Shown here one piece after another: positions 1 to 64,000 of a stretch of DNA of 64,000 nucleotides. Location of the stretch: contig JBFJHJ010000002.1 in assembly GCA_041613315.1 (NCBI GenBank), positions 26,014 through 90,013 on the forward strand, in the 5' to 3' direction. Both the position numbers and the translations under genes were made by a program. Position 1 is the stretch's first letter. Each line of letters opens with the position of its first letter. The notes under the pieces were generated by a model. That model saw nothing but the letters and a program-made list of their open reading frames with translations. It had not been told where the DNA came from and did not search any database. The DNA is from Gemmatimonadales bacterium. GTDB taxonomy: Bacteria; Gemmatimonadota; Gemmatimonadetes; Gemmatimonadales; GWC2-71-9.

Positions 1-337
1 CCAGCGCTCGAAGCTCGGGCGACGGCCCCACGGGCGCCGGCGACCCGTTCCCAGGCCACGCGATCACGAGCGCGAGCACCGCCGCCGCCGCGACGCTGCC
101 GCCGGCCAGCCAGCGCAGGCGGCGGCGGCGCCAGGCGCGAAACTCGTCCCGCACGAGGGGCCAGCGGTCTCTCGGAGGCGTCACGCTCGGCAACGCCCGA
201 AGCGCTGCCACTCGCTGGTGCACACGGTCCAACTCGTCGCGGCATGCCGCGCACCCCTTCAGATGCGCCCGGGCCGCCGCCGACCCTTCGCCGCCCCGCA
301 CCTCCAGCAGTTCCGCGATGGTGCAGTGCCGGAACAT
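1..337 (-). CDS. Zinc-finger (zf-HC2) anti-sigma factor; runs off the window start
   Basis: Translated by hand: MFRHCTIAELLEVRGGEGSAAARAHLKGCAACRDEL... It has an HxxxCxxC ZAS motif followed by a TM segment (LAGGSVAAAAVLALVI). Its ATG overlaps the sigma gene stop. Confidence 0.8.
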   Translation of the reverse strand, partial: MFRHCTIAELLEVRGGEGSAAARAHLKGCAACRDELDRVHQRVAALRALPSVTPPRDRWPLVRDEFRAWRRRRLRWLAGGSVAAAAVLALVIAWPGNGSPAPVGPSPELRAL

Positions 338-885
338 CAGACCTCCTCGCCGAGCATGTCGCGCAGCCGTGCGTGCGCCCGCGAGAGCTGCGACTTCGAA
401 AAACTCACCGTCTTGCCCATCAGCTCGGCTATCTCTTCGTGCGTGTACCCTTCGACATCGTGCATCCACACCACCGCGCGCGCCGTGTCCGACAGGCGCG
501 CCAGCGACGCCTCCAGGTCCATCTGCAGTCCCACATCCCCGTCCCGGCGGCCGGCCGGCCCGCCATCTTCCGCGAGCGGCTCGGCCTCACGGTACTTCTC
601 GTACCGGATCCGGATCAGCGCCTTGCTCGCCGCGATCCGCTTGATCCACGCCGTGAGACTCCCCGGGCCTCCGCCGCGGAACCCCCGGATGCTGCGGCAG
701 ACCTCGAGAAAAGTCTCCTGCAGCACGTCCTCCGCCTCTTCGGCGGTTCGGCAGATCCGCCGCGCCAACGAATACACCGTGCCCTGATAGGCTCGGTAGA
801 TGCGTTCGAGCGCCGCGAGGTCGCCTGATTTGGCCCGGCGGATCGCGAGCTCGTCCACGGCGGTGACGCTCAGGGAGATCTCCAT
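337..885 (-). CDS. ECF (sigma-70 group 4) RNA polymerase sigma factor
   Basis: AEDVLQETF and WIKRIA (region 2); EGYTHEEIAELMGKTVSFSKSQLSRA (region 4 HTH); adjacent anti-sigma gene. Confidence 0.9.
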   Translation of the reverse strand: MEISLSVTAVDELAIRRAKSGDLAALERIYRAYQGTVYSLARRICRTAEEAEDVLQETFLEVCRSIRGFRGGGPGSLTAWIKRIAASKALIRIRYEKYREAEPLAEDGGPAGRRDGDVGLQMDLEASLARLSDTARAVVWMHDVEGYTHEEIAELMGKTVSFSKSQLSRAHARLRDMLGEEV

Positions 886-1076
886 CGGTCCCGACAAGAT
901 AGATGCCCCACCCGCCGGATGGGTCGCGGAGCACGGTCAGGCGGCAGGACCTCAGGCGGTAGGACGGTCGGACCGGGCACACTCTGGGTCATGCGTACGG
1001 GCGATTCGTCCCTCCCCTCACGGCCTGTCCGCCTCGGTGGCGCCGAGGGGCGCCCGGACTGCCTGGGCGCTATCAT

Positions 1077-2213
1077 ATGCCCATGACCGCACCGCAGGAA
1101 CTCGACCGCGCCACCTCCGAGACCTGGCGCCATCATCTCCAGGACGAGGCGGATGCCGCGTTTCTGTACTGGGCGCTGGCCGAGGCGGAGACGACTCCCA
1201 AGCGCCGCGACCTGTACCGGCGGCTCGCCGCGGTGGAAGACCGCCACACCGGGCTCTGGCGCACGCTCCTCGCGGAACACGGGCAACACACATCGGTCCC
1301 GACCCCGTCACTCCGAGCGCGGCTCATGGCCCGGCTCGCGCGGTGGTTCGGTCCGTCGTGGTTGTTGCCGGTGCTCCTACGGGAGGAGGTCAACGAGGTG
1401 AAGGGGTACCTCGCGCTCTACCACGAGACCGAAGCGGGCGCCGCGCAGGACACGGCGCTCACGCTGGCCCGGGAGTCCGCCCAACACGCCGACGCCCTGG
1501 GGTCGCTCACCGGACGCGAGGGTGAGCCGTGGCACCGGACCGCTTCGGGAGGGTTCCTCCGCAACGTGGTCTACGGATTCAACGACGGACTCACCGCCAA
1601 CTTCGGGTTGGTCGCCGGCGTCATCGGCGCGTCCGTGGATCCCAACGTCGTCCTGGTCACGGGGATCGCGGGAACGATCGCGGACGCCCTGTCCATGGGA
1701 GCCTCGGGCTACCTCGCCGCCAAGAGCGAGCGGGAGGTCTACGCCCACGAAATCGCGATGGAGCGGCAGGAGATCGCGATGATGCCCGAGGTCGAGGAGG
1801 AGGAGCTGGCGCTGCTCTACGAAGCCAAGGGGATCGAACCGGAGCGGGCGAGAGACATGGCCGGCGACGTGATGCGGGACCCCGACCGCGCCCTGGAGGA
1901 GAAGGTGCGGGAAGAACTGAGGATCGGGGAGGCCCACACGACGCCCCTTCGGGAGGGATGGGTCACGGGCACGGCAACGGCGATCGGCGCGCTGATTCCC
2001 GTCGCTCCGTTCTTCGTGCTCGACGGGGCGGCGGCGGCGTGGACGTCGTTCGCCGTGGCCATGCTGTCGCACTTCGCCGTTGGAGCGGCGCGCAGCGTCT
2101 TCACCGGCCGGAGCCTGTTCCGCAGCGGCGCGGACATGTTCGCCGTGGGCCTGGGGGTGGCGGGGGTGGCATACGTCGTCGGAGACGTGGTATCCCGGCT
2201 CCTCGCGTCGTGA
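1077..2213 (+). CDS. Rubrerythrin/ferritin-like domain fused to a VIT1/CCC1 iron/manganese transporter (MbfA-like)
   Basis: N-terminal E..Y/EDRH di-iron-type motifs; VIT1 motifs LRNVVYGFNDGL and ADALSMGASGYL. Confidence 0.88.
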   Translation: MPMTAPQELDRATSETWRHHLQDEADAAFLYWALAEAETTPKRRDLYRRLAAVEDRHTGLWRTLLAEHGQHTSVPTPSLRARLMARLARWFGPSWLLPVLLREEVNEVKGYLALYHETEAGAAQDTALTLARESAQHADALGSLTGREGEPWHRTASGGFLRNVVYGFNDGLTANFGLVAGVIGASVDPNVVLVTGIAGTIADALSMGASGYLAAKSEREVYAHEIAMERQEIAMMPEVEEEELALLYEAKGIEPERARDMAGDVMRDPDRALEEKVREELRIGEAHTTPLREGWVTGTATAIGALIPVAPFFVLDGAAAAWTSFAVAMLSHFAVGAARSVFTGRSLFRSGADMFAVGLGVAGVAYVVGDVVSRLLAS

Positions 2214-2220
2214 GCGGGAC

Positions 2221-4710
2221 TCACACCACGAGATTCACCAGACGGTCCGGCACGTAGATCGCCTGCTTCACATCTTCGCCATTCACGAATCGGCGAACGC
2301 CGTCGTCCGCGAGCGCGCGGCGCACGGCCTCGGATTCGCTCAACCCGGGCGAGACCTTGAGGCGGCCCCGGACCTTGCCGTTCACCTGGACGACCAGCTC
2401 GATCTCCTCCTCCCGGGCGAGTCCCGCATCGAACGCCGGCCAGGCCGCATTGAACACGCTCGACCTGCCCCCCAAGCGCTCCCAGCACTCCTCGGCGAAG
2501 TGCGGAGCGAACGGCGCGAGCATGATCGCCAAGGGGTGCAGGAGCTCAGCCGGCACCCCCTCCCCCCCATCCGTCTCAGCGGCATCCTCAGCGGCATCGC
2601 CCCGTCCCCGCAGTACGTTCACGTACTCCATCAGTTTGGCGATGGCCGTGTTGTACCGCAGTTCTTCCATGTCCTCCGTCACGCCGCGGATCGTCTGGTG
2701 CAGCTTGCGCATGGCGGTCCCGTGCTCCGCTCCGGCTGTGCCCCGCACCGCGGTCCGCACCAGGCTCCACACCTTGTCGAGGAACCGCCGCTGGCCGGCG
2801 ATGCCCTGATCCCGAAAGTCCCCGCCCTCCTGATAGGGCCCCAGGAACATCAGGTACATGCGGAAGGTGTCCGCGCCCCACTTCGCGAGGTACTCGTCGG
2901 GCACCACCACGTTGCCGCGCGATTTGGACATCTTCGCGCCGTCCTTCACGATGGTTCCATGGGCCCGGAAGCGCGTGAACGGCTCGGCGAAGCCCAGGTG
3001 GCCCAAGTCGTGGAGGACCATGATGATGAACCGCGCGTACATCAGGTGAAGCACCGCGTGCTCGTTGCCGCCGATGTAGCACTTGACCGGGAGCCACCGG
3101 GACGTGAGCGCGGCGTCGAACGGCCGGTCATCGAACTCGGTGGAGGGGTAGCGGAGGAAGTACCACGACGAGTCGAGGAACGTATCCGAGACGTCGGTCT
3201 CGCGACGCGCCGGCGCGCCGCATGCCGGACACGGCACGCGGTACCACTCCTCGTGTCGGGCGAGGGGCGAGACGCCGGTCTCGTCCGGGCGAAAGTCGTC
3301 GATGGGCGGAAGCAGCACGGGCAAGTCGGCGGTGGGCACGGGCACGGTGCCGCAGGCGTCACAGTAGATGATGGGAATCGGCGGCCCCCAGTACCGCTGG
3401 CGCGAGATGCACCAGTCGTGGAGGCGGTACTGGACCGTGGCCGTGCCCGCTCCCGTGCGCGCCAGCCACGCCGTGATCTCTCGTGCCGCATCGGCGCACG
3501 GCATCCCATCGAACGCGCCGCTGTTGACCATCACGCCGTCCCACCCGGTGTACGGGATCGACGAACCGCGCGCCGGGTCCGACGTTGCCGCGCTCGCGTT
3601 CGGCTGGATGACTTGTCTGACGGGGAGGTCGAAGGTCGTCGCGAACTCGTAATCCCGCTCGTCGTGGGCCGGGACGGCCATGATCGCCCCGGTCCCGTAT
3701 TCCATCAGGACGTAATCGGCGATCCACACCGGGATCGACTCGCCGGTCGCCGGGTTTCGGGCGTAGGACCCCGTGAACACGCCGGTTTTTTCCCGGTCGC
3801 CAACGCGACGGGTCACGATATCCTGCGCGGCCGCCTGGCGGCGGTACTCGCGCACGGCGTGCTGCTGCTCCCGCGTCGTGAGTTTCTCCACCAGGGGATG
3901 CTCCGGAGCGAGCACCATGTACGTCGCCCCGAATACCGTGTCCGGCCGGGTCGTGAACACGCGGATCGTGTCGCCCGTGGGCATGGCGAACGCGAGCTCG
4001 GCCCCCTCCGACCGGCCGATCCAGTTGGTCTGCATGAGTCGCGTGGACTCGGACCAATCGAGCGTCTCCAGATTCTCGAGCAGCCGTTCCGCGTAGTCGG
4101 TGATCTTGAAGAACCATTGCTCGAGCAGTCGCTGATGCACGCGCACCTGTGGGTGACGCTCGCAGAAACCGTCGATCACCTGCTCGTTGGCGAGCACCGT
4201 CTTGCACTCCGGACACCAGTTGACCGGCGCCTTCTTCTTGACGGCGAGTCCCGCTTTGAACAGCTGCAGGAAGATCCACTGCGTCCACGTGTAGTACCGC
4301 GGATCGGTGGTGGACAGCTCGTGGTCCCAGTCGACCATCAACCCGACGCGCTTCAGTTGCTCGCGGAACCGCGCGATGTTCGCAGGGATGAGCTTTCCCG
4401 GGTGCGTGTTGACCTTGAGCGCGTAGTTCTCGGAGTGGATGCCGAACGCGTCGAACCCGATGGGCTCGAACACGCCCCACCCCTGGAGGCGCCGGAACCG
4501 TCCGTGGATGTCGCTGCCCACGAAGGCGAAGACGTTCCCCACATGGAGCCCCTCGGCGGAGGGATAGGGAAACATCATCAAGTTGAAGTACGGCCGTTCG
4601 GCGGCGCGGAGGTCCACCGCGTTCGTGCGGCGCTCCTCCCATCGCTGGCGCCACCGGGCCTCGATCAGCTCAGGGGCGTATGGTTCCACTCCGGTCCGCG
4701 GATCGCTCAT
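2221..4710 (-). CDS. leuS: Leucine--tRNA ligase
   Basis: MFPYPSAEGLHVGN (HIGH-like), FTTRPDT, DWCISRQRYWG, KMSKS, C-terminal VQVNGKVRG. Confidence 0.97.
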   Translation of the reverse strand: MSDPRTGVEPYAPELIEARWRQRWEERRTNAVDLRAAERPYFNLMMFPYPSAEGLHVGNVFAFVGSDIHGRFRRLQGWGVFEPIGFDAFGIHSENYALKVNTHPGKLIPANIARFREQLKRVGLMVDWDHELSTTDPRYYTWTQWIFLQLFKAGLAVKKKAPVNWCPECKTVLANEQVIDGFCERHPQVRVHQRLLEQWFFKITDYAERLLENLETLDWSESTRLMQTNWIGRSEGAELAFAMPTGDTIRVFTTRPDTVFGATYMVLAPEHPLVEKLTTREQQHAVREYRRQAAAQDIVTRRVGDREKTGVFTGSYARNPATGESIPVWIADYVLMEYGTGAIMAVPAHDERDYEFATTFDLPVRQVIQPNASAATSDPARGSSIPYTGWDGVMVNSGAFDGMPCADAAREITAWLARTGAGTATVQYRLHDWCISRQRYWGPPIPIIYCDACGTVPVPTADLPVLLPPIDDFRPDETGVSPLARHEEWYRVPCPACGAPARRETDVSDTFLDSSWYFLRYPSTEFDDRPFDAALTSRWLPVKCYIGGNEHAVLHLMYARFIIMVLHDLGHLGFAEPFTRFRAHGTIVKDGAKMSKSRGNVVVPDEYLAKWGADTFRMYLMFLGPYQEGGDFRDQGIAGQRRFLDKVWSLVRTAVRGTAGAEHGTAMRKLHQTIRGVTEDMEELRYNTAIAKLMEYVNVLRGRGDAAEDAAETDGGEGVPAELLHPLAIMLAPFAPHFAEECWERLGGRSSVFNAAWPAFDAGLAREEEIELVVQVNGKVRGRLKVSPGLSESEAVRRALADDGVRRFVNGEDVKQAIYVPDRLVNLVV

Positions 4711-4774
4711 GGTACGCGTAATCTAAGGCGCCTTGCTCCCCCTGGAAGCCTGCCGTAGCTTTTGCGCTACTCAT

Positions 4775-6901
4775 ATGGCAAGAGAGATTGGCGATCTCCG
4801 CCGGCGTGTGCTGCTCGTCGGGACGCCCATTGCGGTCCTCGCGGTCGCCCTCACCGCGTACCTGGCCGACCAGGCCGCTCAGCGACAGTTCCAGCGGGCA
4901 CAGGCCGCCGGCCTCGAGTCCGTGGCCGGGCGGGCGGCCGGCATGGTCAATGAGTACGTACGGGCGCGCATCGGGGACCTCCGCCTCATTGCCCTCACGC
5001 CGGGGATCGTGGAGGCCGCCGCGGCCAGCGGCCGTCAGGCCGACCAACAAGGGCTCGGCCGGCTCGCGGTGCCGGAGCTCGAGCAGCGCTACGCCGCGAC
5101 CAAGCGTCTCATCAACGACCCCGCCCTCGTGAACTACCTGGTCCGGGTCCGGGAGGCCACCGACTTCGCCGAAATTTTCTTCACCGAGCGGAACGGCCTC
5201 ACCGTCACCGGCACCAACCCCACCTCCGACTTCGTCCAATCGGACGAGGAGTGGTGGCAACGGGGCTTCCTCGACGGCGAGTTCCAGGGCGAAGCGACGT
5301 TCGACGAGTCCGCCGGCACAGCGGCGTTCGAAGTGTCGGTGCAGCTCGCCGATCCCCGGACGGGCGATCCGCTGGGGGTGATCAAAGGCGTCGTCCAGCT
5401 CTCGCGCCTCGCCCGGATCATGGCCCTGTCGGACCGGCAGGCGGGGATGGGCATCGAGGTCGTCGACTCCACCGTGCGGGTCATCGTGTCGCGCGACGAG
5501 GGACGTCTCCTCTCGATCCTCCCCGAGCGGGGGGCGGTGCCCCGGAGCGCCGCGACGGAGTTCACGATCCTCCGGCCGGGCACCGACGACGCCGAGCTCC
5601 TGGCCAGCGCCCCGGCGAACGGGGGCCGCTGGTGGGTGCTCGTGCGGGAGCGCCTCGACACGGCGTACGCCGCGGCCGGAACCATCCGGACGACGGTGTG
5701 GGTCGCGGCCGCCGCGGTGCTGGTGATCGTGCTGGCCGCGATCTTCTGGGTCACCGACTGGCTGAACCGACAGGTCACCCAGCCGGTGCGGTCGGCCGGC
5801 CACGTGGCGCGTCGCATTGCCGACGGCGATCTCTCGGTGAGCGTGGCCGAGGAGGGCGGCGGATCGGACGAGGTCACCCAGCTCTTGGGCTCGGTCCAGA
5901 CGATGGTCTCGGCGCTGCGGAGCCTCGTGGGCCGCATCCGCACGGCCTCCGAAGAATCCGCCGCGATGGCCGAGGAGATCTCGGCCAGCACGCAGCAGAT
6001 GTCCGCATCCACCCAGGAGATGGCGAACACCTGTCAGAACCTGAGCGGACATGCGACGGATCAAGCGGCGATGGTCCGCGCAGCCGCGAGCGACGCCGGG
6101 CGCATCCTCGATATCGCCACCCACCTGGCCGATGGCGCGAAAGTGGCGGCCCAGCGAAACGCCGCCCTCAAGGACGTGGCGGAGAGCCACCGGCATCGCC
6201 TGATGGAGGGGAGCGCGCAACTCGGTACGCTGGCGAACGACCTGGAGCGGGGCGCCGCCGACGCCGAGCGGCTCGCTGGCCTCTCCGAGGAGATCCAGAA
6301 GTTCGTGACCCAGGCGCGGACGATCGCGAGTCAGACGAACATGCTCGCGCTGAACGCCGCGATCGAAGCCTCCCGGGGCGGCGGCGGCGGCGAGGGCCGG
6401 GGATTCGCGGTCGTGGCGGACGAGGTTCGCAAGCTCGCGAACCAGGCGGCGCGCGCGGCGGCTACGACCTCGCAAACGGTCACCGCGGTGCTGGAGACGG
6501 TCCAGGACATCCGGACCCGTTTGGCCCGGCTCGCCGAGGCGAGCGCCTCCGTCCGAGAGATCGCCGAGGCGGCGGCGGGCGCGCTCAAGGAAGTGGCGGG
6601 AGGGGCGGCGGAAACGAGCGCCTGGACCGGGGAGATCTCCGGCGCCGCCGGGAACGTCCGGGGCCTCGTGCAGGAGATCAGCGAGCGACTGGAGACGATC
6701 GCCCAGGGGACGGAATCGGTCGTCTCGGCCGCCGAAGAGATCGCCGCGTCCGCCCAGCAGCAAAGCGCCTCCACCGAGGAGATCGCGGGGTCCGCGGCAC
6801 GGCTCGCCGAGGCCGCAGAGGGGCTCACAGCGGCCGTGAGCTCGTTCCGGCTGGCCGGGTCGCGCCCGCGTCCCGGCCCCTCGCGCTCGGCTGCCGCCTA
6901 A
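4775..6901 (+). CDS. Methyl-accepting chemotaxis protein (Cache sensor, HAMP, MCP signal domain)
   Basis: Two TM helices; [12 protein letters not shown] Cache motif; [16 protein letters not shown]...[15 protein letters not shown]. Confidence 0.93.
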
Positions 6902-8496
6902 CGCTCGCCGTTCAGCGTCGCGAACCGCACTTCCACGACGTCAGGCAGTCGAGCGAGCGCGTCCAGCACGCGGGGACCCGGTATCTGGTCCACGACGATC
7001 GCCGCCAGCGCATCGGAGCCGGCCCGCTCCAGCCGCGACTGGTGATACGACGCGATGTTGATGGCCGCTTCCCCAAGGAGCGTCCCGACCCGGCCGATGA
7101 CGCCAGGCACGTCGCGGTTGCGCAGCACCACGACATAGCCGTCGGCCGGGATGTCCACGGCGAAGTCGTCGATCCGGATGATGCGGCCGGAGCGGTCCCC
7201 GATCACGGCCCCCACGACACTCACGTGCCGCCCGGCGAGCTCGAGCGTCACCCCGACGGTCGTCTCGAACCCCGCCACCGCATGGCCGGCCCGCCGACCG
7301 ATCGTGAGTCCCCGCTCCTCCGCGAGCACGGCGGCGTTCACCAGGCTCACCGGACCCACGCCCATCCCGGCGAGCGCGCCCTCGACCGCCGCCAGCATGA
7401 CGGGGCGTGGAGCCGCTTCGTCCGACCCGCCGTAGGACACCTCCACTCCCCGCACGCGTCCCTGCGCAATGCCGGCGGCCAAGCGGCCGACGCGGCGCGC
7501 CAGCTCCAACACCCCCGCCAACCGGGCCAACACCTCGCTCGAGAGCCCTGGGAGGTTCACGGCGTCACCCACCACACCGCTCACCAGCGCGTCCCGCACC
7601 GCCGCGCAGATTTCCTGCGCCACCCGCTCCTGCGCTTCCGAGGTTGAAGCCGCCAGATGCGGCGTGAGCAGGACCCGGCCGCAGCGCCGCAGCGGCGACT
7701 TTGCGGGGAGGGGCTCCGGATCGAACACGTCGAGCGCCGCGCCCGCGAGCCGCCCGCTCTCCAGCGCTTCGAGCAGTGCGTCGTTGTCGACGAGGCCGCC
7801 CCGGGCGGTGTTCACCACGACCGCGCCGGGCTTGAGGAGCGCCAACCGCTCTCGGTTGAGGAGATGATACGTTTCGTCGCTGAGCGGAAGGTGCAGGCTG
7901 ACGACGTCGGCGCGGGTCAGCATCTCCTCGAGCGAGCGCAGCTCGACCCGCAGCGCCCGGGCGCGCGCCTCCGGCAGGTAGGGATCATGGGCGATCACCT
8001 GCATGCCGAACGCCCGCGCCACTCCCGCGACGTGCGCGCCGATCCGCCCGAGCCCCACGAGTCCCAGGATCTTGCCGCGCAGCTCCGAGCCGGCGAAGCG
8101 CCGCCGGTCCCACTCGCCCGCTCGCATGCTCGCCACCGCCAGCGGGATCTTCCGGAGCAGCGCCAGCAGCAGCGCGAAAGTGTGCTCCGCTGCGCTCACC
8201 GTGTTGGCTCCCGGGGCGTTGAGCACGGCGACGCCTCGCCGCGTAGCGGCCCGGAGATCCACGTTGTCCACGCCCGTACCGGCCCGACCGATCACGCGCA
8301 ACTCCGGCGCATCGGCGATCATCGCCTCGGTCACCAGGGTGTCCGAGCGCACGATCAACGCGTGGGCGCGCCGGAGCGCTTCGGGCAACCGCCCGGCATC
8401 GGCGGCGGTGCACACGACCTCGAGCGCCGGGTCCGTCCGCAGCAGCTCGAGCCCCGCGTCGGCGATCTGGTCCGCGACCACGACGACGTAGCTCAC
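6898..8496 (-). CDS. serA: D-3-phosphoglycerate dehydrogenase with ASB/ACT domains
   Basis: [42 protein letters not shown]. The true start is the GTG at 8496, overlapping the upstream stop. Confidence 0.93.
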
Positions 8497-9584
8497 GCCA
8501 TCACCTCCTCCAGCACCCCAAGGAACTCCCGCACGCCGTCCGGCGTGTGATCGCCCATGTGCCCGATGCGGACCGTCGACTCCTTCAGGGCTCCGTAGCC
8601 CGAGCCGATGGTCCAGCCCCGCGCCGCCACCGCCTGCGCCAGTTGGCGGCCGTTGCTGCCGGTCGGCACGTGCAGGCACGAGACGGTGGCGGAGCGCCGG
8701 CCGGGCGACGGCAGAAACGCGAACCCGCGCGTCTTGCCCCGGTCTTGCGTCCATTCCTCCACGGCGGCTTGCATCGCCGCGTGGCGCTCCCAGCGGGCTT
8801 CGACGCCGCCTTCCGCGTCGATCCGCGCCAGCTGCCGCTCGAGCGCATAGAGCAACGAGAGAGCTGGCGTATTGGTGGGCTGGTGGCTCTCCGCCGCCTG
8901 GGCGAAGGCCAGGAGATCGAGGTACGCGCCGCGTTCCGGCACCGTCTTCGCACGCGCCAGCATCCGCTCGGACGCGACCCCAAGGGCGAGACCGGGCGGG
9001 AGGGCCAGCGCCTTCTGGGATCCGGTGAACACAAAGTCGAGGTGCCACCCGTCAGACTCGACCGGGGAGCCGGCGAGCGAGGTGACGGCGTCGACGAGCA
9101 GCAGGACATCGGGGAAATCCTGGACCACGGCCGCCAGCTCGGCGAGCGGGGCGAGGGCGCCCGTCGAGGTCTCGGAGTGCACGAGGGTCACGGCGTCCAC
9201 GTCCGATCGTTTGAGGGCGTCGCGCAACATGTCCGGCTCCACCGTGCACCCCGGGGCCACGTCGAGCCGGATCACGTCGCGCCCCGTGGCCGCCACGATG
9301 CCGGCGAACCGCTCGCCGAACGCCCCGCTTACCAGACACAGCGCGCGGTGCCGCACCCCGCAACGCACGGCCAGCTCCATGAAGCCGGTCGCGGCGCACG
9401 TGCCGATGAGGACGCGCCGCTCCGTGCGAAACAGCCCCTTGAGCGGCTCATCCATCCCGGCCAGAAGTTGGACCATGGCCTCGCCCCGATGCGCGATCAT
9501 GGGACGGCACATGGCCTGGAGAATGTCGGGGTGTACCTCCGTGGGGCCCGGCAGCAGGAACCGCCCGAACGCGGGCGCCGTCAC
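8493..9584 (-). CDS. Class V PLP aminotransferase (alanine-glyoxylate / serine-pyruvate type)
   Basis: LPGPTEV, VHSETSTG, VDAVTS, TGSQKALALPPG, RIGHMG. GTG start at 9584. Confidence 0.9.
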   Translation of the reverse strand: MTAPAFGRFLLPGPTEVHPDILQAMCRPMIAHRGEAMVQLLAGMDEPLKGLFRTERRVLIGTCAATGFMELAVRCGVRHRALCLVSGAFGERFAGIVAATGRDVIRLDVAPGCTVEPDMLRDALKRSDVDAVTLVHSETSTGALAPLAELAAVVQDFPDVLLLVDAVTSLAGSPVESDGWHLDFVFTGSQKALALPPGLALGVASERMLARAKTVPERGAYLDLLAFAQAAESHQPTNTPALSLLYALERQLARIDAEGGVEARWERHAAMQAAVEEWTQDRGKTRGFAFLPSPGRRSATVSCLHVPTGSNGRQLAQAVAARGWTIGSGYGALKESTVRIGHMGDHTPDGVREFLGVLEEVMA

Positions 9585-10252
9585 GCGGTCCGGGGCTCTA
9601 CGGCGGCGGCTCCTTTCGGGGTCATCGCCAACGCGTCGGCCGTCGTGATGATCGTGACGCCCCGCCGCGTCCAGTCGGCGAGCAGCCGGTCGCGCTGCTC
9701 CGCCACGATGGGCTTGGTGGCATCCGTCACGAGGAACAGCCGCGTCTCGGGACGACGCGCCAGGAGTCCCTCGATGGCGTAGCGGTTGCAGACATCCAAG
9801 GCGACGCCGTAGACCACGATCACTTCGGGATCCAGCGCCGCCACGACGGGTTCCACGTTGGGGTTGGTAAACACGTCGAAGCGGTGCTTGTGGAAGAGGA
9901 GGTCGCCCTCGTGCGCGCGGACGCGTCGTCGCAGCGTCGCGGGATCCTGCGGATCGGGCTCGATGACAAGCGGATCGCGGAGCGCTGTCTCGGGAATCTT
10001 CCGCTGTCCGGGCGTGCCGCGGAGGCAGTGGGGTGGGAACGTCTCCGCGAAGTCGGGCGTGTCGGAGATCTCGGGGTGCCCGGGCACGTGATCGTCCGCG
10101 CTCGCGATCACCCGGATCCCCTGTGCGTGCGCGTGCGCGGTGAGCCGGCGCAGGTTGGGGATGATGTGTTCGGCCTCCGGCACGTAGAGCTTGCCGTCGG
10201 CGTGCATGAAATCGTACTGCGTATCGACGTCCCAGAAGATCAGGCCCGACAT
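9581..10252 (-). CDS. pncA: Nicotinamidase / isochorismatase-family cysteine hydrolase
   Basis: DVDTQYDF, FPPHCLRGT, GVALDVC; lies next to the NAPRTase gene. Confidence 0.8.
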   Translation of the reverse strand: MSGLIFWDVDTQYDFMHADGKLYVPEAEHIIPNLRRLTAHAHAQGIRVIASADDHVPGHPEISDTPDFAETFPPHCLRGTPGQRKIPETALRDPLVIEPDPQDPATLRRRVRAHEGDLLFHKHRFDVFTNPNVEPVVAALDPEVIVVYGVALDVCNRYAIEGLLARRPETRLFLVTDATKPIVAEQRDRLLADWTRRGVTIITTADALAMTPKGAAAVEPRTA

Positions 10253-10334
10253 GGCGGCCCTCCCGCGTGCGTCTCGAGGTCTGCATGGCGCACCGTGAAA
10301 CATAACGTGCCGGTAGCAGGATGCATCGCCGTCC

Positions 10335-11399
10335 CTAGACGACCGGTTCCAACCGCGGATTCGGCCGGTACGCCCGCCCGACCTTCGCGCAGGGCTTCCC
10401 GTCCGCCATCACGACATCGGCGGTGAAGTCGTAGCGCCCATGCTCGCGGAACAGCGACGAGCCGACGCCGTAGGCATCCACGGGTACCCCGTGCTCCTCG
10501 AACTGCCGGATCTTCTCGACGGTGAACCCGCCGGACACGATGATCTTGACGTAGCGGAACCCCTCGGCATCCAGCGCCCGCCGGACGTTCCCGACGAGCT
10601 GGGGGTTCACGCCACGGGGGTCGAATGTGCCCATCTGGGGAATGACCGACCGGTCCACCAGCGAGGCCGACGTGTCGAGGCGCACCCCGTAGAGCCGCTC
10701 CCCCAGAGCGCGGGCCACGGCCAGGGAGGTACCCACGCAGTCATTGTCGAAGTCCACGAGGCTGACGATCTGTACGTGCGCGGGCATGTACTCGGCGAAC
10801 TTGCGCGTCGCCTTCACGGTATCGCCGTCATAGGCGGCGATGATCGCGTGGGGCACGGTCCCCACGCCTTCGCTGCCCCACCACGACGCCTGCGCGTCGG
10901 TGGAGACACCGATGGCGCCGGCGATGTGCGCCGCATAACCGTCGCCGGTCTGGACCAGCCAGTGATCGTGCCGCGCCGGGAAGAACATGACGTCCTTCGG
11001 CTTGGCGGCCTCCACGACGAGTCGCGTATTCGTGCCGACCCGCGTCCGGCGCGCGAGCACGCCGAGATACAGCGTCTCGAGGTGCGCGAACGCATCGTAG
11101 GGGCCCTGGATGGTCATCGCGGTCTCCCACGGTGCGACTTCGTCCCCGTCGTAGAGGGCGTGTACGGTGAGGTGCTGCCACTCCACGGCGCACAGCTTGA
11201 GGATCGCGATGGCTTCGTCGACCCCACCCAGGTAGGCGCGCGACTTGCAGAACACCTGCATCAACACGCGGGGGTGGTGACGGTCGGCGAGGAGCACTTC
11301 ACGCGCCCGGGCGAAGTACTTGTCGCTGTAGTAGCCGGTGCGCATTTTCTCGACGGGCAGGTGGAAGATGGACGGGTCGAGCCGCGGTCGCCTGGGCAT
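10335..11399 (-). CDS. pncB: Nicotinate phosphoribosyltransferase (type II PRTase)
   Basis: YYSDKYF, GTVPHA, GVRLDTS, IIVSGG, YGVGS. ATG at 11399. Confidence 0.8.
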   Translation of the reverse strand: MPRRPRLDPSIFHLPVEKMRTGYYSDKYFARAREVLLADRHHPRVLMQVFCKSRAYLGGVDEAIAILKLCAVEWQHLTVHALYDGDEVAPWETAMTIQGPYDAFAHLETLYLGVLARRTRVGTNTRLVVEAAKPKDVMFFPARHDHWLVQTGDGYAAHIAGAIGVSTDAQASWWGSEGVGTVPHAIIAAYDGDTVKATRKFAEYMPAHVQIVSLVDFDNDCVGTSLAVARALGERLYGVRLDTSASLVDRSVIPQMGTFDPRGVNPQLVGNVRRALDAEGFRYVKIIVSGGFTVEKIRQFEEHGVPVDAYGVGSSLFREHGRYDFTADVVMADGKPCAKVGRAYRPNPRLEPVV

Positions 11400-11401
11400 G
11401 G

Positions 11402-12112
11402 TCAAGCGGTGTCCTCGGTCATCGTGTAGTCGAGGCGGCGCCGCCGGAGCCAGCGCACGCCGAGGGCATCCCGAAACCCCCGCAGCGCGCGGTTCCAAGC
11501 GCCGTACTTGCTCCGGCCGCGTCGCCGCGGCCGGTGCGTCACCGGCACCTCCACCACACGACCACCACCCAACCGGATGAGCGTGGGGAGAAACCGGTGC
11601 ATGCCGTCGAACCGCGGCAGCGCCGCGGCCGTCCCGCGGCGGATCGCCTTGAGGCCGCACCCGGTGTCGCGCACCCGGTCGCCGGTGAGCCGGTTGCGCA
11701 CGGCGTTCGCCACCCGGCTCTGCGCCCGCTTCCACCACGAGTCCGCGCGCCCCACGCGATACCCCACCGCCGCGGCGAGCCGCTGGTCGTCGGCCAGCGG
11801 GGCGAGCACCGCCGGAAGATCGGCGGGATCGTTCTGTCCGTCCGCGTCCAGCATCACGATCGGGTCGCCCCGCGAGGCCTCCATGCCCGCCGCGAGGGCG
11901 GCGCTCTGCCCCGAGTGCCGGCTCAACCGTACGATCCGAAGCGTCGGGTAGCGTTGCCGCAAGCGCCGCAACTCCTCCAGCGAGCCGTCGGTCGACGCGT
12001 CGTCTACCGCCACCATTTCGTGCGCCCGACCACCCACGGCCCGCGCCAGCTCGGCCAGGAGGGGGGCCAGGTTGTCACGTTCATTATAGACAGGTAGGAC
12101 GACCGACAGCAC
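11402..12112 (-). CDS. Glycosyltransferase family 2 (polyprenol-phosphate mannosyltransferase-like)
   Basis: SVVLPVYNE, VDDASTDGS, LDADGQNDPAD, DTGCGLK, HRFLP. Start approximate. Confidence 0.88.
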   Translation of the reverse strand: MLSVVLPVYNERDNLAPLLAELARAVGGRAHEMVAVDDASTDGSLEELRRLRQRYPTLRIVRLSRHSGQSAALAAGMEASRGDPIVMLDADGQNDPADLPAVLAPLADDQRLAAAVGYRVGRADSWWKRAQSRVANAVRNRLTGDRVRDTGCGLKAIRRGTAAALPRFDGMHRFLPTLIRLGGGRVVEVPVTHRPRRRGRSKYGAWNRALRGFRDALGVRWLRRRRLDYTMTEDTA

Positions 12113-12243
12113 GGGGACGGCACTCCACGGTCCGGCGCGCGGGAACCTACGGCGCGCCGCGGGTGGAAGCAAGTTGACAGCCGGTCGGCTGCTGCGGTTT
12201 ATTGGGGCGCCCCGCTCTCGTCCGCTCAGCCGGGAGGTTTCCC

Positions 12244-13287
12244 GTGTCCGAACCGCTTTCGCGCCGCACGTTTCTCGGCGCGGCATCCGGCCTCGCCGCC
12301 GGCTCCGTGCTGGCACCCAGCCTCGCAACAGGGCTGGAGGCGCCGGCCATCCATATTCGACCGCCGGCGAAAAACATCGTCGTCGCCTCCGCAAACGGCC
12401 TTCGGGGGGTCCAGCGCGCCGGAGAACTCGTCGCGCGGGGCATGGACACGCTCGATGCCGCCATCGAAGGCGTGAAGATCCAGGAGTTGGACCCGACGGA
12501 CCATTCGGTCGGGTACGGCGGCCTGCCCAACGAGGAGGGCGTTGTCCAGCTCGACGCGTCCTGCATGCACGGCCCCAGCCGCCGAGCCGGCGCGGTCGCG
12601 GCCCTCGACGGCATCAAGACGCCCAGCGTCGTCGCCAAGTACGTGCTCTTATACACCGACCACATTCTGCTCGTCGGCGAGGGCGCGAAGCGGTTCGCGC
12701 TGTCCTACGGGTTCAAGGAAGAGAACCTCCTCACCGAGGAGGCCCGAGAGATCTGGCTCCGGTGGCGGGCCAACCGCAGCACCGACGACGACTGGCTGGA
12801 CGTGCCGACGACCGAACCGATGGTGATCCGGCCCACCGGCACGATCAACATGAACCTCGTCAACACCAACGGGGACATCTCGTCGGTGACCACCACCAGC
12901 GGGCTGGCGTGGAAGATCCCCGGCCGCGTGGGCGACTCGCCGCTCATCGGGGCGGGCCAGTACACGGATAACGACATCGGCGCCGCAGGATCCACGGGTC
13001 GCGGCGAAGCGAACATCAAAGTATGCGGCGCCTTTCTTACCGTAGAGTTCATGCGGCGTGGGCTGAAGCCGACCGACGCCGCCCTCGAGACCCTTCGCCG
13101 AGTCGTCGCCACGACAGAGCCCCGCTTGATGGACGAGGCGGGCCGTCCACAGTTTCAGCTCACCTTCTACGCCGTGAACAAACAGGGCGCGTTCGGCGCC
13201 GCGTCGCTGTATCCGTCGCGGTACGCGGCGTTCGACGGTGACGCCGCCGCCCATCGGGACACGGCGCACCTGTTCGAGCGGCGGTGA
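12244..13287 (+). CDS. Tat-exported N4-(beta-N-acetylglucosaminyl)-L-asparaginase (Ntn hydrolase)
   Basis: SRRTFLG Tat motif; SVGYGGLP, LDASCM, TTTSG..GRVGDSP, STGRGE; GGAGG RBS before the GTG at 12244. Confidence 0.9.
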   Translation: MSEPLSRRTFLGAASGLAAGSVLAPSLATGLEAPAIHIRPPAKNIVVASANGLRGVQRAGELVARGMDTLDAAIEGVKIQELDPTDHSVGYGGLPNEEGVVQLDASCMHGPSRRAGAVAALDGIKTPSVVAKYVLLYTDHILLVGEGAKRFALSYGFKEENLLTEEAREIWLRWRANRSTDDDWLDVPTTEPMVIRPTGTINMNLVNTNGDISSVTTTSGLAWKIPGRVGDSPLIGAGQYTDNDIGAAGSTGRGEANIKVCGAFLTVEFMRRGLKPTDAALETLRRVVATTEPRLMDEAGRPQFQLTFYAVNKQGAFGAASLYPSRYAAFDGDAAAHRDTAHLFERR

Positions 13288-14468
13288 AGAACGGGGTCGG
13301 GCTCGCCTGCCTTCTGATCGCGTGCGCCGGGCCGGTCCAGGCCCAGTTCCCGCCCATGCCGGCCCTCGGCCGGGACTGGATGGCGATCGCGTATCCCAAG
13401 CTGTTCTACGCGGGGCGGGAAGGCATGACCTTCGGGTTCTTCACCGGCCAGGTCCTGCCGCACACCTTCGATGACTTCTTCGCGCCGCCGCCGTACCGGG
13501 CGGCGCTCCTGCTCGACGGCCAGCTCTCCACCTCCGGAAGCAAACACCTCCGGCTCGACGCGCGCCTGCCACGAGCGGTGGACGGCTGGCGGTTCGTGCT
13601 GTCGCTCGCGGGGCTCCGCAGCGCGCGGGAGCCGTACTTCGGCCTCGGCAACGCCAGCATCTACGACCGGGCCAATGAGACCGACGCGCAGCCGCATTTC
13701 TACCGCTCCGATCGGGTACGGCTCTTCGCTCGCGGAGAGGTGCAGCGCCGCCTCGTCGGGCCGCTCCGCGTAGTCGCGGGGTTCCACGCGGAGCGATGGA
13801 AGCTCGATACGCTACCCGGACCGAGCCAACTCGCCCGGGACGCCCTCACCGGCGCGGTGACGGGCGTGGGCCGGTACGCCAGCGACGTGTCGACGCGAAT
13901 CGGGCTGGTCCTCGACACGCGGAACGACGAGCCCGCCCCGACCCGTGGAGTCCTGCTGCAGGCGATCTACGGGGTCGCCGACTCGAGCGTCCTCGGCGAC
14001 CTGTCCTACACCCGCCTCACGATCTCAGCGGCCGGCTTCCTGCCCGTGACCGAACGGCTCACCCTGGCGGCGCGGGTCTTGGGCCAGTCCATCGGGGGAT
14101 CGCCGGGGGTGGGAACGCTGTATCTCATCGAAGCCAGCGACGAACCGTTCCGCGGCATCGGTGGCGACCGCTCCCACCGCGCGCTGCGTACCAACCGCCT
14201 GCTCGGCGCGGACAAGCTGCTGGCCAACTTCGACGTCCGCTACACGGTGTTCGAGCAGCCCACGGCCGCTCGGGTAACGCTGCTCGCGTTCCTCGATGCC
14301 GGGCGAGTGTTTCCAGGTGACGACTTCCAGGTGACGACCGATGGGCTCCACGTGGGCGGCGGCGGCGGCTTCTTTCTCCAAGTGCTCCGCAACGCCATCC
14401 TGGGCACGACCATCGGGACGGGCCCCGATGGTGTGGTCGTGAAGCTGCATACGGAATGGAGTTACTGA
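13284..14468 (+). CDS. Omp85 (BamA/TamA)-type outer-membrane beta-barrel protein without POTRA domains
   Basis: Signal peptide; amphipathic beta strands; DTRNDE, GGDRSHRA (GG..LRG-like), FLDAGRVF; C-terminal aromatic residue (WSY). Confidence 0.75.
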   Translation: MKNGVGLACLLIACAGPVQAQFPPMPALGRDWMAIAYPKLFYAGREGMTFGFFTGQVLPHTFDDFFAPPPYRAALLLDGQLSTSGSKHLRLDARLPRAVDGWRFVLSLAGLRSAREPYFGLGNASIYDRANETDAQPHFYRSDRVRLFARGEVQRRLVGPLRVVAGFHAERWKLDTLPGPSQLARDALTGAVTGVGRYASDVSTRIGLVLDTRNDEPAPTRGVLLQAIYGVADSSVLGDLSYTRLTISAAGFLPVTERLTLAARVLGQSIGGSPGVGTLYLIEASDEPFRGIGGDRSHRALRTNRLLGADKLLANFDVRYTVFEQPTAARVTLLAFLDAGRVFPGDDFQVTTDGLHVGGGGGFFLQVLRNAILGTTIGTGPDGVVVKLHTEWSY

Positions 14469-15049
14469 GCGGGGCGACTCGTGGGGATGGGCGCTGCGGC
14501 GGCTTCGTTCGTTCCGGCCACATTGAATAGCGCGAGCACCTCGCGGAGCGTCGATTCCCCCCGATCTCTCCCGTAGCGGCGCATCAACTGCGCGTAGAAG
14601 TCGTCCTTCGCGAGGCGGCCCCGGTTCGAGACCGCCCACGCCTGGATCGCCTGGGGCCGCGGGCCCCACGCTCCCAGCTCGCGGAACACCGGATCGAGCG
14701 CGATCACGATCGGGATCGAGCGCGTGCCGTTCGTCAGGTACCGATCCATCACCTCGGGGTATTCGTCCCGCGACAGTACGCGCATCTCGAGGCCGCCCGA
14801 CGCGTCACGGAGCTTGGCCAGCACCGGCAGCGTGTTGGCGGCATCCCAACACCAGTCCTCGTTGAGGATGAGCAGGCGCCCGCCCGCCGCGTCCCGCCGC
14901 GCCTGCGCCACCGCCCAGTCGGGAACGCGCGCGACCCGATAGACACCATCCCACAGACCCTTGAGTTCGCTCGCCTCTCGCACGAAGTCATCGTACGGGA
15001 TGGCTTCGCGCCAGAGGTGGGCCACATCGCGCACGTCGGCGACCGTCAC
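14462..15049 (-). CDS. Thioredoxin-fold protein (Thioredoxin_9-like)
   Basis: EDWCWDA, YLTNGTRSIP, WGPRP. Confidence 0.8.
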   Translation of the reverse strand: MTVADVRDVAHLWREAIPYDDFVREASELKGLWDGVYRVARVPDWAVAQARRDAAGGRLLILNEDWCWDAANTLPVLAKLRDASGGLEMRVLSRDEYPEVMDRYLTNGTRSIPIVIALDPVFRELGAWGPRPQAIQAWAVSNRGRLAKDDFYAQLMRRYGRDRGESTLREVLALFNVAGTNEAAAAPIPTSRPAQ

Positions 15050-15050
15050 C

Positions 15051-16199
15051 TCAGTCTCCCCGGCACTCCGTGATCTTGACCCCCCGCCGCCCCAGCTCCG
15101 CGACGTACGGGGCGTAGGGCGTCGCGCGGTACGCCGGTCGCACGCCGGGCCCGCCGACCTGCCCCGCCACCTGCATCAGCGCCGTGATCGACAGGGAGTA
15201 GCCCGTGGTCCGCATCATCGCGCTGATCCCGTGCTCGCGGTCGAAGTCATCCAAGAGTTGGAACGTCGCCGTCGCCGGGCGGCCTGCCGCCGTTCCTTCG
15301 GCGACGACCCGCAGGACAGCGACGTCCTCCACCCCGGGCCGCCGCAGCTTCGGATCCACGAGCCGGATGAACAGGTCGCGGGGCCGCACGGGCACGCCGC
15401 CCACGTCCACCGGATCCACCGAGAGCAGGCCTAAGTCGCGGATCGCACGCATGATGTGCGCATGTCCGGGGTAGCGCAGGGTCTTGTACTCCATCGCCTG
15501 CACCCGCCCCGCGAACTCCCATGGCATCGTCGACACACCGCCGCCGGTATGAAACGCCTCGAGGGTGTGCATCGGTTCCGGGAACGTCACCGACTCGAGC
15601 TCCGAGAGCGCATCGACACGGGTGGGTTCCCCCCCTCGGAGGACCCAGGACGGCGTGGTGTAGTAGTCGAGCGCCCCTTCGAGCGAATACACGACCTGGT
15701 AGTTGAGCGGTGGCACCGGATTCCGAGGGAGCCCACCCACGTACATCTTCACCCGCTCGGTCCGCTCGAGCCGCCGGATGCCCTCCGCGGCCAAGATGTT
15801 CACCATGTCGGGCGCCAGGCCGACATCGGGAATCACCGAGACGCCGTTCGCGCGGGCCGCGGCGTCGAGCGTCTCTTGCTGCCGCACGATCTCGGTGTTC
15901 CCGCCGAGGTCGGCAAAGTGCGCCCCCGCCTCGACGGCGAGCCGCGCCATCGGCAAGTTGAAGTAGTAGGGAAGCGCGCTGAGCACGGCGTCGTGCCCCT
16001 GCATCGCCGCGCGGGTCGCCGCCTCATCCCGCGCGTCGAGGGTGAGGCTCGCGAGCCGTGTGCCCTCCCAAGGCTCGAGGAAGGCGGGGAGTCGGTCCAG
16101 CCGACGGTCCGCAATCGTGACCGACGCCTCGCTCATGCTGAGCAGGTCGTACGCGCTCGCGGAGCCCTGGAGCCCGCCGCCCAACACCAGCATTCTCAT
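15051..16199 (-). CDS. Saccharopine dehydrogenase / lysine 6-dehydrogenase family
   Basis: VLGGGLQG Rossmann motif, DLGGN, VGGLP, YKTLRYPGH, SAMMRTTG. Confidence 0.88.
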   Translation of the reverse strand: MRMLVLGGGLQGSASAYDLLSMSEASVTIADRRLDRLPAFLEPWEGTRLASLTLDARDEAATRAAMQGHDAVLSALPYYFNLPMARLAVEAGAHFADLGGNTEIVRQQETLDAAARANGVSVIPDVGLAPDMVNILAAEGIRRLERTERVKMYVGGLPRNPVPPLNYQVVYSLEGALDYYTTPSWVLRGGEPTRVDALSELESVTFPEPMHTLEAFHTGGGVSTMPWEFAGRVQAMEYKTLRYPGHAHIMRAIRDLGLLSVDPVDVGGVPVRPRDLFIRLVDPKLRRPGVEDVAVLRVVAEGTAAGRPATATFQLLDDFDREHGISAMMRTTGYSLSITALMQVAGQVGGPGVRPAYRATPYAPYVAELGRRGVKITECRGD

Positions 16200-16310
16200 C
16201 CCACTGCTCCGTCACTGAGGGTCCCGAACGGGGCGGGAAAGATAGATGGTCCCCCCTGTCGCAGGAATGGTGGCCCCTTGCCGACGGCCGTTCCGGGTGT
16301 AGCGTTGTGA

Positions 16311-16970
16311 GTGATGGCTCACCCTCCGGGTGCCCCTCCCACGCCGCGCCGGCGGCGAGACCCACGCGGCACGCATGACCGCCTCGTTCGGGCGGCCCTC
16401 GATCTCTTCACGACCCGCGGATACCATGACACCACGACGCCTCAGCTTGCCGAGCGGGCCGGCGTGGCCGAGGGGACGATCTACCGCCACTTCGAGAGCA
16501 AGGAACACCTGCTCAACGAGATCTACCGGGCGGCGGTGCGGCTGTTCACGAAGAGCGCCAAAGAAGCCCCGGCGACGGGCGGATCCCGCCAGCAGCTCGC
16601 CCACGTGGCGGGGGCGTGGCGCGAGCTGGCCGGCCGCGACCCGGCGCTCGTGAAGCTCGCGTTCGTAACACCGCTCGACCCGCTCTTGGATGCCAAGAGC
16701 TCCGAGTCCCGCACCGCCTTGCGCCAGGAGATCAACCGCATTGTCGCGTCCGGGAAAGCGGCGGGTGACGTGCGGCCGGGTCCCGTCGAGATTTGGACCG
16801 ACGTGTGGCTCCACATCGTGGTATTGGCGCTCGAGCGTATCGCGGCGCGGGAGTGGGGCGCTCAGCACAGCGCACCCCAACTCGTGATCGATGCGGCGTG
16901 GGACGCCATCCGCGCCCGCGACGCGGCGGCACCATCGGCGACATCGCGGCCCCCCGGACCGCCGCCGTGA
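16311..16970 (+). CDS. TetR/AcrR-family transcriptional regulator
   Basis: AALDLF..RGY...LAERAGVAEGTIYRHFESKE. Confidence 0.92.
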   Translation: MMAHPPGAPPTPRRRRDPRGTHDRLVRAALDLFTTRGYHDTTTPQLAERAGVAEGTIYRHFESKEHLLNEIYRAAVRLFTKSAKEAPATGGSRQQLAHVAGAWRELAGRDPALVKLAFVTPLDPLLDAKSSESRTALRQEINRIVASGKAAGDVRPGPVEIWTDVWLHIVVLALERIAAREWGAQHSAPQLVIDAAWDAIRARDAAAPSATSRPPGPPP

Positions 16971-17066
16971 GCCCCCCGGCGAGCCACGTACGACCCCTGC
17001 CCTCTCTAGACAACCCACCCCCATCACGTAACCTTCGGTGACTTTTCGAACCCGGAGATCTCCGTC

Positions 17067-18419
17067 ATGACTGCTCCCGCGGCCTCACTGCTTCGCGACT
17101 CGTGGGCCACGCGGCTGGGCTTCATCCTCGCCGCCGTGGGATCCGCCGTGGGTCTGGGCAACATGTGGAGGTTCTCCTACATCGCCTCGCAGGGGGGCGG
17201 CGCCGCGTTCGTGCTGACCTACCTCGTGCTCGTGGCCATCGTGGGCGTGCCGCTGATGACCTCCGAGTTCGTCGTGGGCCGCATGACGCACGAGTCACCG
17301 GCCGTGGCGTTGCGCCGGCTGGGCGGGTCGCGCTGGGCGCCGTTGGGCTGGCTCTTCGTGTTCTGCGGGTTCGGCATCCTGTCGTACTACTCGGTGATCG
17401 CGGGCTGGACCATGCGCTACGCCTTCGACGCGGTCCGCAATGCGATCCCCACCGATACCAACGCGTACTTCGGCGAGGTGTCCTCCGGGGTGAGCTCCCT
17501 CGCCGGGCACCTGCTGTTCATGGGGATCACCGTTTTCATCGTGATGCGGGGCGTCAAGAAAGGGCTCGAGCGGGCGGCCCTGATCCTGATGCCACTCCTG
17601 TTCGTCATCCTGGTCGGGCTCGCGGTGTGGGCCGCGACGCTGTCCGGCGCCGGCGAGGCCTTCCGCTACTACCTGCGACCGAGCCTGTCTCAACTGTTTG
17701 ACAGGAAGATCCTGACCGACGCCGCCGGCCAGGCGTTCTTCTCGCTGAGCCTTGGGATGGGCGCCCTGATGACCTACGCCTCGTACCTGGGGTCCAAGGA
17801 GAACCTGGGACGGGAGGCGACGGTGGTGGCGCTGACCGACTTCGGCGTCGCGTTCGTCGCCGGCCTCGTGGTCTTCCCCGTCGTGTTCACGTTCGGCCTC
17901 CAGGGACAGATTGGCGAGAGCGCCATCGGGGCGCTGTTCATCGCGCTGCCCGCGGGCTTCGAGGAACTGGGGCGGACCGGCGACTACATCGACACGGCGT
18001 TCTTCGTGATGCTGTTCTTCGCAGCACTCACCTCCGCCATCTCCCTGCTCGAGGTGATGGTGGCAGCCGCCATGGACCTATGGGGCTGGGCCCGCACGAA
18101 GGCCGCGCTCCTCTTCGGCGTCCTGATCGCGCTGATCGGCGTGCCATCCGCCTTCAGCACGGACTTTCTGGGTGCGGCGGATCAGCTCGTCGGGAACTTC
18201 TTGCTCATCGTCGGCGGCCTCTGCACGGCGATCTTGGTGGGATACCGGATTCTGCCGCAGGCGGATGCGGAGTTGGCACAGGGCCTGCCGAACGCCACCG
18301 CCCGCCGCGCGTGGGCGGCGTTCGTGCGCTACGTCGCGCCGGTGATCCTCATCATCGTTCTCGTGTTCCTGATTCCGCCGACGCTCGCGGCGATCCGAAC
18401 GCTGCTGGGACTGGCCTAG
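17067..18419 (+). CDS. Sodium-dependent transporter (NSS/SNF family)
   Basis: GFILAAVGSAVGLGNMWRF, GQAFFSLSLGMG; about 11-12 TM helices. Confidence 0.93.
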   Translation: MTAPAASLLRDSWATRLGFILAAVGSAVGLGNMWRFSYIASQGGGAAFVLTYLVLVAIVGVPLMTSEFVVGRMTHESPAVALRRLGGSRWAPLGWLFVFCGFGILSYYSVIAGWTMRYAFDAVRNAIPTDTNAYFGEVSSGVSSLAGHLLFMGITVFIVMRGVKKGLERAALILMPLLFVILVGLAVWAATLSGAGEAFRYYLRPSLSQLFDRKILTDAAGQAFFSLSLGMGALMTYASYLGSKENLGREATVVALTDFGVAFVAGLVVFPVVFTFGLQGQIGESAIGALFIALPAGFEELGRTGDYIDTAFFVMLFFAALTSAISLLEVMVAAAMDLWGWARTKAALLFGVLIALIGVPSAFSTDFLGAADQLVGNFLLIVGGLCTAILVGYRILPQADAELAQGLPNATARRAWAAFVRYVAPVILIIVLVFLIPPTLAAIRTLLGLA

Positions 18420-18505
18420 CGGCGAACCGGAGTCGAGTCGCGCGGCGCGCCCGCGGGCGGGATGCTGACCGCCAACCGCCGGCCGGCCGCCGGTTGAAAG
18501 TGCGG

Positions 18506-19594
18506 CTACCCCGCGTAGACATCCTCGACCGCCGACGCGGGCGGCATGTGGGTTGCTCGGCTCGCCACGGCCTCCTCGGCGGCCCGATCCACCTCAGCGG
18601 TCACCTCCTGTTCGACGGCGGCCAGCCGGTCCGCCGGCACGCCGTCAGCCTGCAGGTGCGCCTCGTACAGGCCGATCGGGTCGCGCTTCCCCCAATGCGC
18701 GTACACGTCGGCCGGGATCATGCGCCGCGCGTCCTGCTCGTCGTGCGTCGCGTGCCCGCCCATGCGGAACGTCTCGGCGGCGAGGATGACGGGCCCGTCG
18801 CCCGCGCGGCACCGCTCCACGGCCAACGTGGTCGCCGCGTACGCATCCAGCACGTTGTTGCCGTCGAACGATCCCCCCGCACAGCCGTAGGCCCGGTGCA
18901 GCTCGCCGAATCCGTCCGGCAGGTGGTGCCACTCCACCAAGGTTCCCAGGGCCACCTGGTTGTTTTGAATGATGAAGATCGCCGGGAGCCGCTGCACCGC
19001 AGCGAAGTTGAGCGCCTCGTGGGTGGCCCCCGCTTTCACCGACCCGTCGCCGATCCATGTGAGCGCGACGGCGTCCTCTCCCCGCAGCTGGAACGTCAAG
19101 GCGATCCCTGCAGTCACCGGCGGCATGTTCCCGATGTGCGAGATGGGCTGAAGGACCCGGTGCGCGAAGCCGCCGACGTGCCCGTCGCGGCCCTTGGACG
19201 GGGCGTCGAAGGTCCCGAGGTATCCCCGGAGCATGTCCGCCACCGGAATCCCCATTTCGCAGCACGCGCCGGCGTTGCGGATCATGGGCGCGACGACATC
19301 GCGAGTGCGGTCCAGCGCGTGCACCGGCCCCACGGTGGTCGCCTCCTCGCCCGTGCCGAGCCACGCCTTCGAGATGATGCCCTGACGCACCCAGCGCGCG
19401 AGCGTGACATCGTGCAGGCGCGCGCGGAGCATGCCGGCATACAGTGCCAGCTTCGCGTCGAGGCTCAGGGCGTTCGTGACCCTCCGCCGCTCGGGGTCGG
19501 CGGCCACGGTAGCCGCGAACGCCGCCACCAGATCGGGATCCGCCGACCAGGTGACGTATTCCGGGGGATCGTAGGCGGGAAACCGGTGGACCAC
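18506..19594 (-). CDS. TPP-dependent dehydrogenase E1 alpha subunit
   Basis: GDG...NN TPP motif (GDGSVKAG..IQNN), DGNNV, FRMGGHATHD, DPI. Confidence 0.88.
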   Translation of the reverse strand: MVHRFPAYDPPEYVTWSADPDLVAAFAATVAADPERRRVTNALSLDAKLALYAGMLRARLHDVTLARWVRQGIISKAWLGTGEEATTVGPVHALDRTRDVVAPMIRNAGACCEMGIPVADMLRGYLGTFDAPSKGRDGHVGGFAHRVLQPISHIGNMPPVTAGIALTFQLRGEDAVALTWIGDGSVKAGATHEALNFAAVQRLPAIFIIQNNQVALGTLVEWHHLPDGFGELHRAYGCAGGSFDGNNVLDAYAATTLAVERCRAGDGPVILAAETFRMGGHATHDEQDARRMIPADVYAHWGKRDPIGLYEAHLQADGVPADRLAAVEQEVTAEVDRAAEEAVASRATHMPPASAVEDVYAG

Positions 19595-19641
19595 GACGGT
19601 CGTTGTCCTCGAGAGGATCTCGGGGTAATATCCGGAACCGC

Positions 19642-20520
19642 ATGAGGTCCAGCAAGCCGATGCCGCCCGTCACGATCCGTACCGCCACGTGGGCCGCGCT
19701 TCCGCTCGTCGCCGCCTTCGTCGTCTTCGGCGCGCACACCCCGCCCGGCCGCGAGGCGCCGGCGGACGACCGGCTCGCGGACTCCCTCGTCGGCCTGTGG
19801 ATCGACTCCGTCGGCGGCATGGCGACGTATGACCGTTTCATCTCGACGTCGTTCACCGTGACGACCGTCCTGTACGACACCCTCACGGCGCGCGTCAAGC
19901 GCAGCCGGCCGCGCTACGTCTGGATCCGCAAGGGCCCGTACGGCGAAGAGACCCGCGTCGAGCGCTGGGAAGGTGACGACTTCATTCAGCAGGGCTTCAA
20001 CGGCCGCGACCCCGCCTGGGCGGCGCTACACGGAACGCTGCTGCCCGACTCGGCGAAGGACGCCAGGGAGGCGCTCTACGTTTCGCGAGACCTCTTCTAT
20101 TGGATCGGCCTGCCCTTCAAGCTGCGCGATCCCGGCGTCCACCTCACGTACCTTGGCCGCACGGCGTTGCCCGGTGTGCCCTGGAGCGGCGAGCCCGCCA
20201 TGCAGCGCCCGGCGCGCGATGGCCGCTACCACGCGGTGGGCGTGAGCTTCGGCGAAGGCGTGGGCGAGCACCGGGACGTCTTCACCTACTACTTCGCGCC
20301 GGGTCACGCCCTGCCGACCGAAGTGACCTATGTCGAGGAAGGCCGCACGGACCTCAACCGGCTTATCTGGGGAGTGACCGAGCGAGTCGGTCCGATCCGC
20401 TATCCCTACGTAACGCGCCGTGACTGGCTCACCGTGTCCGGCAAGCGGACAAAGGCGCTGGTGGTGACCGACGTCGTGGTGAATCCCGAGATCCCGCAGG
20501 AGCGGTTCGAGCGGCCCTGA
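19642..20520 (+). CDS. Exported hypothetical protein (DUF6503-like)
   Basis: Signal peptide; FYWIGLPFKLRDPGVHLTYLG resembles DUF6503. Start uncertain (19642 or 19660). Confidence 0.55.
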   Translation: MRSSKPMPPVTIRTATWAALPLVAAFVVFGAHTPPGREAPADDRLADSLVGLWIDSVGGMATYDRFISTSFTVTTVLYDTLTARVKRSRPRYVWIRKGPYGEETRVERWEGDDFIQQGFNGRDPAWAALHGTLLPDSAKDAREALYVSRDLFYWIGLPFKLRDPGVHLTYLGRTALPGVPWSGEPAMQRPARDGRYHAVGVSFGEGVGEHRDVFTYYFAPGHALPTEVTYVEEGRTDLNRLIWGVTERVGPIRYPYVTRRDWLTVSGKRTKALVVTDVVVNPEIPQERFERP

Positions 20521-20523
20521 CGG

Positions 20524-21600
20524 CTAGACCAGGAGTTGCTGGAGCCGCTCACGATCGGCGCCGTCGAGCGCGTCGACCAGCGCCTGGCCGAGGTCGAGGG
20601 CGGTGGCGTAGCGGTCGGCCGGATTCGTCTCCAGCGTCTTCATCAGCACGCGTGCCAGCGGCGCGGGGAAGTCGGGGAGAACCTTCCAGATCGGCGTCGG
20701 GCGACCGCGAAGCCGGGCGATCATCATGTCCTGCGGGTTCTTGCCCTCGAACGGCAGTTTCCCGGTGAACATCTCGTAGGCGAGCACGCCCATCGCATAG
20801 ACGTCGCTCCGCGCGTCGAGGGGCTTCCCCCGAATCTGCTCCGGGCTCATGAACTCGGGCGTGCCCAAGATGATGCCCGTGGCGGTGAGCTTCGCCACGC
20901 TCGGATCGGCGCGCCGCTCCTTGGCGAGGCCGAAGTCCATCACGACGGCCCGCTCGCGGCCGTCGGGGTTCTTCACGAGCATTACGTTCTCGGGCTTGAG
21001 ATCGCGATGCACGATATTGAACTGGTGGGCGTGGTGCAGGCCGGCGCACACCTGGACCAGGATCTCGACCCCCACGTCGGGGGCCATGGGGCCCACTCGC
21101 ACCTCGCGATCGGAGAGGAGGTCGCCCGGGAGATAGGGCATCACGAGGTAGATGAGGCCGTCTTCCGTCTCGCCGAGCCGGTGGATGCGGCAGACGTTCG
21201 GGTGCTCCAGGCGCATCGCGAGGCCGGCTTCCCGACGCAGCCGCTCGACCGAGTTGCGATCGCGGGAGAGCTTCGGGCTCAGGACCTTGATCGCCACGGT
21301 GTCGTTCGCGGTCGAATCGCGGGCCTCGTACACGTAGGACATCCCGCCTTCCCCGATGCGCCGGCCGACGTGGTAGCGGCCCTCGAGCACGTGGCCCTGG
21401 AGCGCGCCGGCCCGACTCTGGGAGGGTCCCTCCGGGCGCTTGGTGCTCTGGCGGACCTGGGTCTCCGTGGTCTCGCCGGACGACGGCGCCCGGCGCACGG
21501 CGCCGGGGCCCGCCACCTCGATGAGCGGACTGCCGTCCTTGGGGCAGAAGCGCGCTTCCCCGCCGTACTCGGTTCGGCAGCGCGGGCAGCGGCGGCTCAT
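20524..21600 (-). CDS. Hanks-type Ser/Thr protein kinase with N-terminal zinc ribbon
   Basis: CPRC...FCPKDG; IGEGGM, VAIK, HRDLKPEN, DFG, GTPEFMSPE. Confidence 0.94.
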   Translation of the reverse strand: MSRRCPRCRTEYGGEARFCPKDGSPLIEVAGPGAVRRAPSSGETTETQVRQSTKRPEGPSQSRAGALQGHVLEGRYHVGRRIGEGGMSYVYEARDSTANDTVAIKVLSPKLSRDRNSVERLRREAGLAMRLEHPNVCRIHRLGETEDGLIYLVMPYLPGDLLSDREVRVGPMAPDVGVEILVQVCAGLHHAHQFNIVHRDLKPENVMLVKNPDGRERAVVMDFGLAKERRADPSVAKLTATGIILGTPEFMSPEQIRGKPLDARSDVYAMGVLAYEMFTGKLPFEGKNPQDMMIARLRGRPTPIWKVLPDFPAPLARVLMKTLETNPADRYATALDLGQALVDALDGADRERLQQLLV

Positions 21601-23054
21601 CGGCTCACCCGGTTGCGCCCGTACCGTTTGGCACGGTAGAGGGCGTCGTCCGCGCGGGCGATCACGGCCTCGGGATCGCTCGCCTCGCCCGGGTCGAGGC
21701 TCGTGATCCCCACCGAGACCGTCACCCCGAGCGGTTGCTCGCCGCCGTCCGCGAAGTCGTGCTGCGCGACGCGCAACCGGATCCGTTCGGCGGAGATGCG
21801 CGCACCTTCCGGCCCCGTCTCCGGGACCAGGACGACAAACTCCTCGCCACCGAACCGTGCCACCACATCCACCGTCCGCACCTCGGCGAGGAGCAGCTCC
21901 CCCACCTGCCGCAGCACGCTGTCGCCCACCAGGTGCCCGTGCTCATCGTTCACGCTCTTGAAGCGGTCCAGATCGATCATGAGCACGCTGAGCGCCAGCT
22001 TGTAGCGCTGCACCCGCTCCAACTCCGCTTCCAGCCGCTCCACCAGCGTGCGGCGGTTGACGCAGCCGGTGAGCGGGTCGATCGCCGCCAGCTCCTGGTA
22101 GCGCCGCTTGTCGGACTCGACGCTCTGGAGCTCGTAGGCGCGCTCGATCGCGTTCACGGCCGTCCCGACGACGCGCTCGGCGAACTCGAGACTCGCTTGC
22201 GTCAGGGGTGGATCCTGGCCGAGCGTCCGCAAGAAGAAGACCCCGGAGTGCTGGCCTCGCAGCGTGAACGGCACGGCAATCACCGACCGTGTGAGCACCG
22301 CGATCCCCTCGTGCTCCCACTGGCGACGCACCGCCGCGTAGAGGGGGTCAGTCTGGACGTCCTGCACCAGCACCGGCTTGTTCGTCGAGAGGGCCTTGCG
22401 GACCTCCGGATAGCGCCCCAGCTGGATGTCGAGATTGCGCAGCATGGGGTTGTCGGCAGCCACCACGACCGTGGCCACCTTGTCGGCCGGCTGGGCAAGC
22501 ACGATGGAGCACTTGGAGATGTTGAGCACCTTGGCGACGCGCCGGGCGAGAATATGGTACATCTCTTCCGGGGCCAGCGCCTCGGTCACCTCGTGCAGGA
22601 TGTCCACCATCTCGGCGCGCGCGGCCGCCTCGGAAGCGCGTCGCTCGGCCTCCCGTCGGGCGTTCCGGAGCTCTCGGCTGATGCGGAGGTGGGCGTCCAC
22701 CCGGGCCACCAGCTCCTTCACGCGAAACGGCTTGGCGATGAAGTCGGCCGCCCCCAACCCGAGGGACTTGACGGTGGCCTCTTCGGGCGGGATGGAGGAG
22801 ATCATCAGGACGGGGAGATCGCGCCAGCGATCGGCGCGCTTCACCTGCTCAAGGAGCTGCAGGCCGTCGACCTTCGGCATCATGATGTCGAGCATGAGGA
22901 GGTCCGGCCGCTCCTCGTCCATCCGCCCGAGCAGGTTCTCACCACCGCGGACCGGGATCACGTGGTAGCCGCGTTCCTTGAGGATCCACGTGATGGTGTC
23001 GAGCAGCGCCTGGTCATCGTCGGCGACCAGGATGCGAGCCGCCTGCGCCGTCAT
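21597..23054 (-). CDS. REC-GAF-GGDEF diguanylate cyclase
   Basis: ILVADDD, LDIMMP, KPF receiver motifs; GAF-like middle; DPLTG, RTVD I-site, GGEEF. Confidence 0.93.
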   Translation of the reverse strand: MTAQAARILVADDDQALLDTITWILKERGYHVIPVRGGENLLGRMDEERPDLLMLDIMMPKVDGLQLLEQVKRADRWRDLPVLMISSIPPEEATVKSLGLGAADFIAKPFRVKELVARVDAHLRISRELRNARREAERRASEAAARAEMVDILHEVTEALAPEEMYHILARRVAKVLNISKCSIVLAQPADKVATVVVAADNPMLRNLDIQLGRYPEVRKALSTNKPVLVQDVQTDPLYAAVRRQWEHEGIAVLTRSVIAVPFTLRGQHSGVFFLRTLGQDPPLTQASLEFAERVVGTAVNAIERAYELQSVESDKRRYQELAAIDPLTGCVNRRTLVERLEAELERVQRYKLALSVLMIDLDRFKSVNDEHGHLVGDSVLRQVGELLLAEVRTVDVVARFGGEEFVVLVPETGPEGARISAERIRLRVAQHDFADGGEQPLGVTVSVGITSLDPGEASDPEAVIARADDALYRAKRYGRNRVSR

Positions 23055-23066
23055 CGCCGCCGATCG

Positions 23067-24062
23067 TTAGGTGTTCGCCAGCGCCGCGATGGCCGCGGGG
23101 TCCACGTTCCCGCCGCTCACGACGAGCACGGTGGGGCCGTGCGGCTTGAGGGCGCCGGACCGGAGGGCCGCGGTCGTGGCCGCTCCGGAAGGCTCGGCGC
23201 GGACTCCTGCGGTCGCGGAGAGCCACACCGTCGCCTCAGCGATCGCGGCGTCCGACACCGTGATCGCGTCGATGTGGCCCTGCATGTGGTGGAAAGTAAC
23301 CGTGCCTACTGAAAGGGGAAGTAACCCGTCGGCGATGCTGTGCGTGCGCTCGAGCCGGACGGGGCCGCCCGCCGCGAGGGCGGCGCCGAGGGCGGCAGCG
23401 CCTGCGGGCTCCACCCCCGTGACGCGGGCGCCCGGCGCGAGGGCCGCGAGCGCCGTGATGATGCCAGCGGCGAGTCCGCCGCCTCCCACGGGGACCGCCA
23501 CGTGGGCGACCTCGGGCAGTTGCTCGGCGATCTCGAGGCCCACGGTGCCCTGGCCCGCGATGATCGCGGGGTGATCGTACGGCGGGATCACGGCGAGCCG
23601 CTCCGTCGCCACGAGACGCATCGCCTCCCGATAGCGGTCCTCGGACGTGCGGCCCGCGAACACGACCTCGCCTCCCCAACGCTCGACGCCCGCCACCTTG
23701 GCGGGCGGCGCCGTCTCCGGCATCACGATCACCGCCCGCACACCGAGCCGGCGCGCCGCGAACGCGACGGCCTGGCCATGATTCCCGCTCGAATACGTGA
23801 CGACGCCGCGGGAGCGCTCCGCCGGGGTGAGCCACTGAAGCGCCGTCCAGGCGCCCCGGAGCTTGAAGGCGCCCGTGGGCTGCTCGTTTTCGAGCTTCAG
23901 GAAGATCGGGACGCCGGCCTGCTCGGTGAGCTGCGGCACCGGTTGGAGCGAGGTGCGAACCGCGACGCCGTCCAGCCCGCGGGCGGCGACGCGAATGTCC
24001 TCGATCGTCACCCGGGACACCGTGGCGCTACTGACGGGAGATTGGGGCGGGCGCCTAGGCAT
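23067..24062 (-). CDS. Threonine/serine ammonia-lyase (PLP fold type II)
   Basis: KLENEQPTGAFKLRGA, SSGNHGQ, VPVGGGGL, EPSGA, SGGN. Confidence 0.9.
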   Translation of the reverse strand: MPRRPPQSPVSSATVSRVTIEDIRVAARGLDGVAVRTSLQPVPQLTEQAGVPIFLKLENEQPTGAFKLRGAWTALQWLTPAERSRGVVTYSSGNHGQAVAFAARRLGVRAVIVMPETAPPAKVAGVERWGGEVVFAGRTSEDRYREAMRLVATERLAVIPPYDHPAIIAGQGTVGLEIAEQLPEVAHVAVPVGGGGLAAGIITALAALAPGARVTGVEPAGAAALGAALAAGGPVRLERTHSIADGLLPLSVGTVTFHHMQGHIDAITVSDAAIAEATVWLSATAGVRAEPSGAATTAALRSGALKPHGPTVLVVSGGNVDPAAIAALANT

Positions 24063-24094
24063 GCGAAAAACGGAGTCCCGGTGGCCGGGGCCCG

Positions 24095-26623
24095 TCAGAG
24101 ATCCATCTCGCTCTGGTCCGCACCCTCCGCCACGATCTCCTCATCCGGCACCGGACCCTCGTCCTCGCCGTTCTCCGCGTCGCCCCCCTCGTCTTCCTTG
24201 ACGACCCGCGCCACGTCGACCACGAAATCGCCGGGGTCGAGGTTCATCACGCGGACACCCTGGGTGTTGCGCCCGCTGATCCGGATTCCCTCGACCGGGA
24301 CACGGATGATGACGCCGTGGCGGGTGACCATCATGAGCTCGTCGTCGGGGAGGACTTCCTTGAGGGCGACCACCTCGCCGGTCTTCTCGGTGCGTTTCAG
24401 CGTGATGATGCCCTTCCCGCCGCGCTTTTGCACGCGGTAGTCCGCGATGGGAGAGCGCTTGCCAAGTCCCTTCTCGGTCACCACGAGGAGCGTGGCGTCG
24501 CGGCGTAGGACGACCATCCCGATCACCCGGTCGCCTTTCGCGAGCTGGATGCCCCGGACGCCGGCGGTGGCGCGGCCCATCTCCCGTACGTCCTGTTCGC
24601 TGAACCGGATGCTCATGCCGTGACGAGTGGCCAAGACGATGTCGTTCGAGCCGTCGGTGATCTGCACCTCGATCAGCTCGTCGCCCTCGTCGATGTTGAT
24701 GGCCGTAATGCCGGTCGAGCGCGGGTTGCCAAACGCCGAGAGCACCGTCTTCTTCACGACGCCGGCGGCCGTCGCGAACATGAGGGCGTGCGTGTCGGAG
24801 AACTCGCGGACGGAAATAAAGGCCGCGATGCGTTCATCGGGCTTGATACCGATCAAGTTGACGACCGGGCGGCCACGGGCGGCCCGTCCACCCTGGGGCA
24901 CGTCGTACACCTTGAGCCAGTAGACGCGGCCGGTGTGGGAGAAAAACAGGACGTAGTCGTGGGTGGACGCCACGAAGAGGTGTTCCACCCAGTCGTCCTC
25001 CTTCGTGCCCATTCCCGTGAGGCCCCGACCGCCCCGACGCTGGCGCCGGTACGTGGTCACGGGAATCCGCTTGATATAGCCGAAGTGCGAGATCGTAATG
25101 ACCATGTCCTCTTCGGCGATCAGGTCCTCGATCGAGAAGTCGCCCTCCTCGGCCACGATCTCGGTCCGGCGCCGATCGCCGAACTTCTGGACCAGCGCGT
25201 CCAACTCGTCCTTGAGGATCTGCATCCGCTTCGGCTGGGAACCGAGGATCCCCTTCAGCTCCTTGATCAGCGCGCGCACCTCCTTCAACTCCGCGTCGAG
25301 CTTGTCGATCTCGAGCGACGTGAGGCGAGCCAGCCGCATGTTGAGGATCGCCTCGCTCTGCTTCTCGGACAGCTCGAACCGCTCACGGAGCGCGGCGTCG
25401 GCCGCGGGAACGTCCTGCGCCTTTCGGATGATCTTCACGACCTCGTCGATGCTGTCGACCGCGATCTTGAGACCCTCCAGGATGTGCTCCCGGCTTTGGG
25501 CCTGCTCGAGGTCGTACGTCGTCCGGCGGGTAATGACCTCGTGACGATGCTCGACGAATCGCTCGAGGATCTGCTTGAGATCCAACACCTGCGGCTGGCC
25601 GTCCACCAGCGCCAGCATGATCGCGCCGAACGTGCTCTGCATTTGCGTGTGCTTGAACAGCTGATTCAGCACGACCGTCGGGTTGGCATCGCGCTTGAGC
25701 TCGATCACGATCCGCATGCCGTCCCGGTCCGATTCGTCCCGGAGATCCGAGATGTCGGTGACCTTCTTGTTGCGGACCAACCCGGCGATCTGCTCGATCA
25801 GGCGCGACTTGTTGACCTGGAACGGAATCTCGGTGACCACGATCTGGGACTTGTTGGAGCTCTCCTTCTCCTCGACTTGCGCCCGGGCGCGCATCACGAT
25901 CCGGCCGCGACCGGTCTCGTAGCACTCCTTGATGCCGTCCCGCCCGTAGATGAAGCCCGCAGTGGGAAAGTCGGGACCCTTCACGTGCTTGCAGAGGTCG
26001 GCGATCGAGCAGTCGGGGGTGTCCACCAGGTGCTTGAGCGCCGCGGCGACCTCGCTGAGGTTGTGCGGCGGAATGTTCGTCGCCATCCCCACGGCGATCC
26101 CCGAGGCGCCGTTGATCAGCAGATTCGGCACCTGGGCGGGCAGGATCGTCGGCTCCTGGAGTCGGTCGTCGAAGTTGGGGATGAACTCGACGGTGTTCTT
26201 GTCGATGTCCTCCAGCAGCTGCACCGCGAGCGGCGTGAGCCGGGCCTCGGTGTAGCGATAGGCCGCGGCATTGTCGCCGTCCACGGACCCGAAATTGCCC
26301 TGTCCGTCCACCAGCGGGTAGCGCAGCGAGAAGTCCTGCACCATGCGCACGAGCGAGTCATACACCGCCATGTCGCCGTGCGGGTGGTACTTGCCGAGCA
26401 CGTCGCCCACCACCGTGGCGCTCTTCTTATGCGGGCGCCCGGGCTGGAGCCCGAGCTCGTTCATCGCGTAGAGGATGCGCCGATGCACCGGCTTGAGGCC
26501 GTCGCGCACATCGGGGAGCGCGCGCTGTACGATGACGCTCATCGAATAGTCGATGAAGGACTCCTTCATCTCGTCTTCGATGAGGCGGGGGAGGATGCGC
26601 TCACGCTGATGGGGTGCGGTCAT
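24095..26623 (-). CDS. gyrA: DNA gyrase subunit A
   Basis: [31 protein letters not shown], GyrA-box QRRGGRG. Confidence 0.98.
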
Positions 26624-26682
26624 GGCCGTCCTTCTCGGGTATGCAAAAACGGGGGCCCGAGGACCCCCGTGGAGGTCCCAGC

Positions 26683-26711
26683 AATATACCCACGGCGAGG
26701 GGGGAAATCAA
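26683..26711 (-). promoter_or_regulatory. Putative sigma-70 promoter of gyrA
   Basis: Minus strand TTGATT - 17 bp - TATATT, about 60 nt upstream of the gyrA ATG. Confidence 0.55.
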
Positions 26712-26727
26712 TCGGCCAGAACCACCT

Positions 26728-26752
26728 TAAGTTGTTGTTTGACAATTTCTTA
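26728..26752. promoter_or_regulatory. AT-rich imperfect palindrome resembling two inverted IHF-type sites
   Basis: TAAGTTGTTGTTTGACAATTTCTTA; CAA-N4-TTA occurs on both strands. Confidence 0.4.
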
Positions 26753-26938
26753 TGAGCTTCGCCGCGCGGCGGGGAGCTGCCGGAAGCGGCCCCTCTCACC
26801 ACCTTCGAGCGACCGCCCGGGCGCGGCGAGCATCGTCGTCCGCAATGAAACCCTGGGCGGTCGTCGTGCGTCTAATGTCCCAGGGGCCGGGACGTCTGGG
26901 GCCGCAACACTGGAGAATTGGCCGGGTCGGAGGAGCGC

Positions 26939-27169
26939 ATGGAATACGCACTGGCACTATCGAACACGCTGCGCGCGACGGGCGACCTCCGTGGCGTGCC
27001 GCGGCTCGCCCGCTCCATGCCCGAAGCCGGCGCGCGCCTCGTCCGGACACCGGCCGGCTACGCCATGTTCGACGAGCGGGACCGTTACGTGGGCCGCCTG
27101 CCGTGGCCGGACGGCAAGCCCACGCTGGAACCGGGCGGAGAGACGGTGTTGCTGGTCCGGGACGGATAG
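26939..27169 (+). CDS. Small hypothetical protein (76 aa)
   Basis: Strong GGAGGAG RBS before the ATG; GC3-biased codons; fills the intergenic gap. Confidence 0.5.
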   Translation: MEYALALSNTLRATGDLRGVPRLARSMPEAGARLVRTPAGYAMFDERDRYVGRLPWPDGKPTLEPGGETVLLVRDG

Positions 27170-27237
27170 GGCGCGGCACGCCGCCGCGCGCCCGCCCAAC
27201 CCTCCGCCCCTCGCACCCGCCCCCCGCCCGCCGCGCA

Positions 27238-28296
27238 TCACGGTTCACCGATCTCCACCACGATCTTCCCCATCTGCGCACCCTGCTCCATCCGCTTGAA
27301 GGCCTCGTGTGCGCGCTCGAGCGGGAAGGTCGAGTCGATGGTGGGCCGCAGGTGTCCCTGGCCGAGCACGCGCACGATCTCCCGAAACTCGTCGGCGCTG
27401 CCCATCGTGGAGCCCATGATGTCCCACTGGTGCCAGAACAGACGCCGGAGATCGATCGTCACCTTCGGCCCCGTCGTGGCACCGCACGTGATGAGCCGCC
27501 CCCGGCGCGCGAGGAGCCGGAGCGACTGTTCCCACGTCGCCTCCCCCACGTTTTCCACGACGACGTCCACCCCACGTTTGGCGGTGAGCGCCCGCACGGC
27601 TTTCACCACATCGGTCATGCGATGATTGAGCGTGTGGTCCGCGCCCATCGCGCGCGCCGCCGCGAGCTTCTCGTCGCTCGACGACGTGGCGATCACGAAC
27701 GCCCCGGCGAGCTTCGCGATCTTGAGCGCCGTGCCCGACACCCCACCCCCGATCCCCCAGATCAACACCACTTCGCCCGGCCGCACCCGTGCCCGCGTCA
27801 CCAACATCCGCCAGGCCGTGAGCGTGACCAGCGAGAACGCCGCCGCTTCCCCCCAACTGAGCGGAGAGTGCGGCGCCGGCGGCGTCGGCATCGGCGCCAG
27901 GTTCTCCTGCGGGACCACGATGTACTCGGCGAGCGTTCCCGGTACGTGCTCCCCCAGCAGGCGGTAGTCAGCGCACGACGAGTGCTCGCCCGCGAGGCAG
28001 AACTCACAGGCGTAGCAAGAGATGCCGGGGTTGATCATCACGCGATCGCCGACGGCAACGCGCGCGACGCCCGTGCCCACCGAGTCCACCACGCCGGCCC
28101 CGTCGCCACCCACGACGTGGGGGAAGCTGAGCGTGAGCCCCGGGAGTCCCCGCACGGTCCAGAGATCCAAATGGTTCAGGGCGGCCGCCCGCAGGCGCAC
28201 GCGCACGTCGCCGGCGCGGGCGATGGCCGGTGTCGGCACGTCCCGCACCGCGAGCTGCGAGAGATCACCGTGACCGCTGAGGACGAGCGCTTTCAT
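27238..28296 (-). CDS. Zinc-binding alcohol dehydrogenase (MDR family)
   Basis: AALNHLD, CYACEFC...C structural Zn site, GIGGGV, CGATTG. ATG at 28296. Confidence 0.9.
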   Translation of the reverse strand: MKALVLSGHGDLSQLAVRDVPTPAIARAGDVRVRLRAAALNHLDLWTVRGLPGLTLSFPHVVGGDGAGVVDSVGTGVARVAVGDRVMINPGISCYACEFCLAGEHSSCADYRLLGEHVPGTLAEYIVVPQENLAPMPTPPAPHSPLSWGEAAAFSLVTLTAWRMLVTRARVRPGEVVLIWGIGGGVSGTALKIAKLAGAFVIATSSSDEKLAAARAMGADHTLNHRMTDVVKAVRALTAKRGVDVVVENVGEATWEQSLRLLARRGRLITCGATTGPKVTIDLRRLFWHQWDIMGSTMGSADEFREIVRVLGQGHLRPTIDSTFPLERAHEAFKRMEQGAQMGKIVVEIGEP

Positions 28297-28417
28297 AGAA
28301 TCGGGGTGAGGTGTGTCGGAAGAGGGTATCGGCCGATCGGACTCGGCGACCCGCCGTCCACCAACTGGAAAGGACGCGATTCGCTTCGTGGCCCGGGTGG
28401 TGACGGTCTCGTCGCGG

Positions 28418-30616
28418 CTACGGGCGGAAACTCGGTGCGGCGAACTGCTCCGCCGGCGATTGGCGGGGCACCTCCACGGCCGCACCACCGCCCACGGGGA
28501 CGAGCACCATCCGCACGCCCGACGCGTTCCTCCCTTGCTCGGGTACCGTGGCAGCCACCAGATCGCGCCCAGGGGCGACCGCGTAGCCGCTGACAAAGAG
28601 CTCGGCGGGCGTCAGCGTCGCGACCTGTCCCGCCAAGGTCATGGTCGTCACGCTCCGCGTGGGCCCGCGGCGCACCCGCACCTCGCGCAGAAACGCGAGT
28701 GTGCTGTCGCCCAGCCACGCGGGCGCCGTCGCCTCCCCCGTGATGCCGCCGACGGCCCGCTGGTTGGTGCCATCCAAGTCCATCAGGTACAGCTTCGCGT
28801 CCCGGTCCCGCCGAGTGTAGGCGATCGTACGGCCGTCGGCCGAGACCGCGGGCTCGTGGTTGGCCCCGTCCTGGGTGAGCTGCCGCGCCGCTGTCCCATC
28901 GGCGTTGATGATCCAGATCTGGGGCCGCCCGTCGGTGAGCTGGTACACCAGCCGGCGACCGTCGGGTGTCCACGCCGGCGCCCCTTCGGCCCCCGAGGTG
29001 GTCGTCAGACGCCGGGGATTGGACCCATCCGCGTCCGCCACGTACAGCTCGTTATTCCCCTCGACGTCGGATACGTAGGCAATGGAGAGGCCGTCCGGGG
29101 CGTACACCGCCCCCAGATCCTGGCCTGGCGTGGCGACGATCCGTCGAAGGCGCGCGGGGTGGCTGCGGTCGACCGCGTACACGTCGAACGAACCGCTCCG
29201 GTTCGAGGAGACCAGCAACTCACCGGTCACGAACACGCGCGCGCTGTCGGCGGGACCCGCAGGCGTGGTCGCGACGACGACCGCCGAGCCCATGTCGATC
29301 GCCTCTACCGTCCCGTCATTGCCGACACGGACGATGGCCGGATCGCTCGACGTCCACCGGACCGCGGTCGCCGGCCCCATCCGACGTCCCGCGGCGTCGG
29401 TATAGAACGCGCTGAGGGAGCGTCGCTCTCCACGGCGGAGCGCGAGCCGTTCGGCGCTCACGACGAGCCCCGCGGCCGCCACGCGCACCCGCCACCGCTT
29501 CTCCAACCCCGGCCCCGGGCCCCGGACGGTGATGGTCGTCGCACCCACCGCCCGGCCTGTCGCGGTGCCGCTCACCGCGTCGAACCCCACGACCGCGGTA
29601 TCCGCGACCTCCCACGACAACTCGGCCTCCGGGACCGGCACGTCGTCCGCTCCCCGCGCGACGGCGCGGAACGTCGCAGCGCCGCCCAGCGCGAGCACGA
29701 TGCTGTCGCCCGACGGTGCCAGTGTCAGGGACTCGACGCGGCGGTGCACCGAGACCGGAAGCCGGAGCTCCTGACCGAACCCGTTCGCCACCACCTCCGT
29801 CCGCCCCGACGCCACGCCCGTCACGACCCCGTCGACGGTCACGGAGACGATGCCCGGATTGGCCGTCCCCCACGCGAGCGTCCGCGCGTCGAGGCGCCGC
29901 CGCTCCTGGGCCGGCACGATGACGCGCACGGTGTCTGACGCTCCCGGCGAAATGGGAAGCCGAGAGGCTTCGAACGCCCATTCCGTGATCGCCACGTGGA
30001 CCGGCACGCGCTGTGAGAGACGCCCGTCGGTCGTCCGCGCCTCGATCATGCCCTGGCCGGGCGCGATGCCGATCACTCGGCCGCCTGTCGCCAGCCGGGC
30101 CACGTCCTCGCGAAAGGAGCGCCACACGAGCGGCACCGGCGCCGCCGGGGAGCCGTCGTCCCGCCGGAAGATGGGCCGGAGCTGAATCGTCTCCGAGGGA
30201 AGGAGATACACCGCGGTGGGGTCGATCTGGAGAACCGTGGGGGTCCCGAAGCCACTGCGCGGGCCGGCGGGGCCGCCCCCGACGGTCACGGTGAGCGTTC
30301 GTGACTGCCCGCCGGCCTGGACCTCCACCATCGCCGCACCCGGCGCCAGTGCCACGACGTACGCGACGCCCGGCACGCCGGGATCGGGGTCCACGCGGAC
30401 CACATGCGGGTCACTGCTGCGCCAGCGGAAGCTCGCCAGCACGATATCCCCGCGGGCATTGTACGCGGAGGCGAGCACCTCGCGTCGTTCCCCCACCGCC
30501 ATCCGCAGCGACAGCGGTGTGAGATCCAGCGTTGACACGGCTTGTGCGTTCGCGGGTCGCTCGGCGACGAGCGCGAGAGTGAGCGTGAGCAGCGGAGCGA
30601 GCTTGCGTCGGCGCAT
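28418..30616 (-). CDS. Secreted protein with bacterial Ig-like (Big_2) repeats and a TolB/PD40 beta-propeller
   Basis: Signal peptide; repeated WxSSDPxVxxV..G motifs; C-terminal PAWTPDG/PAVSADG repeats. Confidence 0.85.
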   Translation of the reverse strand: MRRRKLAPLLTLTLALVAERPANAQAVSTLDLTPLSLRMAVGERREVLASAYNARGDIVLASFRWRSSDPHVVRVDPDPGVPGVAYVVALAPGAAMVEVQAGGQSRTLTVTVGGGPAGPRSGFGTPTVLQIDPTAVYLLPSETIQLRPIFRRDDGSPAAPVPLVWRSFREDVARLATGGRVIGIAPGQGMIEARTTDGRLSQRVPVHVAITEWAFEASRLPISPGASDTVRVIVPAQERRRLDARTLAWGTANPGIVSVTVDGVVTGVASGRTEVVANGFGQELRLPVSVHRRVESLTLAPSGDSIVLALGGAATFRAVARGADDVPVPEAELSWEVADTAVVGFDAVSGTATGRAVGATTITVRGPGPGLEKRWRVRVAAAGLVVSAERLALRRGERRSLSAFYTDAAGRRMGPATAVRWTSSDPAIVRVGNDGTVEAIDMGSAVVVATTPAGPADSARVFVTGELLVSSNRSGSFDVYAVDRSHPARLRRIVATPGQDLGAVYAPDGLSIAYVSDVEGNNELYVADADGSNPRRLTTTSGAEGAPAWTPDGRRLVYQLTDGRPQIWIINADGTAARQLTQDGANHEPAVSADGRTIAYTRRDRDAKLYLMDLDGTNQRAVGGITGEATAPAWLGDSTLAFLREVRVRRGPTRSVTTMTLAGQVATLTPAELFVSGYAVAPGRDLVAATVPEQGRNASGVRMVLVPVGGGAAVEVPRQSPAEQFAAPSFRP

Positions 30617-30808
30617 CGGTCGGCGGCTGTGTTGCCCGTAAGTCCAATCGGGAGATGAAGATATGCGATCGAACCTAGTGCCGGCAGCGCCACTGGTCAA
30701 GCCAGGCAGTCCCGCGCACCGGCGGCGCACCAACAGCGTGCACTTGCCATCGCTCATCACGTGGAGAAAACTATAGGGCCTCAGAGTCACTCACCGGAGG
30801 AACACACG

Positions 30809-31126
30809 ATGTCGATGTCTTTCGATCCCATCGGCAGCGGACCGGGCGGTCCGGGTATGTGGGACCCGATGCCGCTGACCCCGCCGGTTCGTCCGCCGTC
30901 CGAACCGAAAGAGGAAAAGCTGATCTGGTCCCGGCCGGAGCCGACGCCGCCACCGGCACCGGAGAAGCCGAAGCCCGCGGCCGCCCCGAAACCCAAGAAG
31001 AAGGCGGCGAAGAAGAGACGGCCCGCCGCGAAACGCAAGAAGAAGGCGGCCAAGAAGAAACGGCCGGCCAAGAAAGCGCGGAAGAAGGCGAAGAAGAAGA
31101 AGGCTGGCCGGAAGAAGCGCCGCTAG
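30809..31126 (+). CDS. Pro-rich, Lys/Arg/Ala-rich histone-H1-like basic protein (105 aa)
   Basis: GGAGG RBS; C-terminal half KKKAAKKRRPAAKRKKKAAKKKRPAKK...; consistent AAG codon use. Confidence 0.7.
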   Translation: MSMSFDPIGSGPGGPGMWDPMPLTPPVRPPSEPKEEKLIWSRPEPTPPPAPEKPKPAAAPKPKKKAAKKRRPAAKRKKKAAKKKRPAKKARKKAKKKKAGRKKRR

Positions 31127-31138
31127 GCGGCCGGGCGG

Positions 31139-32935
31139 TCAGTCAGTCTGGGGTGCCAGCCGCGCCAACACGTGGGCGCAGTTGATCAAGGCGATGTGGG
31201 TGAGTCCCTGTGGGAAGTTCCCCAGGAACGCCCCCGTCGCCGGGTCGATCTGCTCCGAGTAGAGGCCCACGTGATTGGCGCGGCTGAGCATGTGCTCGAA
31301 GATCCGCACACCCGCTGCGCGGTCCCCGATCATCGCCAGCGCCTGGGCGAGCCAGAAGCTGCCGATCGCGAACGCTCCCTCCTCTCCCTCCAGCCCGTCG
31401 GGGGCGCGATAGCGGTAGACGAGCATGCCGTCGGCCGCGGTGAGCTCCCGTGCGATCGCCCGCACGGTCGCGGCGACTCGGGGATCGTGCCGATCCAGAA
31501 AGTGCACCATGGGAATCACGAGCGCGGACGCGTCGAGATCGGTGGCGCCGTAGGCCCGGACGAACGCACCGCGTGCGGGGTCGAACCCGTGTTCGAGCAC
31601 GTCGGCCCGGCAGAGGTCCGCCTCCCGTTGCCACCGCTCCGCGTCCCCTTCCAAAGCGTGGGCCGACGCGAGCTTCACCCCCCGATCCAGGGTCACCCAA
31701 CACATCACCTTGCTGAAGACGTGATGCTGCGGCTCGTTGCGCACCTCCCATAAACCGGCATCCGGGCGACGCCAATGGTCCGCCACCCAGTCGACCAGAT
31801 CCCGCAGCACGCGCCACGTCCCCTCGGTGACCTCGAATAGCCGCGACCAGGTGTACGCCGTCTCCAGCACCTCGCCGTAGACGTCCAGCTGGAGCTGGTC
31901 CACCGCACCGTTCCCCACCCGTACCGGCCGCGAGCCGCGGTAGCCGCTCAGGTGGGCGAGCTCCATCTCTGGAAGCTCCCGGCGACCGTCGATCCCGTAC
32001 ATGATCTGGAGGTGCGGGGCGCCGCGCCGTCGGGACACGCGGCGCACGAATGCCATGAACCGGTTCGCCTCCTCGTGGTGACCCAGCGCCTGGAGACTGT
32101 AGATCGCGAAGCAGGAGTCACGGAGCCAGAAGTAGCGGTAGTCCCAGTTTCGGCCCCCGCCGATCCACTCGGGCAGGGACGTGGTCGGGGCTGCGACCAT
32201 CGCACCGGTGGGCTCGTAGCACAGGAGCTTCAGCGTGATCGCCGAGCGCTCGACGGCGTCGCGGTAGGGACCGCGGTAGCGGCTCCTCGCAGCCCATTCG
32301 GTCCAAAAACGGGACACGTCGGAGAGCGCGTCGTCGCTTGCGTAGTCATCGATCGGCCGGACGTCGTCGTCGTCATCCCGCAGGACGAGGGTCAGTGTCT
32401 GCCCGCCCGCGACGCGGTGAACGGCGCGGGCAACGCCGTCGCGCAGCTCCCAGGCAAGGGGCTCCGACGTGGCGAGCGCGACCGTCCGTTCCACCCCATC
32501 CGTGGCCACGATCCCGTGTCGGCGACGCTCGAACGCGGCGGCGCGGGTGCCGTAGGCAAACCGGGGCTCCAGCAAGACGTCGATCTGGACCATTCCCCGG
32601 GTGCACGCGATCCGCCGGTGGATCTCGGACGGGTCGCCGGGACGGCGGACCGTCGGAACGGGCATGAAGTCCGTGACCACGGCATGCCCCTCGGGTCCCG
32701 CGAAGGTGGTCTCGAGTACGGCGGTCCGCGGCACATAACGCTGGACGCCGCGATCGGCGCCAACCGACCGCACCTGGAAGCGTCCGCCCCGGCCGTCATC
32801 CAGGAGCGCGCCGAAGATGGTGGGGCTGTCGAACCGCGGCAGGCAGCACCAATCGATCGAGCCGTTCACGCCCACGAGCGCGGCCGTGCGAAGATCGCCG
32901 ATCAAGCCGTAGGCGGCGATGTCCAGTGTCGTCAT
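31139..32935 (-). CDS. Glycoside hydrolase family 15 (trehalase/glucoamylase-like)
   Basis: LIGDLRTAAL, AAPTTSLPE, RNWDYRY.W.RD, QLDVYGE, GNFPQGLTH. Confidence 0.93.
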   Translation of the reverse strand: MTTLDIAAYGLIGDLRTAALVGVNGSIDWCCLPRFDSPTIFGALLDDGRGGRFQVRSVGADRGVQRYVPRTAVLETTFAGPEGHAVVTDFMPVPTVRRPGDPSEIHRRIACTRGMVQIDVLLEPRFAYGTRAAAFERRRHGIVATDGVERTVALATSEPLAWELRDGVARAVHRVAGGQTLTLVLRDDDDDVRPIDDYASDDALSDVSRFWTEWAARSRYRGPYRDAVERSAITLKLLCYEPTGAMVAAPTTSLPEWIGGGRNWDYRYFWLRDSCFAIYSLQALGHHEEANRFMAFVRRVSRRRGAPHLQIMYGIDGRRELPEMELAHLSGYRGSRPVRVGNGAVDQLQLDVYGEVLETAYTWSRLFEVTEGTWRVLRDLVDWVADHWRRPDAGLWEVRNEPQHHVFSKVMCWVTLDRGVKLASAHALEGDAERWQREADLCRADVLEHGFDPARGAFVRAYGATDLDASALVIPMVHFLDRHDPRVAATVRAIARELTAADGMLVYRYRAPDGLEGEEGAFAIGSFWLAQALAMIGDRAAGVRIFEHMLSRANHVGLYSEQIDPATGAFLGNFPQGLTHIALINCAHVLARLAPQTD

Positions 32936-33030
32936 CGGACACGCGCGCGCGCCGACCGGCGCGCGGGAAGGCTTGCGTTCAAAAGGGGCATGGCTACGTT
33001 CGTCTGACCGCCGACACGGAGTCCAAGATA

Positions 33031-33471
33031 ATGGCGCGTTGCATGGTGACGGTACTCGTCCTCGCCGCGTGTACCGCATCCCCGCCCGTCGGAGAGCTCG
33101 CCACAACCGTCCAGACGATGCTCACCGCCTCCGCCGACGCGTGGAATCGCGGCGACCTGACCGCGTTCGTCGCGGATTACGCCGACGACTCTGCCACGAG
33201 CTTCGTCGCTGGTGGCCGCGTCCATTACGGTACGGACTGGATCCGGGATAACTATGCACCACGCTTCGCGCCGGGCGCCGCGCGGGACTCGCTCCGCTTC
33301 GAGGCCGTGGCCGCGCGCCCGCTCGGTGGGGGGTATGCGCTCGTGACCGCGCGCTACGTGCTCTTCCAAGGCGAGGCGACGACGAGCAGCGGGCCGTTCA
33401 CCCTCGTCTTGCAGCGCCGGGACCGCGGCTGGCGGATCATTCATGATCACACCTCCCGCGATCCTGAGTAG
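33031..33471 (+). CDS. NTF2/SnoaL-like (DUF4440) lipoprotein
   Basis: LAAC lipobox; AWNRGDL..F; WRIIHDHTS. Confidence 0.8.
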   Translation: MARCMVTVLVLAACTASPPVGELATTVQTMLTASADAWNRGDLTAFVADYADDSATSFVAGGRVHYGTDWIRDNYAPRFAPGAARDSLRFEAVAARPLGGGYALVTARYVLFQGEATTSSGPFTLVLQRRDRGWRIIHDHTSRDPE

Positions 33472-34810
33472 CCGCGGCGTCTGCGCCGCGCTACTCGCCA
33501 CCCTCGTCGCCTGTGGCAGCCCCGGAGCCGGCAAGATCGCGTTTGTCGGCGGCAGCCTGTTCGACGGAACGGGCGCGCCACCCGTCTTGGACGCCGTCGT
33601 GATCGTCGCCGGCGACCGGATCGAGGCGGTGGGCCCGCCCGATCTGGTATCGGTCCCGCGGGGCGCGCAGGAGGTCCGCGTGGACGGTAAGTGGATCATC
33701 CCCGGGCTCATCGACGCCCACGTGCATGCCGAGCGCTGGATGATGAGCCGGTTTCTGGCGTATGGGGTGACGACCGTCCGGGACGCGGGCGGCGCGGCGC
33801 CGGCGATCTACCTGCTGCGGGACTCGGTCTCGCTCCGCGTCATCGCCGGCCCGACGATGTACATCTCCGGTCCCGTGATCGACGGGGCGCCCGCCACGAG
33901 GTCGGACGCGGTGGAGGTGCGGAGCGCGCGGCAAGCTCGGCGAGCGGTGGACGAGATCGTCCTCGCGAACGCCCAGCAGGCCAAGATCTCCAGCAAGCTT
34001 ACGCGCACCTTGCTGACGCCGCTCATGGACGAAGCGACCACGCTCAACACCCCGGTCATGGCGCATCTCGGCAAGGTGGACGCCGTCACCGCGGCTCGGC
34101 TCGGCGTGCGCTCCATCGAGCATCTGACCGGCGTGGTGGAGGCGAGCGTCGCCAACCCGGGCCCGTTGATCGACGCCCACGATGACTACTATCGTGGGTG
34201 GACGCTCGTCGGCCGCGCGTGGGCCGAGCTGGACTCCGCGGTGCTGGACCGCACGGCACGGCGCCTGGCCTCCTCCGGCATCGCCATGGTCCCCACCTTG
34301 GTGCTGCACGAAGCGTTCAGCCGGCTCGACGACCCGGGGTACGCGCGAAGACTCGACCTGAGCGGCGTCCCGGCCGACGTGCAGCGCGCCTGGGGCGTCC
34401 CACGGCTGATCACTCGCGCCGGGCTCACCCCCGGAGTCGTCGTGGCGCTTCGCCGAGGACGCAGCAACCAGAACCGCTTCCTGCGCCTGTTCATGCGAGC
34501 GGGCGGGCTCGTGGGCGCCGGCACGGACACGCCGCAACCGCTCCTCGCCCCGGGCGCCAGCCTGCACGAGGAACTCGCGCTGCTCGTCCAAGCAGGGCTT
34601 TCGCCGGAGCAGGCGCTCCTCGCAGCCACTCGGGAGAACGCGCGGCTTCTGGGTGCCGACTCGCTTGGGGTCGTCCAGCCAGGCAAGCTGGCGGACTTCG
34701 TGGTGACCAACAGCAGCCCGCTCGCCGACATCCGGAACACCAGCGCCGTGTACATGGTGGTCTCGCGAGGCGCCATCTACCGACCGGAGGACTTGAAGCA
34801 GGGATGGTGA
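33443..34810 (+). CDS. Amidohydrolase-family lipoprotein
   Basis: LVAC lipobox; PGLIDAHVH, GVTTVRDAG, SIEH, GTDT, GKLADFV. Confidence 0.88.
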   Translation: MITPPAILSSRGVCAALLATLVACGSPGAGKIAFVGGSLFDGTGAPPVLDAVVIVAGDRIEAVGPPDLVSVPRGAQEVRVDGKWIIPGLIDAHVHAERWMMSRFLAYGVTTVRDAGGAAPAIYLLRDSVSLRVIAGPTMYISGPVIDGAPATRSDAVEVRSARQARRAVDEIVLANAQQAKISSKLTRTLLTPLMDEATTLNTPVMAHLGKVDAVTAARLGVRSIEHLTGVVEASVANPGPLIDAHDDYYRGWTLVGRAWAELDSAVLDRTARRLASSGIAMVPTLVLHEAFSRLDDPGYARRLDLSGVPADVQRAWGVPRLITRAGLTPGVVVALRRGRSNQNRFLRLFMRAGGLVGAGTDTPQPLLAPGASLHEELALLVQAGLSPEQALLAATRENARLLGADSLGVVQPGKLADFVVTNSSPLADIRNTSAVYMVVSRGAIYRPEDLKQGW

Positions 34811-34866
34811 CACCGCCTGGCGCCGACCGGTGCGGGCACGGGCGCCGGAGTCGGCGACCGCAGGAG

Positions 34867-34939
34867 CTGGGGCGGCAGGACTCGAACCTGCAACCTCCCG
34901 GTTAACAGCCGGGCGCTCTGCCAGTTGAGCTACACCCCA
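34867..34939 (-). tRNA. tRNA-Asn (GTT); CCA not encoded
   Basis: TGGGGTGTAGCTCAACTGGCAGAGCGCCCGGCTGTTAACCGGGAGGTTGCAGGTTCGAGTCCTGCCGCCCCAG folds as a cloverleaf with a GTT anticodon and a GTTCGA T-loop. Confidence 0.96.
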
Positions 34940-35174
34940 GAGCCACCCCACCCAACCCCCCGTGATGGAGCCGGACACGGACGGCGAGGAAGCGGGTCGG
35001 ACCGCCGCCGGTTGGCGAGCGGGAGCCTGAATCTAGGGCCACGCGGCCCGCCCCGGCCAACCCCCGCTCCCTCGCCGCCACCTGACCCCCGCGATCGGCC
35101 GCCCCTCCCCCCCCGGCCCACCGACACTGGGGGAGGTGCGGCGGCCCGGTTCCGATGGCATCTTTAAGGGCATC

Positions 35175-36077
35175 ATGCCTGCTGTCGCTCAGACCGACGT
35201 CCGTGACGCGATCCACCGGCTCGCCGAGTTCTTCCGCGGCCGCCAGACCCGCGCGGGGCTCCTCGCGCGGCGTCTGCTGCGGCGGCCCGCACCGGACGAC
35301 CTCCAGCTCGCGGACCACCTCGTTCGGGAGCGCCGGCGCAAGAGCCGCATGAACGGGAGCATCGCCGGCTCCTTGGTCCAGACGGCGTGGACCACCTGGG
35401 AGTTTCTGGAGCTGGACTGCCCGACCGATCACGCGGCCGTGGTGCGCACCCTCGGTTACGTGCTCGCCCAGCAGGACCGCCCCGGACACTTTGGGGAGGG
35501 CTGTGATCCGACGCGCCATGAGGCGCGACTCTGCCGTCACCACGTGAGCGGGTTTTTTTCCCCCGGATCGCAAGACGAGACCGTCGCGCCGCTCAGCTTT
35601 CCGTCGGGCGTGGTAACGGAGCGTGATCCCGACGCCCGGTTCGCCGCCAGCTGCTTCGCGCTCCGGGTCGTGCTGTGGGCGCGGGAGGACCGGCGCGAGG
35701 GGGTGCGCCGACACATAGAGAGTCTGCTCGCGATGCCGGGGCTCTGGGATGGCGCGGGCGGCCCCTGGTCGCCGGACTTGGTCTTCTTCGCGCTCGGCGC
35801 ACTGGCACTCGCTCCGCTCGAGTACCGGGACCGGCTCACGGAACGGAGCGAGCAGGTGTTGGCACGGCAGGACCCGGACGGCCGCTGGGCGGGGGCATCG
35901 CTGTTCCACGCGCTCGACATGCTCTGGTCGGTTCCCGCGGCCCCGGCGCGGGAGGCGCTGCGGCGGGCCGTGCCGCTCATCTGCGGGCTGCAGCGGGAGG
36001 ACGGCACGTTCGACGAGGGCGGACACGAGGAAGTGGCCATCATCGGGCTACGGGCGCTGAGCCTCGCTCAGGCGTAG
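35175..36077 (+). CDS. Hypothetical protein with prenyltransferase/terpene-cyclase-like QxxDGxW/F repeats
   Basis: QDRPGHF, QDPDGRW and QREDGTF each follow a helical segment. Confidence 0.55.
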   Translation: MPAVAQTDVRDAIHRLAEFFRGRQTRAGLLARRLLRRPAPDDLQLADHLVRERRRKSRMNGSIAGSLVQTAWTTWEFLELDCPTDHAAVVRTLGYVLAQQDRPGHFGEGCDPTRHEARLCRHHVSGFFSPGSQDETVAPLSFPSGVVTERDPDARFAASCFALRVVLWAREDRREGVRRHIESLLAMPGLWDGAGGPWSPDLVFFALGALALAPLEYRDRLTERSEQVLARQDPDGRWAGASLFHALDMLWSVPAAPAREALRRAVPLICGLQREDGTFDEGGHEEVAIIGLRALSLAQA

Positions 36078-36081
36078 TGGC

Positions 36082-36783
36082 TCAGGCCGACAGCGTCGCA
36101 ACGGCCAGGACCACCCACCACGCCCCGACGCCGAGGCTGGCGGCGGCCGTGACCCGGGCGAGGGCCCGCGCCAGCACGACCGACCGTGCGGCCCGCCCAA
36201 CCGCGATGGCTGCCAATGCAGCGTAGCATCCCATGCCGACGATTGTCCCCACCCCGAACGCCACGAGGTAGCCGAGTGCCGCCCAGGGATTGGGAAGGAG
36301 GGTGACGGGAATGAGCGCCGCCACGGGTGCCGTCCCCGCGAGGCCATGGACGGCCCCGACGGCGGCGGCGAGGTGGCGGTGACGCCGCTCGGGATCCACG
36401 TGATGGTGCGCGTGGGGGTGGACACCGGGCGGATGCGCATGGAGGTGGGTGTGGCCGCCGTGCCGCTCCGGGTCGTGGACGTGGAGGCGGCCGGCGGCGC
36501 GCAGCGCCCAGAGACCGAGCCCGATCAGCGTGACGCCGACCGCTACCTCGGCCCAGCCGTGAGCGCTGTCGGGCAGGCGAAGGCCGGACCAGGCCAGCAG
36601 GGCGCCGAACACCAGAACGGCGCCGGCGTGTCCGAGACCCCACCGGATGCCGAACGCCGCCGCGGCGACGACCCGAGGCCGGGCACCCACGAACGCCGTG
36701 ACGGCGACCATGTGGTCCACCTCGAGCGCGTGCGACGCGCCGAGCGCAACGGCGGCCGCGTAGGCCGCAGCGAGTTCACCCAT
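36082..36783 (-). CDS. HoxN/UreH/NicO-like nickel/cobalt transporter
   Basis: HALEVDH, WGLGH, His-rich loop, VHGLAG; about 6 TM helices. Confidence 0.82.
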   Translation of the reverse strand: MGELAAAYAAAVALGASHALEVDHMVAVTAFVGARPRVVAAAAFGIRWGLGHAGAVLVFGALLAWSGLRLPDSAHGWAEVAVGVTLIGLGLWALRAAGRLHVHDPERHGGHTHLHAHPPGVHPHAHHHVDPERRHRHLAAAVGAVHGLAGTAPVAALIPVTLLPNPWAALGYLVAFGVGTIVGMGCYAALAAIAVGRAARSVVLARALARVTAAASLGVGAWWVVLAVATLSA

Positions 36784-36807
36784 GGCACTCCGAACAGGAG
36801 GACGGTG

Positions 36808-37890
36808 ATGTCGGGCACCCCGCGGGACGAGCGGGCGCGCATACGGCTCACAGCCCTGTCGCACGGCGCCGGTTGAGCCTGTAAACTCGGCCCGGCCGAG
36901 CTGGCGCAGGTCTTGCGCCACCTCCCGGCGGTGAGCGACCCGCGCGTGCTGGTCGCCGCCGCGACGCGCGACGACGCCGCAGTCTACCGGATCTCCGACG
37001 ACCGCGCCGTGGTGGCGACGGTGGACTTTTTCACGCCGATCGTGGATGACGCCTACGCGTTCGGCGCCATCGCCGCGGCGAACGCGTTCAGCGATCTGTA
37101 CGCGATGGGCGCGACGCCGCTGTTTGCGCTCAATCTAGTGGGGTGGCCACGGACGCCCGCAATGTTGGCGCTGTTGCAGGACACCGTGCGGGGCAGCGTG
37201 GACGTGGCGCGTGAGGCCGGCGCGTTCATCGTGGGCGGCCACTCGATCGACGATGCCGAGCCCAAGTTCGGCTTGGTGGCCGTGGGAGAGGTCCACCCCG
37301 ACCGGATCATCAGTATCGCCGGCGCGAAACCGGGTGACCGGCTGATCCTGACCAAGCCGATCGGCACCGGGATCCTGAGCACCGCGTTGAAGCGTGATCT
37401 CCTCGCGGAGGCCGACTTGGAGCCGGCGGTCCGGATCATGACGACGCTCAACGCCGGGGCGATGCGGGCGATGCGGGCGGTGGGAGATGCGGTGCACGCG
37501 GCGACGGATGTGACGGGATTCGGGCTCGTGGGCCATCTGCGGAACATGGTCGCGGCCAGCCGTGTCGGTGCCCGGATCGTGGCCGGGAGCGTCCCCGTGC
37601 TCGAGCGGGTAGCGGCGCTCGCCGCGCGGGGCGCCGTGCCCGGCGGTTCGGAGCGTAACGCCGAAGCCGCGGGCGAGTATACGGTGTGGGGAGACGACGT
37701 GGACGCAACCATGCGTACGATCGTGTGCGACGCCCAGACGTCGGGCGGGCTGCTCATTGCGGTGGCACCGGAAGCAACCGACGCTCTGGTGCGCGCGCTG
37801 GAAGCCGAGGCAGCTCCGGCGGCGGCGGTCATCGGCGAAATCGTGGCGGACGCCGAGGGTCGCATCGAGGTGGTGGGGTCACGTGGGTAA
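36808..37890 (+). CDS. selD: Selenide, water dikinase (selenophosphate synthetase), selenocysteine-containing
   Basis: AGGAGG RBS and ATG at 36808; RLTALSHGAG-TGA(36874-76)-ACKLGP is in frame with the 36913 ORF (DDAAVY, TVDFFTPIVDD, TDVTGFGL, DAQTSGGLL). Confidence 0.93.
36886..36920 (+). promoter_or_regulatory. Putative bacterial SECIS element of selD
   Basis: Hairpins CTCGGC-CCG-GCCGAG and TGGCGCA-GGTCT-TGCGCCA just 3' of the UGA; the second has a G-led apical loop. Confidence 0.6.
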
Positions 37891-38491
37891 GGGACCTCTG
37901 CCGCTCGCCGTCGTCCACGCGGACGAGAGCTGCCTGGGCAACGGTCGCGACGGTAAGACTCCGGGCGGCGCGGCCTCGCTCATCGAGGCGCGAGACCGCG
38001 GCGGCAGGATCGTACGACGCGACCTCTTCATCTCCGCGCCGGACACGACCAACAACAAGATGGCGCTCAACGGGGCCATTGCCACTTTTGCGCTGCTCTC
38101 CGCCAAGGGCCGCCGGTTCCGCGTGGCGTTCCATTCGGACTCACAGTATCTCGTGAAGGGGATGCGCGAGTGGGTACCCGGTTGGCGGGCCCGGGGCTGG
38201 CGGCGCAAAGGGGGCCAGGTGCAGAACCTCGAGCTGTGGCGCAAACTGGTCGAAGCGACCGCCGACCACGAGCCCACCTGGATCTGGGTGGAGGGTCACG
38301 CCGGGCACATGAAGAACGAGTACGCGAACGATCTGGCGATCCGCGCGGCGACCGAGCAGGTCACCTCGCCCGGCCTCGTGCCTTCGGCCCTCGACGCGTG
38401 GCTAGCGCAGCGCCGAGAGCGGGGACAGTACACCGATCACGATCCCGACCGGGAGTTCGCCGCCGTGGAAGCGAAGCTGGGCAGCGCGTGA
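37883..38491 (+). CDS. rnhA: Ribonuclease HI
   Basis: HADESCLGN, TTNNKMAL, SDSQY, NLELW, WVEGHAGH..NEYANDLA. Confidence 0.88.
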   Translation: MGKGPLPLAVVHADESCLGNGRDGKTPGGAASLIEARDRGGRIVRRDLFISAPDTTNNKMALNGAIATFALLSAKGRRFRVAFHSDSQYLVKGMREWVPGWRARGWRRKGGQVQNLELWRKLVEATADHEPTWIWVEGHAGHMKNEYANDLAIRAATEQVTSPGLVPSALDAWLAQRRERGQYTDHDPDREFAAVEAKLGSA

Positions 38492-38580
38492 GCTCCGCCA
38501 CAAGAGGCCGACGCAACAGCCCCGAGGAAGGGAGAATGGGATTTCCCAAGGGGGGAGGCGGGGCGTTTCCCAAAGATGGC

Positions 38581-39060
38581 GTGAGCGCGAACACGCACCC
38601 GCTCAACCTCGCGGTGGCGCCCGTGAACGCTGAGCCGGAACGGATCCCCCTGTTCGAGGTGTACATGCGAATGGCGGAGGAACTGGCAAAACGATCCACC
38701 TGTGCCCGGCTGCAGGTCGGCACCGTGATCACCGATCAGCAGCTCGAGAACGTCGTCGCCATCGGATACAACGGCAACGCACGGGGGCTGCCGAACCGGT
38801 GCGACAGCCGGGCGCCCGGTAATTGCGGCTGCATTCACTCCGAGGTCAACGCGCTCGTGAAGGCGCCCGGCGACATGCGCGACAAGGTCGTGTTCGTGAC
38901 CGACAGCCCGTGTACGATGTGCGCCAAGCTCATGATCAACTCCGGAGTGAGCCACGTGTTCTTCCGCCGGGTTTACCGCGATCCCAGTGGCGTCGAGTTA
39001 TTGGCCGGAGCCGGCGTCACCCCGGTGCCGTACGATCGCTGGCTCGACGCCTGGCGTTGA
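38581..39060 (+). CDS. dCMP deaminase / ComEB-family zinc deaminase
   Basis: RSTC, GYNG, HSEVNA, PCTMC. Start uncertain (38488, 38581 or 38623). Confidence 0.85.
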   Translation: MSANTHPLNLAVAPVNAEPERIPLFEVYMRMAEELAKRSTCARLQVGTVITDQQLENVVAIGYNGNARGLPNRCDSRAPGNCGCIHSEVNALVKAPGDMRDKVVFVTDSPCTMCAKLMINSGVSHVFFRRVYRDPSGVELLAGAGVTPVPYDRWLDAWR

Positions 39061-39076
39061 GCGGCGGAGCGACACC

Positions 39077-39784
39077 GTGGACGACGTGACTCGGTTGTTT
39101 CGCAAGCTGGTCGGCGTGCTGGCCGACGCCGACCCCGCCCAGCTCCGCGAACCGTTCCGCGTCGCGGACCTGTACGAACGCATCCTCCCCTACCGCCGCT
39201 TCAAGCGCGACCTGAAGTTCGATTCGGTCGAAGACTACGACATGGCGGTCCTCCGGCTCCTGGCGGGCGACGGCGGGTACGCCGCCGTCGAGCCGATCGA
39301 GGCGCGCGAGGCGATAGCCTTGGAGGCGGACGCGGTACGCCCCGACACCGACGCCTTTCGGGCGTTCGGCAACGCGACCGTGCGGCTCCAGGAGCGGGCC
39401 GTGCAATCAGTCCTGACCGAGGAATGGGCGTTCGCGCCACCGGTGTTTCCCCTCCCGGACGCACCCGCGCGGGGGCACGAACGGGAGCACGAGCAGCGGC
39501 GGCGCGAGGGTGAGCGAGGCAGCCGGGGGCTCGTGTTTGAGGCGGTGCCGGAGCAGCAGGGGAGCCCGGGGAAGACGGAGGTGGGGGACGCAACGGCCTC
39601 GCCACGCGCCGCGGGTGCTCCACGCTGCGCCGAGTGCGACGCCCCCCTTCCGGAGCGGCGCTCGGTCGCCTTTTGCCCGTTCTGCGGACATGGGCTCGAG
39701 CGTGTGGTGTGTCCCTCTTGCGGCGAACCTATGGAGTCCGGCTGGCGGTTCTGCGGAACATGCGGCCACGCGGCGGACGGTTGA
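39077..39784 (+). CDS. Double zinc-ribbon domain protein
   Basis: C-terminal CAEC..FCPFCG..CPSCG..FCGTCG. Confidence 0.75.
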   Translation: MDDVTRLFRKLVGVLADADPAQLREPFRVADLYERILPYRRFKRDLKFDSVEDYDMAVLRLLAGDGGYAAVEPIEAREAIALEADAVRPDTDAFRAFGNATVRLQERAVQSVLTEEWAFAPPVFPLPDAPARGHEREHEQRRREGERGSRGLVFEAVPEQQGSPGKTEVGDATASPRAAGAPRCAECDAPLPERRSVAFCPFCGHGLERVVCPSCGEPMESGWRFCGTCGHAADG

Positions 39785-39788
39785 GTCG

Positions 39789-40895
39789 GTGACGCCGACG
39801 CGCCGCATTGCGACCATCGGGGGCGACGGGATCGGGCCGGAGGTGGTCGAGGCGGCGATCCCCGCAATTGACGCCGCCGCCGGGACGGAAGGGGCGGTAC
39901 TGACCTGGGAACGCCTCCCCTACGGCGCGGGCCACTTCCTCGCCACCGGCGAAACGCTTCCGCAGAGCGCGTTCGAGCATCTCCGGGACGACGCGGACGC
40001 GATCTTCGTAGGCGCCCTCGGCGACCCGCGGGTCCCTGGAAACGAGCATGCCCGGGACATCCTGCTGGGCCTCCGATTCAGACTCGACCTGTACATCAAC
40101 TTTCGGCCGTGCCGGTTGCTGCATCCCGATCTGTGCCCGCTGAAGCCTGTCCCTGACCCCTCGGCCCCCTCTTCCCGGGGGACAGAACGGGCGGATGGGC
40201 GGGCGCGGCTGATCGACTTCGTGATCTTCCGTGAGAACACCGAAGGGCTCTACCTGGCGCGCGGGTCTTCCAAGAATGTGGGGACACCTGAAGAGGAGCA
40301 GATCGCGGAAGATGTGCATACGGCGCCCAAGGTGCGTCGCATCATTCGCGCGGCGTTCGAGTGGGCCAAGGCCCATCGGAGAACGCGGGTCACCATGGCC
40401 GACAAGTCCAACGCCATTCCGGCGCATCATCTCTGGCAGCGGGTCTTCGAAGAGGTGGGAGCGGAATTCTCAGAAGTCGAGCGTGAGCATTTCTACATCG
40501 ACGCGCTCGCGATGCAGCTGGTCAAGCGACCGGAGCAGTTCCAGGTGATCGTGACCAACAACATGTTCGGCGACATCCTGTCGGACCTGGGCGCGCAGCT
40601 GGTGGGCGGCCTGGGCATGGCCGCCAGCGCCAACCTGCACCCGGGACGCGTCGGGTTGTTCGAGCCGGTGCACGGCTCCGCTCCGCGGTATGCCGGGAAG
40701 GGGACGGCGAATCCGATGGCGACGATCTTGACGGGGGCGCTGATGCTGGAACAGCTCGGGCTCCGGGAGGCCGCGCGACGTCTGGAGGAGGCGGTGCGCG
40801 GGACACTCGAGGCGGGCGTACGGACACCGGACCTCGCGGGGACGGCGACGACCCGGGAGGTGGCGGAGGCCGTGGTCCAGCACGTGGTCGCGTGA
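39789..40895 (+). CDS. 3-isopropylmalate/tartrate dehydrogenase family (LeuB-like)
   Basis: GDGIGPEV, RENTEGLY, NMFGDILSD, FEPVHGSAP, ANPMA. Confidence 0.9.
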   Translation: MTPTRRIATIGGDGIGPEVVEAAIPAIDAAAGTEGAVLTWERLPYGAGHFLATGETLPQSAFEHLRDDADAIFVGALGDPRVPGNEHARDILLGLRFRLDLYINFRPCRLLHPDLCPLKPVPDPSAPSSRGTERADGRARLIDFVIFRENTEGLYLARGSSKNVGTPEEEQIAEDVHTAPKVRRIIRAAFEWAKAHRRTRVTMADKSNAIPAHHLWQRVFEEVGAEFSEVEREHFYIDALAMQLVKRPEQFQVIVTNNMFGDILSDLGAQLVGGLGMAASANLHPGRVGLFEPVHGSAPRYAGKGTANPMATILTGALMLEQLGLREAARRLEEAVRGTLEAGVRTPDLAGTATTREVAEAVVQHVVA

Positions 40896-41003
40896 GCGAC
40901 GGCGGGCCGCCGGGAGCGGACGCGGGGCGGCCGACGGGGGACGCGATTGCGGTGTATATTCCGTTCCCTGCGACGGTTGTACCCCAGACGGAGTTCGGTC
41001 CCC

Positions 41004-42209
41004 ATGCAGACCCAGGGTCACGATACAGGCGTCGTCTTCCTCTCCGGTGTCCGCACCGGCTTCGGCAAGTTTGGCGGCACCCTCAGGGACTTCTCCGCCA
41101 CACAGCTCGGCGCGATGGCGGCGACGCACGCTCTCGAGCGGTCGGGCGTCGCGGCCAAGCAGGTGGACCACGTGGTGTTCGGCAACGCCCAACAGACGTC
41201 GGCGGACGCGATCTATCTGGCGCGCCACGTCGGTCTCCAGTCCGGGCTGCCGATCGAGGTCCCGGCCGTGACCGTGAACCGGCTCTGCGGCTCGGGGTTC
41301 GAGTCCATCACCCAGGGCGCTCAGCAGATCCTCCTCGGTGAGTCCGCGGTGGTCCTGGCGGGTGGCACCGAGTCCATGAGCCAGGCGCCTCACGTCGTGC
41401 GGGGTGCCCGCTGGGGGCTCCGGCTGGGACCGGCCGGCCAGCTCGAGGACAGCTTGTGGGAGGCGTTGACCGATCCGCAGTGCGGGTTCTCGATGGCCGA
41501 GACGGCGGAGAACTTGGCGGACAAGTACACGCTGACGCGCGAGGATGTGGACCGCTATGCGCTCGCCAGCCAGCAGCGCGCGAAGCAGGCGTGGGACGAG
41601 TGCGTATTCGAGCACGAAGTCATTCCGGTGCCGATCAAGGATCGGAAGACGAAACAGACCGTCGAGTGGCGGGCCGACGAGCACATGCGACCGGAGACCA
41701 CCCTCGAGGCGCTGCTGAAGCTGCCGCCGTACTTCAAAAAGGACGGATTCGTGACGGCCGGCAATGCGTCGGGGATCTGCGACGGCGCCGCCGCGACGGT
41801 CATTGCGAGCGAAGCGTTCGCGAACACGCACAAACGGGAGCCGCTGGGCCGGCTGGTAGCGTGGGCGGTGGCGGGGGTCGAGCCCAAGTACATGGGGATC
41901 GGGCCGGCGCCCGCAGCCCGCAAGGCGCTCGCCAAAGCCGGCCTCAAGCTCGCCGACATGGATCTCGTGGAAGTGAACGAGGCCTTCGCCCCACAGTACG
42001 TGGCGGTGGAGAAGGAGCTCGGCCTGGACCGGGAGCGGACCAACGTGCACGGCGGCGCCATCGCGATCGGGCATCCGCTGGCGGCCAGCGGCACCCGCAT
42101 CACGATCCACCTGCTGCACGCTCTCAGGCGCGCCAAGAAGCGGTACGGCCTGGGCTCGGCGTGCATCGGAGGCGGGCAGGGCGCCGCGGTGATTGTTGAA
42201 GCGTTCTAG
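41004..42209 (+). CDS. Acetyl-CoA C-acyltransferase (thiolase)
   Basis: NRLCGSG, EVNEAFA, GHPLAASG, ACIGGGQG. Confidence 0.95.
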   Translation: MQTQGHDTGVVFLSGVRTGFGKFGGTLRDFSATQLGAMAATHALERSGVAAKQVDHVVFGNAQQTSADAIYLARHVGLQSGLPIEVPAVTVNRLCGSGFESITQGAQQILLGESAVVLAGGTESMSQAPHVVRGARWGLRLGPAGQLEDSLWEALTDPQCGFSMAETAENLADKYTLTREDVDRYALASQQRAKQAWDECVFEHEVIPVPIKDRKTKQTVEWRADEHMRPETTLEALLKLPPYFKKDGFVTAGNASGICDGAAATVIASEAFANTHKREPLGRLVAWAVAGVEPKYMGIGPAPAARKALAKAGLKLADMDLVEVNEAFAPQYVAVEKELGLDRERTNVHGGAIAIGHPLAASGTRITIHLLHALRRAKKRYGLGSACIGGGQGAAVIVEAF

Positions 42210-42275
42210 AGAACCGCGGTCAGCCATCCGCGGTCAGCCGTCAGGACCGCGGATTCCAGATTGTGGATTGCGTAG

Positions 42276-43103
42276 ATGACCGACCTCGTCCCCCAGCGCG
42301 ACCGCATCGACCGGCGTACCCTCGAGCGGATCATCCACCGGGCTGCTGAGCTACAGACCGGGGAGCGGGAGATCGGCGAGGGGCTGACCGAAGCCGAGCT
42401 GATGCAGCTGGGCGACGACGTTGGGATTCCGACGCAGTATCTGCGGCAGGCGCTCATGGAGGAGCGCACGCGAAGCCTGGCGCTGGCCGAACGGGGCGCC
42501 GCCGCCTGGCTCGCGGGCCCGCGCTGGGTGGCCGCCTCGCGCACCATCGCGGGAACGCCCAGCCGATTGGAAGCCGCTCTCCATCTTTGGATGAAGGACG
42601 GCGAGCTGCTTCAGGTGAAGCGGCGCCATCCGGACCGGACCGTCTGGGAGGCGCAGCAGGGCGCGTTCGCCTCGATCAAGCGCGGGCTCGGCGTCGGCGG
42701 ACGGCGCTACCTCCTGGCGGAGGCGCGGGACGTGGCGGGCTATGTGATCCCGGTGGACGAGCACCGCACCCACATCCGTCTGGCGGCGGACCTCGCGAAC
42801 AACCGCCGAGACTATCTCGCCGGTGCCGCCGTCACAGCCGCCCTCGGTACGGTGGCCACCGGGGCCGGCGTGCTCATGGGGGTGCTGCTGCCTGTCGCCG
42901 TCCTACCGGCCGCGCTCGCGCTGCCTCTGGCGTTCGCCATCGCCCGCGGGCGGACCGGCAGGTTGGAGCGGTACCATGTGGCCCTCGAGCAGGTGCTCGA
43001 CCGGTTGGAGCACGGGGAGATTCGCGTGCCGGCACGCCCCGGCCAACGGCCCGTCGGCATCGCACGGATCGCCGAGGAGATTCGGAAGAATCTGGAAGTG
43101 TGA
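42276..43103 (+). CDS. Hypothetical membrane protein (2 C-terminal TM helices)
   Basis: Long ORF with host-like codon usage inside an operon; IIHRAAELQ...ELMQLGDDVGIP N-terminal domain. Confidence 0.65.
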   Translation: MTDLVPQRDRIDRRTLERIIHRAAELQTGEREIGEGLTEAELMQLGDDVGIPTQYLRQALMEERTRSLALAERGAAAWLAGPRWVAASRTIAGTPSRLEAALHLWMKDGELLQVKRRHPDRTVWEAQQGAFASIKRGLGVGGRRYLLAEARDVAGYVIPVDEHRTHIRLAADLANNRRDYLAGAAVTAALGTVATGAGVLMGVLLPVAVLPAALALPLAFAIARGRTGRLERYHVALEQVLDRLEHGEIRVPARPGQRPVGIARIAEEIRKNLEV

Positions 43104-43108
43104 GAAGC

Positions 43109-43229
43109 GTGAACGGTGAACGGTGAATGGTGAAGGGCTGCGCGCCGAGGCGTGATTCCCAAGCGGCCCTTCGCCATCCGTCGCTCACCGTTCATGTTTC
43201 ACCGTTCACTGTTCACCATTCACCATCCT
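43109..43229. repeat. Inverted tandem heptamer repeats forming a long hairpin
   Basis: (GTGAAYG)x4 at 43109-43136, a short GC stem-loop core, then about 9 degenerate CCRTTCA units at 43167-43229. Confidence 0.8.
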
Positions 43230-43238
43230 GTCGCGGAC

Positions 43239-44126
43239 ATGACTGAAATCAAGAAGGTGGGCGTCCTGGGATGTGGCCTCATGGGAAGCGGCATCGCGCA
43301 GGTCGCGGCCCAGGCGGGGTACGCCACCGTCGTGCGCGAGATCTCCGACGAGCTGAACCAGCGCGGCCTGGGGGGGATCACCAAGTCGCTCGACAAGTTC
43401 GTGGAGAAGGGGAAGCTCGCGAAGAACGACCGGGACGCCACCCTCGCGCGCTTGACCTTCACCACGAAAGTGGCCGAGCTCGAGCGGTGTGACGTAATCA
43501 TCGAGGCGGTCACCGAGGACCTGGACGTCAAGAACGCCTTGTGGAAGGAGCTGGACCCACTCTGTCCCCAGCACACCATCTTCGCCTCCAACACGTCGAG
43601 CCTCACGATTGCGGCGATGGCCGCCGCGACGACGCGCTCCGACCGCTTCGTCGGCTTGCACTTCTTCAACCCGGTCCCGCTGATGAAGCTGGTGGAGGTG
43701 GTCCGCACCGTCACCACCAGCCCGGCCACCTTCGATCGGGCCATGGCGTTCGCGACGTCGCTCAAGAAGGAACCGATCGCGGCGAAGGATAACTCGGGCT
43801 TCGTGGTGAACCTGTTGCTCGTCCCGTATCTGCTGGACGCCATCCGGGCGGTGGAGCACGGCGTGGCCTCCGTGCCGGACATCGACAAGGGGATGACCCT
43901 CGGGACCGGGCACCCCATGGGCCCGCTCACCCTTCTCGACTTCGTCGGCATCGACACGACCTACCGGATTGCCGAGATCATGTTCCAGGAGTACCGTGAG
44001 ACACGCTACGCCCCGCCACCGCTTCTCAGGCGTATGTTCCTCGCGGGACTGCACGGGCGGAAGTCGGGGAAGGGCTTCTACGACTATTCCACCAACCCTC
44101 CATCGGTCACGGACCTGGGGCTCTGA
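43239..44126 (+). CDS. hbd: 3-hydroxybutyryl-CoA dehydrogenase
   Basis: GCGLMGSGIA, EAVTE, ASNTSS, HFFNP, PMGPL..LDFVG, GRKSGKGFY. Confidence 0.92.
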   Translation: MTEIKKVGVLGCGLMGSGIAQVAAQAGYATVVREISDELNQRGLGGITKSLDKFVEKGKLAKNDRDATLARLTFTTKVAELERCDVIIEAVTEDLDVKNALWKELDPLCPQHTIFASNTSSLTIAAMAAATTRSDRFVGLHFFNPVPLMKLVEVVRTVTTSPATFDRAMAFATSLKKEPIAAKDNSGFVVNLLLVPYLLDAIRAVEHGVASVPDIDKGMTLGTGHPMGPLTLLDFVGIDTTYRIAEIMFQEYRETRYAPPPLLRRMFLAGLHGRKSGKGFYDYSTNPPSVTDLGL

Positions 44127-44128
44127 CC

Positions 44129-44722
44129 ATGTTCTTTCCGGAAACCGCAGCGCAGTGGCATGCCGCCTTGAACGATTTTCCGTCCATCCTGTTTCTCATC
44201 GCGCTGGCGTTCGACCTTGCCGGCGAGGTCACCAAGCGTGACTCCCTTCGCGCCGCCGGGTTCTGGACGCTGGTCGTCGGAGCGGCGGGCGCGCTGATCG
44301 CGCTGACCTCCGGCCTCATCGCCGAAGACGCCGTCGAGCACGGCGGCAGCATGCACCTCCTCATGGAGCGCCACGAGACCCTCGCGATCTCGGTGACCGT
44401 CCTGTTCGTCGGGTTGGCCGCGTGGCGCATCTGGCGCAAGGGACAGCTAGGCCCCAAGGAGCGGCCCACGTATCTGACGATCTCGGCAGTGGGCGTGCTG
44501 GCGGTGCTGTGGACGGCCCACCTGGGCGGCACGATCGTGTACGAGTACGGCGGCGGCGTCCCGACCCGCGCGCTCGAAGGCGCGCTCCGGGACCGGGCCG
44601 CAGGTCATGTACACGAACCCGGCGAGGAGCACGATCAGGAGGCCCCGGCAGCCGGCGATACCAGCGCGCAGGCGAGTGACCACGCGCACCCGCAAGGGAC
44701 GCCCCAGCACGAGCACGAGTGA
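44129..44722 (+). CDS. DUF2231-like membrane protein with His-rich tail
   Basis: 4 TM helices; HAALNDFP, TAHLGGTIVY; C-terminal HVHE...HAH...HEHE. Confidence 0.72.
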   Translation: MFFPETAAQWHAALNDFPSILFLIALAFDLAGEVTKRDSLRAAGFWTLVVGAAGALIALTSGLIAEDAVEHGGSMHLLMERHETLAISVTVLFVGLAAWRIWRKGQLGPKERPTYLTISAVGVLAVLWTAHLGGTIVYEYGGGVPTRALEGALRDRAAGHVHEPGEEHDQEAPAAGDTSAQASDHAHPQGTPQHEHE

Positions 44723-44759
44723 CGGGCGGCGAGCCGCCCGCGCCGCTCTGCTCCCGGCC

Positions 44760-45197
44760 ATGATAGCGGCGGTCGCGGCGTGCGGTGGGGCGAACGTGCG
44801 CCCGACATTCGGCCCGCTCCCGGACGCGGCGGTAGATACCGTGCGCGCCGCGCCGGCCACCCTCATCGGACGGTTGGAGGGCCTGGTCACGGCGCAGGGC
44901 CTGCGCATCGCGCGCGCGAGCGCCGCGGAGGGGTATCTCGAGACGGGTTGGTACGACGTCGCCGCCGCGCGGCCCGGCGGCCGCTACACGTTACATCCCA
45001 CCCGCATCATCCGCCTTCGGTTCTTCGTCGACGACGCCGGTGGCGGTAACGCCCGGCTCGTGTCGGAAGCCGTGTACCGCATCACCGTGGACCCCTCCCT
45101 CCCCGTGCGTGACGCGGAGGTCATCGTCCCCCCGGATCACCCGGGCGCGGCCATTCTGCGGGCGATCCGGGACGGGATCTCCCGCCGAGTGCCCTAG
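44760..45197 (+). CDS. Hypothetical lipoprotein
   Basis: VAAC lipobox; EGYLETGWYD. Start uncertain. Confidence 0.55.
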   Translation: MIAAVAACGGANVRPTFGPLPDAAVDTVRAAPATLIGRLEGLVTAQGLRIARASAAEGYLETGWYDVAAARPGGRYTLHPTRIIRLRFFVDDAGGGNARLVSEAVYRITVDPSLPVRDAEVIVPPDHPGAAILRAIRDGISRRVP

Positions 45198-45199
45198 AC

Positions 45200-45561
45200 A
45201 TGCGGCTGCTCGTGTTGCTCGCCGCGGGCACCCTCGCCCGCTACGCCTTGGGAGGGTGGATCCAGCCGGCGGGATCGACGTTCCCCTTGGGGCCGCTGGG
45301 GGTGAACTGCTGGGCGGCTTCGCGCTCGGGTTCCTGATGCGGTTCCTGCTCGGCGCGAACGTCGCGTCGCCCGACCTGCGAGCCGCCCTCACGATCGGGT
45401 TTTGCGGAGCCTTCACCACGATGAGTACGTTCTCCTACGAGACGGTCGCCCTGCTGCAGGACGGCGAACACCTGCGGGTCGCCGGCTACGTCTTCGGCAC
45501 CTTGCTGGGCGGCGTCGCCGCCGTACTCGGCGGCATGGCGCTCGGCGGCCGCCTGCTCTAG
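45200..45561 (+). pseudogene. crcB: Frameshifted fluoride channel CrcB/FluC
   Basis: Frame 1 reads AGTLARY...FPLGPLGVN then stops at 45337. The -1 frame continues LLGGF...IGFCGAFTTMSTFSYE. One nt appears to be missing at about 45307. Confidence 0.8.
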
Positions 45562-45575
45562 CCGAGAGGTCGCTC

Positions 45576-45782
45576 ATGACCCAGCGCTTCACCGGAGAGC
45601 GTACGCTGATGCGCATTGTTGTCGGAGAGAACGACCGCCACCACGGCAGGCCTCTCTACGAGGCGCTGCTCCACCTCCGCGCGCTTCTCCCCGACCTCGA
45701 CGCGATGATCGGCGGAGGGCTCATCACGCTGGAGCGGGCCGAAGTCATCAGGTATCGGCCCGGCAACGCCGCCGAGCGGTGA
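45576..45782 (+). pseudogene. DUF190 protein with internal in-frame deletion
   Basis: Only 68 aa: LMRIVVGENDRHHGRPLYEAL joined directly to LPDLDAMIGGGLITLERA. The central GATV.RG..GFG...DLP segment is absent. Confidence 0.7.
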
Positions 45783-46846
45783 CGGGCACCCAGTGGACGG
45801 CACCCCCGGCCGGCGCCGACGACCGGGCATACTGCGTGGCGATGCTCCCCAAGGTCTCCCGGACGTTCGCCCTCTGTATCCGACTGCTCCCCCGCCGCCT
45901 CGAGCACCCGGTCCTGGTCGCGTACCTGCTGTGCCGCGTCGCAGACACGATCGAAGACGCGACGCAACTCGACCCGGCGGCGAAGGCACGGTTGCTTGAC
46001 GCTTTCGGGCGGTGTCTCGACGAGCACGCGTCCGACCCCGACGGGATCGCGGGCGCGTTCACCGCCCCCGCCTCCGACGAGGAACGCCTCGCACACAATG
46101 CCACAGCGGTGCTTCGGGAGTACCGCCGCCTCGGGGAGGCGCAACAAGCGGCCATCCGGCCCTGGGTCCAGGAGATGTGCCACGGCATGGCCGAGTTTCA
46201 GCGGGCGAGCGCCGGCGCGGATAGGCTCGAGGCGCTCGCTACCGTGGACGACCTCGACCGTTACTGCTATTTCGTGGCCGGAACCGTGGGCCACCTCCTC
46301 ACCGACCTGTTTCGGCTTCATCACGCCGGCGTCGGCCCCCGTCGGTACGGGCGGCTCGTCCGTCTCGCCACGAGTTTCGGGCGCGGGCTTCAACTCACCA
46401 ACATCATCAAGGACGTGTCCGACGACCGCCGCCGCGGCTGGAGCTTCGTCCCGAGGCAGCTCTGCGAGCTCGTAGGCATCCGGCCCGAGGATCTCCACAG
46501 TGACGCGCACCGTGACGCCGCGCACCGGGTGATGCTGGCGCTGATCGACAAAGCGAAGGGCCACCTCGTGGATGCCCTCGAGTACAGCACCACGCTCCCC
46601 CGCCGCGCGTACGGGATCCGGCTGTTCTGCCTCACCTCGCTCTACTTCGCCGTGCGCACGCTGCGACTCGCGGAGCGGGACGCCCGCCTGCTGGATCCGG
46701 CGCACAAGGTCAAGATCTCCCGGGGCGACGTGCGCCGCACGCTGGTGGCGACGCGGATCGTGGCGCCGAGCAACGCGCTCGTTCGGGGATACTTCAGGGC
46801 CTTGGCCGGCGCGGGCTGGCACCGGACCGCTCGCGCCCCGTCCTGA
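45779..46846 (+). CDS. Squalene/phytoene synthase family
   Basis: [39 protein letters not shown]. Confidence 0.9.
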
Positions 46847-47132
46847 GCGCTCACGCCGCCGGGCGCAAAGGTCCGGGGGGGTCGGCGGTCATGCCCCGGG
46901 ACGCCGCGAGTGGGCGGCCGTGCCGCGGAGTTGCCGCGCGCCTGAGGTCGGGCATAATAAGGTATGGGCCGCACCCACTCCCCAACCGCCACCGGCGGAC
47001 GGCTGCAGGGCACCCACGGGTCTCGGAGCGCCGGCTGCGGAATCCCGACCGACACCGGGCGGGCCGCGGCGATCCCGCGGGCCGGGTCCGCCGGCGACGG
47101 CGTCCATCCCCTTTTCCGACTATCCTGATTCC

Positions 47133-47927
47133 ATGCGCCAGTACCTCGACTTCCTGCGACACATTCTCGACCACGGCCGGCCGAAGTCCGACCGGACCGG
47201 GACGGGGACCGTCAGCGCGTTCGGCTACCAGATGCGGTTCGACCTGGCGGAGGGGTTTCCCCTCCTGACGACGAAGAAGATCCATCTCAAGTCCGTCATC
47301 TACGAGCTGCTGTGGTTCCTCCGGGGGGACACCAACGTCCGATTCCTGCAGGAGCACGGGGTGAGGATCTGGGACGAGTGGGCGGGGTCGGACGGCGAGC
47401 TGGGGCCGATCTACGGCTACCAGTGGCGGTCTTGGCCCGCACCTGACGGACGGCACATCGACCAGCTCGGTGAGGTGGTGCGGCGGATCCGGGAGGAGCC
47501 CGACTCGCGCCGCCTGATCGTGAGCGCCTGGAACGTGGCCGACCTCCCGCGGATGGCGCTCCCGCCGTGCCACATCCTCTTCCAGTTCTACGTGGCCGAC
47601 GGGAGACTCTCGTGCCAGATGTACCAGCGGAGCGCCGACGCCTTCCTCGGAGTGCCCTTCAACGTCGCGTCCTATGCGCTCCTCACCATGATGGTGGCGA
47701 AGGTCACCGACCTCCAGCCCGGCGAGTTGATCCTCAGCCTCGGGGACGTTCATCTCTATAGCAACCATCTCGAGCAGGCGGAGCTGCAGCTCACTCGAGA
47801 GCCGCGACCGCTGCCGACGATGCGCCTCCGCCCGGACGTCCGGTCGCTCTTCGACTTCGCCTACGAGCACTTCACGCTCGAGGGGTACGCGCCACACCCC
47901 CACATCCCGGCGCGGGTGGCGGTCTGA
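47133..47927 (+). CDS. thyA: Thymidylate synthase
   Basis: [41 protein letters not shown]. Confidence 0.97.
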
Positions 47928-48424
47928 TCGTCTCTCTCATCGCCGCGATGGCGGAGAACCGAGTGATCGGTGGAGACAACGCCGTACCGTGGCACCTCCC
48001 GGCCGACCTCAGGCACTTCAAGACCCTGACGACCGGCCATCCCCTGATCATGGGCCGACGGACGTTCGAGTCGGTCGGGCGGCCGCTCCCCGACCGGCGG
48101 ACGATCGTCCTCACGCGTGACCCGGGGTTCCGACCGGCGGGCGTCGAGGTGGCACGCGACCTCGACGACGCGCTCGCCCGTGCTGGCGACGCCGAGGAGG
48201 TCTTCGTCGCCGGCGGCGCCGAGGTCTATCGCTCAGCCCTGCCGCGAGCCGACCGGCTCTACCTCACCGTCGTCCACGCGGTCGTCCCCGGCGACACGGT
48301 GTTCCCCGAACTGGATCTCTCCGACTGGCACCTCGACCGTGAGGAGCATCACAAAGCCGACGAGCGCCACGTTCACCCCTTCACCATCCGGTTCTACTCC
48401 CGCCGAGGTCGACCGCGCGCGTGA
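47924..48424 (+). CDS. folA: Dihydrofolate reductase (probable CTG start)
   Basis: (L)[46 protein letters not shown]. Confidence 0.93.
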
Positions 48425-48454
48425 TCGGGCGCACCGCCCGCGATCGGATCCGCG

Positions 48455-48503
48455 AAAAAAAGCGAAAAAACCTATTGCATATCTACTCGCCGTTCCTTAT
48501 CGT
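48455..48503 (+). promoter_or_regulatory. Putative sigma-70 promoter with phased A-tract UP element
   Basis: A7 and A6 tracts about 10 bp apart, then TTGCAT - 17 bp - TATCGT, upstream of the ATP-grasp/KamA operon. Confidence 0.6.
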
Positions 48504-48535
48504 GTTGCGCAACGACAACTCCAATCGGAGTTCCA

Positions 48536-49627
48536 TTGCGCATAGGACTCGCGTTCAATCAACGACCGGACAGCGCCGCCATGGCAAGCGGCGTCGACGG
48601 CAGCGCACCCCCACGATCGTTCCATGCGGTCGACGCCTTCGTTGAATGGGACGAGCCCGAGACGATCGACGCCGTCGCGGACGCGCTACAGCCCCTCGGC
48701 GAGGTGGTGCGCCTGGAGGCGGTGGAGGGCTTCCCCGCCCGCCTGTGGGACGAGCAGGTGGACTTCCTCTTCAACATGGCGGAGGGACTACGCGGGCCGA
48801 ATCGTGAGGCTCACGTCCCCGCCATCGCCGAGTTCCTCGGCGTCCCCTACCTCGGCAGCGATCCGCTCACCCTGGCGCTCGCGCTCCACAAGGCCCGCGC
48901 CAAAGACGTATGGACCGCCCGCCGGGTGCCGACGGCGCCGTTCTTGGTCGTCGAGTCCGACGCCGACCTCAGCGCGCTCGAGGCCTCGCGGCACTACCCC
49001 CTGTTTCTCAAACCCATGTGGGAGGGATCATCGAAGGGGATCTCGGAGGCGAGTTACGCGGAGACCCCGGCGGAGGCTGTCGCCCGTGCTCGGGAGTTGC
49101 GGGAGGCCTACCAGGAACCGGTGCTCGCGGAGGCGTTCCTCCCCGGCGACGAGTTCACCATTGCGGTCCTCGGTAATCGGGGCGAGGCCCGGTGCCTGCC
49201 CATCATCCGGTACCGGTTCAGCGAGCTCCCGTCGGGTGCCCTGCCGATCATGGGCTACGAGGCGAAGTGGTTCTGGGATCGACCGGAGACGCCCATGGAT
49301 ATCCTCGAGTGTCCCGCCGCGGTCCCCAGTCGGCTCGCCGCGCGACTTCGCTGGACGGCGCTCGCCGCCTATCACACGTTGGGCTGCCGCGACTGGGCGC
49401 GGGTCGATCTGCGGCTCGATGCCGACGGCCGCCCGCACGTGATCGAGGTCAATCCGCTCCCCGGCCTCATCCCCGATCCCGCCGCCCACAGTTGCTTCCC
49501 GCGTGCGGCCGCCGAGGCCGGCATGACGTACGCGGACCTGATTCAGCAGGCGACGCGCATCGCGTGGCGCCGGCTCACCGGCCACGACCTGCCGCAGGTG
49601 CCGCCGCTGGTGGAGGCCGTGTCGTGA
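48536..49627 (+). CDS. D-Ala-D-Ala-ligase-like ATP-grasp enzyme (paralogue 1)
   Basis: FNMAEG, LKPMWEGSSKGI, EAFLPGDEF, ARVDLR, EVNPLPGL. Lacks the Ddl GGxSxE motif. TTG start. Confidence 0.88.
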   Translation: MRIGLAFNQRPDSAAMASGVDGSAPPRSFHAVDAFVEWDEPETIDAVADALQPLGEVVRLEAVEGFPARLWDEQVDFLFNMAEGLRGPNREAHVPAIAEFLGVPYLGSDPLTLALALHKARAKDVWTARRVPTAPFLVVESDADLSALEASRHYPLFLKPMWEGSSKGISEASYAETPAEAVARARELREAYQEPVLAEAFLPGDEFTIAVLGNRGEARCLPIIRYRFSELPSGALPIMGYEAKWFWDRPETPMDILECPAAVPSRLAARLRWTALAAYHTLGCRDWARVDLRLDADGRPHVIEVNPLPGLIPDPAAHSCFPRAAAEAGMTYADLIQQATRIAWRRLTGHDLPQVPPLVEAVS

Positions 49628-50649
49628 AGATCGCGGTCCTCTATGACGGCGGCGCGGCGGACTGGAGTCCGCAGGACATCCAGTCCGTGCTGGAGCCGGT
49701 GGCCACCGTGAGCCGCGCGCTCCGGTCGGCCGGCCACCGGGTCGTGGCCGTCCCCGTGCAGCCGGGGCTCACGTGGTTCGATGCGGTCCGCCGGTGTGAT
49801 CTGGTGTTCAATCTCTGCGAGGGTGTGGGCGGCATCAGCCACCTGGAGTACAAGGTCGCGTCCGTTCTCGATCTGGCCGGCATCCGGTACACCGGGGGGT
49901 CGGCGTGGACCATGACGGTCTGTCACCGGAAGCCGTTGCTCAACGCGGTGCTCGCGGCGGAGGCGCTCCCGGTACCGGAGTGGGTGGTGCCCAACGGCGA
50001 CGTGCCCGATCCCGTGCCGTTGCCCGCCCTGGTGAAGCCGGCGGCGGAAGACGCCAGCGTCGGGGTGGATCAAGGATCGGTCGTCACGACCCGAGCAGAG
50101 TTGGAGGCGCGGGTCGCGAAGGCCACGCGGCAGTTCGGCGAGGTCATCGTGCAGCGCTACGTCGCGGGACGGGAGTTCGCCGTCGCGTTCGTCGGCGACG
50201 AGACGTTGCCCCTCTCGGAGATCGACTTCAGTCGGATGCCGGGAGGCGCGTGGCCTATACTCTCGTTCGACGCCAAGTGGAAGCCCGGAAGCCCCGAGGA
50301 TCGCGGCACGCGGCCCGTGTGTCCCGCGCGCGTGGACGACGCCCTCGCAGCGCGGCTCGTCGCGACGGCCCGGGCCGCCTGGCGCGCCGTCCGAGGGTAC
50401 GGCTATGGGCGGGTGGACTTTCGGGTGGACGCCGACGGCCGCCCGTGGGTGCTCGAGGTGAACCCCAACCCCGATATCTCGACCGATGCCGGGTTGGCGA
50501 ACATGGCACGCGCCGCGGGATGGACCTACGACGAGCTGGTACTCCGCATCCTCGGTGCCGCCATGGGGACCCCGGACGACCTGCCACCGTTCCGGTCGGC
50601 GGAGCTCGCGTGGTCTGCAGCCGGCGCCGGCGCCGAGGAGCCCGTGTGA
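49624..50649 (+). CDS. D-Ala-D-Ala-ligase-like ATP-grasp enzyme (paralogue 2)
   Basis: FNLCEG, VKPAAEDASVGV, GREF, GRVDFR, EVNPNPDI. GTG overlaps the previous stop. Confidence 0.88.
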   Translation: MKIAVLYDGGAADWSPQDIQSVLEPVATVSRALRSAGHRVVAVPVQPGLTWFDAVRRCDLVFNLCEGVGGISHLEYKVASVLDLAGIRYTGGSAWTMTVCHRKPLLNAVLAAEALPVPEWVVPNGDVPDPVPLPALVKPAAEDASVGVDQGSVVTTRAELEARVAKATRQFGEVIVQRYVAGREFAVAFVGDETLPLSEIDFSRMPGGAWPILSFDAKWKPGSPEDRGTRPVCPARVDDALAARLVATARAAWRAVRGYGYGRVDFRVDADGRPWVLEVNPNPDISTDAGLANMARAAGWTYDELVLRILGAAMGTPDDLPPFRSAELAWSAAGAGAEEPV

Positions 50650-51170
50650 CGCGCGCCGGTGACGCGGTCATCGTGCTGCGAGGGCCGCGGGCCGGCGAGC
50701 TGGAACGCGTCCGGGAGCTCGTCCGCGCCGCGGGCGTCTTCCGGCCCGAGGAGGTAAACGTGGCGATCGAGGTGTTCGAAGGCGCCGTGCGGTCCCCTGG
50801 CGTCGACTACCTCGGCATCGGGGCCTACGAGGATGATCGCCTCGTCGGGTTCACGCTCTTTGGGCCGACGCCCTGCACCGTTGGCACGTGGGATCTGTAC
50901 TGGATCGTGGTGGACCCGGCGGTTCACCGACACGGCGTGGGTCGCCGCCTGATGACGGCGGCGGAAACGGCGATGGCCCAACGAGGCGCCCGCCTGGTGG
51001 TGGTGGAGACCTCGTCGCGCGCCGACTACGAGCCCACACGCGCCTTCTACGACGCCCTGGGGTATGCCCGGGCGGCGCGGATCGCCGACTACTATGCGCC
51101 CCGAGACGACCTGGTCGTCTTCCGCAAGAGCCTCGTTTCTTCAACCGGCGAGACGACCCGCGATGGCTGA
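50646..51170 (+). CDS. GNAT-family N-acetyltransferase
   Basis: WDLYWIVVDP..HRHGVGRRLM (acetyl-CoA motif A), VETSS..Y..TRAFY..LGY. Confidence 0.9.
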   Translation: MTRAGDAVIVLRGPRAGELERVRELVRAAGVFRPEEVNVAIEVFEGAVRSPGVDYLGIGAYEDDRLVGFTLFGPTPCTVGTWDLYWIVVDPAVHRHGVGRRLMTAAETAMAQRGARLVVVETSSRADYEPTRAFYDALGYARAARIADYYAPRDDLVVFRKSLVSSTGETTRDG

Positions 51171-52317
51171 TTGGCAGAAGCGGCTGCGCGAGCGCGGCCT
51201 CCGAACCCTGGAGCAGCTCGTCGAGAAGTTCGGCGCCGAGCATTTCCCGGACCTCGAGCGGCTGCAACTCGCCGTGGAGAACTTCGAGTTCCGGATCTCG
51301 CCCGCCATGGTCGATCTCATCCAGGAACCGGACGATCCGATCTGGCGCCAGTACGTGCCCACGCTGGAGGAGCTCGAAGTCGTTGACGGCGTCCTCGACA
51401 GTCTGAACGAGGATGCCGACAGCCCGGTGCCCAACATCACGCACCGCTATCCGGATCGCGCCCTCTTTCTCGTCAGCCCCGTTTGCGCCGCCTATTGCCG
51501 GTTCTGTACGCGGCGCCGCAAGGTGGGCGACCCGGAGAAGATCCCGATGGCGCAGCTCGAGAGCGCCTTCCAGTATCTCGAGGAACATCGGGAGATCCGG
51601 GACGTGATCCTCTCCGGCGGCGACCCGATGCTCCTGTCGGACCGTCGCCTCGATGCCATCCTGACCCGTCTCCGGAAGATCCCGCACCTCGAGATCCTTC
51701 GCATCGGGAGCCGCGTTCCCTGCCACCTCCCGGAGCGGATTACGCCCGAGCTCTGCGCGATCCTCGCCAAGCACCACCCGTTCTACATCAACACGCACTT
51801 CAACCACCCCGCCGAGCTCACGCCGGCGGCGATCCGCAGCCTGGGAATGCTCGCCGATGCCGGTATCCCCCTCGGGTGCCAGACCGTGCTCCTCCGGGGC
51901 ATCAACGATGATGTCGAGGTGATGAAGGAGCTGATGCAGAAACTCCTCGCCGCCCGCGTCCGCCCGTACTACATCTACATGTGCGATAACGTGGCGGGGG
52001 TGGAGCACTTCAAGACGACGGTGGCCAAAGGCCTCGAGATCATCGAGGGTCTCCGCGGATGGACCAGCGGTCTCGCCGTCCCGCACTTCGTGATCGACGC
52101 ACCAGGCGGCGGCGGCAAGATTCCCCTCCTCCCGGAGTACGTCGAGCAGATCACCGACGACGAGGTGGTGCTCCGCAACTTCCGGGGGGACCGCTACGTG
52201 TGGACGCAGCCCCGGGAGGAGATCCTGGCGGCCGCCGACGTCGGCGGGCGCTCGTACGCGATGCACGTCACGACCGGTAACGGCCGGCGACGGGCGAGGA
52301 AGCGGAAGCGGGCGTAG
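51163..52317 (+). CDS. kamA: KamA-family radical-SAM/PLP lysine 2,3-aminomutase
   Basis: HRYPDR, CAAYCRFCTRRR, SGGDP, HFNHP, RPYYIYMCD, VIDAPGGGGKIP. Confidence 0.9.
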   Translation: MADWQKRLRERGLRTLEQLVEKFGAEHFPDLERLQLAVENFEFRISPAMVDLIQEPDDPIWRQYVPTLEELEVVDGVLDSLNEDADSPVPNITHRYPDRALFLVSPVCAAYCRFCTRRRKVGDPEKIPMAQLESAFQYLEEHREIRDVILSGGDPMLLSDRRLDAILTRLRKIPHLEILRIGSRVPCHLPERITPELCAILAKHHPFYINTHFNHPAELTPAAIRSLGMLADAGIPLGCQTVLLRGINDDVEVMKELMQKLLAARVRPYYIYMCDNVAGVEHFKTTVAKGLEIIEGLRGWTSGLAVPHFVIDAPGGGGKIPLLPEYVEQITDDEVVLRNFRGDRYVWTQPREEILAAADVGGRSYAMHVTTGNGRRRARKRKRA

Positions 52318-52347
52318 GCGCGCCCGTCGCCTCCCGCCGCGCCTCGA

Positions 52348-54441
52348 TCACTTGCCGTTGTCGCGCTCCTTCTTCCGCTCCTCAATGATCTTCTGGGCGA
52401 CCTCCGGCGGCACTTCCTGGTAGCTGGCGAACTGCCAGCGGAACGTGCCGCGCCCGTGCGTGATCGAGTGTAACTGCGTGGAGTAGCGATACATCTCCGC
52501 TTCCGGCACCTGGGCCCGGACCTTCGTGAGCCGGCCGTCCGGCTCGCTGCCCAGGATCTGACCCCGGCGCGCCGAGAGATCCCCCATCACCTCGCCGAGG
52601 TTATCCTCCGGCGCCCAGACCTCGACGTCGAGGATCGGCTCCAGGATCACCGGTTTGGCGTTCTGTGCGACGTCCCGGAATGCGTGGATCCCCGCCATCT
52701 TGAAGGATTGCTCGTTGCTGTCCACGTTGTGGTAGGATCCGTCGTAGCACTCGACCTTGAAGTCCACGACCGGATAGCCCGCCACGACACCGCGCTGCGC
52801 GGCCTCCTGGACGCCTTTATCGACCGCCGGGATGTACTTGTTGGGAATCACGCCGCCCTTGATCTGGTCGGCGAACTCGTACCCCGCGCCTCGCGGCAGC
52901 GGCGCGATCCGGATCCAGCAGTCTCCAAATTGGCCGCGGCCACCGGTCTGCTTCTTATGCCGGCCCTGCCCTTCAGCCTTGGCCCGGAACGTCTCCCGAT
53001 ACGCCACCCGGGGTCGGCTCAGCTCGGCGTGGACGCCGAACTTCCGCGCCAGCCGTCCGATGACGACTTCGAGGTGCCGCTCGCCGCGGCCGCTGATCAA
53101 CGTCTGTCCCAACTCCCCGCTGTACTCGTGGTGGAAGGTGGGATCCTCCTCGTGCAGCTTGTGGAGGCCCGTCGACAGCTTGTCCTCCTCGCCGCGCTGC
53201 TTCACTTCGACCGCCATCACGATCAGCGGCTCCGGGAATGGTATCGGCTTCACGATGGCCGGCATCTGGCGGGTCGAGAGCGTGTCGTTGGTATGCGTAT
53301 CCCGCAGCTTCGCCACGACCCCGATATCCCCGGCGTGAAGCGCCGAGACCTCGGTCCGCTCTTTCCCCTGTGCCACCGACAGGTGGTTGAGCTTCTCTTC
53401 GGCATTGCGGGGAGCATTGAACGCCGCGGCGCCGTTGGCGACTGATCCCGCGTAGACCCGGAAGAAGGTCACGTCCCCAACGTGCGGCTCGGAGACGGTC
53501 TTGAACACATGCGCCACGAACGATGACTTGTCGGCCTGCGCGAGCGAAATCTCCTCATCGGTATCGGTGCGAAAGGCCTTGATGGGCGGCAGCTGCGTGG
53601 GCGGCGGCACCAGTTCTGCGAGCTTCGTCAGCAGCGCCCGCATCCCGTACGTCTGCTGCGACGAGCCGCACAGCAGCGGGAACACCTCGCCGGTGAGCAT
53701 GCCCGCCTTCATTGCCTCGATGACGTCCTCCCTGGGGATCTCCTCGCCGCTGAGGTAGCGCTCCAACAGATCGTCATTCGTGGTGGCCACCGTCTCCACC
53801 AGCTCCTGGGAGTACTTCTCAAGGCGCTCACGGTATGCTTCCGGGACGTCCGTCTCTTCGTACTCGCCGGCCTTCGTCCCCTTCCGATACATGTGGCACT
53901 TCTTCGAGAAGAGGTTGACGATGCCATGGAACTCCGGCCCTTCGCCGACGGGGATCTCGATCGGGATGACCTTGTTCGTCAAGTGCTGCCGGATGTCCTG
54001 GTACACCTGTTCGAAGTCGGCGTGGTCCTTGTCGAGCAGCGACACGAAGAACAGGCGCGGGATACCGCGCTCCGCGGCGTACTCCCACACCTTCTCGGTC
54101 CCCACCTCGACCCCGGCCGTGGCGCTGACGACGACGAGCGCCGCATCCGCCGCATGGATCCCCGCAACCGCGTCGCCGATGAAGTCGAGATACCCCGGCG
54201 TATCGATCAGGTTGATCTTGGTGTCTTTCCACTCGGCGTGGGCCAGCGCCAGGCTGATGGAGTACTGCCGGTCGATTTCGTCTTGGGTGTAGTCGGTGAG
54301 GGCGGTTCCGTCGGTGACCGAACCATGCCGCTTGCTGCTGCCGGCCACGAACGCCAAGGCATCGACCAGGGAAGTCTTGCCGCTGGCGCCGTGGCCGACG
54401 ACCGCGACATTCCGAATGGACGCTCCTGTGTACTCGCGCAC
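52348..54441 (-). CDS. fusA: Elongation factor G paralogue (EF-G2 type)
   Basis: Full EF-G architecture (KKQTGGRGQFG, DGSYH, LEPI). G-motifs are divergent: GHGASGKT, DTPGY, SLLD. Confidence 0.9.
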   Translation of the reverse strand: MREYTGASIRNVAVVGHGASGKTSLVDALAFVAGSSKRHGSVTDGTALTDYTQDEIDRQYSISLALAHAEWKDTKINLIDTPGYLDFIGDAVAGIHAADAALVVVSATAGVEVGTEKVWEYAAERGIPRLFFVSLLDKDHADFEQVYQDIRQHLTNKVIPIEIPVGEGPEFHGIVNLFSKKCHMYRKGTKAGEYEETDVPEAYRERLEKYSQELVETVATTNDDLLERYLSGEEIPREDVIEAMKAGMLTGEVFPLLCGSSQQTYGMRALLTKLAELVPPPTQLPPIKAFRTDTDEEISLAQADKSSFVAHVFKTVSEPHVGDVTFFRVYAGSVANGAAAFNAPRNAEEKLNHLSVAQGKERTEVSALHAGDIGVVAKLRDTHTNDTLSTRQMPAIVKPIPFPEPLIVMAVEVKQRGEEDKLSTGLHKLHEEDPTFHHEYSGELGQTLISGRGERHLEVVIGRLARKFGVHAELSRPRVAYRETFRAKAEGQGRHKKQTGGRGQFGDCWIRIAPLPRGAGYEFADQIKGGVIPNKYIPAVDKGVQEAAQRGVVAGYPVVDFKVECYDGSYHNVDSNEQSFKMAGIHAFRDVAQNAKPVILEPILDVEVWAPEDNLGEVMGDLSARRGQILGSEPDGRLTKVRAQVPEAEMYRYSTQLHSITHGRGTFRWQFASYQEVPPEVAQKIIEERKKERDNGK

Positions 54442-54561
54442 GGTCTTCACCTCCTGAGGGCAGGGAGGTAGAACATGGCCGGTCCCACGTCCACTCGCTA
54501 GCCCCCGGGCCGAGCAGCCCGGTGGCACCGCCAGAAGCGACGGCCGGCCCACACGCAAGCG

Positions 54562-54589
54562 GCGGCGGGGCCACCGCAGGCCCCGCCGC
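54562..54589. terminator. GC-rich stem-loop, possible terminator
   Basis: GCGGCGGGGCC-ACCGCA-GGCCCCGCCGC, a perfect 11-bp stem 3' of the 54632 gene; weak U tract. Confidence 0.45.
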
Positions 54590-54631
54590 TCACGGATACC
54601 TTCGATCCGCCGAATGTCCGCCCGGCCCGCG

Positions 54632-55264
54632 CTACCCGCCCAGGCCGATGTTCATGACGTCCGTCGCCGGCTCCCCCTCGTCCAAGCCGTGGCGGAGGTG
54701 ATAGACGAGCCGCACGAGTACACGCACCGCCCGGAGGTTCAGCGCCAGCGCCTCAGCCGAGCGGCCCTCATCCAGGGCGGCGTCCGCGAGCTCGCGGAGC
54801 TCGGCGACGTGGGCGAGGACCCCACGGATCCGCGGTGCGTCGCGATCGCCCAAACGCTGCTCGATGCGGGCGCGGACCCGGTCCACGACCTGGCCGACCC
54901 GCGCCGGCGCGTCCGGGAAGGTATGGACGATCGCCTGCAGCAGCTTGTCGTAAGACTCTCGGGCGAGGGCCCGTGCGCGATCGAGGTCCCCCTCGTCACG
55001 GGCGGTACGTGCCTCGACCCGCAGGGCACGGGCGTCCTCCAGGAGCGCCACGGCGGTGGCGTCGCCGTGCTCCTCCACGGCGCGGACCAGTCGCTGGACC
55101 AGGTGAGCCAGGCCGACTTCCTCGCGGTCGAACGTGTGGTCCGCCTCAGCCGCCAGGGAGAGGGCCAGTCCCTCCTCCTCGGCCGGCGCCAGTGGGCCGG
55201 ATTGGTCGCACCCGGCGAGGACGAAGCCGGCCAGCGCGATCCCGATGAACGTACGGATACTCAT
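54632..55264 (-). CDS. Hypothetical alpha-helical lipoprotein
   Basis: VLAGC lipobox; two similar helical-hairpin units (GDLDRARALA / GRSAEALAL). Confidence 0.65.
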   Translation of the reverse strand: MSIRTFIGIALAGFVLAGCDQSGPLAPAEEEGLALSLAAEADHTFDREEVGLAHLVQRLVRAVEEHGDATAVALLEDARALRVEARTARDEGDLDRARALARESYDKLLQAIVHTFPDAPARVGQVVDRVRARIEQRLGDRDAPRIRGVLAHVAELRELADAALDEGRSAEALALNLRAVRVLVRLVYHLRHGLDEGEPATDVMNIGLGG

Positions 55265-55411
55265 GATCACCCCTCGTGTCGTGGTTTCCGAGGGCTTAGA
55301 CGAGTGCGGCGGGGTGCTGTTAAGGGGGCGAGGCCATCGCCCCGACCCGCACGCCTAGCCCGGCCACGCGACCGCAGGCATTCTTCGAATCGGAGGAACC
55401 GGACCCCAACC

Positions 55412-56524
55412 ATGCCACACGACCGTGTCCGCTCCCGACTCACCCGCCGCGACTTCGTCGCGTCCGGCCTCGCCGCCGCCGCGCTGGCCGTTCCGGCGGC
55501 GGGGCCGCTCCGCCAGCTCCGCCGCCGGCAGGGTTCCACCCCTGTGATCGACGGCCTCGGCGAGATCCGCCTCGACTACGACATGTCCCTGCTCGACGAG
55601 ATCCGCGCCAGCGGACTGACGGCCTGCGTCATCACGGTCGGCAACCCCGCCCTGCACGATGCGACCGCGTTCCCCGACCTGCGCCGCGAGATCGAGGCGT
55701 ACGATCGCCACGTCGCGAACCATCCCGACCGACTCGCTCACGCCCGTTCGGTCGGCGACATCGACCGCGCGCGGGCCCGGGGCACGATCGGGCTGCTGTA
55801 CTACACGCAGAACGCCACCCCCGTCGAAGACGACGTGCGCCGCCTCGACACGCTTCGGCAGTTGGGCGTGCGCATCGTCCAGCTCACGTACAATACCCGG
55901 AACCTCCTGGGCGACGGTTGCCTCGAACGTACCAACGCCGGCCTCAGTCGCTTCGGGCTCGAGGTCGTCGAGCGGTTGAACGCGCTTGATATGGTGGTCG
56001 ACGTGTCCCACTGCGGGGAGGCCACGACCCTCGATACGATCCGGTCTTCCCGGACGCCCGTCGCCGTGACGCACGCCGGGTGCAAGGCCGTTTTCGACCA
56101 CCCCCGCAACAAGACCGACGACGCGCTCCGCGCGCTGGCGGATCGCGGTGGGGTGATCGGCATCTACCAGATCAATCCGTATCTCGGGCCGAAGGAGCGA
56201 AACACCCTCGACGATTACCTGGCGCACCTCGATCACGCCATCAACGTGGCGGGGGTCGACCACGTGGGCATCGGCAGTGACCGTGAGCACCGCCCGATCC
56301 CCGACACCGAGGAAGAGAAGCAGAAACTCATCGCGGAGCTGGCACAGCTCCGTCCCGTTACCGCCGCCACGTTCCGCTGGCCCTTCTTCCTCAGCGAGCT
56401 CAACCACCCCCGGCGCATGGAGACCGTGCGGCGTGCGCTGGAGCGACGCGGCCGCCCCCCCGCGGACATCGACAAGATCCTAGGAGGGAATTTCTATCGG
56501 CTGTTTCGGGACACGCTCGGATGA
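55412..56524 (+). CDS. Tat-exported membrane dipeptidase (peptidase M19)
   Basis: TRRDFV Tat motif; QLTYN, VDVSHCG, HPRNK, HVGIGSD, ILGGNF. Confidence 0.9.
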   Translation: MPHDRVRSRLTRRDFVASGLAAAALAVPAAGPLRQLRRRQGSTPVIDGLGEIRLDYDMSLLDEIRASGLTACVITVGNPALHDATAFPDLRREIEAYDRHVANHPDRLAHARSVGDIDRARARGTIGLLYYTQNATPVEDDVRRLDTLRQLGVRIVQLTYNTRNLLGDGCLERTNAGLSRFGLEVVERLNALDMVVDVSHCGEATTLDTIRSSRTPVAVTHAGCKAVFDHPRNKTDDALRALADRGGVIGIYQINPYLGPKERNTLDDYLAHLDHAINVAGVDHVGIGSDREHRPIPDTEEEKQKLIAELAQLRPVTAATFRWPFFLSELNHPRRMETVRRALERRGRPPADIDKILGGNFYRLFRDTLG

Positions 56525-56554
56525 GTCGGAGCCGAGCCGGACGACTGTCCGCCG

Positions 56555-58444
56555 TCAGCGATAGCCGGCCGCCTGGAGGTTGAACAGCTCTGAATACAGG
56601 CCGCCTGTGGCGAGGAGCTCCTCATGCGTTCCGTGCTCCAGCAGCCGCCCGGCCCGGAGTACGAGGATGCGGTCGGCCATGCGCACCGTCGAGAAGCGGT
56701 GCGAGATGACGACCGCGATCTTGCCGCGGGTGAGCTCGGTGAACCGCAGGAACACCTCATACTCCGCGCGGGCATCCAGCGCGGCCGTGGGCTCGTCGAG
56801 GATCAGCACCTGGGCCTCGCGCATGTAGGCCCGGGCGAGCGCCACCTTCTGCCACTCGCCGCCAGACAGCTCGACGCCACCGTCGAACCGCCGGCCAAGC
56901 TGTTGGTCGAACCCCTGGGGGAGTCGCTCCGCCACGCGGTCGGCCATCCCGCGCCGCGCCGCCTCGCGAATTCGCATGTCGTTGCTCAGCTCCTCAATCT
57001 GTCCGACCGCGATATTCTCCTTGAATAGGAACGCGAATTGCATGAAGTCCTGGAATATCACGCCGATGTGTGCCCAGAGCGTGTCGAGGTCGTAGTCGCG
57101 GAGGTCCACGCCGTCCAGGAGAATCCGCCCCTCGTCCGGGTCGTACAGCCGCGCGAGGAGTTTGACCAGGGTTGTCTTGCCGGCGCCGTTTTCGCCGACC
57201 AGCGCGACCGAGTGGTTCGGCGTGAGCGTGAAGCTCAGGTCCCGCACTGCCCAGGTGTCCGACCCCGGATACCGGAAGCTGACCCCTTCGAAGACGAACC
57301 CGTGCCGGATGGGGCGCGGGACCGCGACGGCTCCCGGTTTCGACGCCACCCGCGGGGTGAGCTCGAAGAAGACGAAGAGATCGCGCAGGTACAGACTCTG
57401 CTCGTACACCTGCGACAGCGTCAGCAAGACGCGTTGGATCAGATCCCGGCTCTGGCGAAACGAGCCCGCCAGGAACGTGAGCACGCCGATGGTGAAGGGG
57501 CCCGCCGGGCTCTGATGCCCGATCACGGTGAGGTAGATGATCACGCCGTAGGCGCCGTAGTACCCCAGCGTGCCGACCGCCGCCAACACGCTCGCCACCG
57601 CGGCCCGCCGCGTCGAGAGCCGCCGGTTGGCCGCGTAAAATTCGTCCGCGAGCCTCGCATAGCGCCCGACGAGAAACGGCGACAGATGGAAGAGCTTCAC
57701 CTCCTTCGCGGAGCCGTCGCTGGCGGCCGTGAAGCGCAGGTAATCGAGCATCCGCCGCTCGGGCGTCCACTGGAACAACAGGCTGTAGCCGAGCGCCGCA
57801 AAATGCGTCTCTCCCAGGAACGACGGTATCACCGCGACCGCCAGGAGAAGCAGGAGCCACGGCACGTACAACATCAGGGCCGCGGCCAGCGAGATCAGCG
57901 TGATGAGGTCCTGGAGCGTGGCCAGCAGCTGCCCCAGCAGCCCGATGCGGCCCACCGTTTGCCGCCGCGCCCGTTCGAGATGATCGTACGTCTCGGCGTC
58001 CTCGAACTGCGCGACGTCGAGTCGCGCGGCGTGCTCCATGAGGCGGACCGACAGCCGGTTCGAGAACAGATCGCCCAGGAGACTCTCGAGCAGTGAGGAC
58101 GCCCGGGCGAGGCCCTCTCCCGCCACGGCGATCGCGAGCTCGAGCACCACCAGGCCGCCGAGGTGCCGCCAGTCCACGGCCTGGTCGGCCCGGTAGTACA
58201 CCTCGATGCTCTCGATGATGAGCTTGCCCACCCAGAGGAGCGCCAACGGCACCAGCGCGCGGACCATCCGCAGGCCGATGATCGCGACGGTGTACCCGCG
58301 GTGCGTGCGGTACACCATCCCGAGCAGCGGCGGGACGTACCGCAGGGCGGCGAGCCGCTCGCGCCAGGTCGGGACGTCCGGATCCGGCGTGAGGGCGCTC
58401 TGCGGCCGTCGGGGGATGCCGTGCGGAATAAACGGGGTACCCAC
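56555..58444 (-). CDS. ABC exporter, fused TM and ATPase domains
   Basis: GENGAGKT, LSGGEWQ, ILDEPT, SHRFS. Confidence 0.93.
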   Translation of the reverse strand: MGTPFIPHGIPRRPQSALTPDPDVPTWRERLAALRYVPPLLGMVYRTHRGYTVAIIGLRMVRALVPLALLWVGKLIIESIEVYYRADQAVDWRHLGGLVVLELAIAVAGEGLARASSLLESLLGDLFSNRLSVRLMEHAARLDVAQFEDAETYDHLERARRQTVGRIGLLGQLLATLQDLITLISLAAALMLYVPWLLLLLAVAVIPSFLGETHFAALGYSLLFQWTPERRMLDYLRFTAASDGSAKEVKLFHLSPFLVGRYARLADEFYAANRRLSTRRAAVASVLAAVGTLGYYGAYGVIIYLTVIGHQSPAGPFTIGVLTFLAGSFRQSRDLIQRVLLTLSQVYEQSLYLRDLFVFFELTPRVASKPGAVAVPRPIRHGFVFEGVSFRYPGSDTWAVRDLSFTLTPNHSVALVGENGAGKTTLVKLLARLYDPDEGRILLDGVDLRDYDLDTLWAHIGVIFQDFMQFAFLFKENIAVGQIEELSNDMRIREAARRGMADRVAERLPQGFDQQLGRRFDGGVELSGGEWQKVALARAYMREAQVLILDEPTAALDARAEYEVFLRFTELTRGKIAVVISHRFSTVRMADRILVLRAGRLLEHGTHEELLATGGLYSELFNLQAAGYR

Positions 58445-58500
58445 AGGCGAAAGTTAACACCGGCCTCGCCGCACCGTCTCACGTCCTACACCCCGACGAG

Positions 58501-60192
58501 GTGGCGGCAGTGCGACAGCTGACCTGGATCATCGTAGCCTGGTCGATGGCCGGACTCGGGAGCCCGCTCCGAGCCCAGTTGCCCGCGGACTCCGGGGAGC
58601 GGGCCCGCGCCATCCATGTGCTGCATCGGCTGGCGTACGGTCCCCGCCCGGCGGAGGTGGACCGGGTCGTGGCGATGGGGGTGGAGGCGTACATCGCCCA
58701 GCAGCTGGACCCCGCACGCATCGACGACGGCGTGCTCGAGGCGCGGCTCGCGGACTTCGTCGTTCTTCAGACGGACACGCGCACCCTGGCGGCGCTGCTC
58801 CGGGGGGCGCAGGACGAGCGCCGGGAGCAACAGCGCCAACAGCCAGACACCGGCGATGCTTCGCGGCGCCCGGACCGAACTCCGCCCGGCGCCAACGCCC
58901 GCACGCTCAGGCGCCGCTTGGGAGAGTTTCAGGCGGTAGCGGTCGTGCGGGCGGTGGTGTCGGAACGCCAGCTACATGAAGTGATGGTCGATTTCTGGAC
59001 CAACCACTTCAATGTCTTTCTCGGCAAGGGACCCGAACGCGCTCTGATGCCGGGCTACATCGAGCGCACGATCCGGCCCCGCGCCCTCGGTCGGTTCGAA
59101 GATCTCTTGATCGCAACCGCCCAGAGCCCGGCCATGCTCGTCTACCTCGACAACGCGCAGTCGGTGCAGCCCGGCGCGACCCCGCCCCGGCTGGAACGGA
59201 TGCGGGCCCGGCTCAGCCAGCCGCGCATGGGTGGCCGTCGGCCCGGGGGGCGCGGCGCCGAGATGCGCACCCGGGCGGACTCGATGCTTCGCCGCTTGGA
59301 GGATCGCGTCCCCAAAGGGCTGAACGAGAACTACGCCCGGGAGCTCCTCGAGCTCCACACGCTGGGCGTCGACGGCGGCTACACCCAGGACGACGTCCAG
59401 GGCGTCGCGCGGATCTTGACCGGCTGGAGCGTGGGCGACCCGTTCCGATCGCCCGAGTTCGTCTTCAACGACTGGGCCCACGATCGCACGGCGAAGACCG
59501 CGCTCGGCGTAGCGTTCCCGGCGGGTGGCGGAATGGAAGAAGGACTCGAGTTGCTCCGCATGCTGGCGAGCCACCCGTCCACGGCCCGGCACATGAGCCG
59601 GAAGCTCTGCGCGCGCTTCGTCAGCGACGACCCGCCACCGGGCTGCGTAGACACCGCCGCGGCGGCGTGGGAACGCAGCGACGGCGCGATCCGGGAAGTG
59701 CTCGCCGCGATTTTTCGTGCACCCGAGTTCTGGCCGCCCGAGTATCGCGACGTCAAAGTCAAGACGCCGCTCGAGTTCGTCGCCAGCGCCGTCCGGGCGG
59801 TGGGCGGCACCCCCGATGCCTCGCCCGCCCTCGCGCGAGTCGTGGCGCACCTCGGCCAGCCTCTCTACCTCGAGCCGGCGCCGACGGGTTACCCGGAGTC
59901 GCAGGAGTCATGGGTGAACGCCAGCGCGCTCCTCGAGCGGCTCAACATCGCCATGGCGCTCGGCGGACAGCGCCTCCCCGGCGTGAGCGTCGCGCTGGAC
60001 CCCGTGATCCCTCGGCTCGACGATCCGGCCGCGCTGGCGGCGGCGGTGAACACGGCGGTGCTGGCCGGGCGGGGATCGCCCAGCACGCTGCGCGTCATCG
60101 CCGAGCGGGTCGCCGCCGTGCGTGATGCCGCACGCGCACACGCACTCGCCATCGGGCTCGCGCTGGGCAGCCCGGAATTCCAGCGCCAATAG
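58501..60192 (+). CDS. DUF1800 family protein
   Basis: Signal peptide; DFWTNHFNV, PAMLVYLDN, NENYARELLELHTLGV, GSPEFQRQ. Confidence 0.9.
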   Translation: MAAVRQLTWIIVAWSMAGLGSPLRAQLPADSGERARAIHVLHRLAYGPRPAEVDRVVAMGVEAYIAQQLDPARIDDGVLEARLADFVVLQTDTRTLAALLRGAQDERREQQRQQPDTGDASRRPDRTPPGANARTLRRRLGEFQAVAVVRAVVSERQLHEVMVDFWTNHFNVFLGKGPERALMPGYIERTIRPRALGRFEDLLIATAQSPAMLVYLDNAQSVQPGATPPRLERMRARLSQPRMGGRRPGGRGAEMRTRADSMLRRLEDRVPKGLNENYARELLELHTLGVDGGYTQDDVQGVARILTGWSVGDPFRSPEFVFNDWAHDRTAKTALGVAFPAGGGMEEGLELLRMLASHPSTARHMSRKLCARFVSDDPPPGCVDTAAAAWERSDGAIREVLAAIFRAPEFWPPEYRDVKVKTPLEFVASAVRAVGGTPDASPALARVVAHLGQPLYLEPAPTGYPESQESWVNASALLERLNIAMALGGQRLPGVSVALDPVIPRLDDPAALAAAVNTAVLAGRGSPSTLRVIAERVAAVRDAARAHALAIGLALGSPEFQRQ

Positions 60193-60202
60193 GAGGGACC
60201 GT

Positions 60203-61474
60203 ATGGACACGCCGAGCATTGACCGACGGGTGTTCGTCAAAGCCGGTGGACTCGCGCTCGTGAGCCTCGGGCTGGACCCGCTCTTCGTGACCCGCGCGGC
60301 GTACGCGCTGAGGCGTGAGGGCGGCCCGGCCAACCGGAAGAAGACGCTGGTCTGCGTCTTCCAACGGGGGGCCGTCGATGGCCTCAACATGATCGTCCCG
60401 CACGGCGACGCGCATTACTACCGGGAGCGGCCGCGGATCGCCATCCCTCGCCCCGGTGCGACGGACGGCGCCATCGACTTGGACGGTCACTTCGGGCTCC
60501 ATCCCGCGCTCGGCCCGCTCGAGCCCTTCTATCGGTCCGGTGCGCTCGCCGTCATCCAAGCCGTGGGATCGCCCGACACGACGCGCAGCCACTTCGACGC
60601 GCAGGATTACATGGAGACCGGGACGCCGGGGGTGAAGTCCACGCGCGACGGTTGGTTGAACCGGCATCTGGCCCACTCGGCGGAGCATCGGGAAACCCCG
60701 TTCCGCGGGGTAGCCGTCGGACCGCGACTCCCCCGCGCTCTTCGCGGCGCCTCACCGGCCCTCGCCATCGAGGACCTCAGGGCGTTCGGGCTCCGAGGCG
60801 GCGATCAGGCACGGGACCGGCTCACGGCGGCTTTCGAGGAATTGTACGCCGGCGCCTCCACCGGCCTGGTGGCGTCGTCGTCGGAGGAGGCGTTCGAGGC
60901 GCTGCGGCTGCTGAAGCGGATCGATCCGAAGGCGTACGCGCCGGCGTTCGGTGCGGAGTATCCCACGACGCCGTTCGGCCGCTCCATGCAGCAGATCGCC
61001 CAGCTCATCAAGGCCGATCTCGGTGTCGAGATCGCGTTCGCCGACGTGAGCGGCTGGGACACCCATGTGAATCAGGGGGCGAGCAGCGGGCAGCTCGCGA
61101 CGCGGCTCGCCGACCTCGGACGTACCCTCGCGGCCTTCGCGCAGGATCTCGGCGAGCGGCTGGCGAATGTCGTGGTCCTCACGATGAGCGAGTTCGGACG
61201 GACCGTGGCCGAGAACGGGAATCGGGGGACGGACCACGGACGAGCCACGGCGATGATGGTCCTGGGAGGCGGCACGCGCGGCGGGCGCGTCCTGGGCCGC
61301 TGGCCGACGCTCGACCCCGGTCGGCGGTTCGAGGGTCGAGACCTGGCGGTCACGACCGACTTCCGAGACCTCTTCGGTGAAGTGTTGGTGCGCCACCTGG
61401 GAACGACGACACTGGGGGCGGTCTTCCCCGGCCACACCGCTGATGTCGAGCGCTGGGTGGGCGTGATGGGATGA
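60203..61474 (+). CDS. DUF1501 family protein (Tat signal)
   Basis: DRRVFVK; RGAVDGLN, RSHFDAQ, GWDTH, SEFGRT, GTDHG, DFR. Confidence 0.9.
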   Translation: MDTPSIDRRVFVKAGGLALVSLGLDPLFVTRAAYALRREGGPANRKKTLVCVFQRGAVDGLNMIVPHGDAHYYRERPRIAIPRPGATDGAIDLDGHFGLHPALGPLEPFYRSGALAVIQAVGSPDTTRSHFDAQDYMETGTPGVKSTRDGWLNRHLAHSAEHRETPFRGVAVGPRLPRALRGASPALAIEDLRAFGLRGGDQARDRLTAAFEELYAGASTGLVASSSEEAFEALRLLKRIDPKAYAPAFGAEYPTTPFGRSMQQIAQLIKADLGVEIAFADVSGWDTHVNQGASSGQLATRLADLGRTLAAFAQDLGERLANVVVLTMSEFGRTVAENGNRGTDHGRATAMMVLGGGTRGGRVLGRWPTLDPGRRFEGRDLAVTTDFRDLFGEVLVRHLGTTTLGAVFPGHTADVERWVGVMG

Positions 61475-61663
61475 TCGCCGCCAAGCGCGGAGCGAGGGCG
61501 CCGGGCCAGGGCGGTCCCCCCTCTTTCCGCGCGACACCGGCGCCCATTGTGGGCGGCGACGCCGGCATGCTTCCGACGAACGCGGCGATGTCGTGGCAGC
61601 ACGCGCATCGCCGCGGTTATTATGAGGCATGCTCCACCGAGTGGTCAGTCGCACCGAGGGCCG

Positions 61664-62377
61664 GTGAATCTCGACTCCAGCGTCGCGATCGTTACCGGTG
61701 CGACCGAGGGCATCGGCCGCGCCATCACGTTCGCCCTGGGACGACGGGGGGCACGGCTGGCGGTGTGTGCGCGCACCGTACAGCACCTCGAAGCGCTGCG
61801 GGTGTCGCTCGACGCGGAGGGGATCACCGCGGCGGCGCGGCCGTGCGACGTGGCCGACGAGGCGAGCGTTGCCGCGTTCGTCGGATTCGCGCGGGACCAG
61901 TTCGGGGACCCGGACGTCCTCGTGAACAACGCCGGGGTTGGGCACGTCGCGCCCGTGGTGGAGATGCCCGTTGAGCGCTTCGATGAGACGATGGCGGTCA
62001 ACGTCCGGGGCGTGTTCCTGATGACGCGCGCGGTTCTCCCGGCCATGATCCGCCGAGGTCGGGGCCACATCGTGAACATCGCGAGCCTCGCGGGCCGGAA
62101 CCCCGTGCCGCGCGCGGCGGCCTACGCCGCCTCCAAGCACGCCGTCCTCGGCTTCTCCAAGTCCCTCCTCATGGAAGTGCGGGAGCACGGCATCCGGGTG
62201 CTGGCGGTGTGCCCGGGGTCGGTCGTGACCCCGTTCTTCGCGAAGGCCGGGATGCCTCTGGATCACCCTGAGCGGAAGCTCCAGCCGGAGGACATCGCGG
62301 CCGCCGTCGTGGCGGCCCTCGAGCTGCCGGACCGGGCCCTCGTCTCGGAACTCGACATCCGACCGACCACCCCCTGA
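61664..62377 (+). CDS. SDR-family oxidoreductase
   Basis: TGATEGIG, NNAG, YAASK. Confidence 0.92.
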   Translation: MNLDSSVAIVTGATEGIGRAITFALGRRGARLAVCARTVQHLEALRVSLDAEGITAAARPCDVADEASVAAFVGFARDQFGDPDVLVNNAGVGHVAPVVEMPVERFDETMAVNVRGVFLMTRAVLPAMIRRGRGHIVNIASLAGRNPVPRAAAYAASKHAVLGFSKSLLMEVREHGIRVLAVCPGSVVTPFFAKAGMPLDHPERKLQPEDIAAAVVAALELPDRALVSELDIRPTTP

Positions 62378-62489
62378 TCCGAAGGCGCGGTGCGTCACTG
62401 TTCACCCGGGCCGCGGCTGGCATATTAGCCGGCGGCCCCGAGCCGGCCGAGCAGTGGCAGGCGCCCGCAACGCCTTACGGGAGAACGCT

Positions 62490-64000
62490 TTGACGCGCAA
62501 CGGGGACCCCGGCGTCGCGCTCGCGCACGCCGCGGTGACCTCGCACGATGCGAGGGAGTTTTGGACGGCCGTGACCAAGGTCCTGAGCGACTGGGCGGAC
62601 GGCGCGTACATCCGTATCAGTTATGCCGGTCGGGGGGACACCGGCACCGTCGAGGGCGGTCCGCGATTCCGGGCGGCGCTTCCGGTCGAACACCAGTGGC
62701 AGGACCAGGACGGTCGGACCGTCCGGGTGGCGGTTGTGACGGAGGGCACATTACCGGCCCAGCCGCCTCTGGGTCGCCTCGTCGAGATCGCGGCATCGTT
62801 GGCCACGCTTGTCGGGCGCCGCGCGGTGCTCGAGCGGGAGCGCCGGCTCACCAGCTTCCTTGTCGAGTTGTCGCGGTGGATGCTCATGTCCGCGACCGAC
62901 CCGCAGATCCTCCTTCGCTACACGCTGCAGAGCGTGATGAAGTTGATTGGCGCGGACGGCGCGATGACGCTGGTGCGGCCGCCGGGAACGACGGGCCTCC
63001 AGATCCGCGGGATGGTCGGCAGCGCGACGCCGCTCGAGGAGGCTATGGACAGCGGGATTGCCGATGCCTGCGTCCGCGTCCTGGAGAATGGCCAGCCTAT
63101 TCTGGTGAACGATCCGGAGGGCGATCCTGACTTGGCGCGTTCCACGATGCTGCGCGAATGGCTGCGGGCCGCCATGATGGTGCCGCTCAAGTCCACCACC
63201 GGCAACGTGGGCGTCCTGTGCGCGTTCCGCTCGGCCAAGTACCACACCGCCACCGAGTTCTCGCTGGATGACCTGAGCTATCTCGACGCCGTGGCCGCGC
63301 ACATCGCGAGCGGGATCGAGCTGGCCGAGGCGATCCGCACGGCGCAGGTGGCGGCCCGCCGGGCGCACGCGATGGTGGACAGCAGCCCCTTGCCGCTCGC
63401 CTTGCTCACGGGAGGCGGCGACGTGGGCCACGTGAACGACGCGTTTGTCACCCTGCTCGGACTCGACGCCGGAGACGCCGCCGTTGGCCGCCGGTTCGAC
63501 ACGCTCCCCCTCAAGCCGGCGGGCGGCACGGTGGCGCAGCTCCTGAAAGCGGCGCGCCGCACCGACACGTGGGAGGGTCCGATTATCGTGGAGCGCAACG
63601 GGGAGCGCCGGACCTGTGACGGCGTGATCACCCGACTCGACGAGACCGAGGCCGGGGAGCTCCTCCTCGCGCTCTACGACCGGACCGACGAGTTGCGGGC
63701 TCAGCGCGAGCTCGTCGCGCGGGAGAAGCTGGCGACGATCGGCGAGCTAGCGAGCGGCGTCGCCCACGAGGTCAACAATCCCCTCGCGGCGATCCGCATG
63801 GAGGCGGAGCTGTTGGGTCAGGCGGCGGAGCGTCCCGAGACCCGGGACGCGGTCGCGGTCATCCTCAAGGAAGTCGACCGTGCCGCCGGGATCGCCCGCA
63901 GCCTGCTGCACCTGACCCGACGGTCGGGCACCACGCCCGATTACATCCACGTAAACGAGCTCCTCCAGGACGTCGTCGAGATTCGTTCGCGCGTGGCGCG
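62490..64000 (+). CDS. GAF-PAS sensor histidine kinase (NtrB-like); runs off the window end
   Basis: Translated by hand from TTG 62490: GAF-like and PAS segments, then EKLATIGELASGVAHEVNNPL (H-box). Confidence 0.85.
   Translation, partial: MTRNGDPGVALAHAAVTSHDAREFWTAVTKVLSDWADGAYIRISYAGRGDTGTVEGGPRFRAALPVEHQWQDQDGRTVRVAVVTEGTLPAQPPLGRLVEIAASLATLVGRRAVLERERRLTSFLVELSRWMLMSATDPQILLRYTLQSVMKLIGADGAMTLVRPPGTTGLQIRGMVGSATPLEEAMDSGIADACVRVLENGQPILVNDPEGDPDLARSTMLREWLRAAMMVPLKSTTGNVGVLCAFRSAKYHTATEFSLDDLSYLDAVAAHIASGIELAEAIRTAQVAARRAHAMVDSSPLPLALLTGGGDVGHVNDAFVTLLGLDAGDAAVGRRFDTLPLKPAGGTVAQLLKAARRTDTWEGPIIVERNGERRTCDGVITRLDETEAGELLLALYDRTDELRAQRELVAREKLATIGELASGVAHEVNNPLAAIRMEAELLGQAAERPETRDAVAVILKEVDRAAGIARSLLHLTRRSGTTPDYIHVNELLQDVVEIRSRVA

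Follow-up and report, generated by a model that had tools for sequence, protein, structure and literature searches.

Beta-lysine enters described pathways in several ways. A KamA aminomutase and an acetyltransferase together constitute the logic of AblAB, which makes the osmolyte N-epsilon-acetyl-beta-lysine. In EpmB/EpmA, the product of a KamA-family enzyme is ligated, and in the streptothricin and viomycin routes, beta-lysine is incorporated by NRPS-type enzymes. Moreover, Ngg, a GNAT fused to a RimK-like ATP-grasp enzyme, makes the dipeptide osmolyte NAGGN in the Ngg/AsnO pathway. Here, we describe an operon from a Gemmatimonadales bacterium that encodes two ATP-grasp ligases (ligases 1 and 2), a GNAT, and a KamA-family aminomutase. 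We found no published description of this four-gene arrangement, and we know of no product of the operon and of no assayed enzyme of its ligase clade. Our preferred reading, in which we have about even confidence, is that the operon encodes a conserved cytoplasmic pathway in which beta-lysine is made, ligated twice, and N-acetylated, the product probably being a small acetylated beta-lysine peptide.

The four genes occupy positions 48536 to 52317 on the forward strand of the window, the entire 64,000-nucleotide stretch that was analyzed, and as the initial annotation claimed, their reading frames overlap. Ligase 1 (48536 to 49627; 363 amino acids) begins with TTG, ligase 2 (49624 to 50649; 341 amino acids) and the GNAT (50646 to 51170; 174 amino acids) begin with GTG, and KamA (51163 to 52317; 384 amino acids) begins with ATG. 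Read directly in the sequence, the junctions are GTGA, GTGA, and an 8-nucleotide overlap (ATGGCTGA), also as claimed. Two features support TTG as the start of ligase 1, a Shine-Dalgarno-like GGAG (48527 to 48530) located 5 nucleotides upstream and the conserved N terminus of the protein (RIGxAFNxxP in 9 of 9 orthologs). The operon was also said to have its own promoter, but a consensus scan of 48200 to 52600 found 0 sigma-70-like sites. Regulation presumably resides in the 111-nucleotide gap 3' of folA (48425 to 48535, forward strand), which is less G+C rich; a promoter there is something we infer only, because the gap has no sigma-70 consensus site. No site resembling a terminator was found at the 3' end of the operon, which converges on an EF-G-like gene across a 30-nucleotide gap, and thyA and folA flank the other side. 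Finally, no exporter, regulator, NRPS/PKS, or resistance gene lies within or adjoining the cassette.

The aminomutase appears to be a radical SAM/PLP 2,3-aminomutase and, judging from its active-site residues, one of the lysine type. The protein has LAM_C (74 bits) and Radical_SAM (50 bits) domains and belongs to the KamA family TIGR00238 (292 bits, above the cutoff of 199). When aligned to the solved clostridial enzyme 2A5H (390 bits), it keeps CxxxCxxC, R134, D293, D330, and K337, with CAAYCRFC and GGGGK falling on C125, C129, C132, and K337. The YMCD and VIDAP motifs noted in the initial annotation fall on Asp293 and Asp330, the two acidic residues that bind the lysine epsilon-amine in 2A5H. 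On the AblA equivalog model TIGR03820, KamA scores 445.3 bits, below the cutoff of 525.4, and thus, the case for lysine as the substrate rests on residues and not on family membership. KamA also falls below the cutoffs of the EpmB model (232 bits versus 369) and of glutamate 2,3-aminomutase TIGR04368 (390.8 bits versus 650). Perhaps, the enzyme acts on arginine or another basic amino acid and the operon makes a different beta-amino-acid peptide, as could be argued from the AblA score, from the score of 325 bits with the model for arginine 2,3-aminomutase, and from a position in the operon that accepts two very different KamA paralogs (see below). We consider a nonlysine substrate rather unlikely, however, as the lysine model AblA is the top-scoring named model (445 bits versus 391 for the glutamate model and 325 for the arginine model) and both aspartates are invariant in a KamA alignment that includes the second paralog, KamA2, which also keeps the Fe-S cysteines. 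No other KamA-family gene was found in the genome, the completeness of which is 83%.

Both ligases belong to the ATP-grasp superfamily and share with Ddl and Van enzymes the fold and the catalytic residues. PF07478 (Dala_Dala_lig_C) matches ligase 1 with 113 bits and ligase 2 with 99 bits (cutoff, 24), and Ddl is the best PDB match (145 bits). The catalytic Lys, Arg, Asp, Glu, and Asn residues, at the equivalents of K144, K215, R255, D257, E270, and N272 of Escherichia coli DdlB, are kept in both proteins and across nine orthologs of each. The motifs quoted in the initial annotation are all present (ARVD, EVNP, and EGSSKG in ligase 1; GRVD, EVNP, and EDASVG in ligase 2), and conservation in ligase 2 extends to KPxxEDASxG, AKW, GRVDxR, and LEVNPNPDxSxDAGL. 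GGxSxE, which forms the first D-Ala site of DdlB together with the Glu15-Ser150-Tyr216 triad, is missing from both, again as claimed. Ligase 1 keeps S150 in addition to the catalytic residues, but Glu15 is absent, Y216 is replaced by W, L282 is replaced by C, and the N terminus at the first-substrate site reads RIGLAFNQRP. Ligase 2, a divergent enzyme, has VLYDGGAADW in place of GGxSxE, carries EDAS and AKW, and is rebuilt in the region of Ddl S281/L282.

That the ligases are not Ddl, as loss of Glu15 and Tyr216 would suggest, is borne out by model scores and phylogeny. The Ddl models TIGR01205 and NF002378 (cutoffs, 243 and 245.65) give 156 and 131 bits for ligase 1 and 137 and 119 bits for ligase 2, and both proteins are under every curated Ddl/Van cutoff. 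A separate, true Ddl is encoded in the same genome on contig C33 (262 bits). In a quick IQ-TREE search of 44 rows, six true Ddl proteins of the phylum formed a clade (support, 100), a branch of support 100 parted them from all 38 Ddl-like rows, and ligases 1 and 2 each fell in a clade of their own (support, 99 for each) outside the true Ddl clade. Identity as a D-Ala-D-Ala ligase is rejected by the scores, the first D-Ala site, and the placement in the tree. We conclude from sequence that ligases 1 and 2 are Ddl-derived ATP-grasp amide ligases and not D-Ala-D-Ala ligases.

The cassette is a co-inherited functional unit. A ligase 1 ortholog was found in 97 of 201 sampled Gemmatimonadota genomes, or about half, a count that leaves out G011 and G030 because their only matches were paralogs of 35 to 36% identity. 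A KamA ortholog (at least 64% identity) occurs in 84 of the 97, and KamA2, which is 28 to 34% identical to KamA, occurs in 12 others that lack the KamA ortholog. The two never occur together in the 97 genomes, and only G035 has neither; an aminomutase therefore accompanies ligase 1 in 96 of 97 genomes, though the counts are not independent observations because the genomes are related. Three unpublished genomes (G057, G157, and G182) carry both ligase 1 and KamA, and without them, the counts become 94, 81, 12, and 1. Among the 104 genomes without ligase 1, KamA was found only in G183 and KamA2 only in G096, and both matches end at contig ends.

Gene order agrees with co-inheritance. Ligase 2 and the GNAT lie downstream of ligase 1, adjoining each other, in all 65 loci with sufficient flank (at least 2.9 kb). 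The slot after the GNAT is filled by KamA in 51 of these loci and by KamA2 in 3, and 11 have neither, which speaks against our preferred reading; in genomes of genus g7, KamA2 is found about 10 to 18 kb away. In a separate set of 20 loci, all four genes were present in 18. Thus, the four genes are conserved together as a unit in Gemmatimonadota, and two features had escaped the initial annotation: the core is ligase 1-ligase 2-GNAT, and two distant KamA paralogs can each occupy the aminomutase position. We note that soil, freshwater, and marine samples have all yielded relatives bearing the cassette, according to the sources in their sequence records, which counts against the osmolyte role that we suggest below.

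Gene fusions also connect the components. P0128, P0149, P0159, and P0296 each join KamA to a domain of the ligase 1 type. The ligase domains of the first three are 37 to 42% identical to ligase 1 over residues 1 to 348. These three proteins are singleton clusters and could in principle be merged gene calls, yet three diverged sequences share the architecture. Ligase 2 is fused to the GNAT in 47 of 52 long GNAT homologs, from sources that include a Planctomycetes MAG and Dissulfurirhabdus thermomarina, and in the protist Paratrimastix, a GNAT with 35% identity to that of the cassette is joined to KamA. The ligase clade as such is not tied to beta-lysine, however, because among 80 loci with tandem double ligases of other phyla, none had KamA or a GNAT within 7 kb.

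How the GNAT relates to known acetyltransferases bears on whether the operon is simply AblAB. The GNAT (PF00583, 52 bits) is a small predicted N-acetyltransferase that is not of the AblB type: it has no match to AblB (TIGR03827) at E values up to 0.01, its top named model is rimI (43 bits versus a cutoff of 86), and the closest solved structure is 2R7H (99 bits), deposited as a "putative D-alanine N-acetyltransferase." No AblB over the cutoff was found genome-wide, the best match being 23.6 bits versus 205.1 and on another contig. Pairing of an aminomutase with a GNAT in one operon nonetheless follows the AblAB logic, and with AblA as the top model for KamA, the two enzymes alone might make N-epsilon-acetyl-beta-lysine beside ligases that are unrelated passengers. 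We regard passenger ligases as highly improbable given that the GNAT is not AblB and given the ligase 2-GNAT and KamA-ligase fusions, and the near-constant company of ligase 1 and an aminomutase; in the cassette, unlike in AblAB, two ATP-grasp ligases are obligatory partners. EpmA (genX) over the cutoff was likewise not found in the 83% complete genome (best, 266.8 bits versus 286.9, in a 764-amino-acid frame taken as lysS). With KamA below the EpmB cutoff and efp on another contig, the system is neither AblAB nor EpmAB, as had been proposed. A search for KamD (PF09043), the beta-lysine 5,6-aminomutase subunit that accompanies KamA in fermentative lysine breakdown, gave no match in the genome, but the control genomes likewise gave none.

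The closest working analogy is instead Ngg, which the initial annotation did not consider. Like Ngg, the cassette appears to use an acetyltransferase and an ATP-grasp amide ligase as one unit for an N-acetylated dipeptide, the counterpart being ligase 2 and the GNAT, which are constantly adjacent and often fused. Unlike Ngg, the ATP-grasp enzymes of the cassette are Ddl derived, a second ligase and a beta-amino-acid-forming enzyme are added, and there is no amidotransferase. No Ngg model was among the listed matches (the best 25 of 37 and of 35 families).

Ligases 1 and 2 plausibly work as a pair. Among the best 120 long homologs of ligase 1, 114 are tandem double ligases and 3 are ligase 1-ligase 2 fusions. 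Complex prediction for the two proteins gave 0.58 versus 0.17 for the best control, with a partner pLDDT of at least 82 and agreement between runs in at least 66% of contacts; in calibration, 58 of 80 complexes of known structure reached the mark, as did 2 of 110 mismatched pairs, and scores of 0.60 or less count as weak. Ddl is likewise a dimer, and solved Ddl homodimers may account for the pass. The heterodimer suggested earlier is plausible.

We infer each chemical step of the pathway, the sequence in which the steps occur, which amino acids are the partners, and what the product is and does, as follows. KamA would use radical SAM/PLP chemistry to turn L-lysine into (3S)-beta-lysine, a step proposed because the catalytic and substrate-binding residues are conserved. 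Two Ddl-descended enzymes with a rebuilt first-substrate site would then form one amide bond each via an acyl-phosphate, with ligase 1 taking the KamA product, ligase 2 acting jointly with the GNAT, and the two ligases probably paired as a Ddl-like heterodimer. The GNAT would acetylate a free amine on either the substrate or the product, and we expect the pathway to end in a beta-lysine-containing molecule that resembles an N-acetylated di- or tripeptide. The neighbors of the operon are housekeeping genes, and the operon itself lacks any exporter, regulator, precursor peptide, or resistance gene; for these reasons, we consider the product a cytoplasmic metabolite. Our guess, by analogy with N-epsilon-acetyl-beta-lysine and NAGGN, is that it most likely serves as a compatible solute or stress protectant.

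Alternatively, the operon might produce a specialized metabolite that is secreted, for example, a beta-lysine peptide with antibiotic-like or metal-binding properties, and the GNAT would then tailor the compound or protect the producer, as in tabtoxin, streptothricin, or negamycin-type chemistry. Natural-product routes also build the beta-lysine of a KamA homolog into an amide-linked product, and the GNAT weakly matches the tabtoxin resistance protein 1GHE (E value, 0.0037). On a Thioflavicoccus plasmid, a KamA gene neighbors an operon that encodes DABA transaminase, SbnA, SbnB, and a Ddl-like ATP-grasp enzyme; this locus resembles a natural-product cluster, and its grouping of KamA with other makers of diamino acids is also in keeping with our preferred reading. 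The negamycin gene cluster is reported to combine beta-lysine formation with ATP-grasp enzymes (bioRxiv 10.1101/2025.05.27.656397). The cassette, however, is a minimal four genes without tailoring, export, or resistance functions, and its flanks are either the housekeeping genes found here or genes that differ between genomes. It is also vertically conserved within a single bacterial family (77 of the 96 genomes sampled), which is unusual for such clusters. Thus, a secreted metabolite seems unlikely to us.

Finally, the ligases might attach beta-lysine or its peptide to a macromolecule, either a protein such as EF-P, as a noncanonical replacement for EpmA, or a peptidoglycan stem peptide. Some ATP-grasp enzymes, such as RimK, do modify proteins, and the ligases descend from a cell wall enzyme. 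Enzymes of the Ddl clade are known to act on small molecules, however, the first-substrate motif of Ddl is lost, and the cassette comes with no VanH/VanX-like or Mur-like gene. We consider a macromolecular target improbable, and the cell wall role and protein tag raised in the initial annotation found no positive evidence. EF-P of this genome has a Lys-tipped loop (VKPGKGGAF) that, with EpmA missing above its cutoff, would suit such a target, but efp lies on another contig and EF-P with the same loop is encoded in both of two same-family genomes (G021 and G037) that have neither ligase 1 nor any KamA-family match.

The four genes lie head to tail on the plus strand, encoding two Ddl-like ATP-grasp ligases, ligase 1 (48536-49627; TTG start, 363 aa) and ligase 2 (49624-50649; GTG start, 341 aa), a GNAT (50646-51170; GTG start, 174 aa), and a KamA-family enzyme (51163-52317; ATG start, 384 aa). 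The overlapping junctions reported in the initial annotation, GTGA, GTGA, and 8 nt, can all be read in the sequence. A GGAG lies 5 nt upstream of the TTG of ligase 1, and that start is fixed because the N-terminal RIGxAFNxxP is kept in nine of nine orthologues. That the operon has its own promoter, as had also been proposed, is unproven, since a consensus scan of the operon ends gave neither a sigma-70-like promoter nor a terminator, and only a 111-nt gap precedes ligase 1. Upstream are thyA and folA. Downstream, an EF-G-like gene (52348-54558, minus strand; a 736-aa frame whose family is judged from translation alone) converges on the operon across a 30-nt gap, and beyond it is the gene for a 636-aa M19 dipeptidase (54614-56524, plus strand), with an M19 membrane-dipeptidase domain at residues 324 to 632 and an N-terminal half (~320 aa) that has no Pfam match. 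The window is ~70% G+C and belongs to a genome of 2.63 Mb in 52 contigs (83% complete). The stretch was matched by DNA runs that two studies obtained from marine metagenomes, and no RNA sequencing run was among the matches listed.

The four genes are a co-inherited unit. All four occur in order in 18 of 20 loci chosen across genera. The best 80 loci of a genome-collection scan, which overlap the set of 20 by a few loci on the same contigs, include 65 in which the sequence extends 2.9 kb or more past ligase 1, and all 65 have ligase 2 and the GNAT next; the aminomutase slot is occupied by KamA in 51, by the distant paralogue KamA2 in 3, and by neither in 11. Apart from "Bacterium HR33" and one contig of 3.6 kb that bears the label Solirubrobacterales, the 80 are from records named Gemmatimonadota. 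The flanks are variable, with thyA-folA at 7 of the 20 loci and the EF-G-like gene also at 7, two of them in the sister family, an adjacency more suggestive of ancient gene order than of a functional tie. The M19 dipeptidase was rejected as a cassette partner, as it is beside the cassette in none of the 20.

Which aminomutase accompanies the ligases is subject to exchange. Among 201 genomes of the phylum, 97 carry ligase 1 orthologues (77 of 96 in family f1, 17 of 38 in family f2, and a single genome from each of another two families), not counting two other genomes with only paralogue-level matches. A KamA orthologue (at least 64% identity) is found in 84 of the 97 and in 1 of the 104 genomes without ligase 1, where it consists of fragments at contig ends (genome G183). 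KamA2 is a 462-aa protein (e.g., locus L063:9700-11088, G145:C46:4908-6287, and G122:C2:66423-67793), 28 to 34% identical to the cassette KamA and under the KamA family cut-off, that retains the cysteines and both aspartates. Its orthologues (at least 67% identity) occur in 13 genomes, 12 of which are 12 of the 13 genomes with ligase 1 and no KamA; the thirteenth, G096, has a KamA2 match truncated at a contig end and yielded no ligase 1. At three loci among the 13 exceptions KamA2 fills the slot after the GNAT (28 to 29% identical to KamA), and in genus g7 it lies ~10 to 18 kb downstream of the cassette. No genome carries both enzymes, and one ligase 1 genome carries neither (G035, with ligase 1 near a contig end). 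The counted genomes are related rather than independent, and the counts are given without a statistic; they include the unpublished G057, G157, and G182, all with ligase 1 and KamA, without which they are 94, 81, 12, and 1. Six genera have KamA2, and KamA prevails among the sampled members of three of them, so the swap seems to have occurred more than once. The mutual exclusion of KamA and KamA2 amounts to a clean natural experiment, one that shows a requirement for the aminomutase step. In genome G138, the cassette KamA match is in three pieces of 73 to 77% identity (C4:204507-205534), which suggests a frameshifted or decaying gene.

Neither ligase is a Ddl. The two share the Pfam domain Dala_Dala_lig_C (113 bits for ligase 1 and 99 bits for ligase 2), and both fall well short of all curated Ddl/Van cut-offs (156 and 137 bits versus 243), while a true Ddl on another contig of the same genome scores 262 bits, above cut-off. 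Aligned with Escherichia coli DdlB, whose residue roles we take to be as given in the DdlB literature, ligase 1 retains K144, S150, K215, R255, D257, E270, N272, and S281, lacks GGxSxE and its Glu15, and shows Tyr216 replaced by Trp and Leu282 by Cys. Ligase 2 has EDAS in place of EGSS and a rebuilt NPNPDxSxDAGL segment, and the two ligases share an FNxxEG motif at the Ddl position of ALHGxxGEDG. In a tree of 44 rows (quick search, SH-aLRT support only), six true Ddl from the phylum group together with support of 100 and are parted from all Ddl-like rows by a branch with support of 100; ligase 1 and ligase 2 each make up a clade of their own (99 and 99), and ligase 1 clusters with KamA-fused ligase domains and tandem-ligase modules (93). 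GGxSxE is absent from both ligases, as first noted. Two further Ddl-like paralogues are encoded in the same genome, on contigs C22 (L134:6523-7656) and C15 (L135:6705-7952, minus strand); one is preceded by genes for an alpha/beta hydrolase and for an amino-acid permease that bears EIIA and TrkA-C domains, and the other adjoins a zinc-ribbon/Peptidase_Mx protein and purD.

Fusions connect the four functions. The closest KamA representatives at 50% identity include several long proteins: in three singletons (P0128, P0149, and P0159), a ligase domain 37 to 42% identical to ligase 1 over its whole length comes after KamA, and P0146, from the protist Paratrimastix, is a GNAT 35% identical to that of the cassette followed by KamA. 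Among 160 long homologues of ligase 1, the best 120 were classified as 114 tandem double ligases (from sources named Polyangiaceae, Minicystis, Byssovorax, and Deltaproteobacteria), three ligase 1-ligase 2 fusions, and one each of ligase 2-ligase 1, ligase 1-KamA, and ThyX-ligase 1. Long homologues of the GNAT are ligase 2-GNAT fusions in 47 of 52 cases, with named sources including a Planctomycetes MAG and Dissulfurirhabdus thermomarina; one is ligase 1-GNAT, three have a PF00850 deacetylase domain, and one has no ligase or deacetylase domain. Because of these fusions, each neighbor pair of the operon is a single polypeptide somewhere. Moreover, a predicted complex of ligase 1 and ligase 2 scored a median of 0.58 versus 0.17 for the best control, where scores up to 0.60 count as weak by the calibration of the tool; partner pLDDT was at least 82, and 66% or more of the contacts agreed between runs. 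That pass may stem from solved Ddl homodimers. Prediction and fusions together make a heteromeric pair, first envisaged as a possible heterodimer, likely.

KamA would supply the beta-lysine, or KamA2 where it takes over. KamA passes its family model (292 bits versus a cut-off of 199) and is below the equivalog cut-offs for AblA (445 versus 525 bits), for glutamate (391 versus 650) and arginine (325 versus 600) aminomutases, and for EpmB (232 versus 369). Those shortfalls leave room for a rival in which the substrate is not lysine. Alignment with the solved clostridial enzyme 2A5H (390 bits) bears on that rival from the other side: CxxxCxxC, R134, D293, D330, and K337 are retained, among them both acidic lysine-binding residues that had been picked out at the start, and the active site is lysine-type. 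The zinc site of 2A5H seems absent, because Cys268 is Asp and the C-terminal cysteines are missing. No further KamA-family gene was found in the same genome (83% complete).

The product might be plain acetyl-beta-lysine, a rival for which the presence of an aminomutase and an acetyltransferase speaks. The GNAT is small and unlike AblB, however, no AblB was found by profile search of the genome (83% complete), and two ligases would be left over. We favor a peptide, in which each ligase would form one amide bond and the GNAT, acting with ligase 2, would acetylate an amine. The nearest solved structure to the GNAT is the structural-genomics entry 2R7H (99 bits), for which a literature search found no functional paper. 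The PF00850 domain fused to GNAT relatives P0436, P0444, and P0452 is histone-deacetylase/acetylpolyamine-amidohydrolase-like, which hints that this type of GNAT acts on aliphatic amines.

Alternatively, the cassette could modify a macromolecule, and the genome encodes a Lys-tipped EF-P, on another contig. The same type turned up in two genomes of the same family that have neither the cassette nor a KamA match, and the EF-P link was therefore set aside. In line with the initial annotation, which had no epmA in the window, no EpmA was found over cut-off genome-wide (83% complete). A KamD search of the genome gave no match, and control genomes were likewise silent. Gemmatimonadota have two EF-P types, 30 to 36% identical, one Lys-tipped (VKPGKGGAF) and one with a TPGNLRA loop (L244-L248, from G067, G021, G069, G037, and G010); some genomes carry both, and three of the five examined carry the TPGNLRA type alone. 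A secreted metabolite is a further rival. The cassette comes without exporter, regulator, or precursor peptide and is inherited vertically, which points to a small molecule that stays in the cytoplasm. Acetyl-beta-lysine and NAGGN are solutes, and by analogy the acetylated peptide might be a compatible solute.

Beta-lysine has four known roles: it is the precursor of an osmolyte, modifies EF-P, arises as an intermediate in fermentation, and is built into NRPS antibiotics. If our reading is true, ATP-grasp ligation independent of ribosome and NRPS would be a fifth use, and many proteins annotated "D-alanine--D-alanine ligase" or "ATP-grasp domain-containing protein" would gain a function. Since roughly one in two sampled genomes has the cassette, and the phylum is widespread in soil and water, the product could be a metabolite that is abundant yet has been overlooked. 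Four small genes are the whole system, which makes it directly testable. Literature searches on aminomutase or beta-lysine with ATP-grasp and on acetyl-beta-lysine in Gemmatimonadota did not find the arrangement described, and an earlier ATP-grasp survey may mention it; Iyer et al. 2009 reportedly surveyed amidoligases with ATP-grasp domains and their neighborhoods. The negamycin cluster is a precedent that brings beta-lysine and ATP-grasp enzymes together (bioRxiv 10.1101/2025.05.27.656397).

The ligase clade is broader than beta-lysine. Tandem double ligases (655 to 816 aa, from Myxococcota-like sources; metagenome loci L138-L217, e.g., L145:7001-9046) have neither a KamA nor a GNAT gene less than 7 kb away at any of 80 loci, and their conserved neighbor, found by reference-locus tblastn, is instead a DmpA/BapA-type Peptidase_S58 gene (49 of 80; e.g., L145:8896-10500, after the double ligase). 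We know of no natural substrates for S58 beta-aminopeptidases. We speculate, with considerable doubt, that ligases 1 and 2 may found a phylum-spanning, paired, Ddl-derived clade specialized for beta- or diamino acids. On that view, the Gemmatimonadota pair would act with a GNAT and an exchangeable KamA-type aminomutase to build N-acetylated beta-lysine peptides, a new class of solute, and the Myxococcota-like double ligase beside S58 would provide the long-orphan beta-aminopeptidases with a natural substrate. Farther downstream of the tandem ligase is a glutathione-synthetase-like ATP-grasp, whose L145 frame matched 14 loci. On the Thioflavicoccus mobilis plasmid pTHIMO01 (L132; NC_019941.1, 6691-12172), a KamA gene is convergent with a four-gene operon of a DABA transaminase, SbnA, an SbnB-like cyclodeaminase, and a related, Ddl-like ATP-grasp, a cluster that likely makes a peptide of non-protein diamino acids. 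Finally, rhizobial plasmids carry a 34%-identical ATP-grasp near a CapA gene.
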